NCBI GenBank assembly: GCA_045598285.1
Contig: JAZLLU010000018.1
Location: 1,832 to 65,831, forward strand
DNA from: Lachnospiraceae bacterium
GTDB lineage: Bacteria > Bacillota > Clostridia > Lachnospirales > Lachnospiraceae
Reading direction: 5' to 3'
Length of the DNA stretch: 64,000 bases
Shown here in pieces: positions 1 through 64,000 of this stretch. The position numbers and the translations under genes were made by a program. A model generated the notes under the pieces. That model had not been told where the DNA came from. It did not search any database and worked only from the letters and a program-made list of their open reading frames with translations. How positions within the stretch are numbered: position 1 is the first letter of the stretch; each line of letters begins with the position of its first letter.

Positions 1-1398
1 ATCCCATTTAAGATATGCGCAGCGAGCTGCGGAAGAGCTGGCGAAAATAAATCGTTCATGGCAGCAGTTATGAATGATGGCCATAGAGCGGCAGGAAGAG
101 GTGGCTCTGGCGCAGTTATGGGCGCAAAAAATCTTAAAGCTATTGTCGCTAGTGGTAATGCGCAAGTAGAAGTTACAAACAAGGACGAAATCCTTGCGAT
201 TAATAAAGAAATTATTGATTGGCAGCAAAACGGCCCGGTTAAGCCAGTGGTCTATGGCTTTTCAAATTGGGGAACAGGCGTTAGCTATGAGTCTGCTGCG
301 ATGGTCGGCGATCTCGGAATTAAAAACTGGCACGGCAGCCACAAAGATATCTCTGAACAAGACCTTGCAAATGCTTCGGCAGGCGAGATGGACAAAACGA
401 TGAAAAAAAAGAAATTCGCATGCAACGCATGCCCTGTAGGTTGTGGAGCTATCTACGAAATTCATGAAAAAGAATTAGACACTGATGACGCCGGTCGCCC
501 AGAGTATGAAACGGCAGGCTCATTCGGTTCCAATCTTTTATGTGGCGATGCGTACACGGTTAATTATTGCAACCACATGTGCAACGAGTATGGCCTTGAC
601 ACAATTTCAGCCGGCGGCACAATCGCATGGGCTATGGATTGCTATGAAGCAGGCCTCTTAAAGAAAGAAGACTTAGATGGAATAGAGTTAACTTGGGGCA
701 ACGCTGAAGCTATCCAAGCGATTATGAAGAAAATGGCTCTTTGCGAAGGCGTCGGGAAAATATTAGTAAACGGCTCAGTCTTTGCGGCAAACTATTTCGG
801 AGTTGGCCAGGAGCAAAGAAATGATGCAGGAGGTATAGAACTTCCGCAACATGACCCGAGGTATATCCCAGGACTAGCTAGAACATATAAATTTGATCCA
901 GCGCCAGGTAGACACGTTAAAGGTGGCGTTGGCCCAACAATAGGCGATAGGGAAGACGAATACAAATATAATCCGGACGCGTTTAAAGATGACGATGTTT
1001 TTGGAACGCAACTTTGCGAGTTCAAGACGATGTGTGGATTTTGTGAATTTTCGGGTTTTGGTTTTAAGCCAGAGATGGTCTTAAATCTCTTTAATATTGC
1101 GACGGGTTTTAAATTTGACGAAAAAGATTTTAAGAAAATGGGGCTTCGCTCGTTCATGCTCCGCCAGGGCTTTAATCTTCGTGAAGGACTTAAAAGAAAA
1201 GACACTTTTATAGCACCTAGATTCTTAGGCGATCCGGATATGGAAGGTCCATTAAAAGACAAAACTTATGACGTCGAAAAGATGGGTGATAACTTCTATG
1301 AAGGAATTGGTTGCAACAAAGAAGGTGTGCCATATAAGGCAACATTAGAAGAAATTGGTGGGCTTGAGTGTTTAATTAATGATACGATTTTTGCATAA
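1..1398 (+). CDS. aldehyde:ferredoxin oxidoreductase family protein (tungstopterin AOR), 5'-truncated by the window edge
   Basis: Frame 1 is open from base 1 (IPFKICAASCGRAGENKSF precedes the first Met), so the gene starts upstream of the window. AOR hallmarks are RAAGRGGSGAVMGAKNLKAI and the CxxCxxxC cluster CNACPVGC. Stop codon at 1396-1398. Confidence 0.85.
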   Translation: MPFKICAASCGRAGENKSFMAAVMNDGHRAAGRGGSGAVMGAKNLKAIVASGNAQVEVTNKDEILAINKEIIDWQQNGPVKPVVYGFSNWGTGVSYESAAMVGDLGIKNWHGSHKDISEQDLANASAGEMDKTMKKKKFACNACPVGCGAIYEIHEKELDTDDAGRPEYETAGSFGSNLLCGDAYTVNYCNHMCNEYGLDTISAGGTIAWAMDCYEAGLLKKEDLDGIELTWGNAEAIQAIMKKMALCEGVGKILVNGSVFAANYFGVGQEQRNDAGGIELPQHDPRYIPGLARTYKFDPAPGRHVKGGVGPTIGDREDEYKYNPDAFKDDDVFGTQLCEFKTMCGFCEFSGFGFKPEMVLNLFNIATGFKFDEKDFKKMGLRSFMLRQGFNLREGLKRKDTFIAPRFLGDPDMEGPLKDKTYDVEKMGDNFYEGIGCNKEGVPYKATLEEIGGLECLINDTIFA

Positions 1399-1440
1399 AA
1401 AATTGTATTAATTTTAGTACAATTTGACATTATTTGTTGT

Positions 1441-1469
1441 TTGTAAATTGCTTGTTATAAATGTATAAT
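1441..1469 (+). promoter_or_regulatory. putative sigma-A promoter for the MFS gene (TTGTAA-17 nt-TATAAT)
   Basis: TTGTAA at 1441-1446, a 17-nt spacer, then TATAAT at 1464-1469, about 50 nt upstream of the ATG at 1519. Motif match only. Confidence 0.3.
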
Positions 1470-1518
1470 ATATGAGTAACATTTTCTAAATATATATTTT
1501 GAAAAGGAGAGGTTTATT

Positions 1519-2988
1519 ATGCAAAAGAAATCTATCAGTTTAGGTGGCAGAGGTACTATCCTTATGCTCTACCAATTCTTCGGATTTGGTGTGTATTGTG
1601 CCATCAACCAGGTAGGCCAAAATGTTTATCCTAACATTCTCTATTTTGGCAAACTTGATCCAAATTCAGTTGCCCTTTGGTATTTCTTAGGATCTGTTTT
1701 GGCAGTTATCATTCAGCTTATCTTTGGTAAGAAGATTGCTAACTCTGGACACCTTAAAGGCACCTCAATTATTTTAATGTCTCTCGCTGGTGCATTTACA
1801 ATCGGCATGGCTTGCTTCGGAAACAATGAAAAATTGTGGCTTGCATGTTGGTTCATAGGTGTTACACTTTCTATCGTTGGTGCAACATTCATCATCTCAA
1901 CAATGGTTGGACAATGGTTCCCAACAAGAAAAGGTACTGTAATGGGTATCGCTACATTAGCATTCCCAATCTTTAACGCATTTGCGCTTACAGTATTCCT
2001 TGGACTTTACACTAACTTTGATTTATTAGGAAAATTAGGTGTACAAGGCGGAACTCCTGTTCATGAGCTCATCGCTTGGGCTCCATTCTTACTCGTTGAC
2101 TTAATCGCAATTCTTCTCTGCGTATTCGTATTAAAAGAATTCCCAGAGCAATGTGGTTGCTATCCAGACAATGATAAGAATATGACTCCAGAAGCAGCTC
2201 ACGCTATGTTAGCAGCTATGGAAGAAGCTAAAAAGAAATCAGTTTGGTCATTTGGCAAAACAGCTAAATCAGGTGGTTTCTGGATTATCGCATTCGTTTG
2301 CGGTATCTTACTTATCGGTTCAGTTGGTCCTATGACACAAATCGTTCCACTTCTTGATTCAGTTGCTGGTAAAACTTACATCGATAACGGTTCACCTACA
2401 CCAACAGGTAATATCGTTCTTTGGGTATTCGCAGCAATTGGTTGTGCAGGTAGCTGGTTAATCGGTATCTTAGATACTAAGGTTGGTACAAAGAAAGCTA
2501 TGACTCTTTCTGTAGTACTTATGATTATCTCTACAGCAGCTCTTACAGTTGTTGCTCTTGCTAACAAAAACTGTGGACTTGTAAAAATGCCTCAACAAGC
2601 AATGATGTGGACTTTCTACGTTGGATTTGGTTGCTTGCAATTGTTCATGGGCGCAGCTTCAAACTTCACAGTTTCAGCCGCAGCTCAGTACTGGAGAAGA
2701 GAAGACTTCCCATCAGTATTCGCATTTGTAAATGCTATTGCTAATATCATCAATGCAGCTGGTCCTTACCTCTTAACATCATTAAGAAAAGCAGCAAAGG
2801 GTACTGTATTTGGTGATACATATGTACTCGCTTGGGCAGCACTTTGTCTCTTAGCTATCATCTCACTTATCCTTATATGCATATTCAAACCAGCAATGGT
2901 TGCAGCTAAGGATGCTAAATACAGAGCTGCAGCGGGTCTTTCAGCTGAAGGTGTTACTAAGTCAGCTGCAGAGCAAATGGGTGAATAA
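1519..2988 (+). CDS. MFS transporter (oxalate/formate-antiporter-like)
   Basis: 489-aa polytopic membrane ORF with many hydrophobic segments and a central charged loop. A GGAGAGG Shine-Dalgarno sits just upstream of the ATG. The family assignment rests on overall MFS architecture. Confidence 0.75.
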   Translation: MQKKSISLGGRGTILMLYQFFGFGVYCAINQVGQNVYPNILYFGKLDPNSVALWYFLGSVLAVIIQLIFGKKIANSGHLKGTSIILMSLAGAFTIGMACFGNNEKLWLACWFIGVTLSIVGATFIISTMVGQWFPTRKGTVMGIATLAFPIFNAFALTVFLGLYTNFDLLGKLGVQGGTPVHELIAWAPFLLVDLIAILLCVFVLKEFPEQCGCYPDNDKNMTPEAAHAMLAAMEEAKKKSVWSFGKTAKSGGFWIIAFVCGILLIGSVGPMTQIVPLLDSVAGKTYIDNGSPTPTGNIVLWVFAAIGCAGSWLIGILDTKVGTKKAMTLSVVLMIISTAALTVVALANKNCGLVKMPQQAMMWTFYVGFGCLQLFMGAASNFTVSAAAQYWRREDFPSVFAFVNAIANIINAAGPYLLTSLRKAAKGTVFGDTYVLAWAALCLLAIISLILICIFKPAMVAAKDAKYRAAAGLSAEGVTKSAAEQMGE

Positions 2989-3021
2989 TTTAAGATTATT
3001 TGACTATTTACTAGCAATTAA

Positions 3022-3049
3022 AGAGCACTCGAAAGAGTGCTCTTTTTTT
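3022..3049 (+). terminator. Rho-independent terminator after the MFS gene
   Basis: Perfect 9-bp stem AGAGCACTC / GAGTGCTCT with a GAAA loop, followed by a T6 run. Confidence 0.65.
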
Positions 3050-3193
3050 ACGGTCATGTCTTGCTGCTCCTATAATTTTCAGGCAAAAATTAACTTCTTT
3101 GTAACATAAATTTTTCTTTAATTAATATGCCTTGTGTGGTAACATATCACGGTAAATTATAGTGGCATAAAATGCGCAAAAAAAGGTAAAGAA

Positions 3194-4090
3194 ATGAGTT
3201 TTATCAAGACTGAGAAAATTTCATATAGCTATCCAGTGCTAGAAGATATTGAAGCGTTTGAAGACGACAAAAAGTCTAAGACTTCCGGAACATGTTCCGA
3301 CGAAGAAACTAAAGAAGTTAGACTTGCGCTAAATAACGTTAGCATCGATATCGACGAAGGCAAATTTATTTGCATACTCGGGAAAAATGGTTCAGGCAAA
3401 TCGACTTTTGCTAAGATGCTTAATGCACTTTTAGTTCCGGATGAAGGATGTGTTTGGATTGATGCGAAGGACACGAAAGCAGAAGACCTTATTTGGGAAA
3501 TTAGAAAAACAGTAGGTATGGTTTTTCAAAATCCAGACAATCAAATCATTGGTTCGGTTGTAGATGAAGAAGTTGCATTCGGCCTTGAAAACTTAGGTGT
3601 TCCTTCACCAGAAATTAAAAGAAGCGTTGATAATGCGCTTAAAGAAGTAAGACTTGTGGGATATGACAAGGTTTCTCCTAATAAACTTTCAGGTGGTCAA
3701 AAGCAACGCCTTGCGGTTGCGGGCGTTTTAGCTATGGAGCCTAAGTGCATTGTGCTTGATGAGTCAACAGCTATGCTGGATCCAAAAGGTAGAAAAGAAG
3801 TTATGGATACAGTAAAGCGTCTCAACAAAGAAAAAAATATCACAATAATTTCAATCACTCACTATATGGAAGAAGCGGTGGACGCAGACTATATTTTTGT
3901 AATGGGTGATGGCGAAGTTAAGATGCAAGGCTCGCCAAAAGAAATTTTTACACGCGAAGAAGAAATTGAAAGCCTAGGTCTTACGCTTCCTCAAATTTGT
4001 CAGCTTGCAAAAGCATTAAGAGAAGAAGGACTAGATATACCACGTGGAATAATAACAAGTAAGGAACTAAAAGAAGCAATTGAACATTAA
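3194..4090 (+). CDS. ecfA1: energy-coupling factor transporter ATPase EcfA1
   Basis: Walker A GKNGSGKST, ABC signature LSGGQKQR, Walker B IVLDEST. It is the first of two tandem ATPases followed by EcfT, the canonical order. Confidence 0.9.
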   Translation: MSFIKTEKISYSYPVLEDIEAFEDDKKSKTSGTCSDEETKEVRLALNNVSIDIDEGKFICILGKNGSGKSTFAKMLNALLVPDEGCVWIDAKDTKAEDLIWEIRKTVGMVFQNPDNQIIGSVVDEEVAFGLENLGVPSPEIKRSVDNALKEVRLVGYDKVSPNKLSGGQKQRLAVAGVLAMEPKCIVLDESTAMLDPKGRKEVMDTVKRLNKEKNITIISITHYMEEAVDADYIFVMGDGEVKMQGSPKEIFTREEEIESLGLTLPQICQLAKALREEGLDIPRGIITSKELKEAIEH

Positions 4091-4931
4091 ATTAGAAAAT
4101 GTAAATTACATATATAATCCAGAAACAGTCGAGGCAGTGCCAGCTGTTACAGACGTGAGTCTTGAATTTATGGAAGGCAGCTTTAACGCAATTATTGGTA
4201 GCACAGGCTCTGGCAAGTCGACACTTATTCAGCTTTTAAACGGACTTCTTAAACCATCAAGTGGAAGAATCCTCTATGATGGAAAAGAAATTTTCACTTC
4301 CGAAAAAGATACAAAAGAAACAAAAAAAGCCCTTAGAGATTTAAGATGCAAAGTTGGAATTGTTTTCCAATATCCGGAATACCAACTTTTTGAAGAGACG
4401 TTGCTTAAAGATGTAATGTTTGGTCCAAAAAATAAAGGGCTATCAAACGATGAGGCGAAAGCGGCAGCTATCAAAGCGCTCGCTGATGTAAAAATTCCTG
4501 AGAGCAAATTTGAAAAGAGTCCATTCGATCTTTCTGGCGGTGAAAAAAAGAGAGTAGCTATTGCAGGAATTTTAGCAATGGAACCAGAAGTATTAATCTT
4601 GGACGAACCTACAGCAGGCCTGGACCCTCTTGGAAAAAAAGAAATTTTAGATTTGGTGAAAGAGTACCAGGAAAAAAATAATGTAACAGTTATTATTGTT
4701 TCACATAGCATGGAAGAGGTTGCTCTTTATGCGAAGAGAGTTGTCGCTATGAAACGTGGCAGAATTTTGCTTGATGGAACGACCAAAGAAATTTTTAGAC
4801 ACGAAGAAGAATTAGAAAAAATTGGACTTTCCATTCCGGAAGTTGCTAAGTTTGCAAAAGAACTAGGAATAGAAGATGCTAACACAGTCGAAGACGCTGC
4901 TAAAAAAATCGCAGCTAAGTATAAAAGATAA
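4080..4931 (+). CDS. ecfA2: energy-coupling factor transporter ATPase EcfA2
   Basis: TTG start overlaps the ecfA1 stop by 11 nt. Walker A GSTGSGKST, signature LSGGEKKR, Walker B LILDEPT. Confidence 0.9.
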   Translation: MNIKLENVNYIYNPETVEAVPAVTDVSLEFMEGSFNAIIGSTGSGKSTLIQLLNGLLKPSSGRILYDGKEIFTSEKDTKETKKALRDLRCKVGIVFQYPEYQLFEETLLKDVMFGPKNKGLSNDEAKAAAIKALADVKIPESKFEKSPFDLSGGEKKRVAIAGILAMEPEVLILDEPTAGLDPLGKKEILDLVKEYQEKNNVTVIIVSHSMEEVALYAKRVVAMKRGRILLDGTTKEIFRHEEELEKIGLSIPEVAKFAKELGIEDANTVEDAAKKIAAKYKR

Positions 4932-4969
4932 GCGAGTAATTGCATAAAAAAATGCGGGACATGTAAAGA

Positions 4970-5797
4970 ATGTTTAGAGACATAACAATAGGCCAGTACT
5001 ATCCAATTGAATCAAGACTACAAAAGCTTGACCCAAGAGTAAAACTCTTAGGGGTTGTTATTTACATTGCCGCATTATTTATTATTAATAATATTTTAGG
5101 ATTTATTTTTCTTACTGGTGTGCTTGTGGCTCTTATCGCACTTAGCGAAGTTCCGCTTAAACATATTTTGAAAGGATTAAGGTTCGTTTGGTTCTTAGTA
5201 GCACTTGCAATATTCTTCAATTTGTTTTTCAGCACTGGAGATATTATTTGGAAGTGGTGGATTTTTTCTATGAGCAAAGAAGGAATTCTTCGTGCAGTTT
5301 TCTTCGCGCTTAGACTTATTTATGTAATTATTGGAACCGCACTTCTTACTTATTCAACGCTTCCGACAACAATTACGGCAGGCCTAGAAAAAGTTTTTAA
5401 GCCACTAAAGGTTATTAAATTTCCGGGGCATGAAATTGCAATGATGATGAGCATCGCGCTTAGATTCATTCCAATTTTAGCAGAAGAAATAAATAAGATA
5501 ATAAATGCGCAACTCGCGCGTGGTGCAGATTTTGAAACGGGCGGACTCATTAAAAAAGCAAAGGGCATGGTGCCTATTTTGGTCCCACTTTTTGTTAGTG
5601 CGTTTAGGCGCGCAACTGACTTAGCGCTTGCTATGGAGGCAAAGTGTTACTCAGGTGGTGAAGGAAGAACAAAACTTTATCCATTACAATATAAAAACAG
5701 AGACAAGATAGCCTATATAGTGCTTCTTATCTTCTTGCTTGTAACAATCGCAGTAAGAGTTTTGATGGATACGTTTATAACATGGGGACGCATTTAA
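4970..5797 (+). CDS. ecfT: energy-coupling factor transporter transmembrane component EcfT
   Basis: 275-aa polytopic membrane protein directly after the two Ecf ATPases. Coupling-helix region reads SIALRFIPIL ... AQLARGADF. Confidence 0.88.
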   Translation: MFRDITIGQYYPIESRLQKLDPRVKLLGVVIYIAALFIINNILGFIFLTGVLVALIALSEVPLKHILKGLRFVWFLVALAIFFNLFFSTGDIIWKWWIFSMSKEGILRAVFFALRLIYVIIGTALLTYSTLPTTITAGLEKVFKPLKVIKFPGHEIAMMMSIALRFIPILAEEINKIINAQLARGADFETGGLIKKAKGMVPILVPLFVSAFRRATDLALAMEAKCYSGGEGRTKLYPLQYKNRDKIAYIVLLIFLLVTIAVRVLMDTFITWGRI

Positions 5798-6567
5798 TGA
5801 AGCGAATTGAAATTATTGTAAGTTATGATGGAACGAATTACGTTGGATGGCAGGTGCAAAAAAACGGCATCGCTATTGAGCAAGTAATTAACGAGCACCT
5901 AAGACGCCTTTTGAGCGAGGACATAACTATAATTGGCGCGAGCCGCACAGATTCAGGCGTTCATGCTTTGGGCAACGTTGCCGTTTTCGATACAAATACG
6001 CAAATTCCACCAGAGAAAATTTGCTATGCATTAAACCAAAGTTTGCCATCAGACATAAAAATCGTTTCATCAAAAGAGGTGGCAAGCGATTTTCACCCAA
6101 GACATTGTGACTGCATAAAAACATACGAGTATACAATTCTAAACAGTAAGGTAAACTTGCCGACATATGAAAGGTATACAGATTATGTTTATTATAAACT
6201 TAATGTTGCAAAGATGAAAAAAGGCGCCAAGTATTTAGTAGGCGAGCATGATTTTAAGGCGTTTAGTAGCGCGGGTGGGCAGCAGCGCTCGACAATTCGC
6301 GAAATTTATTCAATTGATATTTATAGTGAGCCGATTATCGACGTTGAAAACGATGACTTTGCTCCAAGTTTGATAAAGATAAGAATCTCCGGAAACGGAT
6401 TTTTATATAACATGGTACGCATAATTGCAGGCACTTTGGAAAAGGTTGGCATGGGTGTATATGAGCCGGAACATGTAAAGGAAATCCTTGAAAGCCTAGA
6501 CAGAAGAGCTTCTGCTCCCAAGGCATCCGCAGCTGGCTTAAGCCTTATAAATATTGATTATTCATAG
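5797..6567 (+). CDS. truA: tRNA pseudouridine(38-40) synthase TruA
   Basis: The ATG at 5797 overlaps the ecfT stop (TAATG). It is preferred over the upstream in-frame ATG at 5782. Motifs: SYDGTNYVGWQVQ and SRTDSGVHALGNV, which carries the catalytic Asp. Confidence 0.9.
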   Translation: MKRIEIIVSYDGTNYVGWQVQKNGIAIEQVINEHLRRLLSEDITIIGASRTDSGVHALGNVAVFDTNTQIPPEKICYALNQSLPSDIKIVSSKEVASDFHPRHCDCIKTYEYTILNSKVNLPTYERYTDYVYYKLNVAKMKKGAKYLVGEHDFKAFSSAGGQQRSTIREIYSIDIYSEPIIDVENDDFAPSLIKIRISGNGFLYNMVRIIAGTLEKVGMGVYEPEHVKEILESLDRRASAPKASAAGLSLINIDYS

Positions 6568-6619
6568 CATTTATGGTACAATTTGCAATTACGTGAGACC
6601 TTGAAGGAGGATTTGAAAA

Positions 6620-7975
6620 ATGAATGTACAAGTAGAAAAAATGGAAGGCAATTTAGCTAAAATCACAGTTACTCTCGATGCCAAAAAGACTGAAGAAGGT
6701 ATCGAAAAAGCCTACCAAAAAATTAAAAACCAAGTATCTTTACCAGGATTCAGAAAAGGTAAAGTTCCTAAGGTTATGATTGAGAAGCAGTACGGCGTTG
6801 AAGTATTTTATGAGGACGCTGCTGATTTTCTTATGAATGAGTCTTATCCAGAAGCTTATGATGAGGCAAAGAAGGAAATTGAGGTTGTTTCTCAACCTAA
6901 GATTACTGATGTAAAAATCGAAAAAGGTCAGCCTTTTGTTTATGTTGCTGAAGTTGCAACAAAACCAGAAGTTAAGCTTGGAAATTACAAGGGCGTTGAG
7001 TATACAAAGGCCAAAATCGTTGTAACAGACGAAGAAGTTAATGCTGAAGTTGAAAGAACTAGAGAACTTAATAGTCGCCAGGTTCCTGTTGAGGATCGTC
7101 CTGCTAAGGAAGGCGATATTGTTGATATTGATTTTGATGGCAGCGTTGATGGCACACCTTTTGATGGTGGAAAAGCTACAGGATACACTTTAGTACTTGG
7201 TTCACATTCATTTATAGATACATTCGAAGAACAAATTGCTGGACATAATGTTGGCGATGAGTTTGACGTAAACGTTACTTTCCCAGAAGACTACCAGGCA
7301 GCAGACCTTTCTGGCAAGGCAGCAGTTTTCAAATGCAAACTTAATGGCATCAAATTTAAAGAACTTCCAGAATTAGACGATGAGTTCGCTTCAGAAGTTT
7401 CTGACTTTGAGACATTAGAAGAATATAAAGCTGATCTTAAGAAGAACATGGAAGCTAATAAAGAAGAAAGCGCAAAAGCTGATGCACAAAAAGAAATTCT
7501 TAAGAAAGTTGTTGAAGATTCTGAAATGGAAATTCCTGAGCTTATGCTTGATGCACAGGCTAACCAAGCAGCTCAAGACTTCGCAATGAGAATGCAAAGC
7601 CAAGGAATTGCTATTGAGCAATATCTCCAACTAGTTGGCCAAACACCTGAGACATTTATGCAAGAAATTCGTCCACATGCTTTGCAACAAACTAAAGAAA
7701 GATTAGTTCTTGAAGCTATCGCAGAAGCTGAAAACATTCAGCCTACAGATGAAGACATTGAGACAGAACTTAAGAAGATGGCTGATATGTACGGCATTGA
7801 AGTTGAAAAAGCTAAAGAGATTATGGGCGATGAAGAAAAAGATCAGATGAAGAAAGATCTCGCTACAGCTAAGGCAGCTGACTTCCTTTACGAAAATGGT
7901 AAAGCAGTAAAAAAAATAGAAGAACCTAAGAAGGAAGAAAAGAAAGAAGAGCCTAAGGCCGAAGAAAAAGCTTAA
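6620..7975 (+). CDS. tig: trigger factor
   Basis: Ribosome-binding motif GFRKGKVP, a central FKBP-like region and an acidic/lysine-rich tail. GAAGGAGG Shine-Dalgarno upstream. Conserved tig-clpP-clpX order. Confidence 0.95.
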   Translation: MNVQVEKMEGNLAKITVTLDAKKTEEGIEKAYQKIKNQVSLPGFRKGKVPKVMIEKQYGVEVFYEDAADFLMNESYPEAYDEAKKEIEVVSQPKITDVKIEKGQPFVYVAEVATKPEVKLGNYKGVEYTKAKIVVTDEEVNAEVERTRELNSRQVPVEDRPAKEGDIVDIDFDGSVDGTPFDGGKATGYTLVLGSHSFIDTFEEQIAGHNVGDEFDVNVTFPEDYQAADLSGKAAVFKCKLNGIKFKELPELDDEFASEVSDFETLEEYKADLKKNMEANKEESAKADAQKEILKKVVEDSEMEIPELMLDAQANQAAQDFAMRMQSQGIAIEQYLQLVGQTPETFMQEIRPHALQQTKERLVLEAIAEAENIQPTDEDIETELKKMADMYGIEVEKAKEIMGDEEKDQMKKDLATAKAADFLYENGKAVKKIEEPKKEEKKEEPKAEEKA

Positions 7976-7986
7976 ATAAAAAAGTC

Positions 7987-8014
7987 AGGGGCCAAAAATG
8001 GCCCCTTTGATTTC
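7987..8014 (+). terminator. Rho-independent terminator after tig
   Basis: Stem AGGGGCC / GGCCCCT with loop AAAAAT, followed by a T-rich tail. Confidence 0.55.
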
Positions 8015-8075
8015 TTATAATGTTTTTATCTGATAATAAAAAAGGGATTACAAAACATTTTATTAGGAGGTTATT

Positions 8076-8666
8076 ATGAGTTTAGTACCAACAGTTATTG
8101 AAGACACTAGTAGAGGCGAGCGTGCCTATGACATTTATTCAAGATTATTAAAAGAAAGAATCGTTTTTCTCGGAGAAGAAGTTAACGATGTTACAGCGAG
8201 CCTCGTTGTTGCTCAGATGCTTTTCCTTGAGAGCGAAGATCCTAACAAGGACATTCATTTTTATATCAACAGCCCTGGCGGCAGCGTAACAGCTGGCATG
8301 GCAATCTATGACACAATGCAATATGTAAAGTGTGATGTTAGCACTACATGTATCGGCATGGCAGCTAGTATGGGCGCTTTCTTACTCGCAGGTGGCGCTA
8401 AGGGAAAAAGATTTGCTCTTCCTAACGCAGAAGTTATGATTCACCAACCATCAGGAGGAACTCAAGGTCAGGCTTCAGATATCAAAATCACAGCTGACCA
8501 TATTTTAAGAACTCGCGATAAGTTAAATAAACTTTTAGCTGAAAACACAGGCAAATCTTTAGAGACTATCGAAGCTGATACAGAGCGTGACAATTGGCTT
8601 GGCGCTGAGGAGGCATGCGAGTATGGCTTGATTGATGCAGTTATTAAAAATCACGACGAAAAATAA
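8076..8666 (+). CDS. clpP: ATP-dependent Clp protease proteolytic subunit
   Basis: Active-site contexts GMAASMGAF (Ser) and VMIHQPSGG (His). 196 aa with an AGGAGG Shine-Dalgarno. Confidence 0.97.
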
Positions 8667-8735
8667 TAGTTAAATTTTAAGGCAAGACTAAAATTATAAA
8701 GTGGCGAAACATGTCACGAAAAAAATGGAGTTTTA

Positions 8736-9986
8736 ATGGCAAATAAAAATAGTATTGATGAAATACCAAAATGTTCTTTTTGTGGACGCAGAGCAGATAT
8801 TCTAGGCGAGCAATTGATTGCTGGTCCTAATGGCGTTTATATTTGTTCTGAGTGTGCTTTTTCATGCGCCGAACTTTTTCAAATGGAACTAGGAATTAAT
8901 CCAACAGTAAAAAAAGCTTCTAAAGCTAAAGAAAACAAAAATAAGTTGGACATCAAGCTTCATAAACCAAAAGAGATTAAGGCTTTCTTAGATGAATATG
9001 TTATCGGCCAGGACGAAGCTAAAAAAGTTTTAGCAGTTCAGGTTTATAATCATTACAAGAGAGTTTTATCTGATGAAAAAGTTGACGTTGAGCTTCAAAA
9101 AAGTAACGTTTTAATGCTTGGGCCTACTGGTTCAGGAAAAACTTTCTTGGCGCAAACTTTGGCAAAAATTATAAACGTTCCTATCGCTATTGCTGATGCC
9201 ACAACTTTAACTGAGGCGGGATATGTAGGAGAGGATGTTGAAAACATTTTGCTTAAACTTATCCAGGCGGCTGACTACGATATTGAAAAGGCTGAGCACG
9301 GGATTGTTTATATAGACGAGATCGATAAGATTACAAAGAAGAGCGAGAACGTTTCGATTACTCGTGACGTTTCTGGCGAGGGCGTGCAGCAAGCACTTCT
9401 TAAAATTTTAGAGGGCACGGATGCATCAGTTCCTCCTCAAGGCGGAAGAAAACATCCGGGTCAGGAGATGCTCCATATCAACACTTCAAATATTTTGTTT
9501 ATTTGCGGTGGCGCTTTTGCTGGGCTTGAGAAAATTATAGAGACTCGTATTGATAAGAAAAGCATGGGCTTCGGCGCAGAAATTAAATCTGACGATGCAA
9601 AGGAAATCGACAACTTGTTTGCTCAGGTTATGCCTCAGGATTTAATTAAATACGGAATCATTCCTGAGTTTGTAGGCCGCGTGCCAGTTGTTGTTTCGCT
9701 TAATTCTTTGACAGAAGAAGATTTAATCAAGATCTTGAAGGAGCCGAAGAATGCGTTAATTAAACAGTACCAAGCTTTGTTTAAGTTTGATAATGTTGAT
9801 TTAACTTTTAGAGCAGACGCAATAAAGCTGATTGCGAAGAAGGCATCAGAGCGCAAGATAGGCGCACGTGGTCTTCGCAGCATTATGGAAGATATAATGA
9901 TGGATATCATGTACGAGATACCATCAGATGAAGAAATAAAGAAGTTTGTCGTAACAGCAGATATGGTAAATGAAAAGATAGCATAG
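8736..9986 (+). CDS. clpX: ATP-dependent Clp protease ATP-binding subunit ClpX
   Basis: N-terminal C4 zinc module (CSFCGR ... CSEC), Walker A GPTGSGKT, pore loop GYVG, Walker [10 protein letters not shown]. Confidence 0.97.
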
Positions 9987-10008
9987 GCGAGCTATAAGAG
10001 GTAGAATT

Positions 10009-10638
10009 ATGAAACTAATAATATTGGGTGGATTTTTAGGATCAGGAAAAACAAGTGTACTTATTCCATTAGCAAAGGAAATAGTTGCTAATACTGAACT
10101 TAAAGAAAACAGCAAAGCAAAGGTTGTAATTATTGAAAACGAAATCGGCCAAGTTGGTGTCGATACAGCTTTCACAGAGGGCAGCGGTCTTCTTACAACT
10201 GAACTTTTTAATGGATGTGTTTGCTGCACAATCGCAACAAGCCTTATGGATGCGCTTTGCCAATTAGAAGAAGAAATCAAGCCGGAGTATGTAATCTTAG
10301 AGACTACTGGTCTTGCTCGTCCTTATGACGTTGCCCAAACTCTTTGGGATGCATACGACGAAGACATGAACATCACACTTATCACAGTTGTTGATTGCAA
10401 ACGTTGGCCAAAGATTCAAAAGATTGCCGGCACATTAACAGTAGAGCAAATTGAACATGCTAACTATGTTTTGATAAATAAGATTGATACTGCGACAGAA
10501 GAAGAAATTGCCGAAGTTGAGGCAAGCGTGAAAGCGCAGTGCGAAGGTAAAATCTATAAGACTTCTAAGAAGTCTGATGAAGAAGGCTTAGATAAACTTT
10601 GCAAAGAAATTGTTAGCGAGATTGAGAGCTGGGAGTAA
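10009..10638 (+). CDS. CobW-like (COG0523) G3E-family metallochaperone GTPase, GTPase domain only
   Basis: Walker A GGFLGSGKTS, the CxCC metal motif GCVCCT, and ETTGLA. At 209 aa there is no CobW_C-type C-terminal domain in this ORF. Confidence 0.75.
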   Translation: MKLIILGGFLGSGKTSVLIPLAKEIVANTELKENSKAKVVIIENEIGQVGVDTAFTEGSGLLTTELFNGCVCCTIATSLMDALCQLEEEIKPEYVILETTGLARPYDVAQTLWDAYDEDMNITLITVVDCKRWPKIQKIAGTLTVEQIEHANYVLINKIDTATEEEIAEVEASVKAQCEGKIYKTSKKSDEEGLDKLCKEIVSEIESWE

Positions 10639-10714
10639 ACCGTGGGGTTACCCGATTTGAAGATTAGTTAAAAGTTGAAAACTGAAGATTCAGTTGAGAT
10701 AAAGAGGTAAGAAA

Positions 10715-11290
10715 ATGAGTGAAGAATTAAAAGAGTTAGAGCACGAGCATCATCACCACGATGACGAGTGTCATCATGAGCATCATCACGAGCATGATGA
10801 GCATTGCGATTGCGGATGTCATGACCACGACCATGAACATGAACATCATCATGACCACCATCACCATCACGACCACGGTGAAGATTGTGACTGCGGATGC
10901 CATGACCACGAGCATCACCATCATGACCACGGCCATCAATACAATGTAGCTGGCTACAAAGTTTTAGAAACTCATTCTCACGAAGGCGCAACAGTTTGCT
11001 CTTTTGAAATGGACTTAAATAAATGTCCAACTGAGACAAAGAAAAAGATGCAAGAAAACATAGAAGCTCTCGAAACATGGCTTAAAGAAAACGACGCCCT
11101 TATCGGCCACCTCAAAGGTTATGTAAAAGAGGCTGGTCCAACCACAACATTCTCAACAACCGGCAACGGCCTCGACGTTGAAAACCACGAGCAAGGCGGC
11201 TTAAGCGTTGGCTTTGCCAGCATCGTCTTCGGCCCGGGGGAAGAAGAACTCAAAGATAAAGTGGTTGAAATTTTCAATAACTTGAAGTAG
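10715..11290 (+). CDS. His/Cys-rich metal-binding protein with a CobW_C-like C-terminal domain (hypothetical)
   Basis: By my count, residues about 10-74 contain 33 His and 7 Cys, including a duplicated CDCGCHDH module. The roughly 115-aa C-terminal part (ATVCSFEMD ... ALIGHLKGYV ...) looks globular. Shine-Dalgarno AAGAGG. The gene follows the GTPase gene after a 76-nt gap. Confidence 0.6.
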   Translation: MSEELKELEHEHHHHDDECHHEHHHEHDEHCDCGCHDHDHEHEHHHDHHHHHDHGEDCDCGCHDHEHHHHDHGHQYNVAGYKVLETHSHEGATVCSFEMDLNKCPTETKKKMQENIEALETWLKENDALIGHLKGYVKEAGPTTTFSTTGNGLDVENHEQGGLSVGFASIVFGPGEEELKDKVVEIFNNLK

Positions 11291-11311
11291 TAAGTGATTT
11301 TAAAAAAACAG

Positions 11312-11338
11312 AACGGCAGGATTCCCTGCCGTTTTTTT
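11312..11338. terminator. Rho-independent terminator, possibly bidirectional, between the His-rich gene and the convergent XRE gene
   Basis: Stem CGGCAGG / CCTGCCG flanked by an A-run upstream and a T7 run downstream. Confidence 0.6.
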
Positions 11339-11384
11339 GTTGAAGAATTTATGGAAAAAGCTTTGCAAAATAATAAGATTTTAT

Positions 11385-11630
11385 TCATAAATCATTATCT
11401 ATTTCATAATCATTAAGTTCCGGAAAATCTAAAAATTCACTTAAAGTCATGTTGAAAGTTATCGCAATTTTATGAAGCGTATAAATTTTAGGATTTTGGC
11501 TTGCGCCATGAATAATATTGTCTATAGTAGACTGCTTTAATCCGCTTAAAGTCGCGAGCTTATTAATTGTAATCCCCTTTTTCTTGCATAAGTCTTTAAT
11601 TCTTAAAGAAATAATTTCTGAATAGAGCAT
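11385..11630 (-). CDS. XRE-family helix-turn-helix transcriptional regulator
   Basis: 81 aa with the classic HTH ITINKLATLSGLKQSTIDNI. It is divergent from the VTC/DUF4956/CotH operon. Confidence 0.8.
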   Translation of the reverse strand: MLYSEIISLRIKDLCKKKGITINKLATLSGLKQSTIDNIIHGASQNPKIYTLHKIAITFNMTLSEFLDFPELNDYEIDNDL

Positions 11631-11699
11631 AAAAACACCTTCACTATAATGATTACCCTTGTAAAGTTAACACTACAATAACATTAGACTAGAAGGAAA

Positions 11700-11765
11700 T
11701 TACCTATGCATAGTTGACATATATAAAAAAATAATTTAATGTGTATTTACCTATAAATAGGTAAA
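11700..11765 (+). promoter_or_regulatory. putative promoter plus two related palindromic operators for the VTC operon
   Basis: A near-palindrome TTACCTATGCATAGTT (11700-11715) overlaps a TTGACA -35 box (11714-11719), which is followed by 17 nt and TAATGT. A perfect 9+9 palindrome TTTACCTAT-AA-ATAGGTAAA lies at 11746-11765. The two sites share the half-site TTACCTAT. Confidence 0.4.
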
Positions 11766-11828
11766 ATTAGAAAAAGAAGTTCACAAATAAAAACAAATAA
11801 AAAACATATAAACAATTTGGTTTTAGCA

Positions 11829-12524
11829 ATGCGACAATATAGAAACGAATGGAAATATATTATTACTAATACATATCTTGCAAAAATAAAAGCAAGATTG
11901 GAGGCGATATTAGAAAATGATTTAAACGCTTCCCGGGATGGGCAATACGAAATCCATAGTTTGTATTTTGATGATGTTTATAATTCTTGCATGAGAGATA
12001 ATGACCAGGGTGTTCATAAGAGATTTAAGTATAGAATTCGATATTATAATGACAATACTGATTTTATAAAACTTGAACGCAAAGAAAAATGGTTAGAGAG
12101 ATGCTATAAAGAAAATTGCATAATTAGTATCGAACAATTTCAAAAAATTATAAACGGAGATATAAGCGAAGTATTATGGGAAACAGACGATAGATTATTA
12201 AAACAATTCTGTCTAGATTGTTTATCAAAAGGATTTAGACCTAAAACAATAGTTGATTATGAGAGAATTCCTTTTGTTGAACCCATATCTAATGTAAGAA
12301 TAACATTGGATATGAATATTTCATCTTCTAATGAATATGAAGAATTTTTAACAGGAAATTACATTAAGCTGCCCACACAAGAAAAGAATAAACATGTATT
12401 AGAAGTAAAGTTCGATTATATTTTACCAAGTCATATTAGGCATTTGATTACAGATAAAGAACTTATTAGGACAGCATTTTCAAAATATTATTTAGGTAGA
12501 AACGCATTACAGAAGAAAGGATAA
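11829..12524 (+). CDS. VTC-domain (polyphosphate polymerase-like, triphosphate-tunnel) protein
   Basis: Tunnel-fold signature strands YRNEWKY, SLYFDD, KYRIRYY and LERKEK. ATG 11829 is chosen over the upstream TTG at 11817. Neither has a clear Shine-Dalgarno. Confidence 0.78.
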   Translation: MRQYRNEWKYIITNTYLAKIKARLEAILENDLNASRDGQYEIHSLYFDDVYNSCMRDNDQGVHKRFKYRIRYYNDNTDFIKLERKEKWLERCYKENCIISIEQFQKIINGDISEVLWETDDRLLKQFCLDCLSKGFRPKTIVDYERIPFVEPISNVRITLDMNISSSNEYEEFLTGNYIKLPTQEKNKHVLEVKFDYILPSHIRHLITDKELIRTAFSKYYLGRNALQKKG

Positions 12525-12526
12525 AA

Positions 12527-13198
12527 ATGGAACAAATAATAAGTGTTTTTCAAAATTTATTTACTTCAGTTGAAGATTCGCAACTTTACACGACAGTTAT
12601 TGTAACAGTTTTGCTTGCAGTATTGATTCTTAGCGCATATGAGTTTGTTGTATATAGATTTGTATCTCATAGAGCTTTTTATAATAAGTCTTTTAATATA
12701 TGTATTGCAGTTATTCCGTTTTTCATATCGATGATTATTTTAACATTGCAATCTAATTTAGTTATCACGTTAGGAACAATTGGAGCACTTGCGATTATAA
12801 GGTTTAGAACTGCAGTGAAAGATCCTATAGATATGTTATATATTTTATGGGCTGTATTTATTGGCATAACATGTGGATGCCAATTATATGAGGTTGCAGT
12901 TATTACATCAGTATTAGTAACGATAATATTGATAGTATTTGAAAATGTTAATTTAGGAGGAAGTATACCAATTGTTCTTGTGTTTCATTGTTATGAACAA
13001 GATGAAAATCAAATACTTGATACAATAAAATCCTCGACAAAAAAATATAAAATCAAAAGTAGAAATTATACATCTAAAGGGATGGACTATGTGATTGAGT
13101 TATCAACAAAAAAACCAGCAGAACTTACGGAAAAACTCAGAAATACTCCAATAGAAAAATTCTCAATAATTGAATATGATTGTGATGATATTGTTTAG
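12527..13198 (+). CDS. DUF4956-domain membrane protein
   Basis: Four to five TM segments and the motif LAIIRFRTAVKDPIDM that I associate with DUF4956. The start is 2 nt after the VTC gene stop. Confidence 0.72.
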   Translation: MEQIISVFQNLFTSVEDSQLYTTVIVTVLLAVLILSAYEFVVYRFVSHRAFYNKSFNICIAVIPFFISMIILTLQSNLVITLGTIGALAIIRFRTAVKDPIDMLYILWAVFIGITCGCQLYEVAVITSVLVTIILIVFENVNLGGSIPIVLVFHCYEQDENQILDTIKSSTKKYKIKSRNYTSKGMDYVIELSTKKPAELTEKLRNTPIEKFSIIEYDCDDIV

Positions 13199-13209
13199 GG
13201 GATAATATC

Positions 13210-15132
13210 ATGCGTAAAAAAGGCGGCATAATTATTTTAATATTTTCTGTATTAGTATTAATATGCCTTCTTTTTGTGCATCCAAGAATAATAAAACAAA
13301 ATAAAACACTTAATGAGTGCATTGTTGATTTAAAAGAATACGAAAATATAAAAAGTGGTAGAAAAGAAACAAAAAAATATAATCCAATTATAGAATTTGA
13401 CGAACAATCGTTGCTTAGAGATTCAGATGCAAATACTTATTATTATTCGTTGGTTGAAGAAAGCAGTTCCGCTAAAAATCCTAGAATAAATATTGAGACG
13501 ACAACATGGAAAAAATTAAAAATTGCCTTCTGCAATAATAAAATCACTAATAATTTAATAGAAAGTAATACACATATTAGGTTTATTGTTTATTCTGAAA
13601 AGTATTATCAAGAATTTTATTTGGCATGCACAACGTTGCCGATAATGAGTATTAATTGTAAAGACGATATTGGAGATTCCGATACACAAATGAAGATGTC
13701 TTTATTTGATAATCGAGAAGGAAGCATAAAAAGAGTCACAAAATCAGATGGAAGAATTAGAGTCAGAGGAGCATCAACAAGAAGTTATCAAAAAAAATCT
13801 TTCAGGATTAATATAGAAATACAATCATTGGGAAATAATACAAGAAAAAACAGCGTATCGCTTTTGGGATTGAAAAATAATTGCGATTGGATATTGTATG
13901 CGGGATATAACGACCAAGAAAAAGTTAGAAATGTTTTTTCTCAAAATTTATGGAAATATAGTTGCGCTAAAGATAACGAATTAAATATAGACGCAGGAAT
14001 CGAATATAAATTTTTAGAACTTTTTATTGATGGTAAATACTGGGGTATTTATGCATTGGGATATCCGCTAAATGAAATGCAACTTAATATGAACGGAAAC
14101 ATTGAAAAAGAGGCTCTTTATAAGAAAATATCATGGGCAAACGAAAATATTGTTAGTAATGACAATATTTTGAATGGAAATAATTATGAAATACAGCATA
14201 AAGAGAACGACAAAAAGTGGGAGTTACTTATAGAATTTTATAATTACTTAAACAAAATTAAACATAATACAGAACAATTAAAAACAGTAAATTTGAATAA
14301 TGCAATAAATACATATTTGTTTTTTGATTTAATTCAAGGCCGTGATAATGTAAGTGGGGCCAATACTAAAAATTTATTTTTAGCTATTTTTAAAAAAGAT
14401 GATGCACTCAGTACAATATATATTCCTTGGGACATGGATATATCATGGGGAAATATCTGGAGCGAGAGCGAAAAAAACCATACAATTCCATATGCTGAAA
14501 CAGAAAATTATAATCGAATAATGGAAAGCGGAATTCTTAATCAATTAATAGTTAACGGTGATATTGAAACAAAGAAACTAATAATACAAAAATACTGGGA
14601 ATTAAGAAATGACGAATGGTCTGAAGAAAAAATTGATGAACTTATAACTGAGTACGAAACTGATATATATGGTTCAGGCGCTTATTTAAGAGAAATGATT
14701 AAATGGCCAGATGGAACATACCAAAATCCAAACTTAAAACTTTCTGTATTTAGACAATATGTTCATAATAGGCTAAATGAAATGGATTTATATATTGAAA
14801 GACTTCACAATAATATTGATAAATCAATTTATATTTGGAGAGCGCAACAATATAAAGATTTTTTAAATTCAGATTTTAATATAAAAATATATGATAAAAC
14901 AGTCCTGGAAGATCAAAATTATGTAGATTTATTTGAATATATCGGAATTGATATGACAAAAATAGATGATAACGTGAACATTATAGAAGGTAATAAAAAA
15001 GATGGATATAAATACTCATTTGGGATATTAGATGAAGCAAATGATGAACTAAAAATTAAAATGGTTTTTTCTAACAACGGAAAAGAGCAACAATTTGGTT
15101 TCGAAAAAGATTTTACAATTACAATAAATTAA
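13210..15132 (+). CDS. CotH-kinase-family protein with an N-terminal membrane anchor
   Basis: Hydrophobic N-terminus GGIIILIFSVLVLICLLFV. CotH-like blocks WILYAGYNDQEKVRN, ELFIDGKYWGIYALG and PWDMDISWG. It is the third gene of the recurrent VTC/DUF4956/CotH trio. Confidence 0.72.
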   Translation: MRKKGGIIILIFSVLVLICLLFVHPRIIKQNKTLNECIVDLKEYENIKSGRKETKKYNPIIEFDEQSLLRDSDANTYYYSLVEESSSAKNPRINIETTTWKKLKIAFCNNKITNNLIESNTHIRFIVYSEKYYQEFYLACTTLPIMSINCKDDIGDSDTQMKMSLFDNREGSIKRVTKSDGRIRVRGASTRSYQKKSFRINIEIQSLGNNTRKNSVSLLGLKNNCDWILYAGYNDQEKVRNVFSQNLWKYSCAKDNELNIDAGIEYKFLELFIDGKYWGIYALGYPLNEMQLNMNGNIEKEALYKKISWANENIVSNDNILNGNNYEIQHKENDKKWELLIEFYNYLNKIKHNTEQLKTVNLNNAINTYLFFDLIQGRDNVSGANTKNLFLAIFKKDDALSTIYIPWDMDISWGNIWSESEKNHTIPYAETENYNRIMESGILNQLIVNGDIETKKLIIQKYWELRNDEWSEEKIDELITEYETDIYGSGAYLREMIKWPDGTYQNPNLKLSVFRQYVHNRLNEMDLYIERLHNNIDKSIYIWRAQQYKDFLNSDFNIKIYDKTVLEDQNYVDLFEYIGIDMTKIDDNVNIIEGNKKDGYKYSFGILDEANDELKIKMVFSNNGKEQQFGFEKDFTITIN

Positions 15133-15168
15133 TCCACATACAAAATACCAAAAAAGCTTTTAATAAAA

Positions 15169-15441
15169 CTAAAACAAATCCGAATGCGTTCCGGTTCTAA
15201 ATAAGAATAACAATAAGTCATCTTCATTAACACGATAAACAAGAAGCCAATCAGGCTGAATATGACATTCCCTAAAATCAGAGTATTTACCCGACAAGGC
15301 GTGGTCTTTATATTTTTCAGGCAAGGCCTTTCTATTTGCTATCATGTCAACGACCTTTTTTAGCAAATTAATATTAAACCCACGCTTCTTAGCGAGCTTT
15401 ATATCCTTTTTCATTTGATTTGATAATACAATATTGAGCAT
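15169..15441 (-). CDS. yafQ: type II toxin, YafQ/RelE family mRNA interferase
   Basis: 90 aa, HALSGKYSDFRECHIQPDWLLVY. The start overlaps the stop of the upstream antitoxin gene by 1 nt. Confidence 0.85.
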   Translation of the reverse strand: MLNIVLSNQMKKDIKLAKKRGFNINLLKKVVDMIANRKALPEKYKDHALSGKYSDFRECHIQPDWLLVYRVNEDDLLLFLFRTGTHSDLF

Positions 15442-15713
15442 TAAAATATCTCCTCTAAAGCCTCATCGAAAGAAGAATATCTTTTATATTTTGAAGGATT
15501 TCCTTTCATATCTTCGTATTCATTTAAGGCACTGATAGTAGTAGAATTTGGAACTTCCATAGAAATAGTAAAAGGAATTCTTTGTTCTCTTACTGCTTGT
15601 TTTATGAATATAGTAACAGCAGTTGTTAAATCCATTCCAAGATTAGAAAATAATAATTGTCCAGCTTTCTTTAAATCTGGATCCAATGTGATATTTGTAC
15701 TTACTTTAGCCAT
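15441..15713 (-). CDS. dinJ: type II antitoxin, RelB/DinJ family
   Basis: From ATG 15713: MAKVSTNITLDPDLKKAGQLLFSNLGMDLTTAVTIFIKQAVREQRIPF, a ribbon-helix-helix DinJ pattern. The longer ORF-track start at 15776 is rejected. Confidence 0.82.
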   Translation of the reverse strand: MAKVSTNITLDPDLKKAGQLLFSNLGMDLTTAVTIFIKQAVREQRIPFTISMEVPNSTTISALNEYEDMKGNPSKYKRYSSFDEALEEIF

Positions 15714-15885
15714 TTTTATACCCTCCGTTTCGTAGACACATATAAATATAACATAATACATGCGTAATATCAACATAAAAGGTATATAATACGCACGTTA
15801 TCAATTTGTTTAAACTAGTTCAACTAGTCTCCATATCAGATTGTTTTTGTGATATACTAAAAATAATCTTGAAGGGAGAATGCCA

Positions 15886-16632
15886 ATGACAGATTATGAA
15901 AAAGCGGTTGCGCTTTGGCAACGAAAAAAAATCAAGACTGATGCGGAATTAGCTGAAGCCCTTAATGGACACAGCATAGCGTTTGCGTACAACTCAGGTA
16001 AAATAGAAAATGAGCATGTAACCTACAATGATACAAGAGAAATTTTTGAGCATGATGGTGTTACATCTTATACTGGTGATTTACGCACATTATTTGAAAT
16101 ACGCAATTCAAAAGAAGCGAACGAGTTTTTGCTTACGTCTTTTAATGATAAAAAGTCTCTAGATGAAGAACTGATAAAAGAATTTCATAAACTACTTACT
16201 CAAAAAACTTATGACTCAAGGCGTTGGCAACTTGGGGAACGTCCTGGAGAATATAAGCTTCATGACTATGTAACTGGAAAGAATGAAATTGGAGCAGCAC
16301 CCGGGGAGGTTTCTAATGAAATGAGAGAACTTTTATCAGAACTTTTAGAAATATCAGATGATAAAGCTTTAACTGCTGCTGCGTATTATCATGTTAAGTT
16401 TGAAAATATTCACCCTTTTGCGGATGGAAATGGAAGAGTGGGGCGGCTAACAATGAATTATTTTTTAATCATGCATAACCACCCACCAATTATTATTCAT
16501 GAAGAAGATAAAAAGGCATATTATGCAGCGTTAGAAGCATGGGATGAACAGCAAGAACTAAATCCTATGGAAGACTTCCTTAAAGAACAAACAGTAAAGA
16601 CATGGAAAAAACAAATTGATCGTGAAGATTAA
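15886..16632 (+). CDS. Fic-family protein (class II, with an intramolecular inhibitory motif)
   Basis: Fic active-site motif HPFADGNGRVGR. An N-terminal SGKIEN matches the (S/T)xxxE(G/N) inhibitory helix motif. ATG 15886 has better spacing from GGGAGA than ATG 15880. Confidence 0.88.
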   Translation: MTDYEKAVALWQRKKIKTDAELAEALNGHSIAFAYNSGKIENEHVTYNDTREIFEHDGVTSYTGDLRTLFEIRNSKEANEFLLTSFNDKKSLDEELIKEFHKLLTQKTYDSRRWQLGERPGEYKLHDYVTGKNEIGAAPGEVSNEMRELLSELLEISDDKALTAAAYYHVKFENIHPFADGNGRVGRLTMNYFLIMHNHPPIIIHEEDKKAYYAALEAWDEQQELNPMEDFLKEQTVKTWKKQIDRED

Positions 16633-16642
16633 GCGCTTTTCT

Positions 16643-17536
16643 TTACAACGAATACTTCACGTTGTTCTTCTTAATAAAGTCAAAAACTTTCTTTGCCGCG
16701 GTGTTTGGATTTGATTTGTTGGCTGCACACATAGTTCGGAAATTAAATTTATATTCGTCAGGAAGATCGTAGTAAACAAATGTGCTACTCTCCATATCAT
16801 TAAATGCGCGTGGGAAGACAGCAAATTCCTTGCCGCTTTCTAGCCCCATCATCAGTGTGTCGAAGTTCGGCGTCATATTTCGTTTCTTAGTTTTTACTTT
16901 TTGATAGAAGCTGTTGAACTCGTATGGACCATGCTTCACCATCAAAAGCATATCAGCTTCGGCCATATCATCTGCGCTGATTTTTTTCTTTCCTTCTTTC
17001 ACCCATTTGTGTTTTTGAGAAACTACTATCTGTGCGGGCATCGTCGCAAAATTTATTCTTTCACATCCGAGCCAGTCCTCGAAGTCATGTGCATTTGTAA
17101 GCACTATATCGATAAGCCCATTTTTCAAATCATCTCTAAGTCCATCCATGTTGTTGGTTGTGATTTCAAAATCAATGTCAGGAAACTCAGAAATTAAATC
17201 GTTTATTATCGGGTTGAGCAAATTCACTTTAGGTAGAGCAGCGAAGAATCCAATCTTTACTTTGTTCTTTTTGTTTTCAATTGCGTTTAAGACTCGCATA
17301 ATTGTGTTGTCATAGTTTGCCTTTAGGTTTGCAAACTGTGCTTTACACATCTGGCCATCATCGGTTAGCGAAACGCTTCTTGTTGTACGATTAAAAAGCT
17401 TAGTTCCTAATTCGTCTTCTAAAATATTTATTTGTTTAGTAAGTGCTTGCGAAGAAATGCAAAGTTCCTTTGCAGCCTTTGAGTAATTTAATTTATCTGC
17501 AAGTACTAAAAAATATTCGATTCTCCTAAACTCCAT
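16643..17536 (-). CDS. LysR-family transcriptional regulator
   Basis: N-terminal HTH YSKAAKELCISSQALTKQINILEDELGTKLFNR, a roughly 200-aa substrate-binding domain, and an AAGGAGA Shine-Dalgarno. Confidence 0.9.
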   Translation of the reverse strand: MEFRRIEYFLVLADKLNYSKAAKELCISSQALTKQINILEDELGTKLFNRTTRSVSLTDDGQMCKAQFANLKANYDNTIMRVLNAIENKKNKVKIGFFAALPKVNLLNPIINDLISEFPDIDFEITTNNMDGLRDDLKNGLIDIVLTNAHDFEDWLGCERINFATMPAQIVVSQKHKWVKEGKKKISADDMAEADMLLMVKHGPYEFNSFYQKVKTKKRNMTPNFDTLMMGLESGKEFAVFPRAFNDMESSTFVYYDLPDEYKFNFRTMCAANKSNPNTAAKKVFDFIKKNNVKYSL

Positions 17537-17561
17537 ATTTTTTCTCCTTGGTTTGCTCTAT

Positions 17562-17676
17562 GTTCCGCGCTCCCGCAGGACATCTCCCATACTTCGCAGG
17601 TGCCCCCCCGAAAAGGGTCCCCCCTGCTCGTATGGTGCCCTCCTGCTCGCGCTCGGAGTTCATTGCCTTACGGAAC
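17562..17676 (+). repeat. GC-rich imperfect-palindrome interspersed element, copy 1
   Basis: It shares a roughly 95-nt core with 45184-45281 (reverse complement) and 46985-47079. Nested arms are GCAGGA..CCATAC..GCAGG // CCTGC..GTATGG..TCCTGC, with termini GTTCCG ... CGGAAC. It lies in the lysR / URO-D-like divergent region, 25 nt from the lysR ATG. Confidence 0.85.
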
Positions 17677-17794
17677 ATGAACACACACTTTTTTATAATT
17701 ATAAACTTCAGGTTACTAATTGGCAAATTTTATTGAATTCTTGTCAGGGCGGAATTTGATTATAATTAAGTCATAGAATATAAGGAGGGGTATT

Positions 17795-18811
17795 ATGCAA
17801 ACTAATAAAGAAGCGATGCTTGCGCTTATGCGTGGCGAAAAATACGATTTCATTCCCGAGTATTATTCGGTAGTGAAGAGCCTTGTCTTTCCTGGAGAGA
17901 GATGGATTGATATGGAGAACTTCGACCCTTATGGAACAGGCCCGGATGCATGGGGTGTACTTTGGACGAATAGAGGACCGAACCCAATGGTCGATGGCAA
18001 CATGGTTGCAAAAGATTTTAGAATGTTCACAGAGATGAGCGATTGGAAAGAGAAAGTTCATTTTCCACCAATCGACTTTATGCCAGTTGGCGACATCCTT
18101 AACGGCATGAAGATGGGCATGGGTTACAACGAGGACGAAAACGTGCTTAGCGTACTTATGCTTTCTGGTGCGTTTGAGAGAATGAACGAGATGATTGGTA
18201 TGGAAAATGCGCTTACTGCATTTTATGAGTATCCAGACGAGGTTCATGAGTTCTTCGATAAGATGTGTGAGTACAAACTTCACTGCATTGACCTTGCTTA
18301 CGAGGCTGTGCACCCTGAAGTAATTTATATGCATGATGACTGGGGCCAAAACTCTAACATGTTTTTCTCACCTGAAATCTGGAGAGAGTTCATTAAACCA
18401 CTCGAAATTAAATACACTAACCATATTCACGAGCTCGGCATGATTTACCATCACCACTCATGTGGCTATATTATGCAAATCATTCCTGATCTTGTTGAAA
18501 TCGGTGTTGATGTTATTGACCCTATGATGGTTGAAAATGATGTCCTTGGTGTAATTAAAGAGTACGGGGATAAGATTACTTTCGCTGGTGGAATCAATAA
18601 TAGAATTATTGACGATCCTGACAACACTTCTGAAGACAGACTCGCAGAAGTTCAAAGGGCTTTCGCCGAGTATGCGCCTTTAGGTAAGAGATGGTTCCCG
18701 TACTATATTCCAGCTGTAACTCCTCGTTTCGAAGAGTACATAGGAAACGTTTGGAAAACTTCTGGCACCGGCCAAGAAACTGGTGACTGGAACCTTTGGA
18801 AAAATTTGTAG
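17795..18811 (+). CDS. uroporphyrinogen decarboxylase (URO-D) family protein, methyltransferase-like
   Basis: 338 aa with an AAGGAGGGG Shine-Dalgarno. The overall pattern (N-terminal EAMLALMRGEKYDFIP, C-terminal GG.NN block, IYMHDDWG) resembles URO-D/MtaA-type proteins. No corrinoid-protein partner lies nearby. Confidence 0.7.
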   Translation: MQTNKEAMLALMRGEKYDFIPEYYSVVKSLVFPGERWIDMENFDPYGTGPDAWGVLWTNRGPNPMVDGNMVAKDFRMFTEMSDWKEKVHFPPIDFMPVGDILNGMKMGMGYNEDENVLSVLMLSGAFERMNEMIGMENALTAFYEYPDEVHEFFDKMCEYKLHCIDLAYEAVHPEVIYMHDDWGQNSNMFFSPEIWREFIKPLEIKYTNHIHELGMIYHHHSCGYIMQIIPDLVEIGVDVIDPMMVENDVLGVIKEYGDKITFAGGINNRIIDDPDNTSEDRLAEVQRAFAEYAPLGKRWFPYYIPAVTPRFEEYIGNVWKTSGTGQETGDWNLWKNL

Positions 18812-18873
18812 AGTAGAGAATTTATAATAGAACTATAAGGCTAGAAGATTTGCTTCTTGCGATTTATAACAAG

Positions 18874-18908
18874 ACTGGGCTGTTGCTTTTGTAATGGCCC
18901 AGTTTTTT
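18874..18908 (+). terminator. Rho-independent terminator after the URO-D-like gene
   Basis: 7-bp stem ACTGGGC / GCCCAGT with a 16-nt loop, running into a T6 tract. Confidence 0.55.
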
Positions 18909-18948
18909 ATTAATAAAAAGAAGTCTATTTTTAGAAAATTCATTATGC

Positions 18949-19083
18949 GCGCAGAGCCGCACAACTTTTTTCAGAGCATTTATTTAGTGCGCAGAGCCGC
19001 ACAACTTTTTTCAGAGCGTATTAGCGATTGAAAAAAGTTCGTGAGGGATGCGAGCATATAAAAAGTTCGTGCGAGATGCGAGC
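18949..19083. repeat. nested inverted-repeat block (A1 A2 | B1 B2)
   Basis: There are two identical 29-nt direct copies GCGCAGAGCCGCACAACTTTTTTCAGAGC (18949-18977 and 18989-19017). They are followed by two diverged inverted partners, GAAAAAAGTTCGTGAGGGATGCGAGC (19030-19055) and AAAAAGTTCGTGCGAGATGCGAGC (19060-19083). B2 ends 11 nt from the stop of the minus-strand gene. Confidence 0.8.
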
Positions 19084-19094
19084 TAAGCAGAACA

Positions 19095-19895
19095 TTATAG
19101 TAAATATTCTTCAATATACTTATCTACGGTTTTGACACTAAGTGGCATAGTTTTCGTCTCATGAAATGCAATTAAGTCTCTGCCTAACAATATGTCATTC
19201 CTTTCATATACATCTAATTTCCAAAGAGTGTCTTGCGTATATCCATCATCGTCAAGCAATCCAAAGTGTTCGATAATATAAATCTTCCCCGTTCGCTTGT
19301 TCATAGCATGAAAGTCTGAATAAATAACAACTTTTCGATTGCCGAAGCTATAGGTTTCAGGCATCTCATAGTGGTAAGCAATGCCGTATCGGGCGAGCTC
19401 ATCCGCAATCAAGATTTCTGACTTTGACCTAACGCGCTCGCCCTTACTTGTGTAATATTCAGACATATCATCTGGATTAAAAGGGCGCCCTTCGTATTGA
19501 ATCGCTTCGAAAATTTCCTGTCGTTGTGACAACGTCTTCGCTACCGGCCCAATAAGAGCTTTTCTAGCATCAGATAAGTTATCATACAGGGAATCTAATC
19601 CATTGTATTGATAATCATCAATAAGCATATCTAAATAACGCAATTTATTTTTTGAGTAGTTTATTAAATCAAGACAATAATCACGAGTGATAATTTTTTT
19701 AGCAATACTTAGTTGATCTTTATTTAGATATTTATATTTCTTTTCACCATCTTTCCGCCAATAGTATTGATTTGATTTGTATGATGTAGAAGTTCGCAAC
19801 TTCCCAGAGGCATCTTTAGGTAAAATGCGAGTAGCTTTATTAAGTATTTTAAGAGTGCGCTCTCTATCGGTGAGTAAGAAGTTTAATATATTCAT
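19095..19895 (-). CDS. hypothetical protein with a predicted restriction-endonuclease-like (PD-(D/E)xK-type) C-terminal domain
   Basis: 266 aa with an AGGAGG Shine-Dalgarno. The C-terminal half reads VRSKSEILIADELARYGIAYHYE ... VVIYSDFHAMN ... IYIIEHFG. This gives an E ... D ... E-x-(F/K) spacing like TnsA/Vsr-type nuclease folds. The N-terminal half has no motif I recognise. Confidence 0.5.
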   Translation of the reverse strand: MNILNFLLTDRERTLKILNKATRILPKDASGKLRTSTSYKSNQYYWRKDGEKKYKYLNKDQLSIAKKIITRDYCLDLINYSKNKLRYLDMLIDDYQYNGLDSLYDNLSDARKALIGPVAKTLSQRQEIFEAIQYEGRPFNPDDMSEYYTSKGERVRSKSEILIADELARYGIAYHYEMPETYSFGNRKVVIYSDFHAMNKRTGKIYIIEHFGLLDDDGYTQDTLWKLDVYERNDILLGRDLIAFHETKTMPLSVKTVDKYIEEYLL

Positions 19896-19929
19896 GTTAC
19901 ACCTCCTGAAATTTTGATTTTGAAATATT

Positions 19930-20043
19930 ATCTACGGACTAAAATGAGCTTTATAAAATAGGTCCGTAGAAAATTGAAGAAGAAACAAGAAAGATCTTTG
20001 AAATCTACGGACTAAAATGAGCTTTATAAAATAGGTCCGTAGA
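19930..20043. repeat. two identical 41-nt hairpin modules
   Basis: ATCTACGGACTAAAATGAGCTTTATAAAATAGGTCCGTAGA occurs at 19930-19970 and 20003-20043. Each has a perfect 9-bp stem TCTACGGAC / GTCCGTAGA and a 22-nt loop. The proximal copy is 34 nt upstream of the ATG at 19895. Confidence 0.9.
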
Positions 20044-20151
20044 TTTATAGAGTTTTGAAACGCGAAAGGCGGCGCCAGCGCTAAGGATGGGCGCGCGCTC
20101 GCCTTTGCTATTTACGGTGGCGGATTTTCGTTCGCCAGTACATGTTCTTTC

Positions 20152-20388
20152 GAGGGCCACCTTAGGTTTGTGTGAATAAAGGTAGTAATTAGATAGTGAC
20201 TAAAAGAAATTCTTTTGAGGGCCACCTTAGGTTTTTGACCAAGAAATAAGAAATTGATACATATAGCAAAACTTGCAAAAGATTCTGGAAAGCGAGGGGC
20301 ACCTTAGGTTTTTGGCCACGAAGCAAAAAACTGATACACATAGAGAAATTTGTAAAAGATTTTTGGCAGCGAGGGGCACCTTTGGTTT
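20152..20388. repeat. degenerate tandem repeats with a conserved 18-nt core, four copies
   Basis: The core GAGGG(C/G)CACCTT(A/T)GGTTT occurs at 20152, 20217, 20294 and 20371, giving periods of 65, 77 and 77 nt. The last two 77-nt units are similar along their whole length. Confidence 0.8.
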
Positions 20389-20462
20389 GCGATGGTGAAG
20401 GACAAGATTAAAAAGTGGAGAGTGACTCTTAGAAATAAGTGCACGTCGCAATGAGAAAGTTA

Positions 20463-20819
20463 TTACGTGAGGCGGCGAAGTTTTTTGTCAAAGGTAAAAA
20501 CTTTGTCGCTGTTATTGTTGTGGCGTGCGAGTAAAAGAGCGTTAGTGTAGCCAAGATTTTTGCTGGCATAGAGTGAAAGTGCATCAAGAATCGTAGATTT
20601 GTCATCAATATATATTTCATCAAGGAAACCACTCAAGGTTTCTTTGATAGTGTTTTTATCAACTTCATATACTTTTTCAAGAGTTGTTACAACTTCGGCG
20701 ATAACTTCACCAATGGTGAAAGCACCGGAAGAAAGAACATCCTTAGCGGCATTGCTTTGATCTTCAATGTCGTCGAGCAAATATCTTAAAATTACATCTG
20801 AGCCAATAAGTTTTTCCAT
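20463..20819 (-). CDS. PIN-domain protein (VapC-like putative toxin/RNase)
   Basis: From ATG 20819 (AAGGAGA Shine-Dalgarno): MEKLIGSDVILRYLLDD ... EVVTTLEKVY ... GYTNALLLA ... VFTFDKKL, a typical PIN layout of acidic residues. The longer ORF-track start at 20879 runs into the repeats and is rejected. Confidence 0.72.
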   Translation of the reverse strand: MEKLIGSDVILRYLLDDIEDQSNAAKDVLSSGAFTIGEVIAEVVTTLEKVYEVDKNTIKETLSGFLDEIYIDDKSTILDALSLYASKNLGYTNALLLARHNNNSDKVFTFDKKLRRLT

Positions 20820-20858
20820 AGCATCTCCTTTAAAAGAGGATTGTTGTATTCTTCTCCA

Positions 20859-21027
20859 TTGTAGTGAGTAGCGTTGCACGGGATAGAGATATAAATATGT
20901 AGACTATTCCGCGTTGTAGTGAGCAGCGTTGCACGGGATAGAGATATAAATATGTAGACTGTTCCGCGTTGTAGTGAGTAGCATCATCACGAGGTAGAAA
21001 TATAAGTATAAATATGCTGGCTATTCC
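20859..21027 (-). repeat. tandem direct repeats (55 nt, about three copies) between the DinJ-like and PIN genes
   Basis: Units at 20859-20913 and 20914-20968 differ at 2 of 55 positions. A third, diverged unit of about 59 nt (20969-21027) overlaps the DinJ-like stop codon. The array ends 39 nt upstream of the PIN ATG. Confidence 0.9.
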
Positions 21028-21254
21028 AAGCTGCGTCGCAAAGCATCTGCATAGAGGGCTAAGTGCCCGTGCATGCGTTGTTTAACAGCGGTACTTTGAC
21101 GAGGTCTAAATGGGTAACCATTTTCTTGGATACTTTGTGCTGCAAAGACGCGAACTGCTTCGGATAGAGAAGTACCAAGGTTTTTGTAGATATGCTCTGC
21201 AGCTTCTTTAGTTTGTGCGTCCATACGGACTTGTAAGATAGCTTCTTTTGCCAT
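21021..21254 (-). CDS. RelB/DinJ-family antitoxin-like protein
   Basis: From ATG 21254 (AGGGGA Shine-Dalgarno): MAKEAILQVRMDAQTKEAAEHIYKNLGTSLSEAVRVFAAQSIQENGYPF, a DinJ-type ribbon-helix-helix. No adjacent RelE/YafQ gene is present. Confidence 0.75.
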   Translation of the reverse strand: MAKEAILQVRMDAQTKEAAEHIYKNLGTSLSEAVRVFAAQSIQENGYPFRPRQSTAVKQRMHGHLALYADALRRSLE

Positions 21255-21360
21255 AATTATTCCCCTAATAAGCAAGTAATAATGTAATACAATCGTAATA
21301 TATATTAATACAAATGTCAACCAAGGCCGAAAAAACCTTGAAAATAAAGGAAAGTTTTTA

Positions 21361-21389
21361 TTGACATGTCAGAAATTAGTAGTTATACT
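21361..21389 (+). promoter_or_regulatory. putative sigma-A promoter upstream of rpoB (TTGACA-17 nt-TATACT)
   Basis: Consensus -35 TTGACA at 21361-21366, an exact 17-nt spacer, then TATACT at 21384-21389. This would give a roughly 300-nt A-rich leader before rpoB. Confidence 0.45.
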
Positions 21390-21694
21390 ATATGCTGATT
21401 TAATGTGGAAAAGTTCGCGAAAGCATCAAGAAAAAAGAGCAAAAAAAGTGTGAATTTTTTCTAAAAAATCGCAAAAAAACCTTGAAAAATAAATAAATTT
21501 TGAGAAATTTTCAAAAAATAAAAATTTAACAAAGTTCTAAAAAATTTTTTAGTGAAGATAGTTTCAAAAGTGAATCAAAAATGAAAAGATTTAAGGAAAC
21601 TACAAATTAATAAATATTTAAGAAAAAAATTCAAGGTTAAACAAAAAGCAAAAAAGTAGTACTTAAAAATATAAACAAAGGAGTGATTGTTTTA

Positions 21695-24600
21695 ATGGAG
21701 AAGAATCGAATTCGTCCCGTAAAGTATGGCAAGGGAACTAGAATGAGTTATTCAAAGCAAAACGAAGTTCTAGAAATGCCAAACCTGATCGAAATTCAAA
21801 AAGCTTCTTATCAGTGGTTTATTACTGATGGACTCAAAGAAATCTTCAACGATATCTCACCAATCGAAGACTTTAACCAAAGTCTTAGTTTAGAGTTTGT
21901 TGATTTCCAGATTGCTTATGATGATATCAAATATACCATTGAAGAATGCAAGGAGAGAGATGCTACGTATTCCGCACCACTCAAAGTTAGAGTGCGCCTT
22001 AGCAATAAGGAAACTGGCGAAATAAGCGAGCATGAAATCTTCATGGGTGATATGCCTTTGATGACAAAGACAGGTACATTTGTTATCAACGGTGCTGAAA
22101 GAGTTATTGTATCACAGCTCGTTCGTTCACCTGGTATCTATTTCACACTTAGCCACGACAAGTTAGGAAAAGAACTTTATGCATGTAACGTAATCCCTAA
22201 CAGAGGCGCATGGTTTGAGTATGAGACAGATTCAAACGATGTTTACTACGTTCATGCTGACAAAGCAAGAAAGGTTCCTGTAACAGTTCTTATCAGAGCA
22301 CTTGGCGTAGGAAGCAATGAAGAAATCATCGAAATGTTTGGTGAGGAGCCAAAGATTTTAGCATGTTTCGAAAAAGATGATTCTACAAATTATAAAGAAG
22401 GTATCTTAGAACTTTATAAGAAACTTCGTCCAGGCGAGCCTCTTCAAGTTGAGAACGCAGAGAACTTAATCACATCAATGTTCTTTGATGCAAAACGTTA
22501 TGACCTTGCAAAAGTTGGCCGTTACAAATTCAATAAGAAGTTAGCTTATAAGAACAGATTAGTAGGAGCAACATTAGCTGAAGATGTTATTCATCGTGGC
22601 ACAGGCGAAATTATCGCTAAGGCCGGAAAAGTTGTTGATGAAGAACTCGCTGAGAAAATTCAGAATGGTGCAGTTCCAACAGTTTTAGTTCAAGGCGAAG
22701 ACAGAGCAATAAAAGTTCTTTCAAATATGGTTGTTGATATCCAAGAGTATGTCAACTTAACTGAAAAAGAAATGAAAGAGTTCGGCATCACTGAAAGAGT
22801 TTACTATCCAGTACTTGAGCAATTGATGCAGGAAAATTCTAAGAAAGCTGACCTTAAGGAAGCAATCAGAAAGAATATCCAGGAACTTATTCCTAAGCAT
22901 ATTACAAAAGAAGATATCTTTGCATGTATCAGCTATGGCCTCAACTTAGACTCAGGCCTTGGTAACTTCGACGATATCGACCATTTAGGAAACAGACGTA
23001 TTAGAAGCGTTGGTGAACTTCTTCAAAACCAATATAGAGTTGGTTTAAGCCGTATGGAAAGAGTAGTTCATGAAAGAATGCAAACACAGGATATCGATAC
23101 GATCACTCCACAATCACTTATCAATATTAAACCTGTAACTGCAGCAGTTCGTGAGTTCTTTGGTTCATCACAACTTTCACAGTTCATGGATCAATGTAAT
23201 CCACTTTCTGAACTTACACATAAGAGACGTCTTAGTGCATTAGGACCAGGTGGTCTTTCAAGAGATAGAGCAGGATTCGAAGTCCGTGACGTTCACTACA
23301 CACATTATGGAAGAATGTGCCCAATCGAGACACCTGAAGGTCCTAATATCGGACTTATCAACTCACTTGCTAGTTACGCAAGAGTAAACAAATATGGTTT
23401 CATCGAGTCTCCATACAGAGTAATCGATAAAACTAATAAGAAGAATCCTGTTGTTACAGACGAAGTAGTTTATTTAACAGCAGACGAAGAAGATAAATAC
23501 AAAGTAGCTCAAGCTAACGCACAGTTAGACGACAAAGGCCACTTCGTAAAGAACGCTGTAGCAGGTCGTTATAAAGACGAGACAAGTGAATACGACAAGA
23601 CAGAGGTTGACCTTATGGACGTATCTCCTAAGATGGTATTCTCAGCTGCTACATCAATGATTCCTTTCTTAGAGAATGACGATGCTAACCGTGCCCTTAT
23701 GGGTTCTAACATGCAACGTCAGGGTGTTCCACTTCTTACAACAGAAGCCCCGGTAGTTGGAACAGGAATGGAATCTAAGACAGCACAAGACTCAGGTGTT
23801 TGCGTACTTGCTAATGAAGATGGAACAGTTGAACATGTTACGGCAGACGAAATTGGTATCCGTGGAAAAGACGGAATCTATAGAACTTATAAGGTAGCTA
23901 AATTCGTTCGTTCTAACCAAAGCAACTGCTACAACCAAAGACCAATCGTAAATAAAGGCGATAAGGTTAAAGCAGGTCAAATCATTGCCGACGGAGCAAG
24001 CACAAGCCAAGGCGAAATCGCACTTGGAAAGAACCCTCTTATTGGTTTCATGACATGGGAAGGTTACAACTACGAGGATGCTGTACTTATTAGCGAGCGT
24101 TTAGTACGTGATGACGTTTACACATCAATTCATATTGAGAGATATGAAACAGAAGCGCGTGATACAAAGCTCGGACCAGAAGAAATTACTAGAGACGTTC
24201 CTGGCGTTGGCGAGGAAGCACTCAAAGATTTAGATGAACGCGGAATCATTCGTATCGGTGCAGAGGTTCATGCAGGAGATATCTTAGTAGGTAAAGTTAC
24301 TCCTAAGGGAGAAACAGAACTTACACCAGAAGAGAGACTCCTTCGTGCAATCTTCGGCGAGAAGGCTAGAGAAGTTAGAGATACATCTCTTAAGGTTCCT
24401 CATGGTGCATATGGTATCGTTGTTGACGCAAAAGTATTTACTAGAGAAGCTGGCGACGAACTTAGCCCAGGCGTAAATCAAACAGTACGTGTTTATATAG
24501 CACAAAAGAGAAAAATTAGTGTTGGTGATAAGATGGCTGGTCGTCATGGTAACAAGGGTGTTGTATCTCGTGTACTTCCTATCGAAGATATGCCATTCCT

Positions 24601-25525
24601 TCCAAACGGACGTCCACTTGATATCGTGCTTAATCCACTTGGCGTTCCTTCTCGTATGAACATCGGACAGGTACTTGAAACTCACCTTTCACTTGCAGCT
24701 AAAGCTCTGGGCTTTAACATTGCAACACCTGTATTTGATGGCGCAAGCGAGTTTGATATCATGGATACTCTTGATATGGCAAACGACTATGTTAACGGCG
24801 ATTGGGAAAAATTCAAGAAGAAATATGAAAAGAGCGTTGACCCTGAAATCATCAAATACTTAGAGAAGAACTTAGACCACAGAGAAGAGTGGAAGGGAGT
24901 TCCAATCAACCGTGATGGTAAGGTAAGACTTCGTGATGGTCGTACAGGTGAATACTTTGATGCACCAGTTACAATCGGTCATATGCATTACCTTAAACTT
25001 CACCACTTAGTAGATGATAAAATCCACGCAAGAAGTACAGGACCTTACTCACTCGTTACTCAGCAGCCACTCGGTGGTAAAGCTCAGTTCGGTGGACAAC
25101 GTTTCGGTGAAATGGAAGTTTGGGCACTTGAAGCTTATGGCGCTTCTTACACACTCCAAGAAATCTTAACTGTTAAATCTGATGATGTTGTTGGACGTGT
25201 TAAAACTTATGAAGCAATCATCAAGGGCGAAAATATTCCTGAAGCAGGAACACCTGAAAGCTTTAAGGTACTTGTTAAAGAACTTCAAAGTCTTGCACTC
25301 GACATCAAAGTACTTAATGAAGATGATACAGAAATCAAACTTTTAGAGTCAGTTGATTATGGCGAGACAAACTTCAATGCTATACTTTCTAACTTTAATG
25401 GAAATAAAGCAAAAGAAGAAGTAACTAGACATGGTTTCTCAGTACAAGAGTTTAATGACTTAACTGGAGAACTTGAAGATACAAACGACTACGTAGCTGA
25501 CTACGAAGATGAAGACGAAGAATAG
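21695..25525 (+). CDS. rpoB: DNA-directed RNA polymerase subunit beta
   Basis: Conserved blocks such as [15 protein letters not shown] and [15 protein letters not shown] 21695 is preferred over GTG 21683, which overlaps the AAGGAG Shine-Dalgarno. Confidence 0.98.
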
Positions 25526-25537
25526 GAGGGGATGAAG

Positions 25538-28500
25538 ATGGCAAATTTAAGTAAAAATGTTTACGAACAAATGACATTCGATAAAATCAGAATCGGCCTG
25601 GCTTCTCCAGAAAAAATTCGTGAGTGGTCACATGGCGAGGTTACAAAACCTGAAACAATTAACTATAGAACCTTAAAACCAGAAAAAGACGGTCTTTTCT
25701 GTGAAAAGATTTTTGGACCAGCAAAAGACTGGGAATGCCACTGCGGTAAATATAAGAAAATCCGTTATAAAGGCATAATCTGTGATCGTTGTGGTGTTGA
25801 AGTTACTAAAGCAAGTGTAAGACGTGAGCGTATGGGTTCAATAGAACTTGCTGCTCCAGTTTCTCATATTTGGTATTTCAAAGGTATCCCTTCTAGAATG
25901 GGACTTATCCTTGACCTTTCACCAAAGACATTAGAGAAAGTTTTATACTTTGCTAATCATATCGTTTTAGATCCAGGCGATACAGACTTAAATTACAAAG
26001 AGGTTCTTACTGAAGCTCAATATATGGAAGCTTTAGAAAGAAACGGAGATGCTTCTTCAACACTTAGAGTTGGTATGGGTGCAGAAGCAATCGACGAAAT
26101 TTTATCTAATATTGATTTAGATGTTTTGGCTGAAGATTTAAGAGCTCAATTAGATGGCGCAACAGGACAAAAGAAAGCTAAGCTCGTTAAGAGATTAGAA
26201 GTTGTTGAAGCTTTCAGAGCAAGTGGAAATAAACCAGAGTGGATGATTCTTAAAGTTATCCCTGTAATTCCACCAGATCTTCGTCCTATGGTTCAACTTG
26301 ATGGTGGACGTTTTGCAACATCTGATCTCAATGACCTTTACAGAAGAATCATCAATAGAAATAATCGTCTTAAGAGATTATTAGAGCTCGGTGCGCCTGA
26401 AATTATTGTTCGTAACGAAAAGAGAATGCTTCAGGAAGCTGTTGATGCTTTAATTGATAATGGTAGAAGAGGCCGTCCAGTAACAGGTCCTGGAAACCGT
26501 TCACTTAAATCTCTTTCAGACATGCTTAAAGGTAAACAAGGACGTTTCCGCCAGAACTTACTTGGTAAGCGTGTTGACTACTCAGGACGTTCAGTTATCG
26601 TTGTTGGTCCAGAACTTAAGATTTATCAATGTGGTCTTCCTAAAGAAATGGCAGTTGAACTATTTAAGCCTTTCGTTATGAAGAAACTTTGTGATTATGA
26701 AAAAGCTAACAACATCAAGCAAGCTAAGAAGATGGTTGAAAAGCTTCAACCAGAAGTTTGGGATGTATTAGAAGAAGTTATTAGCGAGCATCCAGTTATG
26801 TTGAACCGTGCTCCTACGCTTCACAGACTTGGTATCCAAGCATTCGAGCCTATCTTAGTTGAAGGTCGTGCAATTAGACTTCACCCACTTGTATGTACAG
26901 CTTACAACGCTGACTTCGATGGTGACCAGATGGCTGCCCACCTTCCACTTAGCGCAGAAGCTCAAGCTGAATGTAGATTCCTTCTTCTTTCACCTAACAA
27001 CTTGCTTAAACCTTCTGATGGTGCGCCAGTTGCAGTTCCTTCACAGGATATGGTTTTAGGTATTTATTATTTAACACAACAAAGAGATGGCGAACCAGGC
27101 GAAGGCAAGACATTTAAGAACATGAACGAAGCTATTCTTGCTTATGAAAATGGTATCATTACACTTCATAGTAAGATTAAGGTTAAAGTTGAAACTAAGA
27201 ACGCTAAAGGCAAAGCAGTAAAAGGTGTTATTGATACATCACTTGGACGTTTGCTCTTTAATGAAGTTATTCCTCAAGACCTTGGCTTTGTTGAAAGAAA
27301 GAAAGACGAAGATTTCCTTAAACTTGAAATCGACAGCTTAGTTGATAAGAAGACATTAAAGAAAATCCTCGAAAAAGTTATTAATATTCATGGCGCAACT
27401 GTAACAGCAGAAGTTCTTGATAACATCAAGTCTATGGGTTACAAGTACGCTACAAAAGCAGCGTTTACAGTATCTATTTCAGATATGACTGTTCCAGATG
27501 AAAAGGCTGACATCATCAAGAAAGCTGAAGAAGAAGTTGAACTTATCCAAGCCGATTATCGTATGGGCTACTTAACAGAAGAAGAACGCTACAAAAGTGT
27601 TGTTGATACATGGGAAGCAGCCGATAAAGAAGTTACGACAGCTCTTATGAATACTCTTGATAAATACAACAACATTTACATGATGGCTGACTCTGGTGCT
27701 CGTGGTAGTGACCAACAGATTAAACAGCTTGCAGGTATGCGTGGTTTGATGGCTGATACAACAGGTCGTACAATCGAACTTCCTATTAAGTCAAACTTCC
27801 GTGAAGGCCTTGATGTTTTGGAATACTTCATTTCTGCCCATGGTGCTCGTAAAGGTTTATCTGATACAGCTCTTCGTACAGCCGATTCAGGTTACCTTAC
27901 ACGTCGTCTTGTTGACGTTGCTCAGGAGCTTATCATCAACCAGCTTGATTGCTGCGAAGGTGAAGATGAAGTTCCATACATGAGCGTTTATCCATTCATG
28001 GATGGTAAAGAAGAAATTGAAAACTTAAGAGATAGAATTTTAGGCCGTTATGCAGCTGAAGATATTCTTGATAAGAAGGGAAATGTAATCGTTGCAAAGA
28101 ATCATATGATTACACCTAGCAGAGCAGATGCTGTAATTAAGAGCGGTGCTAAAGAAGTTAAGATTCGTACAGCACTTACATGCCAAAGTGAGACAGGCAT
28201 TTGTTCTAAGTGCTACGGTGCAAACATGGCAACAGGCCAGGCAGTTCAAGTTGGTGAAGCAGTTGGTATTATTGCAGCTCAGTCAATCGGTGAGCCTGGT
28301 ACACAGCTTACGATGAGAACATTCCACACTGGCGGTGTTGCTACAGCAGACGATATCACTCAAGGTCTTCCACGTGTTGAGGAACTTTTCGAAGCTCGTA
28401 AACCTAAGGGTGTTGCAATCATTTCTGAGTTCGCTGGTACTGCAGAAGTTCGCATGAACAAGAACAAACGTGAAATCGTTGTTACTGCACCAGACGGAAA

Positions 28501-29212
28501 AGAAAAAGCATACCTTATCCCTTATGGCTCAACAATGAGAATCCAAGAAGGCCAGAAGATTAAAGTTGATGTTGGTGAAAAACTTACTGAAGGTTCAATT
28601 AACCCTCACGATATCATCAAAGTTAAAGATGTAAAAGCTGTACAAGATTACATCATGAAAGAAGTTCAAAGAGTTTACAGACTTCAAGGTGTTGAAATTA
28701 ACGATAAACATATTGAAGTTATCGTAAGACAGATGCTTAAGAAAGTTAAGATTGATGAAGCTGGTGATTCAGATTTCTTAGTAGGCACAACTGTAAACTT
28801 GATTGAATTCAATAAGACAAATAAGAAGTTGGTAGCAGAAGGTAAAGAGCCTGCACAAGGTAAACAAATTATCCTTGGTATTACTAAGGCTTCACTTGCA
28901 ACAAATTCATTCCTTAGTGCTGCTTCATTCCAGGAGACAACAAAAGTTCTTACTGAAGCTGCTATTAATGGTAAGGTTGATCCACTTATTGGTCTTAAAG
29001 AAAACGTTATCATTGGTAAGTTGATTCCTGCTGGTACAGGTATGAAACGTTACCGCAATGTTCATCTTAATACTGACGACATGATTCTAGAGGCACAAGC
29101 AAAAGCCGAAGAAGAAGCTTTAAGAGCTGCCCAAGAAGAAGCCTTAGCAGCCGAAGGCGAAGAACTTGATGTAGCAAAAGATTTAGAAGAAGTTGCCGAA
29201 GAAGATGAATAA
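25538..29212 (+). CDS. rpoC: DNA-directed RNA polymerase subunit beta'
   Basis: Zn-binding [23 protein letters not shown] and the catalytic [12 protein letters not shown] 25538 lies 8 nt after AGGAGG. ATG 25532 is also in frame but too close to the Shine-Dalgarno. Confidence 0.98.
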
Positions 29213-29250
29213 GAAAAATTTTATCAGTAACAAATTTAATTAATAAAAAA

Positions 29251-29287
29251 GATGGCTGGCGTACTTAAGGTGCGTCAGTCGTCTTTT
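29251..29287 (+). terminator. putative terminator after rpoC
   Basis: 11-bp stem GATGGCTGGCG / CGTCAGTCGTC, which needs three G-U pairs in RNA, followed by TTTT. Confidence 0.4.
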
Positions 29288-29307
29288 GAAAAAGAAAAGA
29301 ACTAGTG

Positions 29308-30750
29308 ATGTACGACGTAATAATAATCGGATGCGGAATTTCTGGCGCAGCCATCGCATACGAACTTTCAAAATATAATCTAGAAGTTGCAATGTTGGAA
29401 AAAGAAAATGATGTTTCAACAGGTGCAACAAAAGCCAACTCAGGAATCATTCATGCAGGGTATGATCCAGAGCCAGGTTCTCTTATGGCGAAATTAAATG
29501 TAAGAGGTTCGCAAATAACGCAAGAAGTTTGCAAAAAGTTAGATATTCCTTATAAACAATGTGGTGCTATGGTTGTTGCTTTTAGCGATGAACAAAAAGA
29601 AGCACTTGAAAAACTTTATAAGCAAGGCGAAAAAAATGGAGTAAAAAACCAAGCAATAATAGATGGGGACGGTGCAAGAAATCTAGAACCAAATCTTTCA
29701 AAAGATGTTAAGTGGGCGTTATATGAACCGGCTTCAGCAATAATTTCTCCGTGGGAGTTTTGTCTTGCACTTGCTGAAACAGCAGTTAAAAATGGAACCA
29801 AACTTTTCTTGAATACAGAAGTTTCTAAGATTGAAAAAGAAAATTCTGTTTGGAAAATTAATGATAAATTTGAAACTAAAATTGTAATTAATGCAACGGG
29901 TGTTAATGCTGAAATTGTTCATGATTTGGCGTGTACTCATTCTTTCGAAATGCGTCCTAGAAGTGGAGAGTACTACCTTTTAGATAAGGAAGAGGGCTCT
30001 AGAGTTTCACGAACAATATTTATGGCACCGGATGAAAATGGAAAAGGAGTGCTCGTATCTCCTACAGTTCATGGAAACTTAATAGTTGGCCCGAATTCAA
30101 AAATTGTAAAAGGAAACGATACAAAGACAACAAATGATGGACTGAATTTTGTAGCAGAAAAATCCAAAGCATCTGTTCCAAATGTAAACTTGGGGTTAAA
30201 CATTAGAAACTTTGCAGGCGTTAGAGCACGTACCAATATTAAGGACTTCATAATTGAAGAAGTGTTAGAAGGCACTAAACATACAGGATTTATTGATGTA
30301 GCAGGAATTTGTTCGCCGGGCCTTTCAGCATCTTTAGCTATTGGTGAATATGTTGCAAAAATTATTGATGATGCAAAGGATGCGTTACATGTATCGCTAG
30401 ATAAAAAGGAAAACTTTATTAATACAAGAAAGAAAATTCGTTTTAAGGAATTAAGCGAAGAAGAAAAAGCAAAAATAATAAAAGAAAATCCTGCCTTTGG
30501 ACATATTATTTGCAGATGCGAAACGATTACCGAAGGAGAGATTTTAGCTTGCTTTGATACACCGATTCCACCAAAGAGTTTGGATGGAATAAAAAGAAGA
30601 ACAAATACAGGTATGGGTAGATGCCAAGGCGGATTTTGCGCGCCAGCAATAGTTCCTATTATTGCCGAAAAATTAGGCATAAGCCCTGATGAAGTACTAC
30701 AAGAATTAGAAGGCACAGAAATTTTATCAGGAGGTAAACTCCATGTATGA
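29308..30750 (+). CDS. FAD-dependent oxidoreductase, GlpA/glycerol-3-phosphate dehydrogenase-like, with a BFD-like [2Fe-2S] domain
   Basis: Dinucleotide fold DVIIIGCGISGAA. C-terminal Cys pattern CRCETITEGE ... GMGRCQGGFC. Confidence 0.8.
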   Translation: MYDVIIIGCGISGAAIAYELSKYNLEVAMLEKENDVSTGATKANSGIIHAGYDPEPGSLMAKLNVRGSQITQEVCKKLDIPYKQCGAMVVAFSDEQKEALEKLYKQGEKNGVKNQAIIDGDGARNLEPNLSKDVKWALYEPASAIISPWEFCLALAETAVKNGTKLFLNTEVSKIEKENSVWKINDKFETKIVINATGVNAEIVHDLACTHSFEMRPRSGEYYLLDKEEGSRVSRTIFMAPDENGKGVLVSPTVHGNLIVGPNSKIVKGNDTKTTNDGLNFVAEKSKASVPNVNLGLNIRNFAGVRARTNIKDFIIEEVLEGTKHTGFIDVAGICSPGLSASLAIGEYVAKIIDDAKDALHVSLDKKENFINTRKKIRFKELSEEEKAKIIKENPAFGHIICRCETITEGEILACFDTPIPPKSLDGIKRRTNTGMGRCQGGFCAPAIVPIIAEKLGISPDEVLQELEGTEILSGGKLHV

Positions 30751-32020
30751 TTTAATAGTAATTGGTGGTGGCCCAGCTGGATTAGCAGCAGCGAAGTCGG
30801 CTTGGGCAGGTGGACTAAAAAAAGTTTTGATAGTAGAGCGCAACTGGGAGTTAGGTGGAATCCTTAACCAGTGTATTCATAATGGATTTGGACTTCATCA
30901 TTTTAAAGAAGAGTTAACAGGACCAGAGTATGCAGCTCGCTATATAAAAGAAGTAAGCGAAACAGGCATAGAAGCTAGACTTGGAACTATGGTCTTAAGC
31001 ATTGAATCTGACGATGAAAATAAAAAACACTTTGTGCATATGACAGGTAAGGAATGTGGCTACAAAGTTGAAGAAACAAAATCAATTATTCTTGCCATGG
31101 GCTGCAGAGAGCGCCCTAGAGGCGGCGTTGTTATTGCTGGCACTAGACCAGCCGGCGTCTTTACTGCTGGAGCAGCACAAAGATACGTTAATATTGATGG
31201 GTATTTACCAGGTAAGAAAGTTGTAATTTTAGGAAGCGGCGATATCGGCCTTATTATGGCTAGAAGAATGACTCTTGAAGGCGCTAAGGTATTAGCATGC
31301 GTTGAGCTTATGCCATATTCTAGCGGATTAAATAGAAATATTGTGCAATGCTTAAACGATTATGATATTCCACTTTATCTTAGCCACACGGTTACAGAAA
31401 TTCGTGGAGAAAAAAGAGTTGAACAGGTAGTTGTTAACGAAGTAGATCAAAATAGAAAACCTATTCCTGGAACGGAAATGATTTTCGATTGTGACACGCT
31501 TCTTCTTAGCTGCGGACTCATTCCAGAAAATGAATTAACTAATGCAGCATCAATTGAAATTGATCCACGTACGAAGGGGCCAGTTGTTTATGAGAATATG
31601 CAAACATGTAAAGAAGGAATTTTTGCATGTGGTAATGTTTGTCATGTTCACGACTTAGTTGACTTTGTAAGTGACGAAAGTGAGAGGGCTGGTGCGTCAG
31701 CAGCTAAGTATGTATTAGAAGGTAATAAAACAACTGATGTTTTAGAAACTGTTGCTAATGGCGGTGCAACTTATATTGTTCCACAAAAGATTCGCCCAGA
31801 GAATCTTGATAAGACACTTAAACTTTTCTTTAGGGTAAACAAAAGCATCCCTAAAGCTGATATTGTAATAAAATCGCAAGGAAAAGAAATTACACGTCTT
31901 CATAAAAAATTCTTAACTCCAGGAGAGATGCAAAACGTTGTTATCTTGAAAGATCAATTAAGTGGAGCAAAAGAAAAATTAGAACTTGTAGTTGAAGAGG
32001 TAAAGGAGGATAGAGCATGA
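30743..32020 (+). CDS. NAD(P)/FAD-dependent pyridine-nucleotide oxidoreductase
   Basis: DLIVIGGGPAGLAAA plus a second GSGDIGL dinucleotide motif. 8-nt overlap with the upstream gene. Confidence 0.8.
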   Translation: MYDLIVIGGGPAGLAAAKSAWAGGLKKVLIVERNWELGGILNQCIHNGFGLHHFKEELTGPEYAARYIKEVSETGIEARLGTMVLSIESDDENKKHFVHMTGKECGYKVEETKSIILAMGCRERPRGGVVIAGTRPAGVFTAGAAQRYVNIDGYLPGKKVVILGSGDIGLIMARRMTLEGAKVLACVELMPYSSGLNRNIVQCLNDYDIPLYLSHTVTEIRGEKRVEQVVVNEVDQNRKPIPGTEMIFDCDTLLLSCGLIPENELTNAASIEIDPRTKGPVVYENMQTCKEGIFACGNVCHVHDLVDFVSDESERAGASAAKYVLEGNKTTDVLETVANGGATYIVPQKIRPENLDKTLKLFFRVNKSIPKADIVIKSQGKEITRLHKKFLTPGEMQNVVILKDQLSGAKEKLELVVEEVKEDRA

Positions 32021-32370
32021 AAGAATTGATTTGTATTTGCTGTCCTTCGGGATGTCACCTTCAAGTAGATGAAGAGAATGGTTTTAAGGTAACTGGGAAT
32101 GGTTGCGATAGAGGAGCCGAATACGGAAAGAGTGAGGCACAAGCACCTGTAAGAGTTCTTACTAGCACAGTTGAAGTAATAGGTGGAGATATTAGAAGAT
32201 GCCCGGTTAAAACTGCTGGTGCTATTCCAAAAGAAAAAATATTAGATGCTCAAAGAGAAGTTCAAAGCATAGTACTTAACGCACCAATTAATTTAGGTGA
32301 TGTAATTATAAAAAATGTTTGCGAAACAGGGATTGATGTTATCGCAACAAAAAGGATAGGTAAGAAATGA
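32017..32370 (+). CDS. DUF1667-domain protein
   Basis: 117 aa. The N-terminus MKELICICCPSGCHL ... TGNGCDRG is typical of DUF1667, the usual third member of this flavoprotein trio. ATGA overlap with the upstream gene. Confidence 0.78.
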   Translation: MKELICICCPSGCHLQVDEENGFKVTGNGCDRGAEYGKSEAQAPVRVLTSTVEVIGGDIRRCPVKTAGAIPKEKILDAQREVQSIVLNAPINLGDVIIKNVCETGIDVIATKRIGKK

Positions 32371-32924
32371 ATTTTAAATCCAATGCATTGCAAATTGCAA
32401 AGATGGCTATGTTAGTTGCTATTGCGGTAGTGCTAGTTTTGGCTATTCATTTTCCAATTTTTCCAATGGTTCCTTTTTTAGAATATGACCCGGCCGACAT
32501 TCCAATTCTAATTGGCGGCTTTGCATTTGGACCAATTCCAGGAGCAATTCTAACAATTGTAACTGCAGTTATTCAGGGCGTGACGGTTAGTGCTGGAAGT
32601 GGAATCTATGGAATTATTATGCATATAATTTCTACACTTGCACTCGTTTTAACATCAAGCATTATCTATACATGCCACAAAACAAAAAAACGCGCAATAA
32701 TAAGTCTTGCAGCAGGATGTGGAGCGATGGTATTTATTATGTTCTTTGCAAACTTACTTATTACGCCAATATTTATGGGAGTAACGGTTAAACAAACGTT
32801 AGAAATTATGCCTTTTATCTTACTTTTTAATTTAATTAAGGCAGTAGTTAACTCGGTTGCATCGTTCTTTCTATATAAATTAATTTCACCATTTTTACAT
32901 AGACACGAAGGAAAAACAAAATGA
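32367..32924 (+). CDS. ECF transporter S component (RibU-like)
   Basis: 185-aa membrane protein. FPIFPMVPFLEYDPADIPILIGGFAFGPIPG parallels the RibU pattern FPFPGLPDYLKIDFSDVPAII..GP..G. ATGA overlaps at both ends. Confidence 0.7.
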   Translation: MNFKSNALQIAKMAMLVAIAVVLVLAIHFPIFPMVPFLEYDPADIPILIGGFAFGPIPGAILTIVTAVIQGVTVSAGSGIYGIIMHIISTLALVLTSSIIYTCHKTKKRAIISLAAGCGAMVFIMFFANLLITPIFMGVTVKQTLEIMPFILLFNLIKAVVNSVASFFLYKLISPFLHRHEGKTK

Positions 32925-34747
32925 GAATCAAACAAGAAAACATAAGAAACATTGCTATTATTGCCCATGTAGATCACGGCAAAACAACTATGGTTGATGC
33001 TATGCTTGCACAAAGCGGAGTGTTTAGAGAAGGCCAGGAAGTTGTTGAACGTGTAATGGACTCTAACGACTTAGAAAGAGAAAGAGGAATTACAATTCTT
33101 TCTAAAAACACTGCGATAGAGTATAACGGCGTAAAAATAAATATTGTTGACACACCGGGGCATGCTGATTTTGGCGGTGAAGTTGAGCGTGTACTTAAGA
33201 TGGTTAACGGAGTAATATTGCTTGTAGATGCTTTTGAAGGAACTATGCCACAAACGAAATTTGTTCTTAAAAAAGCGTTAGAACTTAACTTAGATGTTAT
33301 CGTTTGCATAAATAAAATAGATAGACCTGAAGCACGTCCAAAAAAAGTTATCGATGAAGTTTTAGAACTTATGATGGACTTAGATGCTTCGGATAAACAA
33401 TTAGATGCACCAATAATTTTTGCATCAGCAAAGCAAGGATTTGCGCTAAAAGATTTAGGTGATGAGCATAAAGATTTAAAACCTTTGTTTGAGTGCATAA
33501 TTGAAAATATACCAGCGCCTGAGGGAGATCCTGAGAAAGGAACGCAGGTTCTTATTTCAACAATTGACTACAACGAATATGTTGGAAGAATTGGAGTAGG
33601 AAAAGTTGATAACGGCTCTATTGCAGTTGGACAAGAACTTGTACGAATCAATGCGAATAACCTTAAGACACATGAAAAAGTTAAGATAACAAAACTTTAT
33701 GAGTTTGAAGGATTAGATAAAAAAGATGTAGCAGAGGCCGGAGTAGGACATATAGTTGCACTCTCTGGAATTTCAGATCTTCAAATTGGAGATACAATAT
33801 GTGCTGATGGAGTAGAAGCAATTCCATTTCAAAAAATTTCCGAGCCAACTATCGCAATGAACTTTATTGTTAACGACAGCCCGCTTGCTGGAAAAGAAGG
33901 TAAGTGGTGCACATCACGTCAAATTAGAGAAAGACTTTATAAAGAACTTAACACAGATGTTTCTTTAAGAGTTGAAGATACAGACAATACAGACACATTC
34001 AAAGTTTCTGGTAGAGGCGAACTTCACCTTTCTGTTTTAATTGAGAACATGCGCCGCGAGGGTTATGAGTTTGCGGTTAGCAAGGCAGAAGTAATTTATA
34101 AAAAAGATGAGAACGGAAAACGTCTTGAGCCTATGGAAACAGCTATTATCGATGTGCCAGAAGAATTTTCTGGAACGGTAATCAGTATGTTATCAGAAAG
34201 GAAGGGTAACCTCCTTAACATGTCTACACTTAATGATGGTAGCACTAGGTTAGAGTTTAGTATTCCTGCTAGAGGGCTTATAGGTTTCCATGGAAAGTTT
34301 TTAACGAGCACAAAGGGAACAGGAATTATTAATACTATTTTTGAAGGATATGAACCTTATAAGGGTGATATTGCTTATAGAAACCAAGGCTCTCTTATAG
34401 CTTTTGAAGCTGGAGATGCCGTTACGTACGGATTGTTTGCAGCGCAAGAGCGTGGCGCACTCTTTATTGGACCAGGTGAAAAAGTTTATGCAGGTATGGT
34501 TGTAGGAGAGAATGCAAAGACTGACGATATCGAAGTTAATGTTTGCAAAACAAAGCATCTTACAAACACGAGATCTTCTAGTGCAGACGAAGCTCTTAAA
34601 CTTACACCACCAAAAAGATTAAGCCTTGAACAAGCATTAGATTTTATTGATACGGATGAACTTTTGGAAGTTACACCAGAAAATTTAAGAATAAGAAAAC
34701 GTATTTTGGATTCAAGACTTCGTAAAAGATCAAATTTTAATAATTAA
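32921..34747 (+). CDS. typA: translational GTPase TypA/BipA
   Basis: G1 AHVDHGKTT, G3 DTPGHADFGGEVER, G4 NKIDR. 608 aa. Confidence 0.95.
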   Translation: MRIKQENIRNIAIIAHVDHGKTTMVDAMLAQSGVFREGQEVVERVMDSNDLERERGITILSKNTAIEYNGVKINIVDTPGHADFGGEVERVLKMVNGVILLVDAFEGTMPQTKFVLKKALELNLDVIVCINKIDRPEARPKKVIDEVLELMMDLDASDKQLDAPIIFASAKQGFALKDLGDEHKDLKPLFECIIENIPAPEGDPEKGTQVLISTIDYNEYVGRIGVGKVDNGSIAVGQELVRINANNLKTHEKVKITKLYEFEGLDKKDVAEAGVGHIVALSGISDLQIGDTICADGVEAIPFQKISEPTIAMNFIVNDSPLAGKEGKWCTSRQIRERLYKELNTDVSLRVEDTDNTDTFKVSGRGELHLSVLIENMRREGYEFAVSKAEVIYKKDENGKRLEPMETAIIDVPEEFSGTVISMLSERKGNLLNMSTLNDGSTRLEFSIPARGLIGFHGKFLTSTKGTGIINTIFEGYEPYKGDIAYRNQGSLIAFEAGDAVTYGLFAAQERGALFIGPGEKVYAGMVVGENAKTDDIEVNVCKTKHLTNTRSSSADEALKLTPPKRLSLEQALDFIDTDELLEVTPENLRIRKRILDSRLRKRSNFNN

Positions 34748-36565
34748 ATGCAAAAGGGTAGCTGGGTAAAAATTAAATATGGTGCACACGAAGGCTGTGT
34801 AGGAAAAATAACCAGTCATAAAATAAATGATGATTATGTTGTTGCGCTCGAAGATGGAACATGGATTACTCAAAACCCTGCAACATTAGAAGTTATTAAG
34901 CCTTATGAAATTAGCCAAGAGACTTTAAGAAAAATTGTTAGAGGGACGCTAAAGTATGATGAAATATCTTCAAATGTATTTCCGCCATTTAACATTAAAG
35001 CAGCAAGGCAATATAAGCTAAAGGCTGACGACATAAAGTGCGCGATTATTAATATTAATAAAAATAAAGAGCCATTGGGACCTTTTAAGCAATGGTTTTG
35101 GCTTATAATAAATGTTTTTTATGAAGACCTTTGCATAGAAGATCTTTATGATGAAAAAATTTTTGATGATTTTCCAAAAACTGAAAAAGAAATTTTCTCA
35201 ACAGTATTTAGCATTACAGAAAAACTTTATTGGAAGTTGGAAGAACGATTTGGATTTAAAGAAGACGAAGAACAATATTTCGTAAAATTTGAAGATGAAC
35301 CAAAGTGGGACAAATCTTTTTCGGAAAAAGGAATGCTAGAAGAGAGCGCATACTTTGGCGTTTGCTCAGAGATTATTGAAAGAGTAGAAAGTTATGAGCA
35401 CAATAAAGGGTTGCCACAGGGCTCTTGGATTTATAGTAAAAGTCAGATGAAACATGTGCTAAGCACATACAAAAATCCTAATGAAATAAAAAAAGCTACG
35501 CCAGAATCGAAGGCATTAATAAAAAAGTTTGTTAAAGATTTGTATGCAGCCGGAGATTTGCAAGCAGTAAAAATCCTAGGGTATTCACATTTTGAAGGAG
35601 GAACACTTTTTAGACAAAATTGGGATCTTTCAAAAAAATATTTGTTAGAAGCTTTTGAAAAACAGGGTGACCCGTATGTTGCAACAGCACTGGGATTTAT
35701 AGAATATTTTGGAAAAGGAACTGACAAAGAGCCAAATTATGAAAAGGCATTTTCTTACTTTTCTTATGCCGCACTTGATGGAATAGAAGAAGCAATTTTA
35801 AGAACAGGCGATATGTTAATTCATGGCCTTGGCGTTAAAAAGAATGTAGACATGGGCCTTTCGATGATTGCAGATGGATACAAAGCTTCATTAGAAGAAT
35901 TTTGCCAAGGTAGTTTTGATAATAAATTTGCTGAATATGCAATCCTTATGGGAAACAGTTGTAAAGAAAAACTGATTTATGACATGGGCAAAAGAGATGA
36001 ATACCGTTTTTATCTTGAAGCTGAGTATGCGTTAGATTTAAGAAGATCTAAAAAGTTTTATGGAGATGAAAGTTTAAGAAGAGATGTCGAAAAAGAACTT
36101 ACAAAAATAAGGGATGAAATCGGAATTGATATTGACAGGGACACTCTAAGAGCAGACTTCCCGATTTTCATAAATCAAATTTATGATGAAAAGTATCCAG
36201 CATTGGTTACTATAGAAAAAATAAAAAATAAATATAAACTTAAATTAAGAAGAGCCAATTTAGGAAGCTTGTTAAACTTTGAAGCATTAGAAAAAATGAT
36301 AGGAAAAGAGGCAAAAGAATTTAAAAAAAGCCTAGATAAAAAAATTCTAATAACCTATCCAGAACTTAGTTATTCAAAATTGGTTTCGGAATTGGAGTTT
36401 GTTTTAGAAGACGTTTCAATTGTCGAGGTAAAGACAAAATTAAATACATTCGTTAGTGATGGATTTAAGAAGAACGAAGTAACAGGGGCTTTAGAGTTTT
36501 ATTCAGATGGGAAACTAGCCGCCGCTATAGATGCAAGGTGGTACACAATAAAAGTAAAGAAGTAA
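34748..36565 (+). CDS. hypothetical protein with a KOW-like N-terminus and Sel1-like repeats
   Basis: The ATG directly abuts the typA stop (TAAATG) and has no Shine-Dalgarno. The N-terminus GSWVKIKYGAHEGCVGKIT resembles a KOW motif. The central region (about aa 265-395: DLQAVKILGYSHFEGG ... NYEKAFSYFSYAALDG ... GLGVKKNVDMGL) resembles Sel1/TPR-like repeats. Confidence 0.5.
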   Translation: MQKGSWVKIKYGAHEGCVGKITSHKINDDYVVALEDGTWITQNPATLEVIKPYEISQETLRKIVRGTLKYDEISSNVFPPFNIKAARQYKLKADDIKCAIININKNKEPLGPFKQWFWLIINVFYEDLCIEDLYDEKIFDDFPKTEKEIFSTVFSITEKLYWKLEERFGFKEDEEQYFVKFEDEPKWDKSFSEKGMLEESAYFGVCSEIIERVESYEHNKGLPQGSWIYSKSQMKHVLSTYKNPNEIKKATPESKALIKKFVKDLYAAGDLQAVKILGYSHFEGGTLFRQNWDLSKKYLLEAFEKQGDPYVATALGFIEYFGKGTDKEPNYEKAFSYFSYAALDGIEEAILRTGDMLIHGLGVKKNVDMGLSMIADGYKASLEEFCQGSFDNKFAEYAILMGNSCKEKLIYDMGKRDEYRFYLEAEYALDLRRSKKFYGDESLRRDVEKELTKIRDEIGIDIDRDTLRADFPIFINQIYDEKYPALVTIEKIKNKYKLKLRRANLGSLLNFEALEKMIGKEAKEFKKSLDKKILITYPELSYSKLVSELEFVLEDVSIVEVKTKLNTFVSDGFKKNEVTGALEFYSDGKLAAAIDARWYTIKVKK

Positions 36566-36567
36566 AA

Positions 36568-37998
36568 ATGGAAGAAACATTAGAACTAAAAAAGAAAAAT
36601 CCGTTAGGAACGGCATCAGTTAATTCACTTATTGCAAAATTCGCAATACCTAGTATTGTGGCTATGCTTGTTATGGCTTGCTATAACCTAGTTGACCAAA
36701 TTTTTATTGGAAATGTTATAGGTGAGCTTGGAAACGCCGCAACGAATATTGCTTATCCACTTACAAATGCATGCGTAGCAATAGGACTTATGTTTGGTAT
36801 AGGTGGAGCTTCGGCATTTAATCTAAAAATGGGTGCGGGAGAAAAAGACAAGGCGCCATACTTTTTTGGTAATGCAGTAACGATGCTTGTAATTTGCGGA
36901 ATCGCACTTTTGATTATTACAGAAGTTTTGTTAAAGCCAATTATGATTTTGTTTGGCTCACCAGAATCAGTGCTTCCTTACGCAATGGACTATACAAAAG
37001 TTGTTGCGATAGGATTCCCGTTCTATACATTCTCATGTGGCGCATCGCATTTGCTTAGAGCAGATGGCAGACCAAATGTTCCTATGTATTGCAACATCTT
37101 AGGAGCAGTTTTAAATATTGGCTTAGATGCATGGTTTATTATTGGCCTTGGTTGGGGAATGAAAGGCGCAGCATGGGCAACAATTATTGGACAAATAATT
37201 GCAGCACTTTTATGTGCGTGGTTTATGCTTCACACAAAAACTTTCAAATTAGAATTAAAACATCTTTTGCTTAAAGGAAAGTATGCAGGAAAAGATGCAA
37301 CTTTAGGTTTAGCACCTTGTCTTAACCAAATGGCTATGATGGTCGTAACAATCGTACTAAATAATCAGCTTAAACTTTATGGCGGACAAAGTATTTATGG
37401 AGAAGAAATACCAATCGCATGTTCCGGAATTGTTAATAAGGTTGGATCGATTTTCATGGGTATGGTTATTGGACTTTCCCAAGGAACACAACCTATTTGG
37501 AGTTTTAACTATGGAGCTAAGAATTTTAGGAGAGTTAAGGAAGCTTACTATAGATCTGGAATTTATGCATTCATAGTTTCTGCAACAGCGTTTATACTTT
37601 TTCAAACAATACCAGATAAAATCTTAGCATGTTTCGGAAAAGGTTCAGAACTTTATTTCGAATTTGGATCACACTATTTTAGAATTTATATGTTGCTTGT
37701 AATTGTATTCTTTATACAACTACTTAGCGCAAACTTCTTTACATCAATAGGAAAACCGGGAAAAGGTGTATTCCTATCACTTACAAGACAGGTTATTTAT
37801 TTAATACCTTTATACATAATCTTTCCAATCTTTTGGGGAGTTGAAGGAATTCTTTATGCGCAACCATGTGCAGATGTTATTGCAATCACAACGGCAATAA
37901 TTATGATAGCTGTTGAATTTAAAAAATCAGAATTTAAAAATGAAAAGAAAGTTTTCATTGAAATATTTAAGAAGAAATCAAAAGAAACAAATATATAA
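36568..37998 (+). CDS. MATE-family efflux transporter
   Basis: About 12 TM segments. The typical MATE N-terminus is PSIVAMLVMACYNLVDQIFIG. ATG 36568 lies 2 nt after the upstream stop and is preferred over the ORF-track start at 36538. Confidence 0.85.
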   Translation: MEETLELKKKNPLGTASVNSLIAKFAIPSIVAMLVMACYNLVDQIFIGNVIGELGNAATNIAYPLTNACVAIGLMFGIGGASAFNLKMGAGEKDKAPYFFGNAVTMLVICGIALLIITEVLLKPIMILFGSPESVLPYAMDYTKVVAIGFPFYTFSCGASHLLRADGRPNVPMYCNILGAVLNIGLDAWFIIGLGWGMKGAAWATIIGQIIAALLCAWFMLHTKTFKLELKHLLLKGKYAGKDATLGLAPCLNQMAMMVVTIVLNNQLKLYGGQSIYGEEIPIACSGIVNKVGSIFMGMVIGLSQGTQPIWSFNYGAKNFRRVKEAYYRSGIYAFIVSATAFILFQTIPDKILACFGKGSELYFEFGSHYFRIYMLLVIVFFIQLLSANFFTSIGKPGKGVFLSLTRQVIYLIPLYIIFPIFWGVEGILYAQPCADVIAITTAIIMIAVEFKKSEFKNEKKVFIEIFKKKSKETNI

Positions 37999-38015
37999 AA
38001 AAGGAGAAGTAAGAG

Positions 38016-38447
38016 ATGAAAAAGTTTTTCAAAGAGTTTAAAGACTTCATAAACAAGGGCAGTGTTATGGATATGGCAGTTGGTATCATCGTCGGCGGTG
38101 CATTTACAGCTATCGTAAATGCGTTAGTTGATAGTATGCTTAATCCATTACTTGGTTCGCTTTTTAAAAGAGATTTTTCAAATTTAGTTGTAAATATTAA
38201 TGGTGCTGAAGTTCGCTACGGTGCATTTATTATGGCCATCATCAACTTCATTATCGTTGCATTTGTTTTGTTCTTAATACTTAAAGGAATGAACTCATTA
38301 AGAGGAGCAGGACAAAAACTTATTAAGGGTAAAAAAGGCGAAGAAGAAGGACCAACTCCAACAACAAAGATTTGTCCTTACTGTAAAACTGAAATTGCTA
38401 TTGATGCAACTAGATGCCCACATTGTACAAGTGAACTTTATAAATAG
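38016..38447 (+). CDS. mscL: large-conductance mechanosensitive channel MscL with a C-terminal CxxC...CxxC zinc-ribbon tail
   Basis: MscL core FKDFINKGSVMDMAVGIIVGGAFTAIV. The C-terminus reads KICPYCKTEIAIDATRCPHCTSEL. Confidence 0.9.
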   Translation: MKKFFKEFKDFINKGSVMDMAVGIIVGGAFTAIVNALVDSMLNPLLGSLFKRDFSNLVVNINGAEVRYGAFIMAIINFIIVAFVLFLILKGMNSLRGAGQKLIKGKKGEEEGPTPTTKICPYCKTEIAIDATRCPHCTSELYK

Positions 38448-38522
38448 CCCCCTTTACAATAGTGGCAACTTTTGATAAAATGTTACAATATTGTTACAAC
38501 GCGTAACTATTTCGTAATAATT

Positions 38523-39881
38523 ATGAGAAGAATAACAAAGTATCACAAAAGAGTTAGATTAACATTCGCGGCAGCAGCATTTATCTGCAGTTTTGTTTTG
38601 ATGCTTATGTTTAATTCTGTTGGAGGTTTTGCTAGCGAAGCAAACTTCTATATTGTTAAAGTCGGAGATAAAATTGTCGGCACAATAAATAGCAAAGAAA
38701 AAGCTGAGCAAGCTTTGGCACAAGCAAGAGCTAAAATAAGCACTGAAGCTCAATCAATAGTTTATGTTGATTCGAATTTCAGCATTGAAAAAGATTATAG
38801 ACTTTTTGGTGAGACTGATGATTATGACACATTAGAATCTAACGTATATTCTGAAATAAAAGAATTTACAGATAATAATTATACGCAAGCTATTATGATT
38901 AGTTCTAATTCATATTCTATTGCAGTTGATAGTGCTGAAACAGCTCGTCAAATTTTAGAAACGCTTGAGAGAAAATATGATCCAAATGCAGAGTATGATG
39001 TCAGCATAGTATCGAGTCAAAATGAACAATTCACAGAGTTTACTTATACAATTACCGATACACCTGCTATAGAAGAAGCAATCAAAAATTATATGATTGA
39101 ACATGAAGTTAGCCATACAGAGGCAAGTGTTAATGTTCATGAATATACTGGCATTGGTTTTTCAGAAGCATTGGAAATTAGACCTATATACACTGACAAA
39201 GCATCAATTTTTTCTGGTGAAGAGGCTGTAAATAAGGTTATAAAAGAAAATAATGGAAATATTGGAGTTGTAGTAACAAAAAGAGAAGCTTACGACGAAG
39301 AATATGAAGCCACTCCGACATACATCCAAGCAGACTACCTTTTTGAAGGACAAACAGAAGTTGCTGAGCCTGGTGTAACTGGAAAAAGAAGCTTAGTAGC
39401 TGATGTTTCTTATATGAATGGCAAAGAAGTTAAGAGAAATATTATTCATGAGACGGTTTACCAAGAAGCGGTGGCAGCAGTATTAAGAATAGGAACACTT
39501 CCAGCCCCAACGTTTGTTTTACCACTTAGAAACAGTGTATTAACTTCACCATTTGGTTATAGATGGGGAACTATCCATACAGGTAATGACTATGGAGCCG
39601 ATTTTGGAGAACCTATTTATGCTAGCTGCGCAGGAACAGTAGTAGAAGCAGTAAGAGAAGTTACAAGTGGATATGGTTATTATGTTTTAATTAAACACGA
39701 TGATCGATTTACAACGCGTTATGCGCATATGAGCGAAGTTGCGTGTGAAGTAGGTGATCATGTATCGCAATTTGAAGTAATAGGATATGTTGGTTCAACG
39801 GGTAACTCAACCGGACCTCACTGCCATTTTGAAATTATAGTAGATGGCGTATGCCACAATCCATACGAATTTCTTGAGTAA
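38523..39881 (+). CDS. M23-family metallopeptidase with a G5-like domain and an N-terminal membrane anchor
   Basis: Zn-ligand motifs HTGNDYGA and GSTGNSTGPHCHFEI. A G5-like block reads VTGKRSLVADVSYMNGKEVKRNIIHETV. ATG 38523 is preferred over TTG 38472. Confidence 0.85.
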   Translation: MRRITKYHKRVRLTFAAAAFICSFVLMLMFNSVGGFASEANFYIVKVGDKIVGTINSKEKAEQALAQARAKISTEAQSIVYVDSNFSIEKDYRLFGETDDYDTLESNVYSEIKEFTDNNYTQAIMISSNSYSIAVDSAETARQILETLERKYDPNAEYDVSIVSSQNEQFTEFTYTITDTPAIEEAIKNYMIEHEVSHTEASVNVHEYTGIGFSEALEIRPIYTDKASIFSGEEAVNKVIKENNGNIGVVVTKREAYDEEYEATPTYIQADYLFEGQTEVAEPGVTGKRSLVADVSYMNGKEVKRNIIHETVYQEAVAAVLRIGTLPAPTFVLPLRNSVLTSPFGYRWGTIHTGNDYGADFGEPIYASCAGTVVEAVREVTSGYGYYVLIKHDDRFTTRYAHMSEVACEVGDHVSQFEVIGYVGSTGNSTGPHCHFEIIVDGVCHNPYEFLE

Positions 39882-39883
39882 TA

Positions 39884-39907
39884 ATAGGGCCGAAAGGCCC
39901 TATTTTC
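39884..39907 (+). terminator. Rho-independent terminator after the M23 peptidase gene
   Basis: 8-bp stem ATAGGGCC / GGCCCTAT with a GAAA tetraloop and a T-rich tail. Confidence 0.65.
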
Positions 39908-40023
39908 ATAAGCTTTTATTCTTTACATAACCCTCAAAAATAGTTATAATTATGTGTCTGGTCTTTGGACTTGATTTTGTGATGCCATAGACTAAAAAAG
40001 CGACGTAATTTTTGGGGAAATTT

Positions 40024-41310
40024 ATGGAACAATATATAATTAAGGGAGGAACTCCGCTTAACGGCGTAGTGGATATATTTGGAGCTAAGAATGCAGCTCT
40101 GGCATTAATCCCAGCGGCAATTCTCACAGAAGAGCCGGTTATAATAAACAACCTTCCAGATGTTAGTGATATCAATGTTTTACTTGAAGCCATATCTCAA
40201 ATTGGTGCAAAGGTAGAACGTATTAGTCGTCATAAAGTTAAAATCATCGGAGCAACAGTAAATTCACATCAAGTTGATTATGATTACATAAGTAAGATTA
40301 GAGCTTCTTACTATCTTCTAGGTGCTTTACTTGGAAGATTTCATGAAGCTGAAGTTGCTATGCCAGGTGGATGTGTAATAGGTGCAAGACCGATTGATCA
40401 ACATATAAAAGGTTTTGAAGCTTTAGGTGCCAAAGTCAAATTGAATAACGGACTTATCAGTGCACATGCAGAGAAGATAAAAGGAAATCATATTTATTTC
40501 GACGTAGTAAGCGTAGGAGCAACAATAAATATTATGCTTGCAGCAGCTATGGCGGAAGGATACACAATAATAGAAAATCCAGCTAAAGAGCCACATGTCG
40601 TTGACCTTGCAAATATGCTTAACTCAATGGGCGCAAACATAAGAGGTGCTGGAACAGACGTAATAAGAATTAGGGGAGTTGAAAGACTTCACAAAACAGA
40701 ATACACAGTTATACCAGATCAAATTGAAGCGGGAACATTTATGTTTGCGGCAGCAATTAGCAAAGGCGAAGTAACAGTTAATAATGTAATACCTAAGCAC
40801 TTAGAAAGTATAACAGCTAAGTTAGTTGATATTGGATGTGAAGTAGAAGAGTTTGATGAAGCAGTTAGAGTAAAAGCTGGAGATCATATTAATCAATCTC
40901 AAGTTAAGACGCTTCCTTACCCAGGATTCCCTACAGATATGCAACCACAAATAACAGTTGCACTTTCACTTGCAAACGGAACATCAACTGTTACAGAAAG
41001 CATATTTGAAAACAGATTCAAGTATGTTTCAGAACTTGCAAGAATGGGTGGAAGAATAAAGATAGAAGGTAATACAGCAATTATCACGGGTGTAAAAAAA
41101 CTCTCTGGTGCAAAGGTAAATGCACCAGACTTAAGAGCGGGTGCAGCTTTAGTGCTTGCAGGAATTGCAGCCGAGGGAACAACAATAATTAATGATATCC
41201 ATTTCATACAACGTGGATATGAAGACTTTGAAGGAAAATTAAAAGCACTAGGTGCTGACATAGAAAAAGTTACAGTTATAGAAAATAAAGCTGACGAACA
41301 AGTAGGTTAG
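40024..41310 (+). CDS. murA: UDP-N-acetylglucosamine 1-carboxyvinyltransferase
   Basis: GAKNAALALIPAA and the catalytic Cys in PGGCVIGARPIDQH. ATG 40024 is preferred over the upstream TTG. Confidence 0.95.
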   Translation: MEQYIIKGGTPLNGVVDIFGAKNAALALIPAAILTEEPVIINNLPDVSDINVLLEAISQIGAKVERISRHKVKIIGATVNSHQVDYDYISKIRASYYLLGALLGRFHEAEVAMPGGCVIGARPIDQHIKGFEALGAKVKLNNGLISAHAEKIKGNHIYFDVVSVGATINIMLAAAMAEGYTIIENPAKEPHVVDLANMLNSMGANIRGAGTDVIRIRGVERLHKTEYTVIPDQIEAGTFMFAAAISKGEVTVNNVIPKHLESITAKLVDIGCEVEEFDEAVRVKAGDHINQSQVKTLPYPGFPTDMQPQITVALSLANGTSTVTESIFENRFKYVSELARMGGRIKIEGNTAIITGVKKLSGAKVNAPDLRAGAALVLAGIAAEGTTIINDIHFIQRGYEDFEGKLKALGADIEKVTVIENKADEQVG

Positions 41311-41326
41311 TTAGCGGAGGAGCATT

Positions 41327-42505
41327 ATGACAAAAGAAAGACGTCTTTACACATCAGAATCTGTTACAGAAGGACATCCAGATAAAATTTGTGATCAAAT
41401 TTCGGATGCGATTTTAGATGCAATTCTTTCTGAAGATTCAGAAGCTAGAGTTGCATGTGAAACGGCTACGACCACAGATTTTGTTGTTATTATGGGCGAG
41501 ATTACTACAACAGCTCAAGTAGACTATGAAAAAATAGCTAGAGATACAATCAGAAAGATTGGTTACACAGATAAAGAAATCGGATTTGATGCTGACACAG
41601 CCCAAGTCCTTGTTAAGATACATAAGCAATCTCCAGATATTGCAATGGGTGTTGATAAAGCACTTGAAACTAGAGAAGGAAGCGAAGAAGAAAATGGTGC
41701 TGGTGACCAAGGGATGATGTTTGGTTATGCTACAAATGAAACAAAAGAATTGATGCCGGCTCCGATTTGCTATGCACATAAACTTACAAAAGCTCTTTCA
41801 CAGCTTAGAAAAGATGGAACATTGCCTTATCTTAGACCAGATGGAAAAGCTCAGGTTACTGTTGAATACAACGAGGAAGGTGAAGTTGAAAGAATAGAAG
41901 CAGTTGTTTGTTCAACTCAACACACAGCAGAAGTAGATATTGAGCAAGTTAGAAAAGATATTAAGGAAAAACTTTTTGATAAAGTTCTTCCACAAAACCT
42001 AATAGATGAAAATACAAAATTCTTTATAAATCCAACAGGTCAGTTTATTATTGGTGGACCTAATGGAGATACAGGACTTACTGGAAGAAAAATTATTGTT
42101 GATACTTATGGTGGAATGGGACGTCACGGTGGCGGAGCATTTTCAGGGAAAGATCCTAGCAAGGTTGATAGAAGTGGTGCTTATGCAGCTAGATATGTTG
42201 CAAAAAATATTGTGGCAGCAGGCTTAGCAGATCAATGCGAAGTTCAAATCTCTTACGCAATAGGTGTTGCAAACCCAACTTCTATTTCGGTTGATACTTA
42301 CGGAACAGGAAAGTTAAGTTCGGCGAAATTAGTTGAAATCATTAGAGAAAACTTTGACCTTAGACCTACAGGAATAATTAAGATGTTAGACCTTAAGCGT
42401 CCGATTTATTCTCAAACGGCTTCTTATGGCCATTTTGGGAGAGACGACTTAAATCTTCCTTGGGAAAAAACAGATAAAGTAGAAACATTAAAGAAATATT
42501 TATAA
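41327..42505 (+). CDS. metK: S-adenosylmethionine synthetase
   Basis: [24 protein letters not shown]-type N-terminus (here [24 protein letters not shown]) and [12 protein letters not shown]. Confidence 0.97.
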
Positions 42506-42516
42506 AGAGGCAAAAA

Positions 42517-43956
42517 ATGGGAAAAGATAAAAAGTTAGTTGAAGATATTACTCCTATGAGCGAAGACTTTGCGCAGTGGTACACTGACGTAGTAAAAAAA
42601 GCTGAGCTTATGAGATATTCAACAGTAAAGGGATGCATGATGATTCTTCCTAATGGTTATGCTATTTGGGAAAATATTCAAAAGAACTTAGACGCTATGT
42701 TTAAGGAAACTGGCGTTGAAAATGTTTATATGCCTTTATTTATCCCTGAGAGCCTTTTGAACAAAGAAAAAGATCATGTAGAAGGTTTCGCGCCTGAGTG
42801 CGCATGGGTAACAATCGGAGGACAAGAGCAGCTTGAAGAAAAATTAGTAGTTCGTCCTACTTCCGAGACTCTTTTTTGCGACCTTTATTCTAATACAGTT
42901 CAATCTTATAGAGATCTTCCAAAACTCTATAACCAATGGTGCAGTGTAGTTCGTTGGGAAAAGACAACAAGACCTTTTCTTCGTTCATCAGAATTTTTAT
43001 GGCAAGAAGGTCATACTATTCATGCAACGGCTAAGGAGGCCGAGGAACGCACCAAGTTAATGCTTAACGTTTATGCAGATTTTTGCGAAAAATATTTAGC
43101 AATACCAATGATTAAAGGTCAAAAGACGGACAAAGAAAAATTTGCTGGCGCAGAAGCCACTTATACAATTGAAGCTTTGATGCATGATGGGAAAGCACTT
43201 CAAAGCGGAACAAGCCATAACTTTGGTGATGGTTTTGCAAAAGCTTTTGATATGACTTTTACAGATAAAGATAATACATTAAAGTACGTTCACCAAACTA
43301 GTTGGGGACTTTCTACCAGAGTAATTGGTGCCTTGATTATGGTTCATGGAGATGATTCAGGTCTTGTACTTCCGCCTATGATTGCACCAACACAGGTAAT
43401 GGTAGTTCCGATTGCACAACATAAAGAAGGCGTATTAGAAAAAGCTAATGAAATTTATGAAGCTCTTAAAACTGCAGGAATTAGAGCAAAGATCGATGAT
43501 TCTGATAAGAGTCCAGGATGGAAATTTTCTGAACAAGAAATTAAAGGAATTCCAACACGTATTGAGATTGGACCTAAAGATATTGAAGCGGGACATGTAA
43601 TTGTTTGCAGACGTGATACAAGAGAAAAGATTGAAATTAATATTGATGAGATAGTTACAAAACTTCCTGAAATCTTAGTTCAAATGCAAGCAGATATGTT
43701 AGAAAGAGCACGGATTCACAGAGACGAGCACACTTATGAAGCTAAAAATTATGAGGAATTCAAAGACATAATTGAAAACAAACCTGGCTTTGTAAAAGCG
43801 ATGTGGTGTGGTTCATTAGAGTGTGAGATGAAGATAAAAGATGACACTACTGCAACGAGCAGATGCATGCCTTTTAATCAAGAAAAGATTTCTGATACAT
43901 GTGTTTGCTGTGGCAAGAGTGCGGATAAACTTGTTTATTGGGGCAAGGCGTATTAA
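42517..43956 (+). CDS. proS: proline--tRNA ligase (archaeal/eukaryote-like type, about 479 aa)
   Basis: Class II core. It lacks the bacterial insertion domain. The C-terminal Cys cluster is followed by the terminal YWGKAY. Confidence 0.93.
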
Positions 43957-43964
43957 AAAATACA

Positions 43965-45200
43965 ATGTATAAACTTAATGGCTTAAAAATCAAGGTTGCT
44001 AAACCTGTACTTGAAATCATAAAGACTCTTAATGATAACGGCTATGAGGCTTATGTTGTTGGAGGATGTGTAAGAGATTCAGTGCTGGGAAGAAAACCGG
44101 AAGATTGGGACATAACGACATCGGCTCTTCCTTTACAAGTGAAGAGCTTGTTTTCTAGTTGCGTAGATACAGGAATCGAGCACGGAACGGTTATGGTTAT
44201 AAAAAAGGGTGTTGGATATGAAGTAACTACGTATAGAGTTGATGGCGAATATAAAGATGGACGTCATCCGGAGAATGTAAGTTTTACAAGAAATTTAAAA
44301 GAAGATTTAAAACGTAGAGATTTCACAATAAATGCTTTTGCTTACAATAAAAAAGATGGCGTTATTGATTTGTTTGATGGCATCACAGACTTGAATAATA
44401 AAATAATAAGAGCAGTTGGAAATCCTGATGAACGTTTCAAAGAAGATGCACTTAGAATAATGAGGGCAGTAAGGTTTGCTGCACAGTTAGGATTTTCTAT
44501 AGAAGAAAATACTTATAATGCAATAAAAAGACATGCAAAAAATCTTGCGAATATCAGTGCTGAGCGAATTAGAGTTGAATTTGAAAAAACTTTAATGAGT
44601 AAAAATCCCAAGATGATTAATCTTTATAAAGAATTAAAAATGGAAAGTTTTGTTGTGCCAGAAGTTTTTGATGCATGTTTTGATGAAAGTAAAGATAACC
44701 TTTATAAAAAGTTTGATGAAAAAAATCAAGATTCAAAATATTTAAGATTAGCAACTTTCTTTGAAAATGTTGACAGTGAAAAGCTTGGCGATGTTTTAAG
44801 GAAAATGACATATGATAATAAAACCAAAGCATTAGTTTGCGGGTTGGTAAAGAATAAAGATTTCAATCTTGAAACTGATAGAGTAAAGATAAAATGGGCG
44901 ATGCATGATATGGGAAAGGAACTTTTTAAGCTTTTCGTGCAATATCAAAAGGCAAAAGGTAAGACAGAGTTTAAACAAATTGAAGCGATAGCCTGCGAAA
45001 TAGAAAAGAAGAATGAGCCTTACGAAATAGCACATCTTGAAATCACAGGAAGGGATGTAATAGCAGCAGGAATAGAGGCAGGAGAAGAAGTTGGAAAAAC
45101 TTTAGAAAAACTTTTGGCACATGTAATAGAAAATCCAAAAGACAATAAAAAAGAAAAACTATTAGCACAAATATATAATAAAAGTTCCGAGCGCGAGTAG
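43965..45200 (+). CDS. cca: CCA tRNA nucleotidyltransferase
   Basis: GGCVRD head motif and RRDFTINAFAY. ATG 43965 is preferred over the ORF-track TTG at 43938. The last codons (..SSERE-stop) lie inside repeat copy 2. Confidence 0.85.
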   Translation: MYKLNGLKIKVAKPVLEIIKTLNDNGYEAYVVGGCVRDSVLGRKPEDWDITTSALPLQVKSLFSSCVDTGIEHGTVMVIKKGVGYEVTTYRVDGEYKDGRHPENVSFTRNLKEDLKRRDFTINAFAYNKKDGVIDLFDGITDLNNKIIRAVGNPDERFKEDALRIMRAVRFAAQLGFSIEENTYNAIKRHAKNLANISAERIRVEFEKTLMSKNPKMINLYKELKMESFVVPEVFDACFDESKDNLYKKFDEKNQDSKYLRLATFFENVDSEKLGDVLRKMTYDNKTKALVCGLVKNKDFNLETDRVKIKWAMHDMGKELFKLFVQYQKAKGKTEFKQIEAIACEIEKKNEPYEIAHLEITGRDVIAAGIEAGEEVGKTLEKLLAHVIENPKDNKKEKLLAQIYNKSSERE

Positions 45201-45281
45201 GAAGGCACCATACGAGCAGGAGGGACTCTTTTAGGGGAGATACCTGCGAAGTATGGGAGATGTCCTACGAAAGCGAGGTGC
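45184..45281 (-). repeat. GC-rich imperfect-palindrome interspersed element, copy 2 (inverted orientation)
   Basis: The reverse complement aligns with copy 1 across CGTAGGACATCTCCCATACTTCGCAGGT ... CTGCTCGTATGGTGCC.TCCTACTCGCGCTCGGAAC. The apical segment differs. It overlaps the cca stop codon and ends 14 nt before the ATG at 45296. Confidence 0.85.
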
Positions 45282-45295
45282 GTAGGAGAAAAAGT

Positions 45296-46978
45296 ATGGA
45301 TTACAAAGAAACTTATAATCAATGGCTTAGCGATCCGAATATCGACGAAAAAACAAAAAAAGAATTAAGAAGCATCGAAGGAAACGAGGCTGAAATTGAA
45401 GATCGTTTTTATAAGGAACTTGAGTTTGGCACTGGTGGTTTAAGGGGCATTATTGGTGCAGGAACAAACCGAATGAATATTTATACCGTTGCAAAAGCAA
45501 CTCAAGGACTTGCTGATTACATTAACAAGGTAAAAACGGAAGAGACTCCTAGCGTGGTTATAGCTTGCGACAGCCGAAATATGTCGGATAAGTTTTCAAA
45601 AATTACAGCTTCTGTTTTGAATGCTAATAGAATAAAAACTTTTGTTTATGAAAGCTTAAGACCAACACCTCAGCTTAGTTTTAGCGTTAGACATCTAGGT
45701 TGCATTGCTGGCGTAAATGTAACTGCAAGCCATAACGCAGCGGAGTACAACGGATACAAAGTTTTTTGGGAAGATGGAGCGCAAGTTACGCCGCCACATG
45801 ATGAGGAGATATTAAAGTGCGTTAGCGCGGTGACTAATCTTTCGAATCCTAAACTTATGTCTAAAGATGAAGCGATAGAAAAAGGACTTTATGTTGAGAT
45901 TGGAAAAGAAGTCGATGAAGTTTATTTAGATACAATTTCAAAAGTTGTAAAAGAGCCTGAACTTGTACGTAAGATGGCAAAAGATATTGTTATTGCTTAT
46001 ACGCCGCTTCACGGAGCAGGAATAAAAATTGTTCCTGAAATTCTAGGGCGTTTTGGGTTTGCAAATTTGCATATTGTAAAAGAACAGGCCGAGCCTGACG
46101 GTAATTTCCCAACAGTTGATTTCCCAAACCCTGAGATGCCATCAGCATTTAAGTTGGCAGATGAATTGGGCCAAAAAATTAAAGCAGATTTAATTATAGC
46201 AACTGACCCGGATTCAGATAGAATTGGAGCACATGTTGTGGATGGCGAAGGAAATTATCACGCACTTAGTGGAAATCTTTTTGGATGCTTTATGTGCGAA
46301 TATATTCTTTTAAGACTTAAAGAACAAGATAAACTTCCTATAAATGGATACGTAATAAAATCAATAGTTTCAAGCAAATTGTATGATAGAATTGCAGAAG
46401 CGTACGATGTAGAAGTTCGCAACGTTCTTACGGGATTTAAGCATATTGGAGCTGAAATATTAAGGTCCGAAATAAATCATGATGGAACATATCTTTTTGG
46501 TTTTGAGGAAAGTTATGGATTCTTGCCGGGAACATACGCTAGAGATAAAGATGCATGTGCCACAGCGCTTCTACTTTGCGAGATGGCTACATTTTATAAA
46601 TCAAAAGGTCAAACTTTGTGGGATGGCATTTTAGCGATGTATGAAAAGTATGGCTATGAAGAAGAAAAAACTGTATCTATTACAAAAAAAGGTATAGATG
46701 GCATGAATGAAATAAAACAGGATATGGAAAACTTAAGAAAAAATCCGCCAAAGAACTTTGGTCATTTTGAAGTCAGAGAAATTATAGATTATAATGAATT
46801 TGAAAAAACAAACATGCCAAAATCAAATGTACTATATTACAAGCTTGATGATGCATGGGTTTGCGTTAGACCTTCAGGCACTGAGCCAAAGATTAAATAT
46901 TATATTGGCGTAAGCGCCAAAACCCCTGAAGAAGCAAAAAATAAGATTAATGAATTAGAGAAAAATTTTGTAGGTTAA
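45296..46978 (+). CDS. phosphoglucomutase/phosphomannomutase-family phosphosugar mutase
   Basis: Phosphoserine loop TASHNAAEYNGYKV, metal loop DPDSDR, and a C-terminal RPSGTEPKIK. ATG 45296 (AGGAGA Shine-Dalgarno) is preferred over ATG 45260, which lies inside the repeat. Confidence 0.85.
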   Translation: MDYKETYNQWLSDPNIDEKTKKELRSIEGNEAEIEDRFYKELEFGTGGLRGIIGAGTNRMNIYTVAKATQGLADYINKVKTEETPSVVIACDSRNMSDKFSKITASVLNANRIKTFVYESLRPTPQLSFSVRHLGCIAGVNVTASHNAAEYNGYKVFWEDGAQVTPPHDEEILKCVSAVTNLSNPKLMSKDEAIEKGLYVEIGKEVDEVYLDTISKVVKEPELVRKMAKDIVIAYTPLHGAGIKIVPEILGRFGFANLHIVKEQAEPDGNFPTVDFPNPEMPSAFKLADELGQKIKADLIIATDPDSDRIGAHVVDGEGNYHALSGNLFGCFMCEYILLRLKEQDKLPINGYVIKSIVSSKLYDRIAEAYDVEVRNVLTGFKHIGAEILRSEINHDGTYLFGFEESYGFLPGTYARDKDACATALLLCEMATFYKSKGQTLWDGILAMYEKYGYEEEKTVSITKKGIDGMNEIKQDMENLRKNPPKNFGHFEVREIIDYNEFEKTNMPKSNVLYYKLDDAWVCVRPSGTEPKIKYYIGVSAKTPEEAKNKINELEKNFVG

Positions 46979-46984
46979 TTAACT

Positions 46985-47079
46985 GTTCCGTGCTCCCGTA
47001 GGACACCTCCCATACTTCGCAGGTGCCCCCCCAAAAAGGGTCCCCCCTGCTCGCAGGGTGCCCTCCTACTCGCGCACGG
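46985..47079 (+). repeat. GC-rich imperfect-palindrome interspersed element, copy 3
   Basis: Same core as copy 1: GTTCCGTGCTCCCGTAGGACACCTCCCATACTTCGCAGGTGCCCCCCCAAAAAGGGTCCCCCCTGCTCGCAGGGTGCCCTCCTACTCGCGCACGG. It starts 6 nt after the mutase stop and ends 22 nt before the next ATG. Confidence 0.85.
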
Positions 47080-47101
47080 CTCTAGCAAATAGGAGGTTAC
47101 A

Positions 47102-48136
47102 ATGTCACTTTTTAGTAATAAAACATTATTAATAACTGGTGGAACAGGAAGTTTTGGAAACGCAGTACTTAATCGTTTTCTTGATACGGATATTGCAGAA
47201 ATCAGGATTTTTTCACGTGATGAGAAAAAACAAGACGACATGCGCCATGAGTTTCAAGTAAAGATGCCAGAGGTTGCCAATAAAATTAAATTTTACATTG
47301 GCGATGTAAGAGATATAGATTCAGTGCGTAACGCAATGCACGGAGTAAATTATATTTTCCATGCTGCAGCGCTTAAACAAGTTCCTTCATGCGAATTTTT
47401 TCCAGTGGAAGCAGTTAAAACGAATGTTCTTGGAACAGAAAATGTTTTAAATGCAGCAATAGAAGAAGGCGTTGAAAGCATTATTTGTCTTTCAACGGAT
47501 AAGGCAGCTTATCCTGTTAATGCTATGGGAACAAGCAAAGCAATGATGGAAAAAGTAATCGTTGCTAAATCTAGAAATGTTGACCCAAAGAAGACAAAAA
47601 TTTGTTGTACACGTTACGGAAATGTTATGTGTTCAAGAGGTTCAGTTATTCCGCTTTGGATAGATCAATTAAAATCCGGACAACCTCTTACTATTACAAA
47701 TCCAGACATGACTAGATTTATTATGTCTTTAGATGAAGCCGTTGATTTGGTATTGTTTGCATTCGAAAAAGGAACTAATGGAGATATCTTAGTTCAAAAA
47801 GCTCCAGCAGCATCTATTAGAACGATGGCTGAGGCGGTTTGCGAAATTTTTGATTATGATAAAAGTAATATTAAAACAATTGGAATTAGACATGGTGAAA
47901 AAATGTACGAAACACTTCTTACAAACGAAGAATGTGCTAATGCAATTGATATGGGTAACTTCTATCGCGTGCCATGCGACAAGAGAGATTTAAATTATGA
48001 TAAATATTATAACGAAGGCGATACATCTAGAAATACACTTCATGAATTTAATTCAAATAATACTGAACTTTTAGATATAGCAAAAACAAAAGAAAAAATA
48101 TCATCACTAGAATATATAAAAGAAAGACTCAAATAA
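47102..48136 (+). CDS. UDP-N-acetylglucosamine 4,6-dehydratase/5-epimerase, CapE/FnlA/WbjB-like
   Basis: Very close to the CapE pattern along its length: LLITGGTGSFGNAVLNRFLDTDIAEIRIFSRDEKKQDDMR, HAAALKQVPSCEFFPVEAVKTNVLGTENV, STDKAAYPVNAMGTSKAMMEK, RYGNVMCSRGSVIPLW. Confidence 0.85.
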   Translation: MSLFSNKTLLITGGTGSFGNAVLNRFLDTDIAEIRIFSRDEKKQDDMRHEFQVKMPEVANKIKFYIGDVRDIDSVRNAMHGVNYIFHAAALKQVPSCEFFPVEAVKTNVLGTENVLNAAIEEGVESIICLSTDKAAYPVNAMGTSKAMMEKVIVAKSRNVDPKKTKICCTRYGNVMCSRGSVIPLWIDQLKSGQPLTITNPDMTRFIMSLDEAVDLVLFAFEKGTNGDILVQKAPAASIRTMAEAVCEIFDYDKSNIKTIGIRHGEKMYETLLTNEECANAIDMGNFYRVPCDKRDLNYDKYYNEGDTSRNTLHEFNSNNTELLDIAKTKEKISSLEYIKERLK

Positions 48137-48149
48137 AATAGGAGAAGAT

Positions 48150-49577
48150 ATGAGCGATTTCGAGATAAAAATAAGTCCAGAAAAGAGTTTGCTTCCAGTT
48201 GTATTATCGTCAATCGGAGAATATGCTAAAAACTTTTTTAACGCAAAAAAAGATATTAATAAAATAATTCTTGCTACCGAAGAAGCTGTCAACAATGTTC
48301 TTGAATATAGTGTTACAGATCGTATGAAAGAAATAAAAATCACTGTTGATAGTAACGACGGAGAGTTTACTGTTTGCGTTTATGATGGTGGAATGCCAGG
48401 TGATTATGAACAGACACTTAAAGGCGAGGACAAGTTAGGACTTACTTTAATGCATGGCTTAACAGACCAGGCTTTAGTTGAAAATCTCGGAATGGATGGT
48501 AGATGTCAAAAACTTATTAAATATTATTGCCATATGCCTGACTTCAAAAAAGAAGTTAAAACTCATAAAGAGACAAAGATTATTGAAGGAGCTGAAATTA
48601 CAGTTAAGACTCCTAACAAAAATGAAATGCTTGATGTCTGCCGTGCTTTTTATAAGGAGTATGGACTTACTTATGTTAATGACATTGTTTATTACCCGGA
48701 AAGATTTTATGCTGCAGTTGCTAAAGACCAAATGCACTCAACTGTAGCTGTTGATCAAGACGGAAACTTTGCAGGACATCATTGTGCTTTTGAGTGGGAT
48801 AAGGTTCCAGGCATTTGGGAGTCGGGAATGGCTATTGTTAATAGTAACTATAGAAATGCTGGCGTATTTAAGAAGATGATGGCTCGTTCTTATAATTATG
48901 TTCATGACGAGGCTAAGGGAAAAATCTTTTTAGGCGAATGCGTTATGACTCATCCATACTCACAAAAGTTAAGACTTAGATATGATTCATTTCCTATTAG
49001 CCTTGTATTTAACGGATGCCCTCCAAATTTAGGAGAGAGCACGTTTAAGAAGGCAACAGACTATACAAGCTTTGCTTTAGCAGGATCAGCTTTCGATTTT
49101 ACGCCTAAAACAGTTTATCTTTCGGAAGAACTTCATGAGGCAGCTAATTATATTTATAATGGCTTGGGCCTTGAAAGAACAATTCTTACAGATGTTAAGG
49201 AACCTGAATTAGAGAATTCTAAAAGTGCTTATTACTTTAACAATTACACTAGAAGTGGTTCTATTAATATTACTAAAATTGGAAAAGATTATAAACAACA
49301 TATAGTTAGTAACTTACGTGAATTAAAAAGTAAGGGAACAGATTGCGTAATGCTTTACTTTTCAATAGATGAACCTTACTTTGAACATGTGTATAATGCA
49401 GCTAAAGACCTTGGATTCTTCTTTACAGGTATTATTCCAAATGCTGACCAGGGTGATGTTGTCACAATGGAAAAATTACTTCAAAGCGTTGTAAACTACG
49501 AAAGTAACGTAACAATTTCACCGTTTACAGAACTTTACGAGATGGTTCGCAAGTTAGACCCAGAACAAAATAATTAA
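48150..49577 (+). CDS. fusion protein: RsbW/SpoIIAB-like HATPase (anti-sigma kinase-like) N-domain, GNAT-like acetyltransferase domain, and an unknown C-terminal region
   Basis: N-terminal about 130 aa: ILATEEAVNNVLEYS ... ITVDSNDGEFTVCVYDGGMPGD ... LGLTLMHGLTD. The middle has a GNAT motif-A-like MAIVNSNYRNAGVFKKMM. The roughly 200-aa C-terminal part has no motif I recognise. Confidence 0.5.
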   Translation: MSDFEIKISPEKSLLPVVLSSIGEYAKNFFNAKKDINKIILATEEAVNNVLEYSVTDRMKEIKITVDSNDGEFTVCVYDGGMPGDYEQTLKGEDKLGLTLMHGLTDQALVENLGMDGRCQKLIKYYCHMPDFKKEVKTHKETKIIEGAEITVKTPNKNEMLDVCRAFYKEYGLTYVNDIVYYPERFYAAVAKDQMHSTVAVDQDGNFAGHHCAFEWDKVPGIWESGMAIVNSNYRNAGVFKKMMARSYNYVHDEAKGKIFLGECVMTHPYSQKLRLRYDSFPISLVFNGCPPNLGESTFKKATDYTSFALAGSAFDFTPKTVYLSEELHEAANYIYNGLGLERTILTDVKEPELENSKSAYYFNNYTRSGSINITKIGKDYKQHIVSNLRELKSKGTDCVMLYFSIDEPYFEHVYNAAKDLGFFFTGIIPNADQGDVVTMEKLLQSVVNYESNVTISPFTELYEMVRKLDPEQNN

Positions 49578-49596
49578 GATGGGCTTTTTTTATAAA

Positions 49597-51198
49597 TTAG
49601 TTATTGAAAATTTCAACTAAAGATTTGTAGTAAGATATTTTCTCAGGGGTGTATTCGCCCATGTTATCACTTGTTAGGAATACTCCATGAACGTTAGCGC
49701 AAGATGTCGCCAACGTTCTTTTTTTATCTTCGCTTAAATGAATATTTTTATCGCGCAAGAAGAATACATCCGGATCGTTAAGATGAGCTCTGCCGTTTAA
49801 TGGCTGGCGAACTTTTGTCGTTTCTATTGCATGTGCCGTTGAAACTATTTCTCTGTGGGCAGGGCGCATATATAAAGGCCCTTTCCAATTTAAAGAAACG
49901 TCGCAACTTACTCTACAATATTCAACCTTGCCAAAAGCAGGCCATACAGGAATGCCACAACCTAAAATTGCGTGTTCGCCACAAACTTCTCGAAGAAGGT
50001 CCATAGCACGACACATTCTTGCAGCTCTAGTTTCATTTATAGAATAAAGTTCTTTAGAAGAGATTTTTTCGTTGTTAGTAGGAGTGCCATAAGGGGCAGC
50101 ACTATATAAGAAGTCTAGTTTAACGAGGTCAAAGCCCCATTTATTAAATACTGTATTAAAAACTTCTCGGATATATGAGATAACATCCTCGTTGTCAATA
50201 TTAAGAGCGTAAAAACCGCCCCAATTGCATCCGGCTTTCCAAGGTTTATCATCAACCATTAAGAACCAATCTGGATGCTCCTTGAAAAGTACTGAAGATT
50301 CATTTGCACTAAAAGGCGCAAGCCAAAGACCAGCTTTAAAACCTTTTTCGTGAATTTTATCAGCGACAACTTTCATTCCATTAGGGAACTTTTTGGAATC
50401 CACTCTAAGCCAATCACCAACATTTTCTTCCCATCCATCATCTACTTGGAATAAGTCATCAGCATCTAAAACTTTTGCACAACCCTCTAAATCTTCTATA
50501 ACAGAAGTTTCGGTTATATTTTCGTAGCGGTTATACCAACTAGAATATCCTTTTATTTTTTTATCAGTAAGGGCATGACAATCCATTTGCGCAAACCATC
50601 CATCAAAGACTTCTGATTCACTTCCTTCACCCACGTACATATCAAACAATTTATATGTACCTTCTTTAATTGATAAACCTGCACAATCTTTTTCAAAAAT
50701 GAGTCTTCCAAAACGGTTGCTGTCCAAACCGTCTTCGGAAAAACCAATTCCCCAATTGTAAAACGATTCATAACTAATAAGTGTGTAACCAAAGTGCTCG
50801 CAGTTAGAAGCTACTAAACGATAGAAGTCGCCATCTCTAAAGTATACATAAGATTCACCGTGTAAAATACCATCCTGGTATGGATAGTTTACAAAATGAT
50901 AATCAGCATAACGATCAAGCGCGAACGCATCTATTAAAAATTTAGGAACGTGGTGAAGTCCACGGATTTTACTGTTGATAGAATATTCTGGGCAGTGTGT
51001 CCAAGTTTGGTAGCCGTTGATAAAAATCTTTTCATCTTCTTTTATGCCCCATGGAACGAAAACTTTAGCACTTAAAATAACCCCTTCAGGAAGAGAAGGT
51101 TCGATTACTAAATGAGTATTTTCTGGGCAGACTTCTCCTGAAAAAACGTGAACGCCGTCATTTGTATCCACTAGAATTTCATAACTGAAAGTTTTCAT
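49597..51198 (-). CDS. alpha-galactosidase-like glycoside hydrolase (clan GH-D, GH36-like)
   Basis: FQVDDGWEENVGDW (DDGW motif) and FDLVKLDFLY (K-x-D nucleophile context). GGAGG Shine-Dalgarno. Confidence 0.7.
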   Translation of the reverse strand: MKTFSYEILVDTNDGVHVFSGEVCPENTHLVIEPSLPEGVILSAKVFVPWGIKEDEKIFINGYQTWTHCPEYSINSKIRGLHHVPKFLIDAFALDRYADYHFVNYPYQDGILHGESYVYFRDGDFYRLVASNCEHFGYTLISYESFYNWGIGFSEDGLDSNRFGRLIFEKDCAGLSIKEGTYKLFDMYVGEGSESEVFDGWFAQMDCHALTDKKIKGYSSWYNRYENITETSVIEDLEGCAKVLDADDLFQVDDGWEENVGDWLRVDSKKFPNGMKVVADKIHEKGFKAGLWLAPFSANESSVLFKEHPDWFLMVDDKPWKAGCNWGGFYALNIDNEDVISYIREVFNTVFNKWGFDLVKLDFLYSAAPYGTPTNNEKISSKELYSINETRAARMCRAMDLLREVCGEHAILGCGIPVWPAFGKVEYCRVSCDVSLNWKGPLYMRPAHREIVSTAHAIETTKVRQPLNGRAHLNDPDVFFLRDKNIHLSEDKKRTLATSCANVHGVFLTSDNMGEYTPEKISYYKSLVEIFNN

Positions 51199-51210
51199 AA
51201 TTGCCTCCGT

Positions 51211-53550
51211 TTAGAGCTCGGATTTTACTGTATCAATCTTAAATTCTACACTTTCTTGCATTCCATCAGCAGTATAGATAAGAAGTTTTCCTTCACCGCT
51301 AACACCATAAGAAGAAACAATTGTTCCACCCATGCCGCCTTCAGCAGTAATAACAAAAGGCCCATTTAGTTTAATCATACCTTCAGTTGAAAAACCAATA
51401 GGCATTTGCGCATAACTAGCTAGATTGTTATTTTCATCAAGAATACGGATACGAATAAGAGACATATCGTAAGCATCACCATCTGTTAAGTGGGTTTTAG
51501 ACACTTTGACATCTAAGTGTAGATTGCTTGAAGGAGAGTAAGTTTTGCTAAGTATAACTTTACCATCTTTAATAGCATCAAAACGCCATTTCGTAGATGT
51601 ATCGCCCCAATTGCCGACATATTTGCCGTATAAATTCATACCGTCTTCCATATTCATCTTATATTTAAGCATACAAAAGCCGAGTTTTAGTTTGTCTTTG
51701 AGAGGCATTTTAGAAAGGCCATATTTTTCAGCACTTAGCAAACATTCTCTAAGAATTTTAGCTTTTTTTCCATCAAAGCCTTCTTCTGTTTGCAATAAAT
51801 CTCCGATTGTATCATCAATTTCTATTGGCCCGTGATTTAAGGCCTGATAAGGGGTTCCTGAAAAAGACTTAACAAAGACATCGTTTTTATAAAGTTTTAC
51901 TTCATCGGCATTTGTAAATGCATATATTTTACCTTTTTGGAAAGCAGGGTAGTCACCAGTTTCGAAGTTAGAACCAATTTCCAAAACAGGATTATCACCC
52001 TGACTAGAATAGGTGTAAGCTGCAAGTTTAGGATTTCTAAATTGATCTAAAACTCCGTGATAGCACATTCTATCACCGCTGCCAAAATCCTTGTGAGTAG
52101 CATAATCAAACATACACCACTGGAAACAACCTATATGGGTACCACTTGCTATAGCACTATTTAGTACAGTCGCATGTCTTAAAGCTTGCTCTTGACGATG
52201 ACTCAAATCGTCGAAAGATTTAGTTGGGAACATATGACCATTGCTTTCACTAATAAGCAATGGTTTATTGCCACGAACAACTGCGCTCTTAGGACGGCAG
52301 CCTTTTCCGGTGCCATCGTATGAAAAATCGTTATAAGCATAAACATCTTCTAAAAGATGACTTTTCTCAATAAAGCGAACACCACTAGTGGCTCTGCTAG
52401 GGTCAAGTTCATGTGCCGCTGCGTTTGTTTTTTTGTATAAGTCATCATTGTCTTGGCTTTCGTTGATACGAACACCCCAAAGAATAATTGACGGATGGTT
52501 TCTATATTGAAGAACCATCTCGCGAGTTGTTTTTATGGCTACGTTTTGCCACATTCTATCCCCTATATATTGCCATCCTGGAATTTCAGTAAAAACTAAA
52601 AGCCCAAGTTTATCACATTCGTCAATAAAATATTTGCTTTGAGGGTAGTGCGAAGTTCTTACAGCGTTGCAGCACAGTTCCTCTTTTAAGATACGAGCAT
52701 CTTCTCTTTGTAAAGATTCAGAAGCGGCGTATCCTACGAAAGGAAAACTTTGGTGACGATTTAGTCCGCGCAAGAAAATCTTTTCGCCATTTAGATAAAA
52801 ACCGTCCGGCTTAAAATCAAGTGTTCTAACACCGAAAGTCGTCTCAAAAATATCCTCTGAATCATTTTCGTAAGTTCTAGCGGTACATGAATATAATTGA
52901 GGATTATCAATTGACCAAAGTTCAGGTTCTTCGATAAAAAGATCAACGCTTAGAGGACAATCCTTTAAGAGTGATACTAAACTTCCGTTAGGACCATATA
53001 TTTCTAAATCAGTTGAATCAGGATTGCCGTTGATTTTAATATCTATATGAATATTTTGAGTGTCTTTTGTGTAGATGAAAACATCTTCAATATAAGTTTG
53101 TGGACGAATATCAAGCCAAACATCTCTATAAAGTCCGCCATAAGTAAGATAGTCAATAACGCCACCAAAAGGAGGAATATTTTGACTTTCGTTGCAATCA
53201 ACCATAACTGCTAGTTGATTATCGCCATCTTTAACATAATCTGTGATATCAACTTTAAAAGATGTATAGCCGCCTTTGTGGTCATCGACACTTTTTCCGT
53301 TCATGAAAATTTCAGCACTATGAGCGGCGCCATCAAATTGCAAGAAGATTTTATTTCCAATATATTCTTTTGGAATATTAATTATTTTTCTATATCCGCA
53401 GATCGTTTCATAATTTTTTGGGTCAGCATAGTGAAGAGGCACTTCGCACACATTATGTGGTAAGCGCACAAGCTCCTCTCTGCCAACGAAGTTTAAAAAT
53501 TCTTCGGACCATGTATAGGTAAATTCCCAATTGTTATTAATTCTTATCAA
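51211..53550 (-). CDS. glycoside hydrolase family 2 protein (beta-galactosidase-like)
   Basis: NAVRTSHYPQ and the acid/base region ILWGVRINES. The proposed start is TTG 53550, preceded by AGGGGAAG, giving M-IRINNNWEF. The ORF-track ATG at 53649 adds 33 atypical residues and has no Shine-Dalgarno. Confidence 0.85.
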   Translation of the reverse strand: MIRINNNWEFTYTWSEEFLNFVGREELVRLPHNVCEVPLHYADPKNYETICGYRKIINIPKEYIGNKIFLQFDGAAHSAEIFMNGKSVDDHKGGYTSFKVDITDYVKDGDNQLAVMVDCNESQNIPPFGGVIDYLTYGGLYRDVWLDIRPQTYIEDVFIYTKDTQNIHIDIKINGNPDSTDLEIYGPNGSLVSLLKDCPLSVDLFIEEPELWSIDNPQLYSCTARTYENDSEDIFETTFGVRTLDFKPDGFYLNGEKIFLRGLNRHQSFPFVGYAASESLQREDARILKEELCCNAVRTSHYPQSKYFIDECDKLGLLVFTEIPGWQYIGDRMWQNVAIKTTREMVLQYRNHPSIILWGVRINESQDNDDLYKKTNAAAHELDPSRATSGVRFIEKSHLLEDVYAYNDFSYDGTGKGCRPKSAVVRGNKPLLISESNGHMFPTKSFDDLSHRQEQALRHATVLNSAIASGTHIGCFQWCMFDYATHKDFGSGDRMCYHGVLDQFRNPKLAAYTYSSQGDNPVLEIGSNFETGDYPAFQKGKIYAFTNADEVKLYKNDVFVKSFSGTPYQALNHGPIEIDDTIGDLLQTEEGFDGKKAKILRECLLSAEKYGLSKMPLKDKLKLGFCMLKYKMNMEDGMNLYGKYVGNWGDTSTKWRFDAIKDGKVILSKTYSPSSNLHLDVKVSKTHLTDGDAYDMSLIRIRILDENNNLASYAQMPIGFSTEGMIKLNGPFVITAEGGMGGTIVSSYGVSGEGKLLIYTADGMQESVEFKIDTVKSEL

Positions 53551-53671
53551 CTTTTCTTCCCCTATAATGCCTATGTATTGCGTGCATAAGCTGTATTGTT
53601 CTAGATTTATTTTATCACATTTCAAGTCATTTTTTGATATAATTAGCATATTAAATATGGGGGATTTTATT

Positions 53672-55096
53672 ATGAAAGAATTAAAACTTAACTATAAAAG
53701 AACATTTCTTATTGGGTTCGCCTTTTTTGGAATATTGCTTTTGTGGCAAGTCTACGATTCATGGTGCCCGACATTTCTCACTGATATATTCGCAAATAAT
53801 ATGTATGGCTTAACATCAGCTGAACTTAAACTTAGCGATCCGGCTAAAATATTAAATGTCCAATGGATTGTTGGAATTATTATGGCATGTGATAATCTCG
53901 CGGCATTAGTTATGCTTCCTATTTTCGGAAGACTTTCAGATAAAACTAAAAGCCCTATCGGAAAACGTATGCCTTTTATCATTGTAGGAACAGTTGTTTC
54001 GGCAATTGCATTTCCGTTTGTTCCACTTTTCTTCCATAACAATAATATCGTTGGAATGGTTATCATGATGTTAATCGTTTTATTGTTTATGATGATGTAT
54101 AGAAACCCAGCAGTTTCACTTATGCCTGATATTACTCCTAAACCTTTAAGAGCTAGGGCTAACGGCATTATTAATATCATGGGTTATATAGGCGGAGCGT
54201 TTGCAACGGTGCTTGGAATTTTCCTTAAACTTTCTGACTATATCAACGTAGCTGATAGAGCAGATAAAGTATGGATTATTGAAATTCCTTTTATTGTTGC
54301 TTCTGTTTTGATGGTTGTTTCGGCAGTAGTTTTATTCATCACAATTAAAGAAAATAAACTTGAAGAAGAACTTAAAGAAGATATGCAAGAGGGCGAGCGC
54401 CAAGCAGCAATCGAAAATCCTGTTACTGATGACGGGCCGATGACTCCTGCAAATAAAAAGATGCTTCTTGCCATCTTAGGCGCAGAGTTCTTATGGTTTA
54501 TGGCTGATAACGCAGTTGGTACATATATTGGAAACTATGTAATTTACTACTTGAATTCAGTTTCATCAGCAACAATGATCCTTACAATCGTTGGCGGTGT
54601 TGCTAGTGTAGTTGGTTTTGCAATTGGTGGAAAAGTTGCTGACAAAATCGGAAGAAAGTGGACAATTTGTATCGGCTTGCTTCTTTCAGTTCTTGCTTTA
54701 ATACTTGCGATTTTTGCAAAACCTACAGGAGTTGTTACTGGCGAAAATGGCGAATTTTCATTCCCAATTATTCTTTATGTTTCATGGGTAATTAAAGGAT
54801 TTGGAATGTCGCTAGTACATAACTGTTCATTTCCGATGGTTGTTGAGCTTTGTTCATCAAAACATATCGGAAAATTCACGGGATATTATTACGCAGCTAG
54901 TATGGCAGCACAAACTGTCACACCTGTGCTTCTTGGATTTATCTTCATGAAGAGCGGCGCTTGGAGAGCACTTCCAATCTACAGTACAATCCTTCTTGCA
55001 CTTAGCGCAGTAGTATTTATTCTTTTCGTTAAGAATATAAAAGCTAAAAAAGTTGAAAACGCAAAAGGCCTTGAGGCTTTTGCAGATGAGGATTAA
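53672..55096 (+). CDS. MFS transporter, SLC45/sucrose-symporter-like
   Basis: GKRMPFIIVGT and LMPDITPKPLRARANGIINIMGYIGGAF resemble SUT/SLC45 motifs. ATG 53672 (GGGGGA Shine-Dalgarno) is preferred over the ORF-track start at 53531. Confidence 0.72.
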   Translation: MKELKLNYKRTFLIGFAFFGILLLWQVYDSWCPTFLTDIFANNMYGLTSAELKLSDPAKILNVQWIVGIIMACDNLAALVMLPIFGRLSDKTKSPIGKRMPFIIVGTVVSAIAFPFVPLFFHNNNIVGMVIMMLIVLLFMMMYRNPAVSLMPDITPKPLRARANGIINIMGYIGGAFATVLGIFLKLSDYINVADRADKVWIIEIPFIVASVLMVVSAVVLFITIKENKLEEELKEDMQEGERQAAIENPVTDDGPMTPANKKMLLAILGAEFLWFMADNAVGTYIGNYVIYYLNSVSSATMILTIVGGVASVVGFAIGGKVADKIGRKWTICIGLLLSVLALILAIFAKPTGVVTGENGEFSFPIILYVSWVIKGFGMSLVHNCSFPMVVELCSSKHIGKFTGYYYAASMAAQTVTPVLLGFIFMKSGAWRALPIYSTILLALSAVVFILFVKNIKAKKVENAKGLEAFADED

Positions 55097-55098
55097 TA

Positions 55099-55896
55099 AT
55101 GAAATCGTTGAATAAAAGAAGCGATGAAGAAATAAATAAGTTTTTTCATTGGAACTATGCACATAGAGGACTTCACGATATTGAAAATAAAGTACCCGAA
55201 AACTCTTTAAGGGCTTTTGCTCTTGCAGCAGAAGCTGGTTATGGAGCAGAGTTAGATGTTCAACTTTCTAAAGATGGACAAGTAGTAGTATTTCATGATG
55301 ACGACTTAAAAAGAGTTTGTGGCATAGACAAAAGAGTTGATGAATTTACTTTTGAAGAATTAAATAAGATGTCTCTTTTAGGAACAGATCAAACAATTCC
55401 TTTGTTTACTGAGGTCTTAGAAGTTTTTGGAAAAGGAGATGGACCGTTAATTGTTGAACTTAAGACTGGCCCAAATAATAATGAGCTTTGCAAAAAAACT
55501 TATGACATCTTAAAAACATACAAAAAAGATTTTTGCATTGAATCTTTTAACCCATTCATAGTCAAGTGGTTTAAAGATAATGCTCCGGAAATTTTTAGAG
55601 GGCAACTTGCAACATATCCAGAAGCTTATGGGAATACTTATCCAAAATTGTTTTGTAACATGCTTTCAAATTGCAAATTTACTTTTATGAATAAACCGGA
55701 TTTTATTGCGTATTATAATTTTGCAGATGCGAAAGAAAATGCAAAAACTTCTTTAAGAAAAAGGCCAAAAGCAATTGCTCGTTTAAGAGAGAAGGGAACA
55801 ATGCTTTTGGCATGGACTTCAAGAAATCCTGACATAGATCAAGAAAAAAATGATGGTGTTATTTTCGAAAAATATCGTCCATCAACAAAGTACTAA
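55099..55896 (+). CDS. glycerophosphodiester phosphodiesterase family protein
   Basis: HRGLHD ... PENSLRAF ... ELDVQLSKDGQVVVFHDDDL. 2-nt gap after the MFS gene. Confidence 0.85.
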   Translation: MKSLNKRSDEEINKFFHWNYAHRGLHDIENKVPENSLRAFALAAEAGYGAELDVQLSKDGQVVVFHDDDLKRVCGIDKRVDEFTFEELNKMSLLGTDQTIPLFTEVLEVFGKGDGPLIVELKTGPNNNELCKKTYDILKTYKKDFCIESFNPFIVKWFKDNAPEIFRGQLATYPEAYGNTYPKLFCNMLSNCKFTFMNKPDFIAYYNFADAKENAKTSLRKRPKAIARLREKGTMLLAWTSRNPDIDQEKNDGVIFEKYRPSTKY

Positions 55897-55908
55897 AGAA
55901 GCACGTTG

Positions 55909-57402
55909 TTAGTTATTCTCGCGTTTTGCAAGTTCGCTAACGATTCTTTCGTACTCTTCTTCGTCGAGTTTATATTTTTTCATGTAAAGAATGTAACAAA
56001 CAATCATCATTATTGCAGGAACAACAGTCATTACTATAAGTAGGCCAATTGTTTGAAATGAAGATACATTGCCGATTACATCACCAATTTGACTCATCTT
56101 AATTTCGTCAGTGATTTGGCCAAGGTTTGCTTGCTGCTCTAAATCTGATATTTGGTTTGTGTAGTTAGTAACGCCGCAAGCTAAATAGCTAAGAGTAGTA
56201 ATAAGAACTACGAAAGCTGAAGCAAGCTTTGTCATGAATGGACGAACAGAAGCGATAATTCCGTCATCTCTTTCTCCGTGCAAGTACTCGTTATATTCAA
56301 CAGTATTGAGAATTGAAATCATCATTACGAGATAGTAGCAGTAGTTACCTAGGTTAGCAGCCATACTCATAATTGTGATAATCCAGAACTTAATCATTGT
56401 GTTTGGAAGAACAAGTCCAATTAGAAGCATTAAACCATAACCAAGAAGAGAAATAATAAGCATAGTTCTCATTAAAGATTTTCTCTTTGTTTTCTTCGCT
56501 ATTGCAGGATATGTAATCATAAGGACTGCGGTAGCAAGAAGTCCTACAGTGTTAAAGATGGTGTATAGTCCGCCTTCGTATCCGAATGCAAAGTAAATAT
56601 AAGTTGAACCTAAACCACCAGCGATAAGTCCGTTACCAATTTCTTGAATCAAGAAAATAATAGTAATCCAAAGAAGTTGGTCGTTGTTTTTGATTGTATT
56701 AATAATCTTTTTAAAACTTACACGTGGAGCAGGATTATTCATATATGAACGATCTTCTTTTACTCCGAAAATTGTAAAGCACATAAGAGCAGGTCCTAAA
56801 ACGGCGATGATTAAAGCAACAACGCCGTAGGCAGTTTGCGCATTGCCACCGATTGCACTTGTTCCGGTTGTGAAAATAGGAATAAGCATAGAAGCAAGTG
56901 CGCCACCAATACCTGCGCAAAGGTTAGTGCGAGATGTAAATTTATCACGTAGTGAAGATTCTTTTCCAAGTGAAGGAATAATTCCCCAATAAGAAATATC
57001 ATGCATCGTATAAGTAATACTATATAAAAGATAGATAATTGCAAAGAAGATTACAAAAGACCATCCTTGAAGTCTTACATTGAATGCAAGATAAATAACT
57101 ATAGAAGTTGTAAGTATGCCAATAAGCATCCAAGGTTTAAATTTTCCCCATCTTGTACGTGTACGCTCAATAATATTACCCATAATAGGATCGTTAAAGG
57201 CGTCGAAAACTCTAGCAACAATCATAATGACTGTAATTGCCATAAGTTGCGCAGCAGTAAGTCTGTGAGTAAAAAGAACGTAAAGAAGGATATAGTTTGT
57301 AAATAGGTTGTACATCATATCCCTTCCCAAAGTACCAAGAGGGAAGAACCATAAATTCTTTTTTGTTTGTTCTGGACTAATTCCGGTTTGATTAGTGTTC
57401 AT
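55909..57402 (-). CDS. glycoside-pentoside-hexuronide (GPH):cation symporter, MelB-like
   Basis: GPH signature FDAFNDPIMGNIIERTRTRWGKFKPWMLIG. 12-TM architecture. Confidence 0.82.
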   Translation of the reverse strand: MNTNQTGISPEQTKKNLWFFPLGTLGRDMMYNLFTNYILLYVLFTHRLTAAQLMAITVIMIVARVFDAFNDPIMGNIIERTRTRWGKFKPWMLIGILTTSIVIYLAFNVRLQGWSFVIFFAIIYLLYSITYTMHDISYWGIIPSLGKESSLRDKFTSRTNLCAGIGGALASMLIPIFTTGTSAIGGNAQTAYGVVALIIAVLGPALMCFTIFGVKEDRSYMNNPAPRVSFKKIINTIKNNDQLLWITIIFLIQEIGNGLIAGGLGSTYIYFAFGYEGGLYTIFNTVGLLATAVLMITYPAIAKKTKRKSLMRTMLIISLLGYGLMLLIGLVLPNTMIKFWIITIMSMAANLGNYCYYLVMMISILNTVEYNEYLHGERDDGIIASVRPFMTKLASAFVVLITTLSYLACGVTNYTNQISDLEQQANLGQITDEIKMSQIGDVIGNVSSFQTIGLLIVMTVVPAIMMIVCYILYMKKYKLDEEEYERIVSELAKRENN

Positions 57403-57414
57403 AATAAGCTCCCT

Positions 57415-59022
57415 TTATTTTAATATTACAGCTTCCCATGGATTTAAGCTGCCATCAAAACTACTTCTATTATAAGTTGAAAATTCTAAAATTCCATTAA
57501 ATTCAACATTAGTTTTTTTATCTGAATGATTCAAAATAATTATTAAATCACCACGCTTATATGCGGCGACATTTTTTCTATTAAGAAGAAGATTATATTC
57601 TCCACAAAGAAGGTCAGTGTTTTCTTTCCTAAAAGCAATCAGTTTTTTATAGCAATTAAGTACTGAATTGGAATCGGAACATGTATCGGAAACATTAATA
57701 TGTTTATAATTTTTATTAACTTTAAGCCAAGGCAAACTGCTCGAAAATCCTGCATTTTCAGATGAATTCCATTGCATAGGGGTTCGAGCATTATCGCGAC
57801 TTGTTTGCTTAATCATCTTCCAACGAAGCTTAGCAGGAAAGTGTAAAGATGTAAGAAGGTTGTATATATTTTTGGATTCTACATCTTGCACTTCGTCCAT
57901 AGAAGTATAATCAAAATTAGTCATACCAATTTCTTCGCCTTCAAATATAAAAGGAGTACCCTTTGAGGTAAGGAGAAACGTTGCTAATAATTTAGCCGAC
58001 TCATTTATGTATTTCTTTGAACCAAAACGGCTTACACTTCGAGGCTGGTCGTGATTTTCTAAATAAATTGTATTCCAAGGAACTTCGCAGGCCCATTTAT
58101 CTGTAACTTTAATAAAACGCTTCCAACTAAATGCTCGCTTAAACCATTTAACAATTATCTGGTCAACTTCCATATGCTCAAAGCCAAAGACCATACTTAA
58201 TTCTTTACGCTCTTTAGCAGTAAGCAAGGTGGCAGTTTTGGTATCAACGAAGACTGTTTCGCCAACAGTGAAAGCGTCGTATTTTTCAATTATTTTATTA
58301 AGTTCGCTTAAAATTTTATGAGTTCCGTCAAGAGTTAGATAGTGTTCAGAACCGGTTAAAATAAGTTTTTTCTTGCCATTAGCCAAGGAATCTTTGTAAA
58401 TAATATTTATGACATCACATCTAAATCCTGAAACACCTTTTTTAAGCCAAAACTCTAAAATATTTTTTACTTCTTCTAAAACCAAAGGATTGTGATAGTT
58501 TAAGTCAGGTTGATGCTTTGCAAAAAGATGCATATAATAAGCGCCTCGTGCTTCGTCATACTCCCAGCATTTTTCACCAAAAAAACCAGTCCAGTTATTT
58601 GGCGTTCCTTCCCAATTATCGGACCAATAATAAAAATCGTTGTAAGGTTTAATATTTTCGCGACTTTTTTGAAACCAGGAATGTTCCGTAGAGGTGTGAT
58701 TTATAACTAAATCCATAATAATTTTAATTTTGCGCTCTTTAGCAGCAGCAATTAAATTATCAAAGTCCTCCATTGTTCCAAAATCGGGATGAATACTATA
58801 ATAATCACTGATATCGTAACCATTATCCTCATTTGGAGAAGCGTAAACAGGACTTAGCCAAATAACATTAATTCCTAAATCTTTTAAGTAATCAAGTTTT
58901 GAGATGATGCCAGGAATATCTCCTATACCATCACCATTAGAATCCGCAAAACTACGTGGATATATTTGATAAATAATAGATTTTTGCCACCATTTAAGTG
59001 CATCGAAATTATTCTCGCCCAT
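57415..59022 (-). CDS. GH13 alpha-glucosidase (oligo-1,6-glucosidase / trehalose-6-phosphate hydrolase-like)
   Basis: WWQKSIIYQIYPRSFADSNGDGIGD, GFRCDVINI, FGFEHMEV, YLENHDQPR. Confidence 0.9.
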   Translation of the reverse strand: MGENNFDALKWWQKSIIYQIYPRSFADSNGDGIGDIPGIISKLDYLKDLGINVIWLSPVYASPNEDNGYDISDYYSIHPDFGTMEDFDNLIAAAKERKIKIIMDLVINHTSTEHSWFQKSRENIKPYNDFYYWSDNWEGTPNNWTGFFGEKCWEYDEARGAYYMHLFAKHQPDLNYHNPLVLEEVKNILEFWLKKGVSGFRCDVINIIYKDSLANGKKKLILTGSEHYLTLDGTHKILSELNKIIEKYDAFTVGETVFVDTKTATLLTAKERKELSMVFGFEHMEVDQIIVKWFKRAFSWKRFIKVTDKWACEVPWNTIYLENHDQPRSVSRFGSKKYINESAKLLATFLLTSKGTPFIFEGEEIGMTNFDYTSMDEVQDVESKNIYNLLTSLHFPAKLRWKMIKQTSRDNARTPMQWNSSENAGFSSSLPWLKVNKNYKHINVSDTCSDSNSVLNCYKKLIAFRKENTDLLCGEYNLLLNRKNVAAYKRGDLIIILNHSDKKTNVEFNGILEFSTYNRSSFDGSLNPWEAVILK

Positions 59023-59125
59023 AAAATCCCCTTGAAAAATATCTTAAAAATATTATATCAAATCGCTTGTATATCGTGCAATGAAGTCTTAAAATGCTTT
59101 TTATAGATATAAAGGAGATGAATAA

Positions 59126-59971
59126 ATGAAATACAAAAGAGTGTTATCGATTCAAGATGTTTCATGCTTTGGCCAGTGCTCAAATACAGTTGCACTTCCA
59201 ATAATTTCAGCATGTGGTCATGAGTGTGCAATTATTCCTTCAGCAGTGCTTTCAACTCATACAGCAGGTTTTGAAGGATTTACGTGTAAAGATTTAGGAG
59301 AAGAGATTCCTAAAATAGGAAAACATTGGGAAGAAAGAGGCATTAAATTTGACTGCATTTATACGGGATATTTAGGCTCAAGTGAGATGGTAAAGTCTGT
59401 AGCACAAATTATGAGAACATCACTTAAAGACAATTCGGTAAAAATTGTTGACCCAGCGATGGCAGATAATGGAAAACTTTATCCGGCATTCAATAGCGAA
59501 TATGTAGATGCTATGAAGTGGCTTTGCTCACAAGCAGATATTATTCTTCCAAATATAACAGAAGCATGCTTCCTTACAGGAGTAGAATATAAAGAAAACT
59601 ACGATCAAGAATATGTCCAAAATCTTTTGATGGAACTAGATAAGCTTTGCGGTGGATGCATAATTCTTACAGGAGTGAGTTTTAAACCTGAAAAAACAGG
59701 TGTTATGATTTATGAAGCGGGATTTTGTTCATATTATGAGCATGACAAAATAAACCAAAATTATCATGGAACGGGAGACGTTTTTTCATCTGTATTTGTT
59801 GGAAGTATGATGTGTGATGTTGGAGCTGTTAATGCGGCATGTGTCGCAGCAGATTTTACTGTTGATTCAATAAAAGCAACAATAGGCGACGATGAACATT
59901 GGTATGGAGTAAAATTTGAACCACAGCTTAAAGAACTTATAAAAACATTAACTGAAAATAATGAAGAATAA
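59126..59971 (+). CDS. pdxK: pyridoxal/pyridoxamine kinase
   Basis: N-terminus VLSIQDVSCFGQCSNTVALPIISACG and a C-terminal GTGDVFSS anion-hole motif (ribokinase superfamily). Confidence 0.8.
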   Translation: MKYKRVLSIQDVSCFGQCSNTVALPIISACGHECAIIPSAVLSTHTAGFEGFTCKDLGEEIPKIGKHWEERGIKFDCIYTGYLGSSEMVKSVAQIMRTSLKDNSVKIVDPAMADNGKLYPAFNSEYVDAMKWLCSQADIILPNITEACFLTGVEYKENYDQEYVQNLLMELDKLCGGCIILTGVSFKPEKTGVMIYEAGFCSYYEHDKINQNYHGTGDVFSSVFVGSMMCDVGAVNAACVAADFTVDSIKATIGDDEHWYGVKFEPQLKELIKTLTENNEE

Positions 59972-59975
59972 AAAA

Positions 59976-61118
59976 TTATAAAATTATTACAGGATATTTT
60001 TTAATAATTGCCTTAATAAATTCATCTAGAACATTTAAGGGAACGACAGCTAAAAAGGTACCTGCAAAACCGCCACCGTTGACGCGAATAGCGCCTTCGG
60101 TGGTTATTTTATTTAATGTTTCTTTTGCAAAGATAAAAGCATCAAAGTATTTGCTTGGAACTTTTATGTTTTGCAATTTGTTAAGTGAAGATTCTCCTGA
60201 TGAATTTACTGCATTAATAAAAGGTTTAATGTCGTTTTTGCTTAACGCATTAAAGGCTTCCTCAACGCGAGATACTTCCTCGAAATAGTGAGTCGCACGA
60301 AGCCATGCTCTAGAAGTTTTATCACATGTTTTGCAACCATTATCTTTAAAGAATTCTTCTTTAGAAACTTCGCTTAAAATATTTTTGCCAAATCTATTGG
60401 CAATTGCTTTCATTTCAAAAGGAATTGTGGCATATTCGTCTGTGAGATTTTCATGGTTTGATTTAGAATCAATTATTAAAAGTGAATAGCCAGCACTTTC
60501 AAAATCGAAATCCACTTTTTTGATATCAGGGTTGTCACTGTCATTAAAATCGATGTAAACAATTCCACCAACAGATGAAGCCATTTGGTCCATTAAACCA
60601 GAAGGTTTTTTGTAATAATTATTTTCTGCAAACTGTCCAATTTTAGCGATGCTTTTAGCATCAACTTTTCCATCGGCAAATAGAGTATTTAATATTCTTC
60701 CAATTAGAACTTCAAAGGCAGCACTGCTAGAAAGACCACTGCCGACAAGAACATCAGTTTCAATATATGCATCAAAACCTTTTATTTCATAGTCGTTAGA
60801 AAATGCTTCTACAATTCCACGAACTAAAGAAAGAGTAGTTCCTTCTTCTTTTTTTATTGGACCATTTCCAATTGTTGTTAGGTCTAATGATATGGAATCA
60901 AAACCCTCAGGGATTATGTTTATAGTGTTCGTTTGATTTAAGTTGAAAGCTGCGCGCATAAAAAGATTAACGGAAGATGCAAGAACTTTTCCGCCTTGAT
61001 GATCAGTGTGGTTGCCAAGAAGTTCAACCCTACCAGGCGCGCATGCAAACAAAGAAGGTTCGTAATTAAAATTTGTTTTGAAATATCTTATAAGATTATA
61101 TTTATCATCAGCATTCAT
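59976..61118 (-). CDS. galactokinase-family GHMP sugar kinase
   Basis: Galactokinase-signature-like APGRVELLGNHTDHQGG, GHMP motif II GSGLSSSAAFEV, and GLMDQ. The start is 5 nt downstream of the aroA stop. Confidence 0.8.
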   Translation of the reverse strand: MNADDKYNLIRYFKTNFNYEPSLFACAPGRVELLGNHTDHQGGKVLASSVNLFMRAAFNLNQTNTINIIPEGFDSISLDLTTIGNGPIKKEEGTTLSLVRGIVEAFSNDYEIKGFDAYIETDVLVGSGLSSSAAFEVLIGRILNTLFADGKVDAKSIAKIGQFAENNYYKKPSGLMDQMASSVGGIVYIDFNDSDNPDIKKVDFDFESAGYSLLIIDSKSNHENLTDEYATIPFEMKAIANRFGKNILSEVSKEEFFKDNGCKTCDKTSRAWLRATHYFEEVSRVEEAFNALSKNDIKPFINAVNSSGESSLNKLQNIKVPSKYFDAFIFAKETLNKITTEGAIRVNGGGFAGTFLAVVPLNVLDEFIKAIIKKYPVIIL

Positions 61119-61123
61119 GTTAT

Positions 61124-62425
61124 TTATTTGAGTTTAGATAAATCATCAAAAAATGCTGGATAAGATTTTTGGGTAACTTCAGCATTTAGTATTTCAACTG
61201 GCTTTCTACTAACACATGCTGCAATAGCACTCATCATAGCAATTCGATGGTCTCCAAAAGAACTAACTGTGCCACCAACAAAAACAGGATGGCCAACTTC
61301 TTCGACAGGAGAACCAAGCCCGTTAATAATTAGGCAATCTTCAGTAGCATCTATTTCTGCTCCGAGTGAATTGAGGTTTTTTTGAATTGTTACACGTCTG
61401 TCAGATTCTTTAAACTTAAGTCTTTGTACATTCATAATTTTTGTAGTGCCTGTAGCTGCACAAGCTAGTAAAGCAACAGCGGGGATAAGATCAGGAATAT
61501 CACGTGCATCAATATTTATACCTCTTAGGTGCCCGCCGTTAACAGTGACATTGTTTCCATGTATGCTAACGTTTGCGCCAAAAGCTTTAAGAATATTTAA
61601 GATGCGCTTATCACCTTGAACAGAATCTACGTTAAGGTCTAAACATGTAAGTGGCGAATTTCCGATAGCGCCACCAGCTAAAAAATAAGCTGCACTAGAC
61701 CAATCTTTTTCTATAGAGATTGAATCTTCTTTGAAATGATATTTTTGGTTTCCAGGAATCTTAAAAGTATATCCAATTCTTCCCATACCTTTTTCAGCAC
61801 TTATTTTTATTCCAGCTTGTCGCATAACGGCCATAGTCATTGCAACATAACTAGTTGATTCAAGATGACCTTCAACAATAATTGTGCTATTTACTTCTAA
61901 AAGAGGAAGAGCAAGCATTAATCCAGAAATAAATTGTGATGAAACATTTCCTGGAAGAATAAATGAACCGCCTGTAAGTTTCCCAGAAATAAAAACGCGA
62001 CTAACATATTCATATCCATTCAAGTTGGTCTCATCTTCACGTTTTTCACTGCGAACGCCGTGCGCTTTAAGTGCTTTAAGAAGTGGCTCCATAGGTCTGT
62101 CCACTAAACTTTTGTGAAGAACAAAAAGAGAAGTTTTTCCTAAAGCAGCAGCAATAGGAAGCATAAAACGATAGGTTGTTCCACTTTCAAAACAATCTAA
62201 AATTCTGATATTTTCGCTAATTGTTGGAGACTCTAAGGGTTCTCTTAAGCCCAATTCTCTAAGACAATTTAATGTTGCTTCTATATCTGATGACATATTG
62301 GTACATTTTACTTTTCCAACTTCGCCAGCTAAAGCCTCAATGATTAAATATCTATGGGCTAAAGATTTTGATTCTGGAACAGTAACGATGCCACTTATAG
62401 TTTTGTTGCTTATAGTTTGATTCAT
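61124..62425 (-). CDS. aroA: 3-phosphoshikimate 1-carboxyvinyltransferase (EPSP synthase)
   Basis: [12 protein letters not shown], and [13 protein letters not shown] near the C-terminus. 4-nt overlap with the upstream DAHP synthase gene. Confidence 0.92.
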
Positions 62426-63150
62426 TGTAATGCTTCCTTAACTTTGAGTACCTTATTCATTAATCTTGAAAATTCATTTGGAGTAATAGCCTGTTTTGCA
62501 TCGCTAAGTGCATTAGCGGGGTCGTTGTGAACTTCAATAAGCAAACCATCCGCACCAGCCGCAACACATGCAAGGGACATTGATTCAACAAGCTCAGCTC
62601 TTCCAGTTGCATGGCTAGGGTCGGCGATAATCTTTAATTCACTCATTGAATGAAGTAGAGGAATTGATGAGATGTCCATAGTATTTCTAGTTGCATTCTC
62701 AAAGGTTCTAATTCCTCGCTCACAAAGTATAACGTCTTTGTTTCCGCCTGCTAAAATATATTCAGCGCTAGCTAAGAGCTCTTCAATAGTGGCAGCTCTA
62801 CCGCGCTTTAAGATAACAGGCTTATTAATTTTGCCAAGTTCTTTTAGAAGGTCAGTATTTTGCATACTTCGTTCGCCAACTTGCAAAATATCAATATCAC
62901 TATATAAGTCAATTAATCGAATATCTGAAATTTCTGATACACACTTAAGCCCAGTTTCTTCTTTCGCTTTAACTAAAAACTTAAGCGCTTCTTTTCCTAA
63001 ACCCTGGAAATCAGTAACATGTGTACGAAGCTTAAAAGCGCTACCTCTTAAGTGAGTTGCACCTGCTTCTTTCACGGCTTTAGCGATATCAATTATTTGG
63101 TGTTCGTTTTCAACAGAGCAAGGCCCTGCTATAACGTAAAAATTGTTCAT
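62422..63150 (-). CDS. aroF: 3-deoxy-7-phosphoheptulonate (DAHP) synthase, type I-beta, catalytic core only
   Basis: [23 protein letters not shown] (canonical KPRT reads KLRT here), [15 protein letters not shown]. 242 aa with no regulatory extension. Confidence 0.82.
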
Positions 63151-63161
63151 AATGGTTTATT

Positions 63162-63587
63162 TTATGCTTTTTTTCGTTTTCGGTCAATAAATGAAGGAGT
63201 AGAAATTATATAAAGAATTGGCACAATTATTCCACATATTAATAAAGTCAGCATTATTGTAAGTTTTATGCTAATAATTAGCACAAAGATAGAAGAAATT
63301 ATGGAAAAAATTATGATAAGTCTAGCTCTTAAGAGACATTGTTTGCTAGGAACTCTTCGATTTTTATTAAGCCCGGTTATACCGGTTAGAACTGCTAAAA
63401 TTCCTGATAGTGCACTAAGTATTGCTCCTGCGACAACAAGGAATTTTGGAGCACTTGTATTTGCCGTGGTTGTAGTGATAATTAAAATGCACATAACAAC
63501 TAAAAGCAATCCACTAATTGCCAAAAATATACTCATAAAAATAAAAAAAGCAGACCGTTTATTACTCATAAAATAAATTATAAACAT
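63162..63587 (-). CDS. small hypothetical membrane protein
   Basis: Four hydrophobic segments. It lies 11 nt upstream of the DAHP synthase gene on the same strand. The start is ambiguous (63587 or 63569) and there is no clear Shine-Dalgarno. Confidence 0.4.
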   Translation of the reverse strand: MFIIYFMSNKRSAFFIFMSIFLAISGLLLVVMCILIITTTTANTSAPKFLVVAGAILSALSGILAVLTGITGLNKNRRVPSKQCLLRARLIIIFSIISSIFVLIISIKLTIMLTLLICGIIVPILYIISTPSFIDRKRKKA

Positions 63588-63649
63588 CTTCTTTTAAAAA
63601 AGCCACTAAGCAGCTAAAAAAAATCATTCCCAGGCCATTTCTTTTTGCG

Positions 63650-63678
63650 TTGACCTTGGATAAAAATTTTAGTATATT
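63650..63678 (+). promoter_or_regulatory. putative sigma-A promoter (TTGACC-17 nt-TATATT)
   Basis: TTGACC at 63650-63655, a 17-nt spacer, then TATATT at 63673-63678. It would drive a roughly 130-nt leader before the ATG at 63816. Confidence 0.35.
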
Positions 63679-63815
63679 AGTAAAGCACATTCGTGCGAAA
63701 GAGCTATTCGCTCAAATCTGGCAGCTTCTGCCAAACATTTCAAAAAATTTTATTTAGGCAGGACGAGCCAACGTTATTGCGTTAATCTAATCCGCTCTGC
63801 CGGAAAGAGGTAAAT

Positions 63816-64000
63816 ATGGAACTTAATTTTACGAGAAACTACAAAGATGTCGTATTCATTGATTTGTTTGAGCGTGATAAAAAGTCACTTTTAGAATTGT
63901 TCAATTTCTTTAATGGTACGGATTACACCGATGAATCCGAAATTGATATTGTTACAATCAAAGATTCACTTTTTGTTACAAAGTATAACGACTTAGCTTT
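63816..64000 (+). CDS. 3'-truncated ORF, possibly a YhgA/Rpn-like (PD-(D/E)xK transposase-like) family protein
   Basis: AAGAGG Shine-Dalgarno followed by ATG. MELNFTRNYKDVVFIDLFERDKKSLLELFNFFNGTDYTDESEIDIVTIKDSLF resembles the N-termini of a widespread Clostridiales family I recall as Rpn/YhgA-like. It runs off the window end. Confidence 0.4.
   Translation, partial: MELNFTRNYKDVVFIDLFERDKKSLLELFNFFNGTDYTDESEIDIVTIKDSLFVTKYNDLA

Follow-up and report, generated by a model that had tools for sequence, protein, structure and literature searches.

The locus at positions 18940-21320 of the window, i.e. the whole 64-kb stretch of Lachnospiraceae DNA analysed here, raises the question of whether three genes and five repeat families packed into 2,381 nt form one functional unit. 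The original prediction had answered in the affirmative and proposed an RNA-containing toxin-antitoxin or defence module or, alternatively, a non-canonical mobile element. Every gene and repeat feature listed at that time lies within the interval and at the place given for it. The parts of the locus are as follows:

21292..21320, minus strand: promoter-like site TTGACA-17-TACGAT, 5' of the relB-like gene (10/12 consensus positions; consensus match only)
21021..21254, minus strand: RelB/DinJ-family antitoxin-like gene, 77 aa (TIGR02384 E=5e-13, Pfam RelB E=1.5e-6)
20852..21027, no strand assigned: 55-nt direct repeat, three copies between the relB-like and PIN genes, a variable-number tandem repeat (Tandem Repeats Finder)
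20463..20819, minus strand: PIN-domain (VapC-like) gene, 118 aa, presumed toxin (Pfam PIN 22.8 bits)
20145..20391, no strand assigned: four direct repeats, orphan array (18-nt core GAGGGCCACCTTAGGTTT; spacing 65, 77 and 77 nt)
20050..20144 (also given to 20145), minus strand: GC-rich structured patch (fold z -2.3)
19930..20043, no strand assigned: cognate array of the predicted nuclease gene, two identical 41-nt inverted-repeat units (period 73 nt)
19581..19895, minus strand: 266-aa gene, 5' portion (residues 1-105), variable domain (35% identity to the related locus L001)
19095..19580, minus strand: 266-aa gene, 3' portion (residues 106-266), conserved domain of predicted PD-(D/E)xK nuclease type (invariant residues, PDC-S68 match)
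18942..19088, no strand assigned: nested inverted repeat, right after the stop codon of the 266-aa gene (fold z -3.5)

Coding sequence accounts for 1,392 of the 2,381 nt and ~42% is non-coding, in line with the roughly 40 percent estimated earlier. No real non-coding stretch of the 64-kb window is longer than the 567 nt that separate the 266-aa gene from the PIN gene. Gaps elsewhere in the window include some of 362, 258, 205 and 186 nt, and the earlier statement that they range from a few to about 100 nt was slightly too strong. None of the repeat families of the locus has copies elsewhere in the window, and Tandem Repeats Finder detected no further array with a period >27 nt in its remainder.

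Two modules side by side

As the following comparisons with related loci illustrate, the locus consists of two independent modules that lie side by side: a RelB-PIN pair and a cassette of hairpin array and predicted nuclease gene. The former is an ordinary-looking type II toxin-antitoxin-like pair with the PIN protein as presumed toxin. Its RelB/DinJ-like ORF scores 49 bits against TIGR02384 (cut-off 45.65), while the Pfam PIN match falls just under the cut-off of 23.6 bits in the window (22.8) and above it in the L001 orthologue (27.3); both proteins are 86% identical to their L001 counterparts. As in type II VapBC/RelBE pairs, a small RelB/DinJ ribbon-helix-helix antitoxin gene is located 5' of a PIN gene. 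Unlike in these pairs, the PIN match is borderline (22.8-27.3 bits), and instead of overlapping or closely abutting as in canonical representatives, the two genes are separated by a spacer of 76-201 nt with a tandem repeat. In L168-L170, this spacer has one 55-nt copy and measures 76-81 nt; L171 and L001 have two copies within 140-148 nt, and the window has three within 201 nt. The 55-nt unit is unstructured on both strands (fold z -0.5 and +1.0). Only six close homologues of the PIN protein were found, and the relB-like and PIN genes are always adjacent in the six related loci (L001, L168-L172). An intact PIN domain has four acidic residues; read by eye, the third of these positions appears to be N here (YTNALLLA).

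The view that the three genes and five repeat families jointly constitute one integrated defence or toxin-antitoxin unit draws on the order RelB-PIN-array-nuclease, which recurs in L001 and L170, and on the promoter-like site at 21292..21320. The latter is the sole good minus-strand promoter match within the locus, 5' of relB, and the genes may be co-transcribed here; its region aligns with L001 at 82%. Yet, in L168, L171 and L172, RelB-PIN has no nuclease gene beside it, and the nuclease gene is found without RelB-PIN in >1,000 other loci, essentially all those examined. Moreover, the 55-nt repeat varies between 1 and 3 copies, and the 65/77-nt array was encountered in this genome only among the loci compared. 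A single unit is thus already contradicted by natural variants and must be considered very improbable.

The 65/77-nt array comprises four copies of the 18-nt core at 20152, 20217, 20294 and 20371 (chance expectation 0.01), which contains the palindrome ACCTAAGGT. Its repeats are unstructured (fold z +0.8 and +1.2), and none of the 172 loci compared, syntenic ones included, has such an array. Both the 55-nt and the 65/77-nt direct repeats are specific to this lineage or this genome, and their periods lie off the 10.5-bp lattice described below for the hairpin arrays. The idea that they belong to the same system was not borne out, given that they are unstructured, off this lattice and lineage- or genome-specific. 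In contrast to the hairpin arrays, to which the earlier verdict against random decay does apply, these two repeats may well be neutral tandem duplications.

The 3' part of the GC-rich patch (CGCTGGCGCCGCCTTTCGCGTTTC) directly precedes the first hairpin unit, with the same motif and placement in L170; in a terminator scan, the patch was not called as a minus-strand terminator for want of a T-run. At the other end of the cassette, the nested inverted repeat is built from two direct and then two inverted copies of a ~30-nt element and folds as one long hairpin (-42.8 kcal/mol). The same scan located a minus-strand terminator-like site at 18965-18942 within it, and the element may serve as terminator of the nuclease gene. 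L001 harbors one copy, while in L171 it is missing along with the nuclease gene; it is part of the nuclease module. Taken together, the array-nuclease cassette is self-contained, with an inverted-repeat array, a gene for a ~260-aa protein and a terminal hairpin after the gene.

The predicted nuclease and its family

No Pfam or NCBIfam model matches the 266-aa protein, nor was a match to a ToxN/AbiQ/CptN/TenpN-type endoribonuclease found in Pfam, NCBIfam or PADLOC. However, the restriction-endonuclease-like C-terminus that had been proposed from the sequence gains support as a predicted PD-(D/E)xK-type nuclease domain. Residues 147-263 match the C-terminus of the PADLOC candidate PDC-S68 (E=1e-19), and Foldseek searches with the AlphaFold model (pLDDT 93.9) returned weak matches (best E=0.05, probability 0.8), of which the best-ranked are almost all PD-(D/E)xK nucleases. 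The domain is characterized by the motif TxKGERVRSKSE...YE.P...(P/S)DF...EHxG, and its invariant residues include K158, E160, E177, D194, E209 and H210. PD-(D/E)xK nucleases have an alpha-beta-beta-beta-alpha core whose acidic catalytic residues lie on the helix, strand 2 and strand 3, and E160, D194 and E209 are placed on the model as expected for such a core. The EHxG motif lacks the canonical Lys of PD-(D/E)xK enzymes, for which K158 may substitute. The same domain forms the C-terminus of AAA ATPases encoded by plasmids from Vibrio and Rhizobium (tblastn). The homology with PDC-S68 and these ATPases covers the C-terminal 120 residues; they are single proteins of ~1,200 aa with an ATPase region, whereas here the C-domain is fused to a variable domain of 140 aa and accompanied by a DNA array.

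This N-terminal domain, listed above as residues 1-105, has a helix / beta-hairpin / long-helix architecture. Foldseek revealed no known fold for it, DNA-binding ones included, the best match being of prefoldin-like topology (E=0.27). It is the presumed reader of the array arms.

Relatives of the predicted nuclease fall into 8,536 clusters at 50% identity (E<=1e-3), or 2,811 at E<=1e-30. On contigs from one genome per species, at least 597 relatives are encoded, in 597 of the first 600 candidate stretches; on metagenome contigs, 598 out of 600 candidate stretches encode one. Judging from these searches, this is a large unnamed family of putative gut-bacterial nuclease genes, each with its own array upstream, though about a quarter of the loci have no detectable one. 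A literature search found no description of a nuclease gene combined with a helically spaced inverted-repeat array, and the locus remains, as initially suspected, a candidate for something undescribed.

Pairing of array and gene

In the window, the hairpin modules (19930-19970 and 20003-20043) are 73 nt apart, or ~7 helical turns, and each consists of a 9-bp stem with the arms ATCTACGGAC/GTCCGTAGAT and a 21-nt loop (fold z -3.9). A distance of 34 nt separates the array from the start codon of the nuclease gene, which places the array within the mRNA leader or promoter. At the same place, L001 and L170 carry arrays of the same design with a sequence different from that of the window.

Throughout the family, array density reaches 0.83 per kb within 600 nt upstream of the gene, a 33-fold enrichment over the 0.025 per kb of the remaining locus sequence. 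Tandem Repeats Finder detected an upstream array in 40 of 91 distinct loci, and a k-mer test added ~24 genome loci with the same periodicity. Hence, the check proposed at the outset, whether homologues co-occur with similar repeats in other genomes, speaks for the nuclease gene, and the hairpin modules and the nuclease-like gene are supported as a functional pair. The units are 43-95 nt long and contain a 6-13-bp inverted repeat each, with sequences that differ between loci. According to these surveys, the pairing of array and gene is conserved across three phyla.

Array and protein also change together. Between the window and L001, the N-domain is 35% identical, the remainder of the protein (C-domain) 84% and a flanking gene 94%, while the arrays cannot be aligned; L170 and L001, in turn, have array arms in common and N-domains with 63% identity. 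Family-wide, pairs with 70-98% C-domain identity and different arrays display N-domains that are 28-68% identical, with differences concentrated at residues ~20-40, a putative specificity hot spot. These alignments demonstrate that N-domain identity tracks array similarity across the family. Within the arrays, loops and spacers have diverged between L170 and L001 as well as between L050 and L054, which are paralogues, whereas both pairs have retained arms and period. Judged by these comparisons, arms and period are under selection, loops and spacers are not.

A distinctive trait of the arrays is their period. Periods cluster at 52-53, 61-64, 73-75, 84-86 and 95 nt, i.e. on multiples of 10.5 bp, and for 53 distinct arrays, a sample out of thousands of family members, the Rayleigh R at 10.5 bp is 0.75 with a phase of ~0, a value that did not arise in any of 2,000 random sets. 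Shared ancestry instead of independent selection may account for some of this regularity; a test restricted to the five cluster means, which allows for it, gave 12/5,000. Within a period class, the period has an SD of 0.5-1.3, whereas hairpin and spacer lengths vary with SDs of 2.5-18 and compensate each other. In other words, the arrays repeat at whole-number multiples of the DNA helical turn.

Conceivably, the arrays could be neutral, unstable tandem duplications of the VNTR type that accumulate upstream of the gene by chance. Copy number does vary, some arrays show higher-order periods, and many contigs end within an array. Such an origin would leave unexplained a 33-fold enrichment at one position beside one gene family across phyla, arms and periods that persist while loops and spacers decay, quantised periods and an array sequence that co-varies with the N-terminal domain. 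For the hairpin arrays it is already contradicted and scarcely credible.

A CRISPR array was rejected as well, since whole units including the 'spacers' repeat, higher-order periods exist and no cas-like neighbours were found.

Duplex DNA or RNA

We tentatively favor a model in which the helically phased array is bound, as duplex DNA, by the protein of its own cassette, with repression or sequestration of the nuclease as the outcome. The N-terminal domain would read the arms on duplex DNA, and proteins on successive units would occupy the same helix face and assemble cooperatively over their own promoter-leader region. The resulting nucleoprotein complex could limit nuclease expression as an operator or roadblock, while the array could also act as a harmless high-affinity sink that holds the nuclease. 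With expression limited and the nuclease held on the sink, the cassette would thus behave as a selfish or defensive nuclease that regulates itself, kept in check by DNA in cis instead of a second protein or RNA. Several observations speak against this model: the spacing of the two arms in one unit is variable (mostly 20-36 nt from centre to centre), which is unusual for a rigid dimer that reads two half-sites; the N-terminal domain matches no known DNA-binding fold; and about a quarter of the loci have no detectable array.

[quoted passage not shown] Here, the N-terminal domain would bind hairpins transcribed from an upstream promoter, possibly cleaving them into single units, and these RNAs would inhibit the nuclease until degraded. 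Each unit can fold as a hairpin, the window array is placed in the mRNA leader or promoter, and promoter-like sites are found upstream of the arrays in L013, L034, L054 and L084; these arrays are therefore probably transcribed. Known type III units are ~21-45 nt long, in contrast to the 43-95 nt observed here. The order promoter, tandem repeats and gene of type III loci is matched (PMC12283969), and as in ToxIN, CptIN and TenpIN, the array directly precedes a single protein gene, repeats and protein co-vary like ToxI and ToxN, and the small, self-contained loci are spread over many lineages. Type III repeat units, however, fold as pseudoknots (PMC12283969) and not as simple inverted repeats, and their loci contain a rho-independent terminator between repeats and toxin gene (PMC12283969), whereas a sense-strand terminator-like site between array and gene was found in 0 of 46 loci and is likewise missing from the window. 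Furthermore, single-sided stem changes exhibit no G-U bias, with G-U and A-C at 38:30 and 50:48, no Rfam family matches, free-sequence loops of 14-30 nt would make poor RNA hairpins, and an RNA gives no reason for periods on multiples of 10.5 bp or for compensating hairpin and spacer lengths. A lone half-site, TTTGTTGCATAAAG, that adjoins the ribosome-binding site is conserved between L050 and L054; standing alone, it cannot form a hairpin. Finally, the protein has a predicted PD-(D/E)xK fold and is not of the ToxN/CptN/TenpN endoribonuclease type. The RNA-containing toxin-antitoxin system originally envisaged is accordingly not favored in view of the missing terminators, the absent G-U bias and the helical period.

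Binding of duplex DNA has its closest parallels in plasmid centromeres and iteron arrays. In Rep-iteron origins, helically phased binding sites lie next to the gene of their binding protein, with co-varying specificity. In sopC of the F plasmid, a 43-bp unit is repeated 12 times, and SopB binds a 16-bp inverted repeat within each unit (PMC3177203). The arrays described here resemble sopC as tandem direct repeats with an inverted repeat in each, and they resemble plasmid centromere and iteron arrays in general in their helical register, the adjoining gene of a putative binding protein and the co-variation of protein and repeats in putative specificity. Unlike sopC and Rep-iteron origins, the loci are chromosomal with housekeeping neighbours and no full-length plasmid or phage (IMG/VR) copies, no ParA-type NTPase or Rep domain is present, the protein carries a predicted, apparently active nuclease domain, and one genome can hold several copies with different putative specificities.

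Possible roles of the cassette

A more far-reaching extension of duplex binding, which we put forward as a doubtful possibility, is a new class of toxin-antidote or immunity module. The antidote would be the phased DNA array of cognate sites in cis, sequestering and silencing a sequence-specific PD-(D/E)xK nuclease, and cutting would be released by loss or dilution of the array or by isolated cognate sites on incoming DNA. If this were true, the hypervariable N-domains would represent naturally diversifying 9-12-bp DNA readers on a constant nuclease.

The neighbourhoods of the cassette bring another role into play, that of a minimal selfish or homing-type element. The nuclease would cut isolated cognate sites in cassette-free genomes, repair would copy the cassette in beside conserved genes, and the array would be its own protected or multiplied target. 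Indeed, the cassette adjoins highly conserved housekeeping genes (tuf in 10 of 71 loci, comEC-holA, dprA, and rpoB in the window), and several genomes hold multiple copies with different putative specificities. In some loci, the same array flanks the nuclease gene on both sides. The cassette is also subject to presence/absence polymorphism at one site: GATTTC and GAATTTTC delimit the indel relative to L171, and this allele without nuclease gene retains a single hairpin unit with the same arms as in the window. Moreover, the three phyla of the family, represented by Lachnospiraceae, Treponema and Fibrobacter, have a gut or rumen habitat in common. On the other hand, the state of L171 is equally explained by a simple deletion, target-site duplications and defined ends were looked for and none found, and homing alone does not account for helical phasing. 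The nuclease gene has no copies among IMG/VR viral contigs, and the protein has no full-length match on 72,556 plasmids. Homing is therefore improbable as the explanation of the cassette, and the mobile element suggested at the outset finds little encouragement, with no recombinase at the locus, as already stated then, and no copies in IMG/VR, yet with a presence/absence polymorphism.

Homing would be compatible with duplex binding, the favored explanation, and need not be seen as a strict alternative to it. The free-standing homing endonuclease I-TevI, which is phage-borne, represses its own gene via one operator. Like I-TevI, the cassette would unite a variable, putative recognition domain with a conserved nuclease domain, its gene lies between conserved genes, and binding is proposed to occur in its own promoter region. 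It differs from I-TevI in having a phased array in place of a single operator, in the nuclease family and in not being phage-borne. One unannotated 4.2-kb 'Bacteriophage sp.' record carries a match.

Composition of the locus

Reading positions 18700-21500 with an ORF and repeat listing reproduced every item that the original prediction had listed for this locus, and the non-coding share, placed there at about 40%, was measured at ~42%. The following features were obtained:

21254-21021, minus strand: RelB/DinJ-like gene, 77 aa
20852-21027: three tandem units of 55 nt
20819-20463, minus strand: PIN-like gene, 118 aa
20145-20391: four copies of an 18-nt core, spaced by 65, 77 and 77 nt
Between the 18-nt-core repeats and the hairpin modules, in minus-strand order: GC-rich patch (fold z -2.3)
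20043-19930: two identical 41-nt hairpin modules, 73 nt apart (fold z -3.9)
19895-19095, minus strand: 266-aa gene
19088-18942: nested inverted repeat downstream of the 266-aa gene (fold z -3.5)

Each repeat family lies far above chance expectation, and none was found in the rest of the 64 kb. Folding points to real structure in the hairpin module and the downstream inverted repeat and to a weaker one in the GC-rich patch; no secondary structure was found for the 55-nt and 77-nt units on either strand. No other true intergenic stretch in the window is as long as the 567-nt gap between the PIN-like and the 266-aa gene. This gap includes the 18-nt core repeats, which are unstructured and carry a palindromic core ACCTAAGGT (CCTNAGG); this 65/77-nt array was found in none of the 172 loci fetched, including the related ones.

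A tandem inverted-repeat array and a nuclease-like gene

With high confidence, the real unit at this locus is the 266-aa gene together with the array of inverted repeats that precedes it. In line with the original prediction, homologues of this gene co-occur with similar repeats elsewhere: Tandem Repeats Finder detected upstream arrays in 36 of 80 genome loci, with 2-12 copies of 43-95-nt units that end 17-490 nt before the start codon, and k-mer autocorrelation revealed the same periods in ~24 of the remaining loci. Across 106 distinct loci, the 600 nt that precede the gene contain 0.83 arrays per kb, as compared with 0.025 per kb elsewhere. Each unit consists of an inverted repeat of 6-13 bp enclosing a loop of 14-30 nt, followed by a spacer, and the sequences vary from locus to locus. 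In L001, a close relative of the window, the hairpin ATACATGCA-N19/20-TGCATGTAT recurs in five 72-73-nt units that fill the entire spacer between the PIN and nuclease genes, an array alike in design and unrelated in sequence to that of the window. Many contigs stop inside an array, as repeats would lead one to expect. In a few loci, the same array family flanks the gene on both sides with no second gene past the downstream array (L014, 1-225 and 1088-1501; L080, 1-193 and 1098-1461); recombination between two such arrays would delete the nuclease gene.

At least 597 relatives of the protein are encoded in one-genome-per-species contigs (597 of the 600 matches listed encode one) and at least 598 in metagenome contigs (598 of the 600 listed), and the family comprises 8,536 clusters at 50% identity, roughly 2,800 of which are full-length. 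An exact look-up of the window's own protein in the contig index gave no match. Most hosts are Lachnospiraceae; the others include Treponema and Fibrobacter, and a genome often carries several copies. Among the cultured carriers are Treponema bryantii NK4A124 (L044) and Faecalicatena contorta ET51 (L043). Neighbouring genes are of the housekeeping type, such as tuf (upstream in 10 of 71 loci), comEC/holA and dprA. The examined neighbourhoods revealed no conserved partner gene, no recombinase and no defence-island signal beyond a single JetA neighbour, and neither members in IMG/VR nor full-length copies on plasmids were found. The only phage-labelled match, a full-length member of 36% identity (MT839528.1, 380-1051), comes from human faeces; its 4.2-kb 'Bacteriophage sp.' record is unannotated and may be a misbinned bacterial fragment.

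Pfam and NCBIfam searches returned no match for the 266-aa protein, sequence searches of the solved structures in the PDB gave none that was meaningful, and no source that contains family members annotates them. The PADLOC candidate PDC-S68 (1,221 residues) has a C-terminus that matches the final 120 residues of the protein (E=1e-19). An AlphaFold model built from 19 homologues (pLDDT 93.9) consists of an N-terminal helix/beta-hairpin/long-helix domain (residues 1-105, N-domain) and a C-terminal alpha/beta domain (residues 106-266, C-domain). Foldseek matches to this model are weak (best E=0.05), and the best-ranked ones are almost all PD-(D/E)xK nucleases, i.e. XisH, VC1899, Exo5, Card1, MunI, MGME1, RecE, FAN1 and Cas4. 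The dual-nuclease defence protein Upx appeared only as the rank-49 structural match. The family alignment contains an invariant block, TxKGERVRSKSE...Y.YE.P...(P/S)DF...N...EHxG, and places E160, D194 and E209 where PD-(D/E)xK catalytic residues belong. The C-domain alone also ends large 'AAA family ATPase' genes on Vibrio and Rhizobium plasmids, NZ_AP028130.1 (42806-43141) and NZ_CP013539.1 (323627-323830); this agrees with the PDC-S68 match and suggests that the domain is a reusable effector.

The RelB-PIN pair and turnover at the site

The original prediction regarded the locus as one functional unit. The part of this view that joins repeats and nuclease gene stands, whereas a single three-gene unit does not: the order RelB-PIN-array-nuclease recurs in L001 and L170, while L171, L172 and L168 carry RelB-PIN without a nuclease gene. 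The RelB/DinJ assignment of the 77-aa protein is a solid sequence-based prediction (TIGR02384, E=5e-13). In contrast, the PIN assignment in the window is borderline, with 22.8 bits against a Pfam cut-off of 23.6, which the L001 orthologue exceeds (27.3 bits). The PIN protein has only six close relatives. The spacer between the two genes measures 76-81, 140-148 or 201 nt, corresponding to one, two or three copies of a 55-59-nt unit; the 55-nt repeat is therefore an ancestral spacer that varies in copy number. RelB-PIN resembles an ordinary type II-like toxin-antitoxin pair that differs by its unusually long, repeat-bearing spacer.

When read by eye, the PIN protein (20463-20819) has N at its third conserved acidic position, within YTNALLLA in the window and L001 and within YSNALLLA in L171 and L170, so that the protein may be catalytically atypical. 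An Rfam match to Bacilli-1 that spans the PIN stop codon (20425-20505; 23.8 bits versus a gathering score of 55.6, E=0.019) is most likely due to chance.

L171 has, between its PIN gene and a URO-D-like gene, one solo hairpin with the arm sequence of the window (ATCTACGGACC-N20-GGTTCGTAGAT, 871-910), which aligns with the window's distal hairpin, flanks included. It could be either a deletion scar or an unoccupied target. The two alleles differ by a spacer, the second hairpin, the gene and the terminal inverted repeat, a segment bounded by GATTTC and GAATTTTC. Close relatives thus exhibit three states of the site: empty with a solo unit, occupied by a TCTACGGAC-type cassette, or occupied by a ATACATGCA-type cassette. 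This pattern is compatible with a selfish or defensive element that is rapidly replaced, by whatever route.

Covariation of the N-domain with the array

Between the window and L001, identity amounts to 94% for the flanking gene, 86% each for RelB and PIN, and 84% for the C-domain, versus merely 35% for the N-domain, and the arrays cannot be aligned. The N-domain of L170 is 63% identical to that of L001 and 45% to that of the window, and the arms of L170 are those of L001. In a comparison of 62 loci, array similarity correlated better with N-domain than with C-domain identity, and dozens of pairs combine C-domains 70-98% identical with N-domains 28-68% identical and unrelated arrays. L116 and L055 share 98% of their C-domain residues and possess the arms TGGCACGTAA and ATCCGCGTAA, respectively; their differences are concentrated at residues ~20-40 and 51-55, i.e. 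the end of helix 1 and the beta-hairpin. N-domains of paralogues from the same genome are usually very different (21-41% identity). As judged from these alignments, array and protein change together. Neither arm spacing nor period correlated with the length of the N-domain.

Helical phasing and the possible role of the array

Comparison of related arrays reveals which parts are retained. L170 and L001 have kept the same arms (TTTTTATACATGC ... GCATGTATT) and the same period, whereas their loops and spacers have diverged. Likewise, the paralogues L050 and L054, 5 kb apart on JAFXQK010000027.1, have common arms (ATGTTGCTTTT/AAAAGCAACAT) and a period of 61-62 nt with fully diverged loops and spacers; both also retain a lone half-site, TTTGTTGCATAAAG, immediately before the ribosome-binding site.

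Over 53 distinct arrays, the periods cluster at 52-54, 61-64, 73-75, 84-86 and 95 nt. A Rayleigh test peaked at 10.5-10.9 nt (R=0.75), a value matched by none of 2,000 random sets, with a phase of ~0 at 10.5 nt; the periods are hence whole multiples of the B-DNA helical repeat. When only the five cluster means were tested, a deliberately conservative choice, 12 of 5,000 random sets matched. Within a period class, the period varies by 0.5-1.3 nt, as opposed to 2.5-18 nt for hairpin and spacer lengths, which cancel each other; it is therefore their sum that is constrained, not the parts. The hairpin pair of the window (73 nt) and the units of L001 (72-73 nt) and L170 (~75 nt) lie at seven turns (73.5 nt) or close to it. 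The 55-nt and 65/77-nt repeats of the window are off this 10.5-bp lattice.

An RNA role of the array comes to mind from the promoter-repeats-gene layout, which recalls type III toxin-antitoxin loci. Recognizable promoters precede the arrays of L013, L034, L054 and L084, and the array of the window stops 34 nt short of the start codon; arrays are therefore probably transcribed. However, none of 46 loci has a terminator-like site between array and gene, and single-sided stem changes yield G-U as often as A-C (38:30 and 50:48), although a selected RNA helix should tolerate G-U only. Moreover, the long loops vary freely, the lone conserved half-site is unable to pair, the period follows the DNA helix, and the arrays match no Rfam family. 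Taken together, the module is probably not RNA-based, contrary to the RNA-containing system considered in the original prediction.

Among the window and 19 array-bearing loci, the sole Rfam match at gathering score was a group II intron domain in L034 (RF02001, 933-1102, 135 bits), ~2.4 kb upstream of the array and probably unrelated. Purine skew as a mark of the transcribed strand was rejected, with an array median of 0.62 versus a coding-strand background of 0.60 and a sign that, within the window lineage, changes with the likely replication strand. Unit-specific compensatory changes gave a noisy count not above chance, and strong sigma-70 matches (seven in 26 kb, five of them upstream of arrays) were too rare to decide. 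In L013, three tandem 33-nt units, each with a near-consensus promoter TTTACA-16-TATAAT (3075-3187), lie between the terminator of the upstream gene and the 63-nt array, pointing into the latter.

The N-domain, with no significant Foldseek neighbour on its own (best E=0.27, prefoldin-like topology only), leaves the choice between DNA and RNA unsettled by its fold. The evidence against an RNA role therefore favours a protein that recognizes the arms in duplex DNA, with specificity residing in its N-domain. Proteins bound in register may then assemble cooperatively on the array. Such a complex would repress its own nuclease gene because the array lies between promoter and gene or overlaps them, and the array would at the same time serve as a high-affinity sink for the nuclease. 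We put this mechanism forward tentatively, as a possibility with slightly less in its favour than against it.

Relation to known systems

In Rep-iteron pairs, a protein is bound to a phased repeat array beside its own gene. SopB binds the sopC site of F, in which a 43-bp repeat that carries an inverted repeat occurs 12 times (PMC3177203). Both are the closest working likeness, namely a protein on a phased array adjoining its own gene, but the array-nuclease module differs in being chromosomal, in lacking an NTPase or Rep domain and in containing a nuclease domain. Type III toxin-antitoxin loci are defined as promoter, repeats, terminator and toxin (PMC12283969); the present locus looks alike, yet fails three defining features. 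The module was rated as outside the known kinds of system. Literature searches across 8 million full texts, including one for the motif GERVRSKSE, found no description of the family, which agrees with the earlier suspicion of something undescribed.

An unnamed family with thousands of clusters in gut and rumen bacteria, for which neither a model nor literature was found, thereby gains a defining anatomy, array plus gene, as well as testable rules: arms and period matter, and the N-domain sets specificity. If the DNA-level reading is true, a nuclease would be kept in check without antitoxin protein, RNA or methylase, and the family would provide a large natural set in which each reader domain comes with its matching DNA site, minable for programmable DNA recognition. 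In practice, metagenome assemblies break at the arrays, which can also be confused with CRISPR-like repeats or non-coding RNAs. The window also advises caution, as its dense, repeat-rich locus consists of juxtaposed unrelated modules.

Further observations in the window

A 362-nt non-coding leader upstream of rpoB (21321-21682) gave no Rfam match; it contains a near-consensus plus-strand promoter TTGACA-17-TATACT (21361-21389) and the A-rich direct repeats AAAAAACCTTGAAAA at 21330 and 21474. Further short-period tandem repeats are unrelated to the array-nuclease finding: CACGAGCATCAT and CATCACCATCACCAC at 10742-10875, which would be His-rich if coding, and a GC-rich 19-mer that occurs twice in tandem at 47037-47073.
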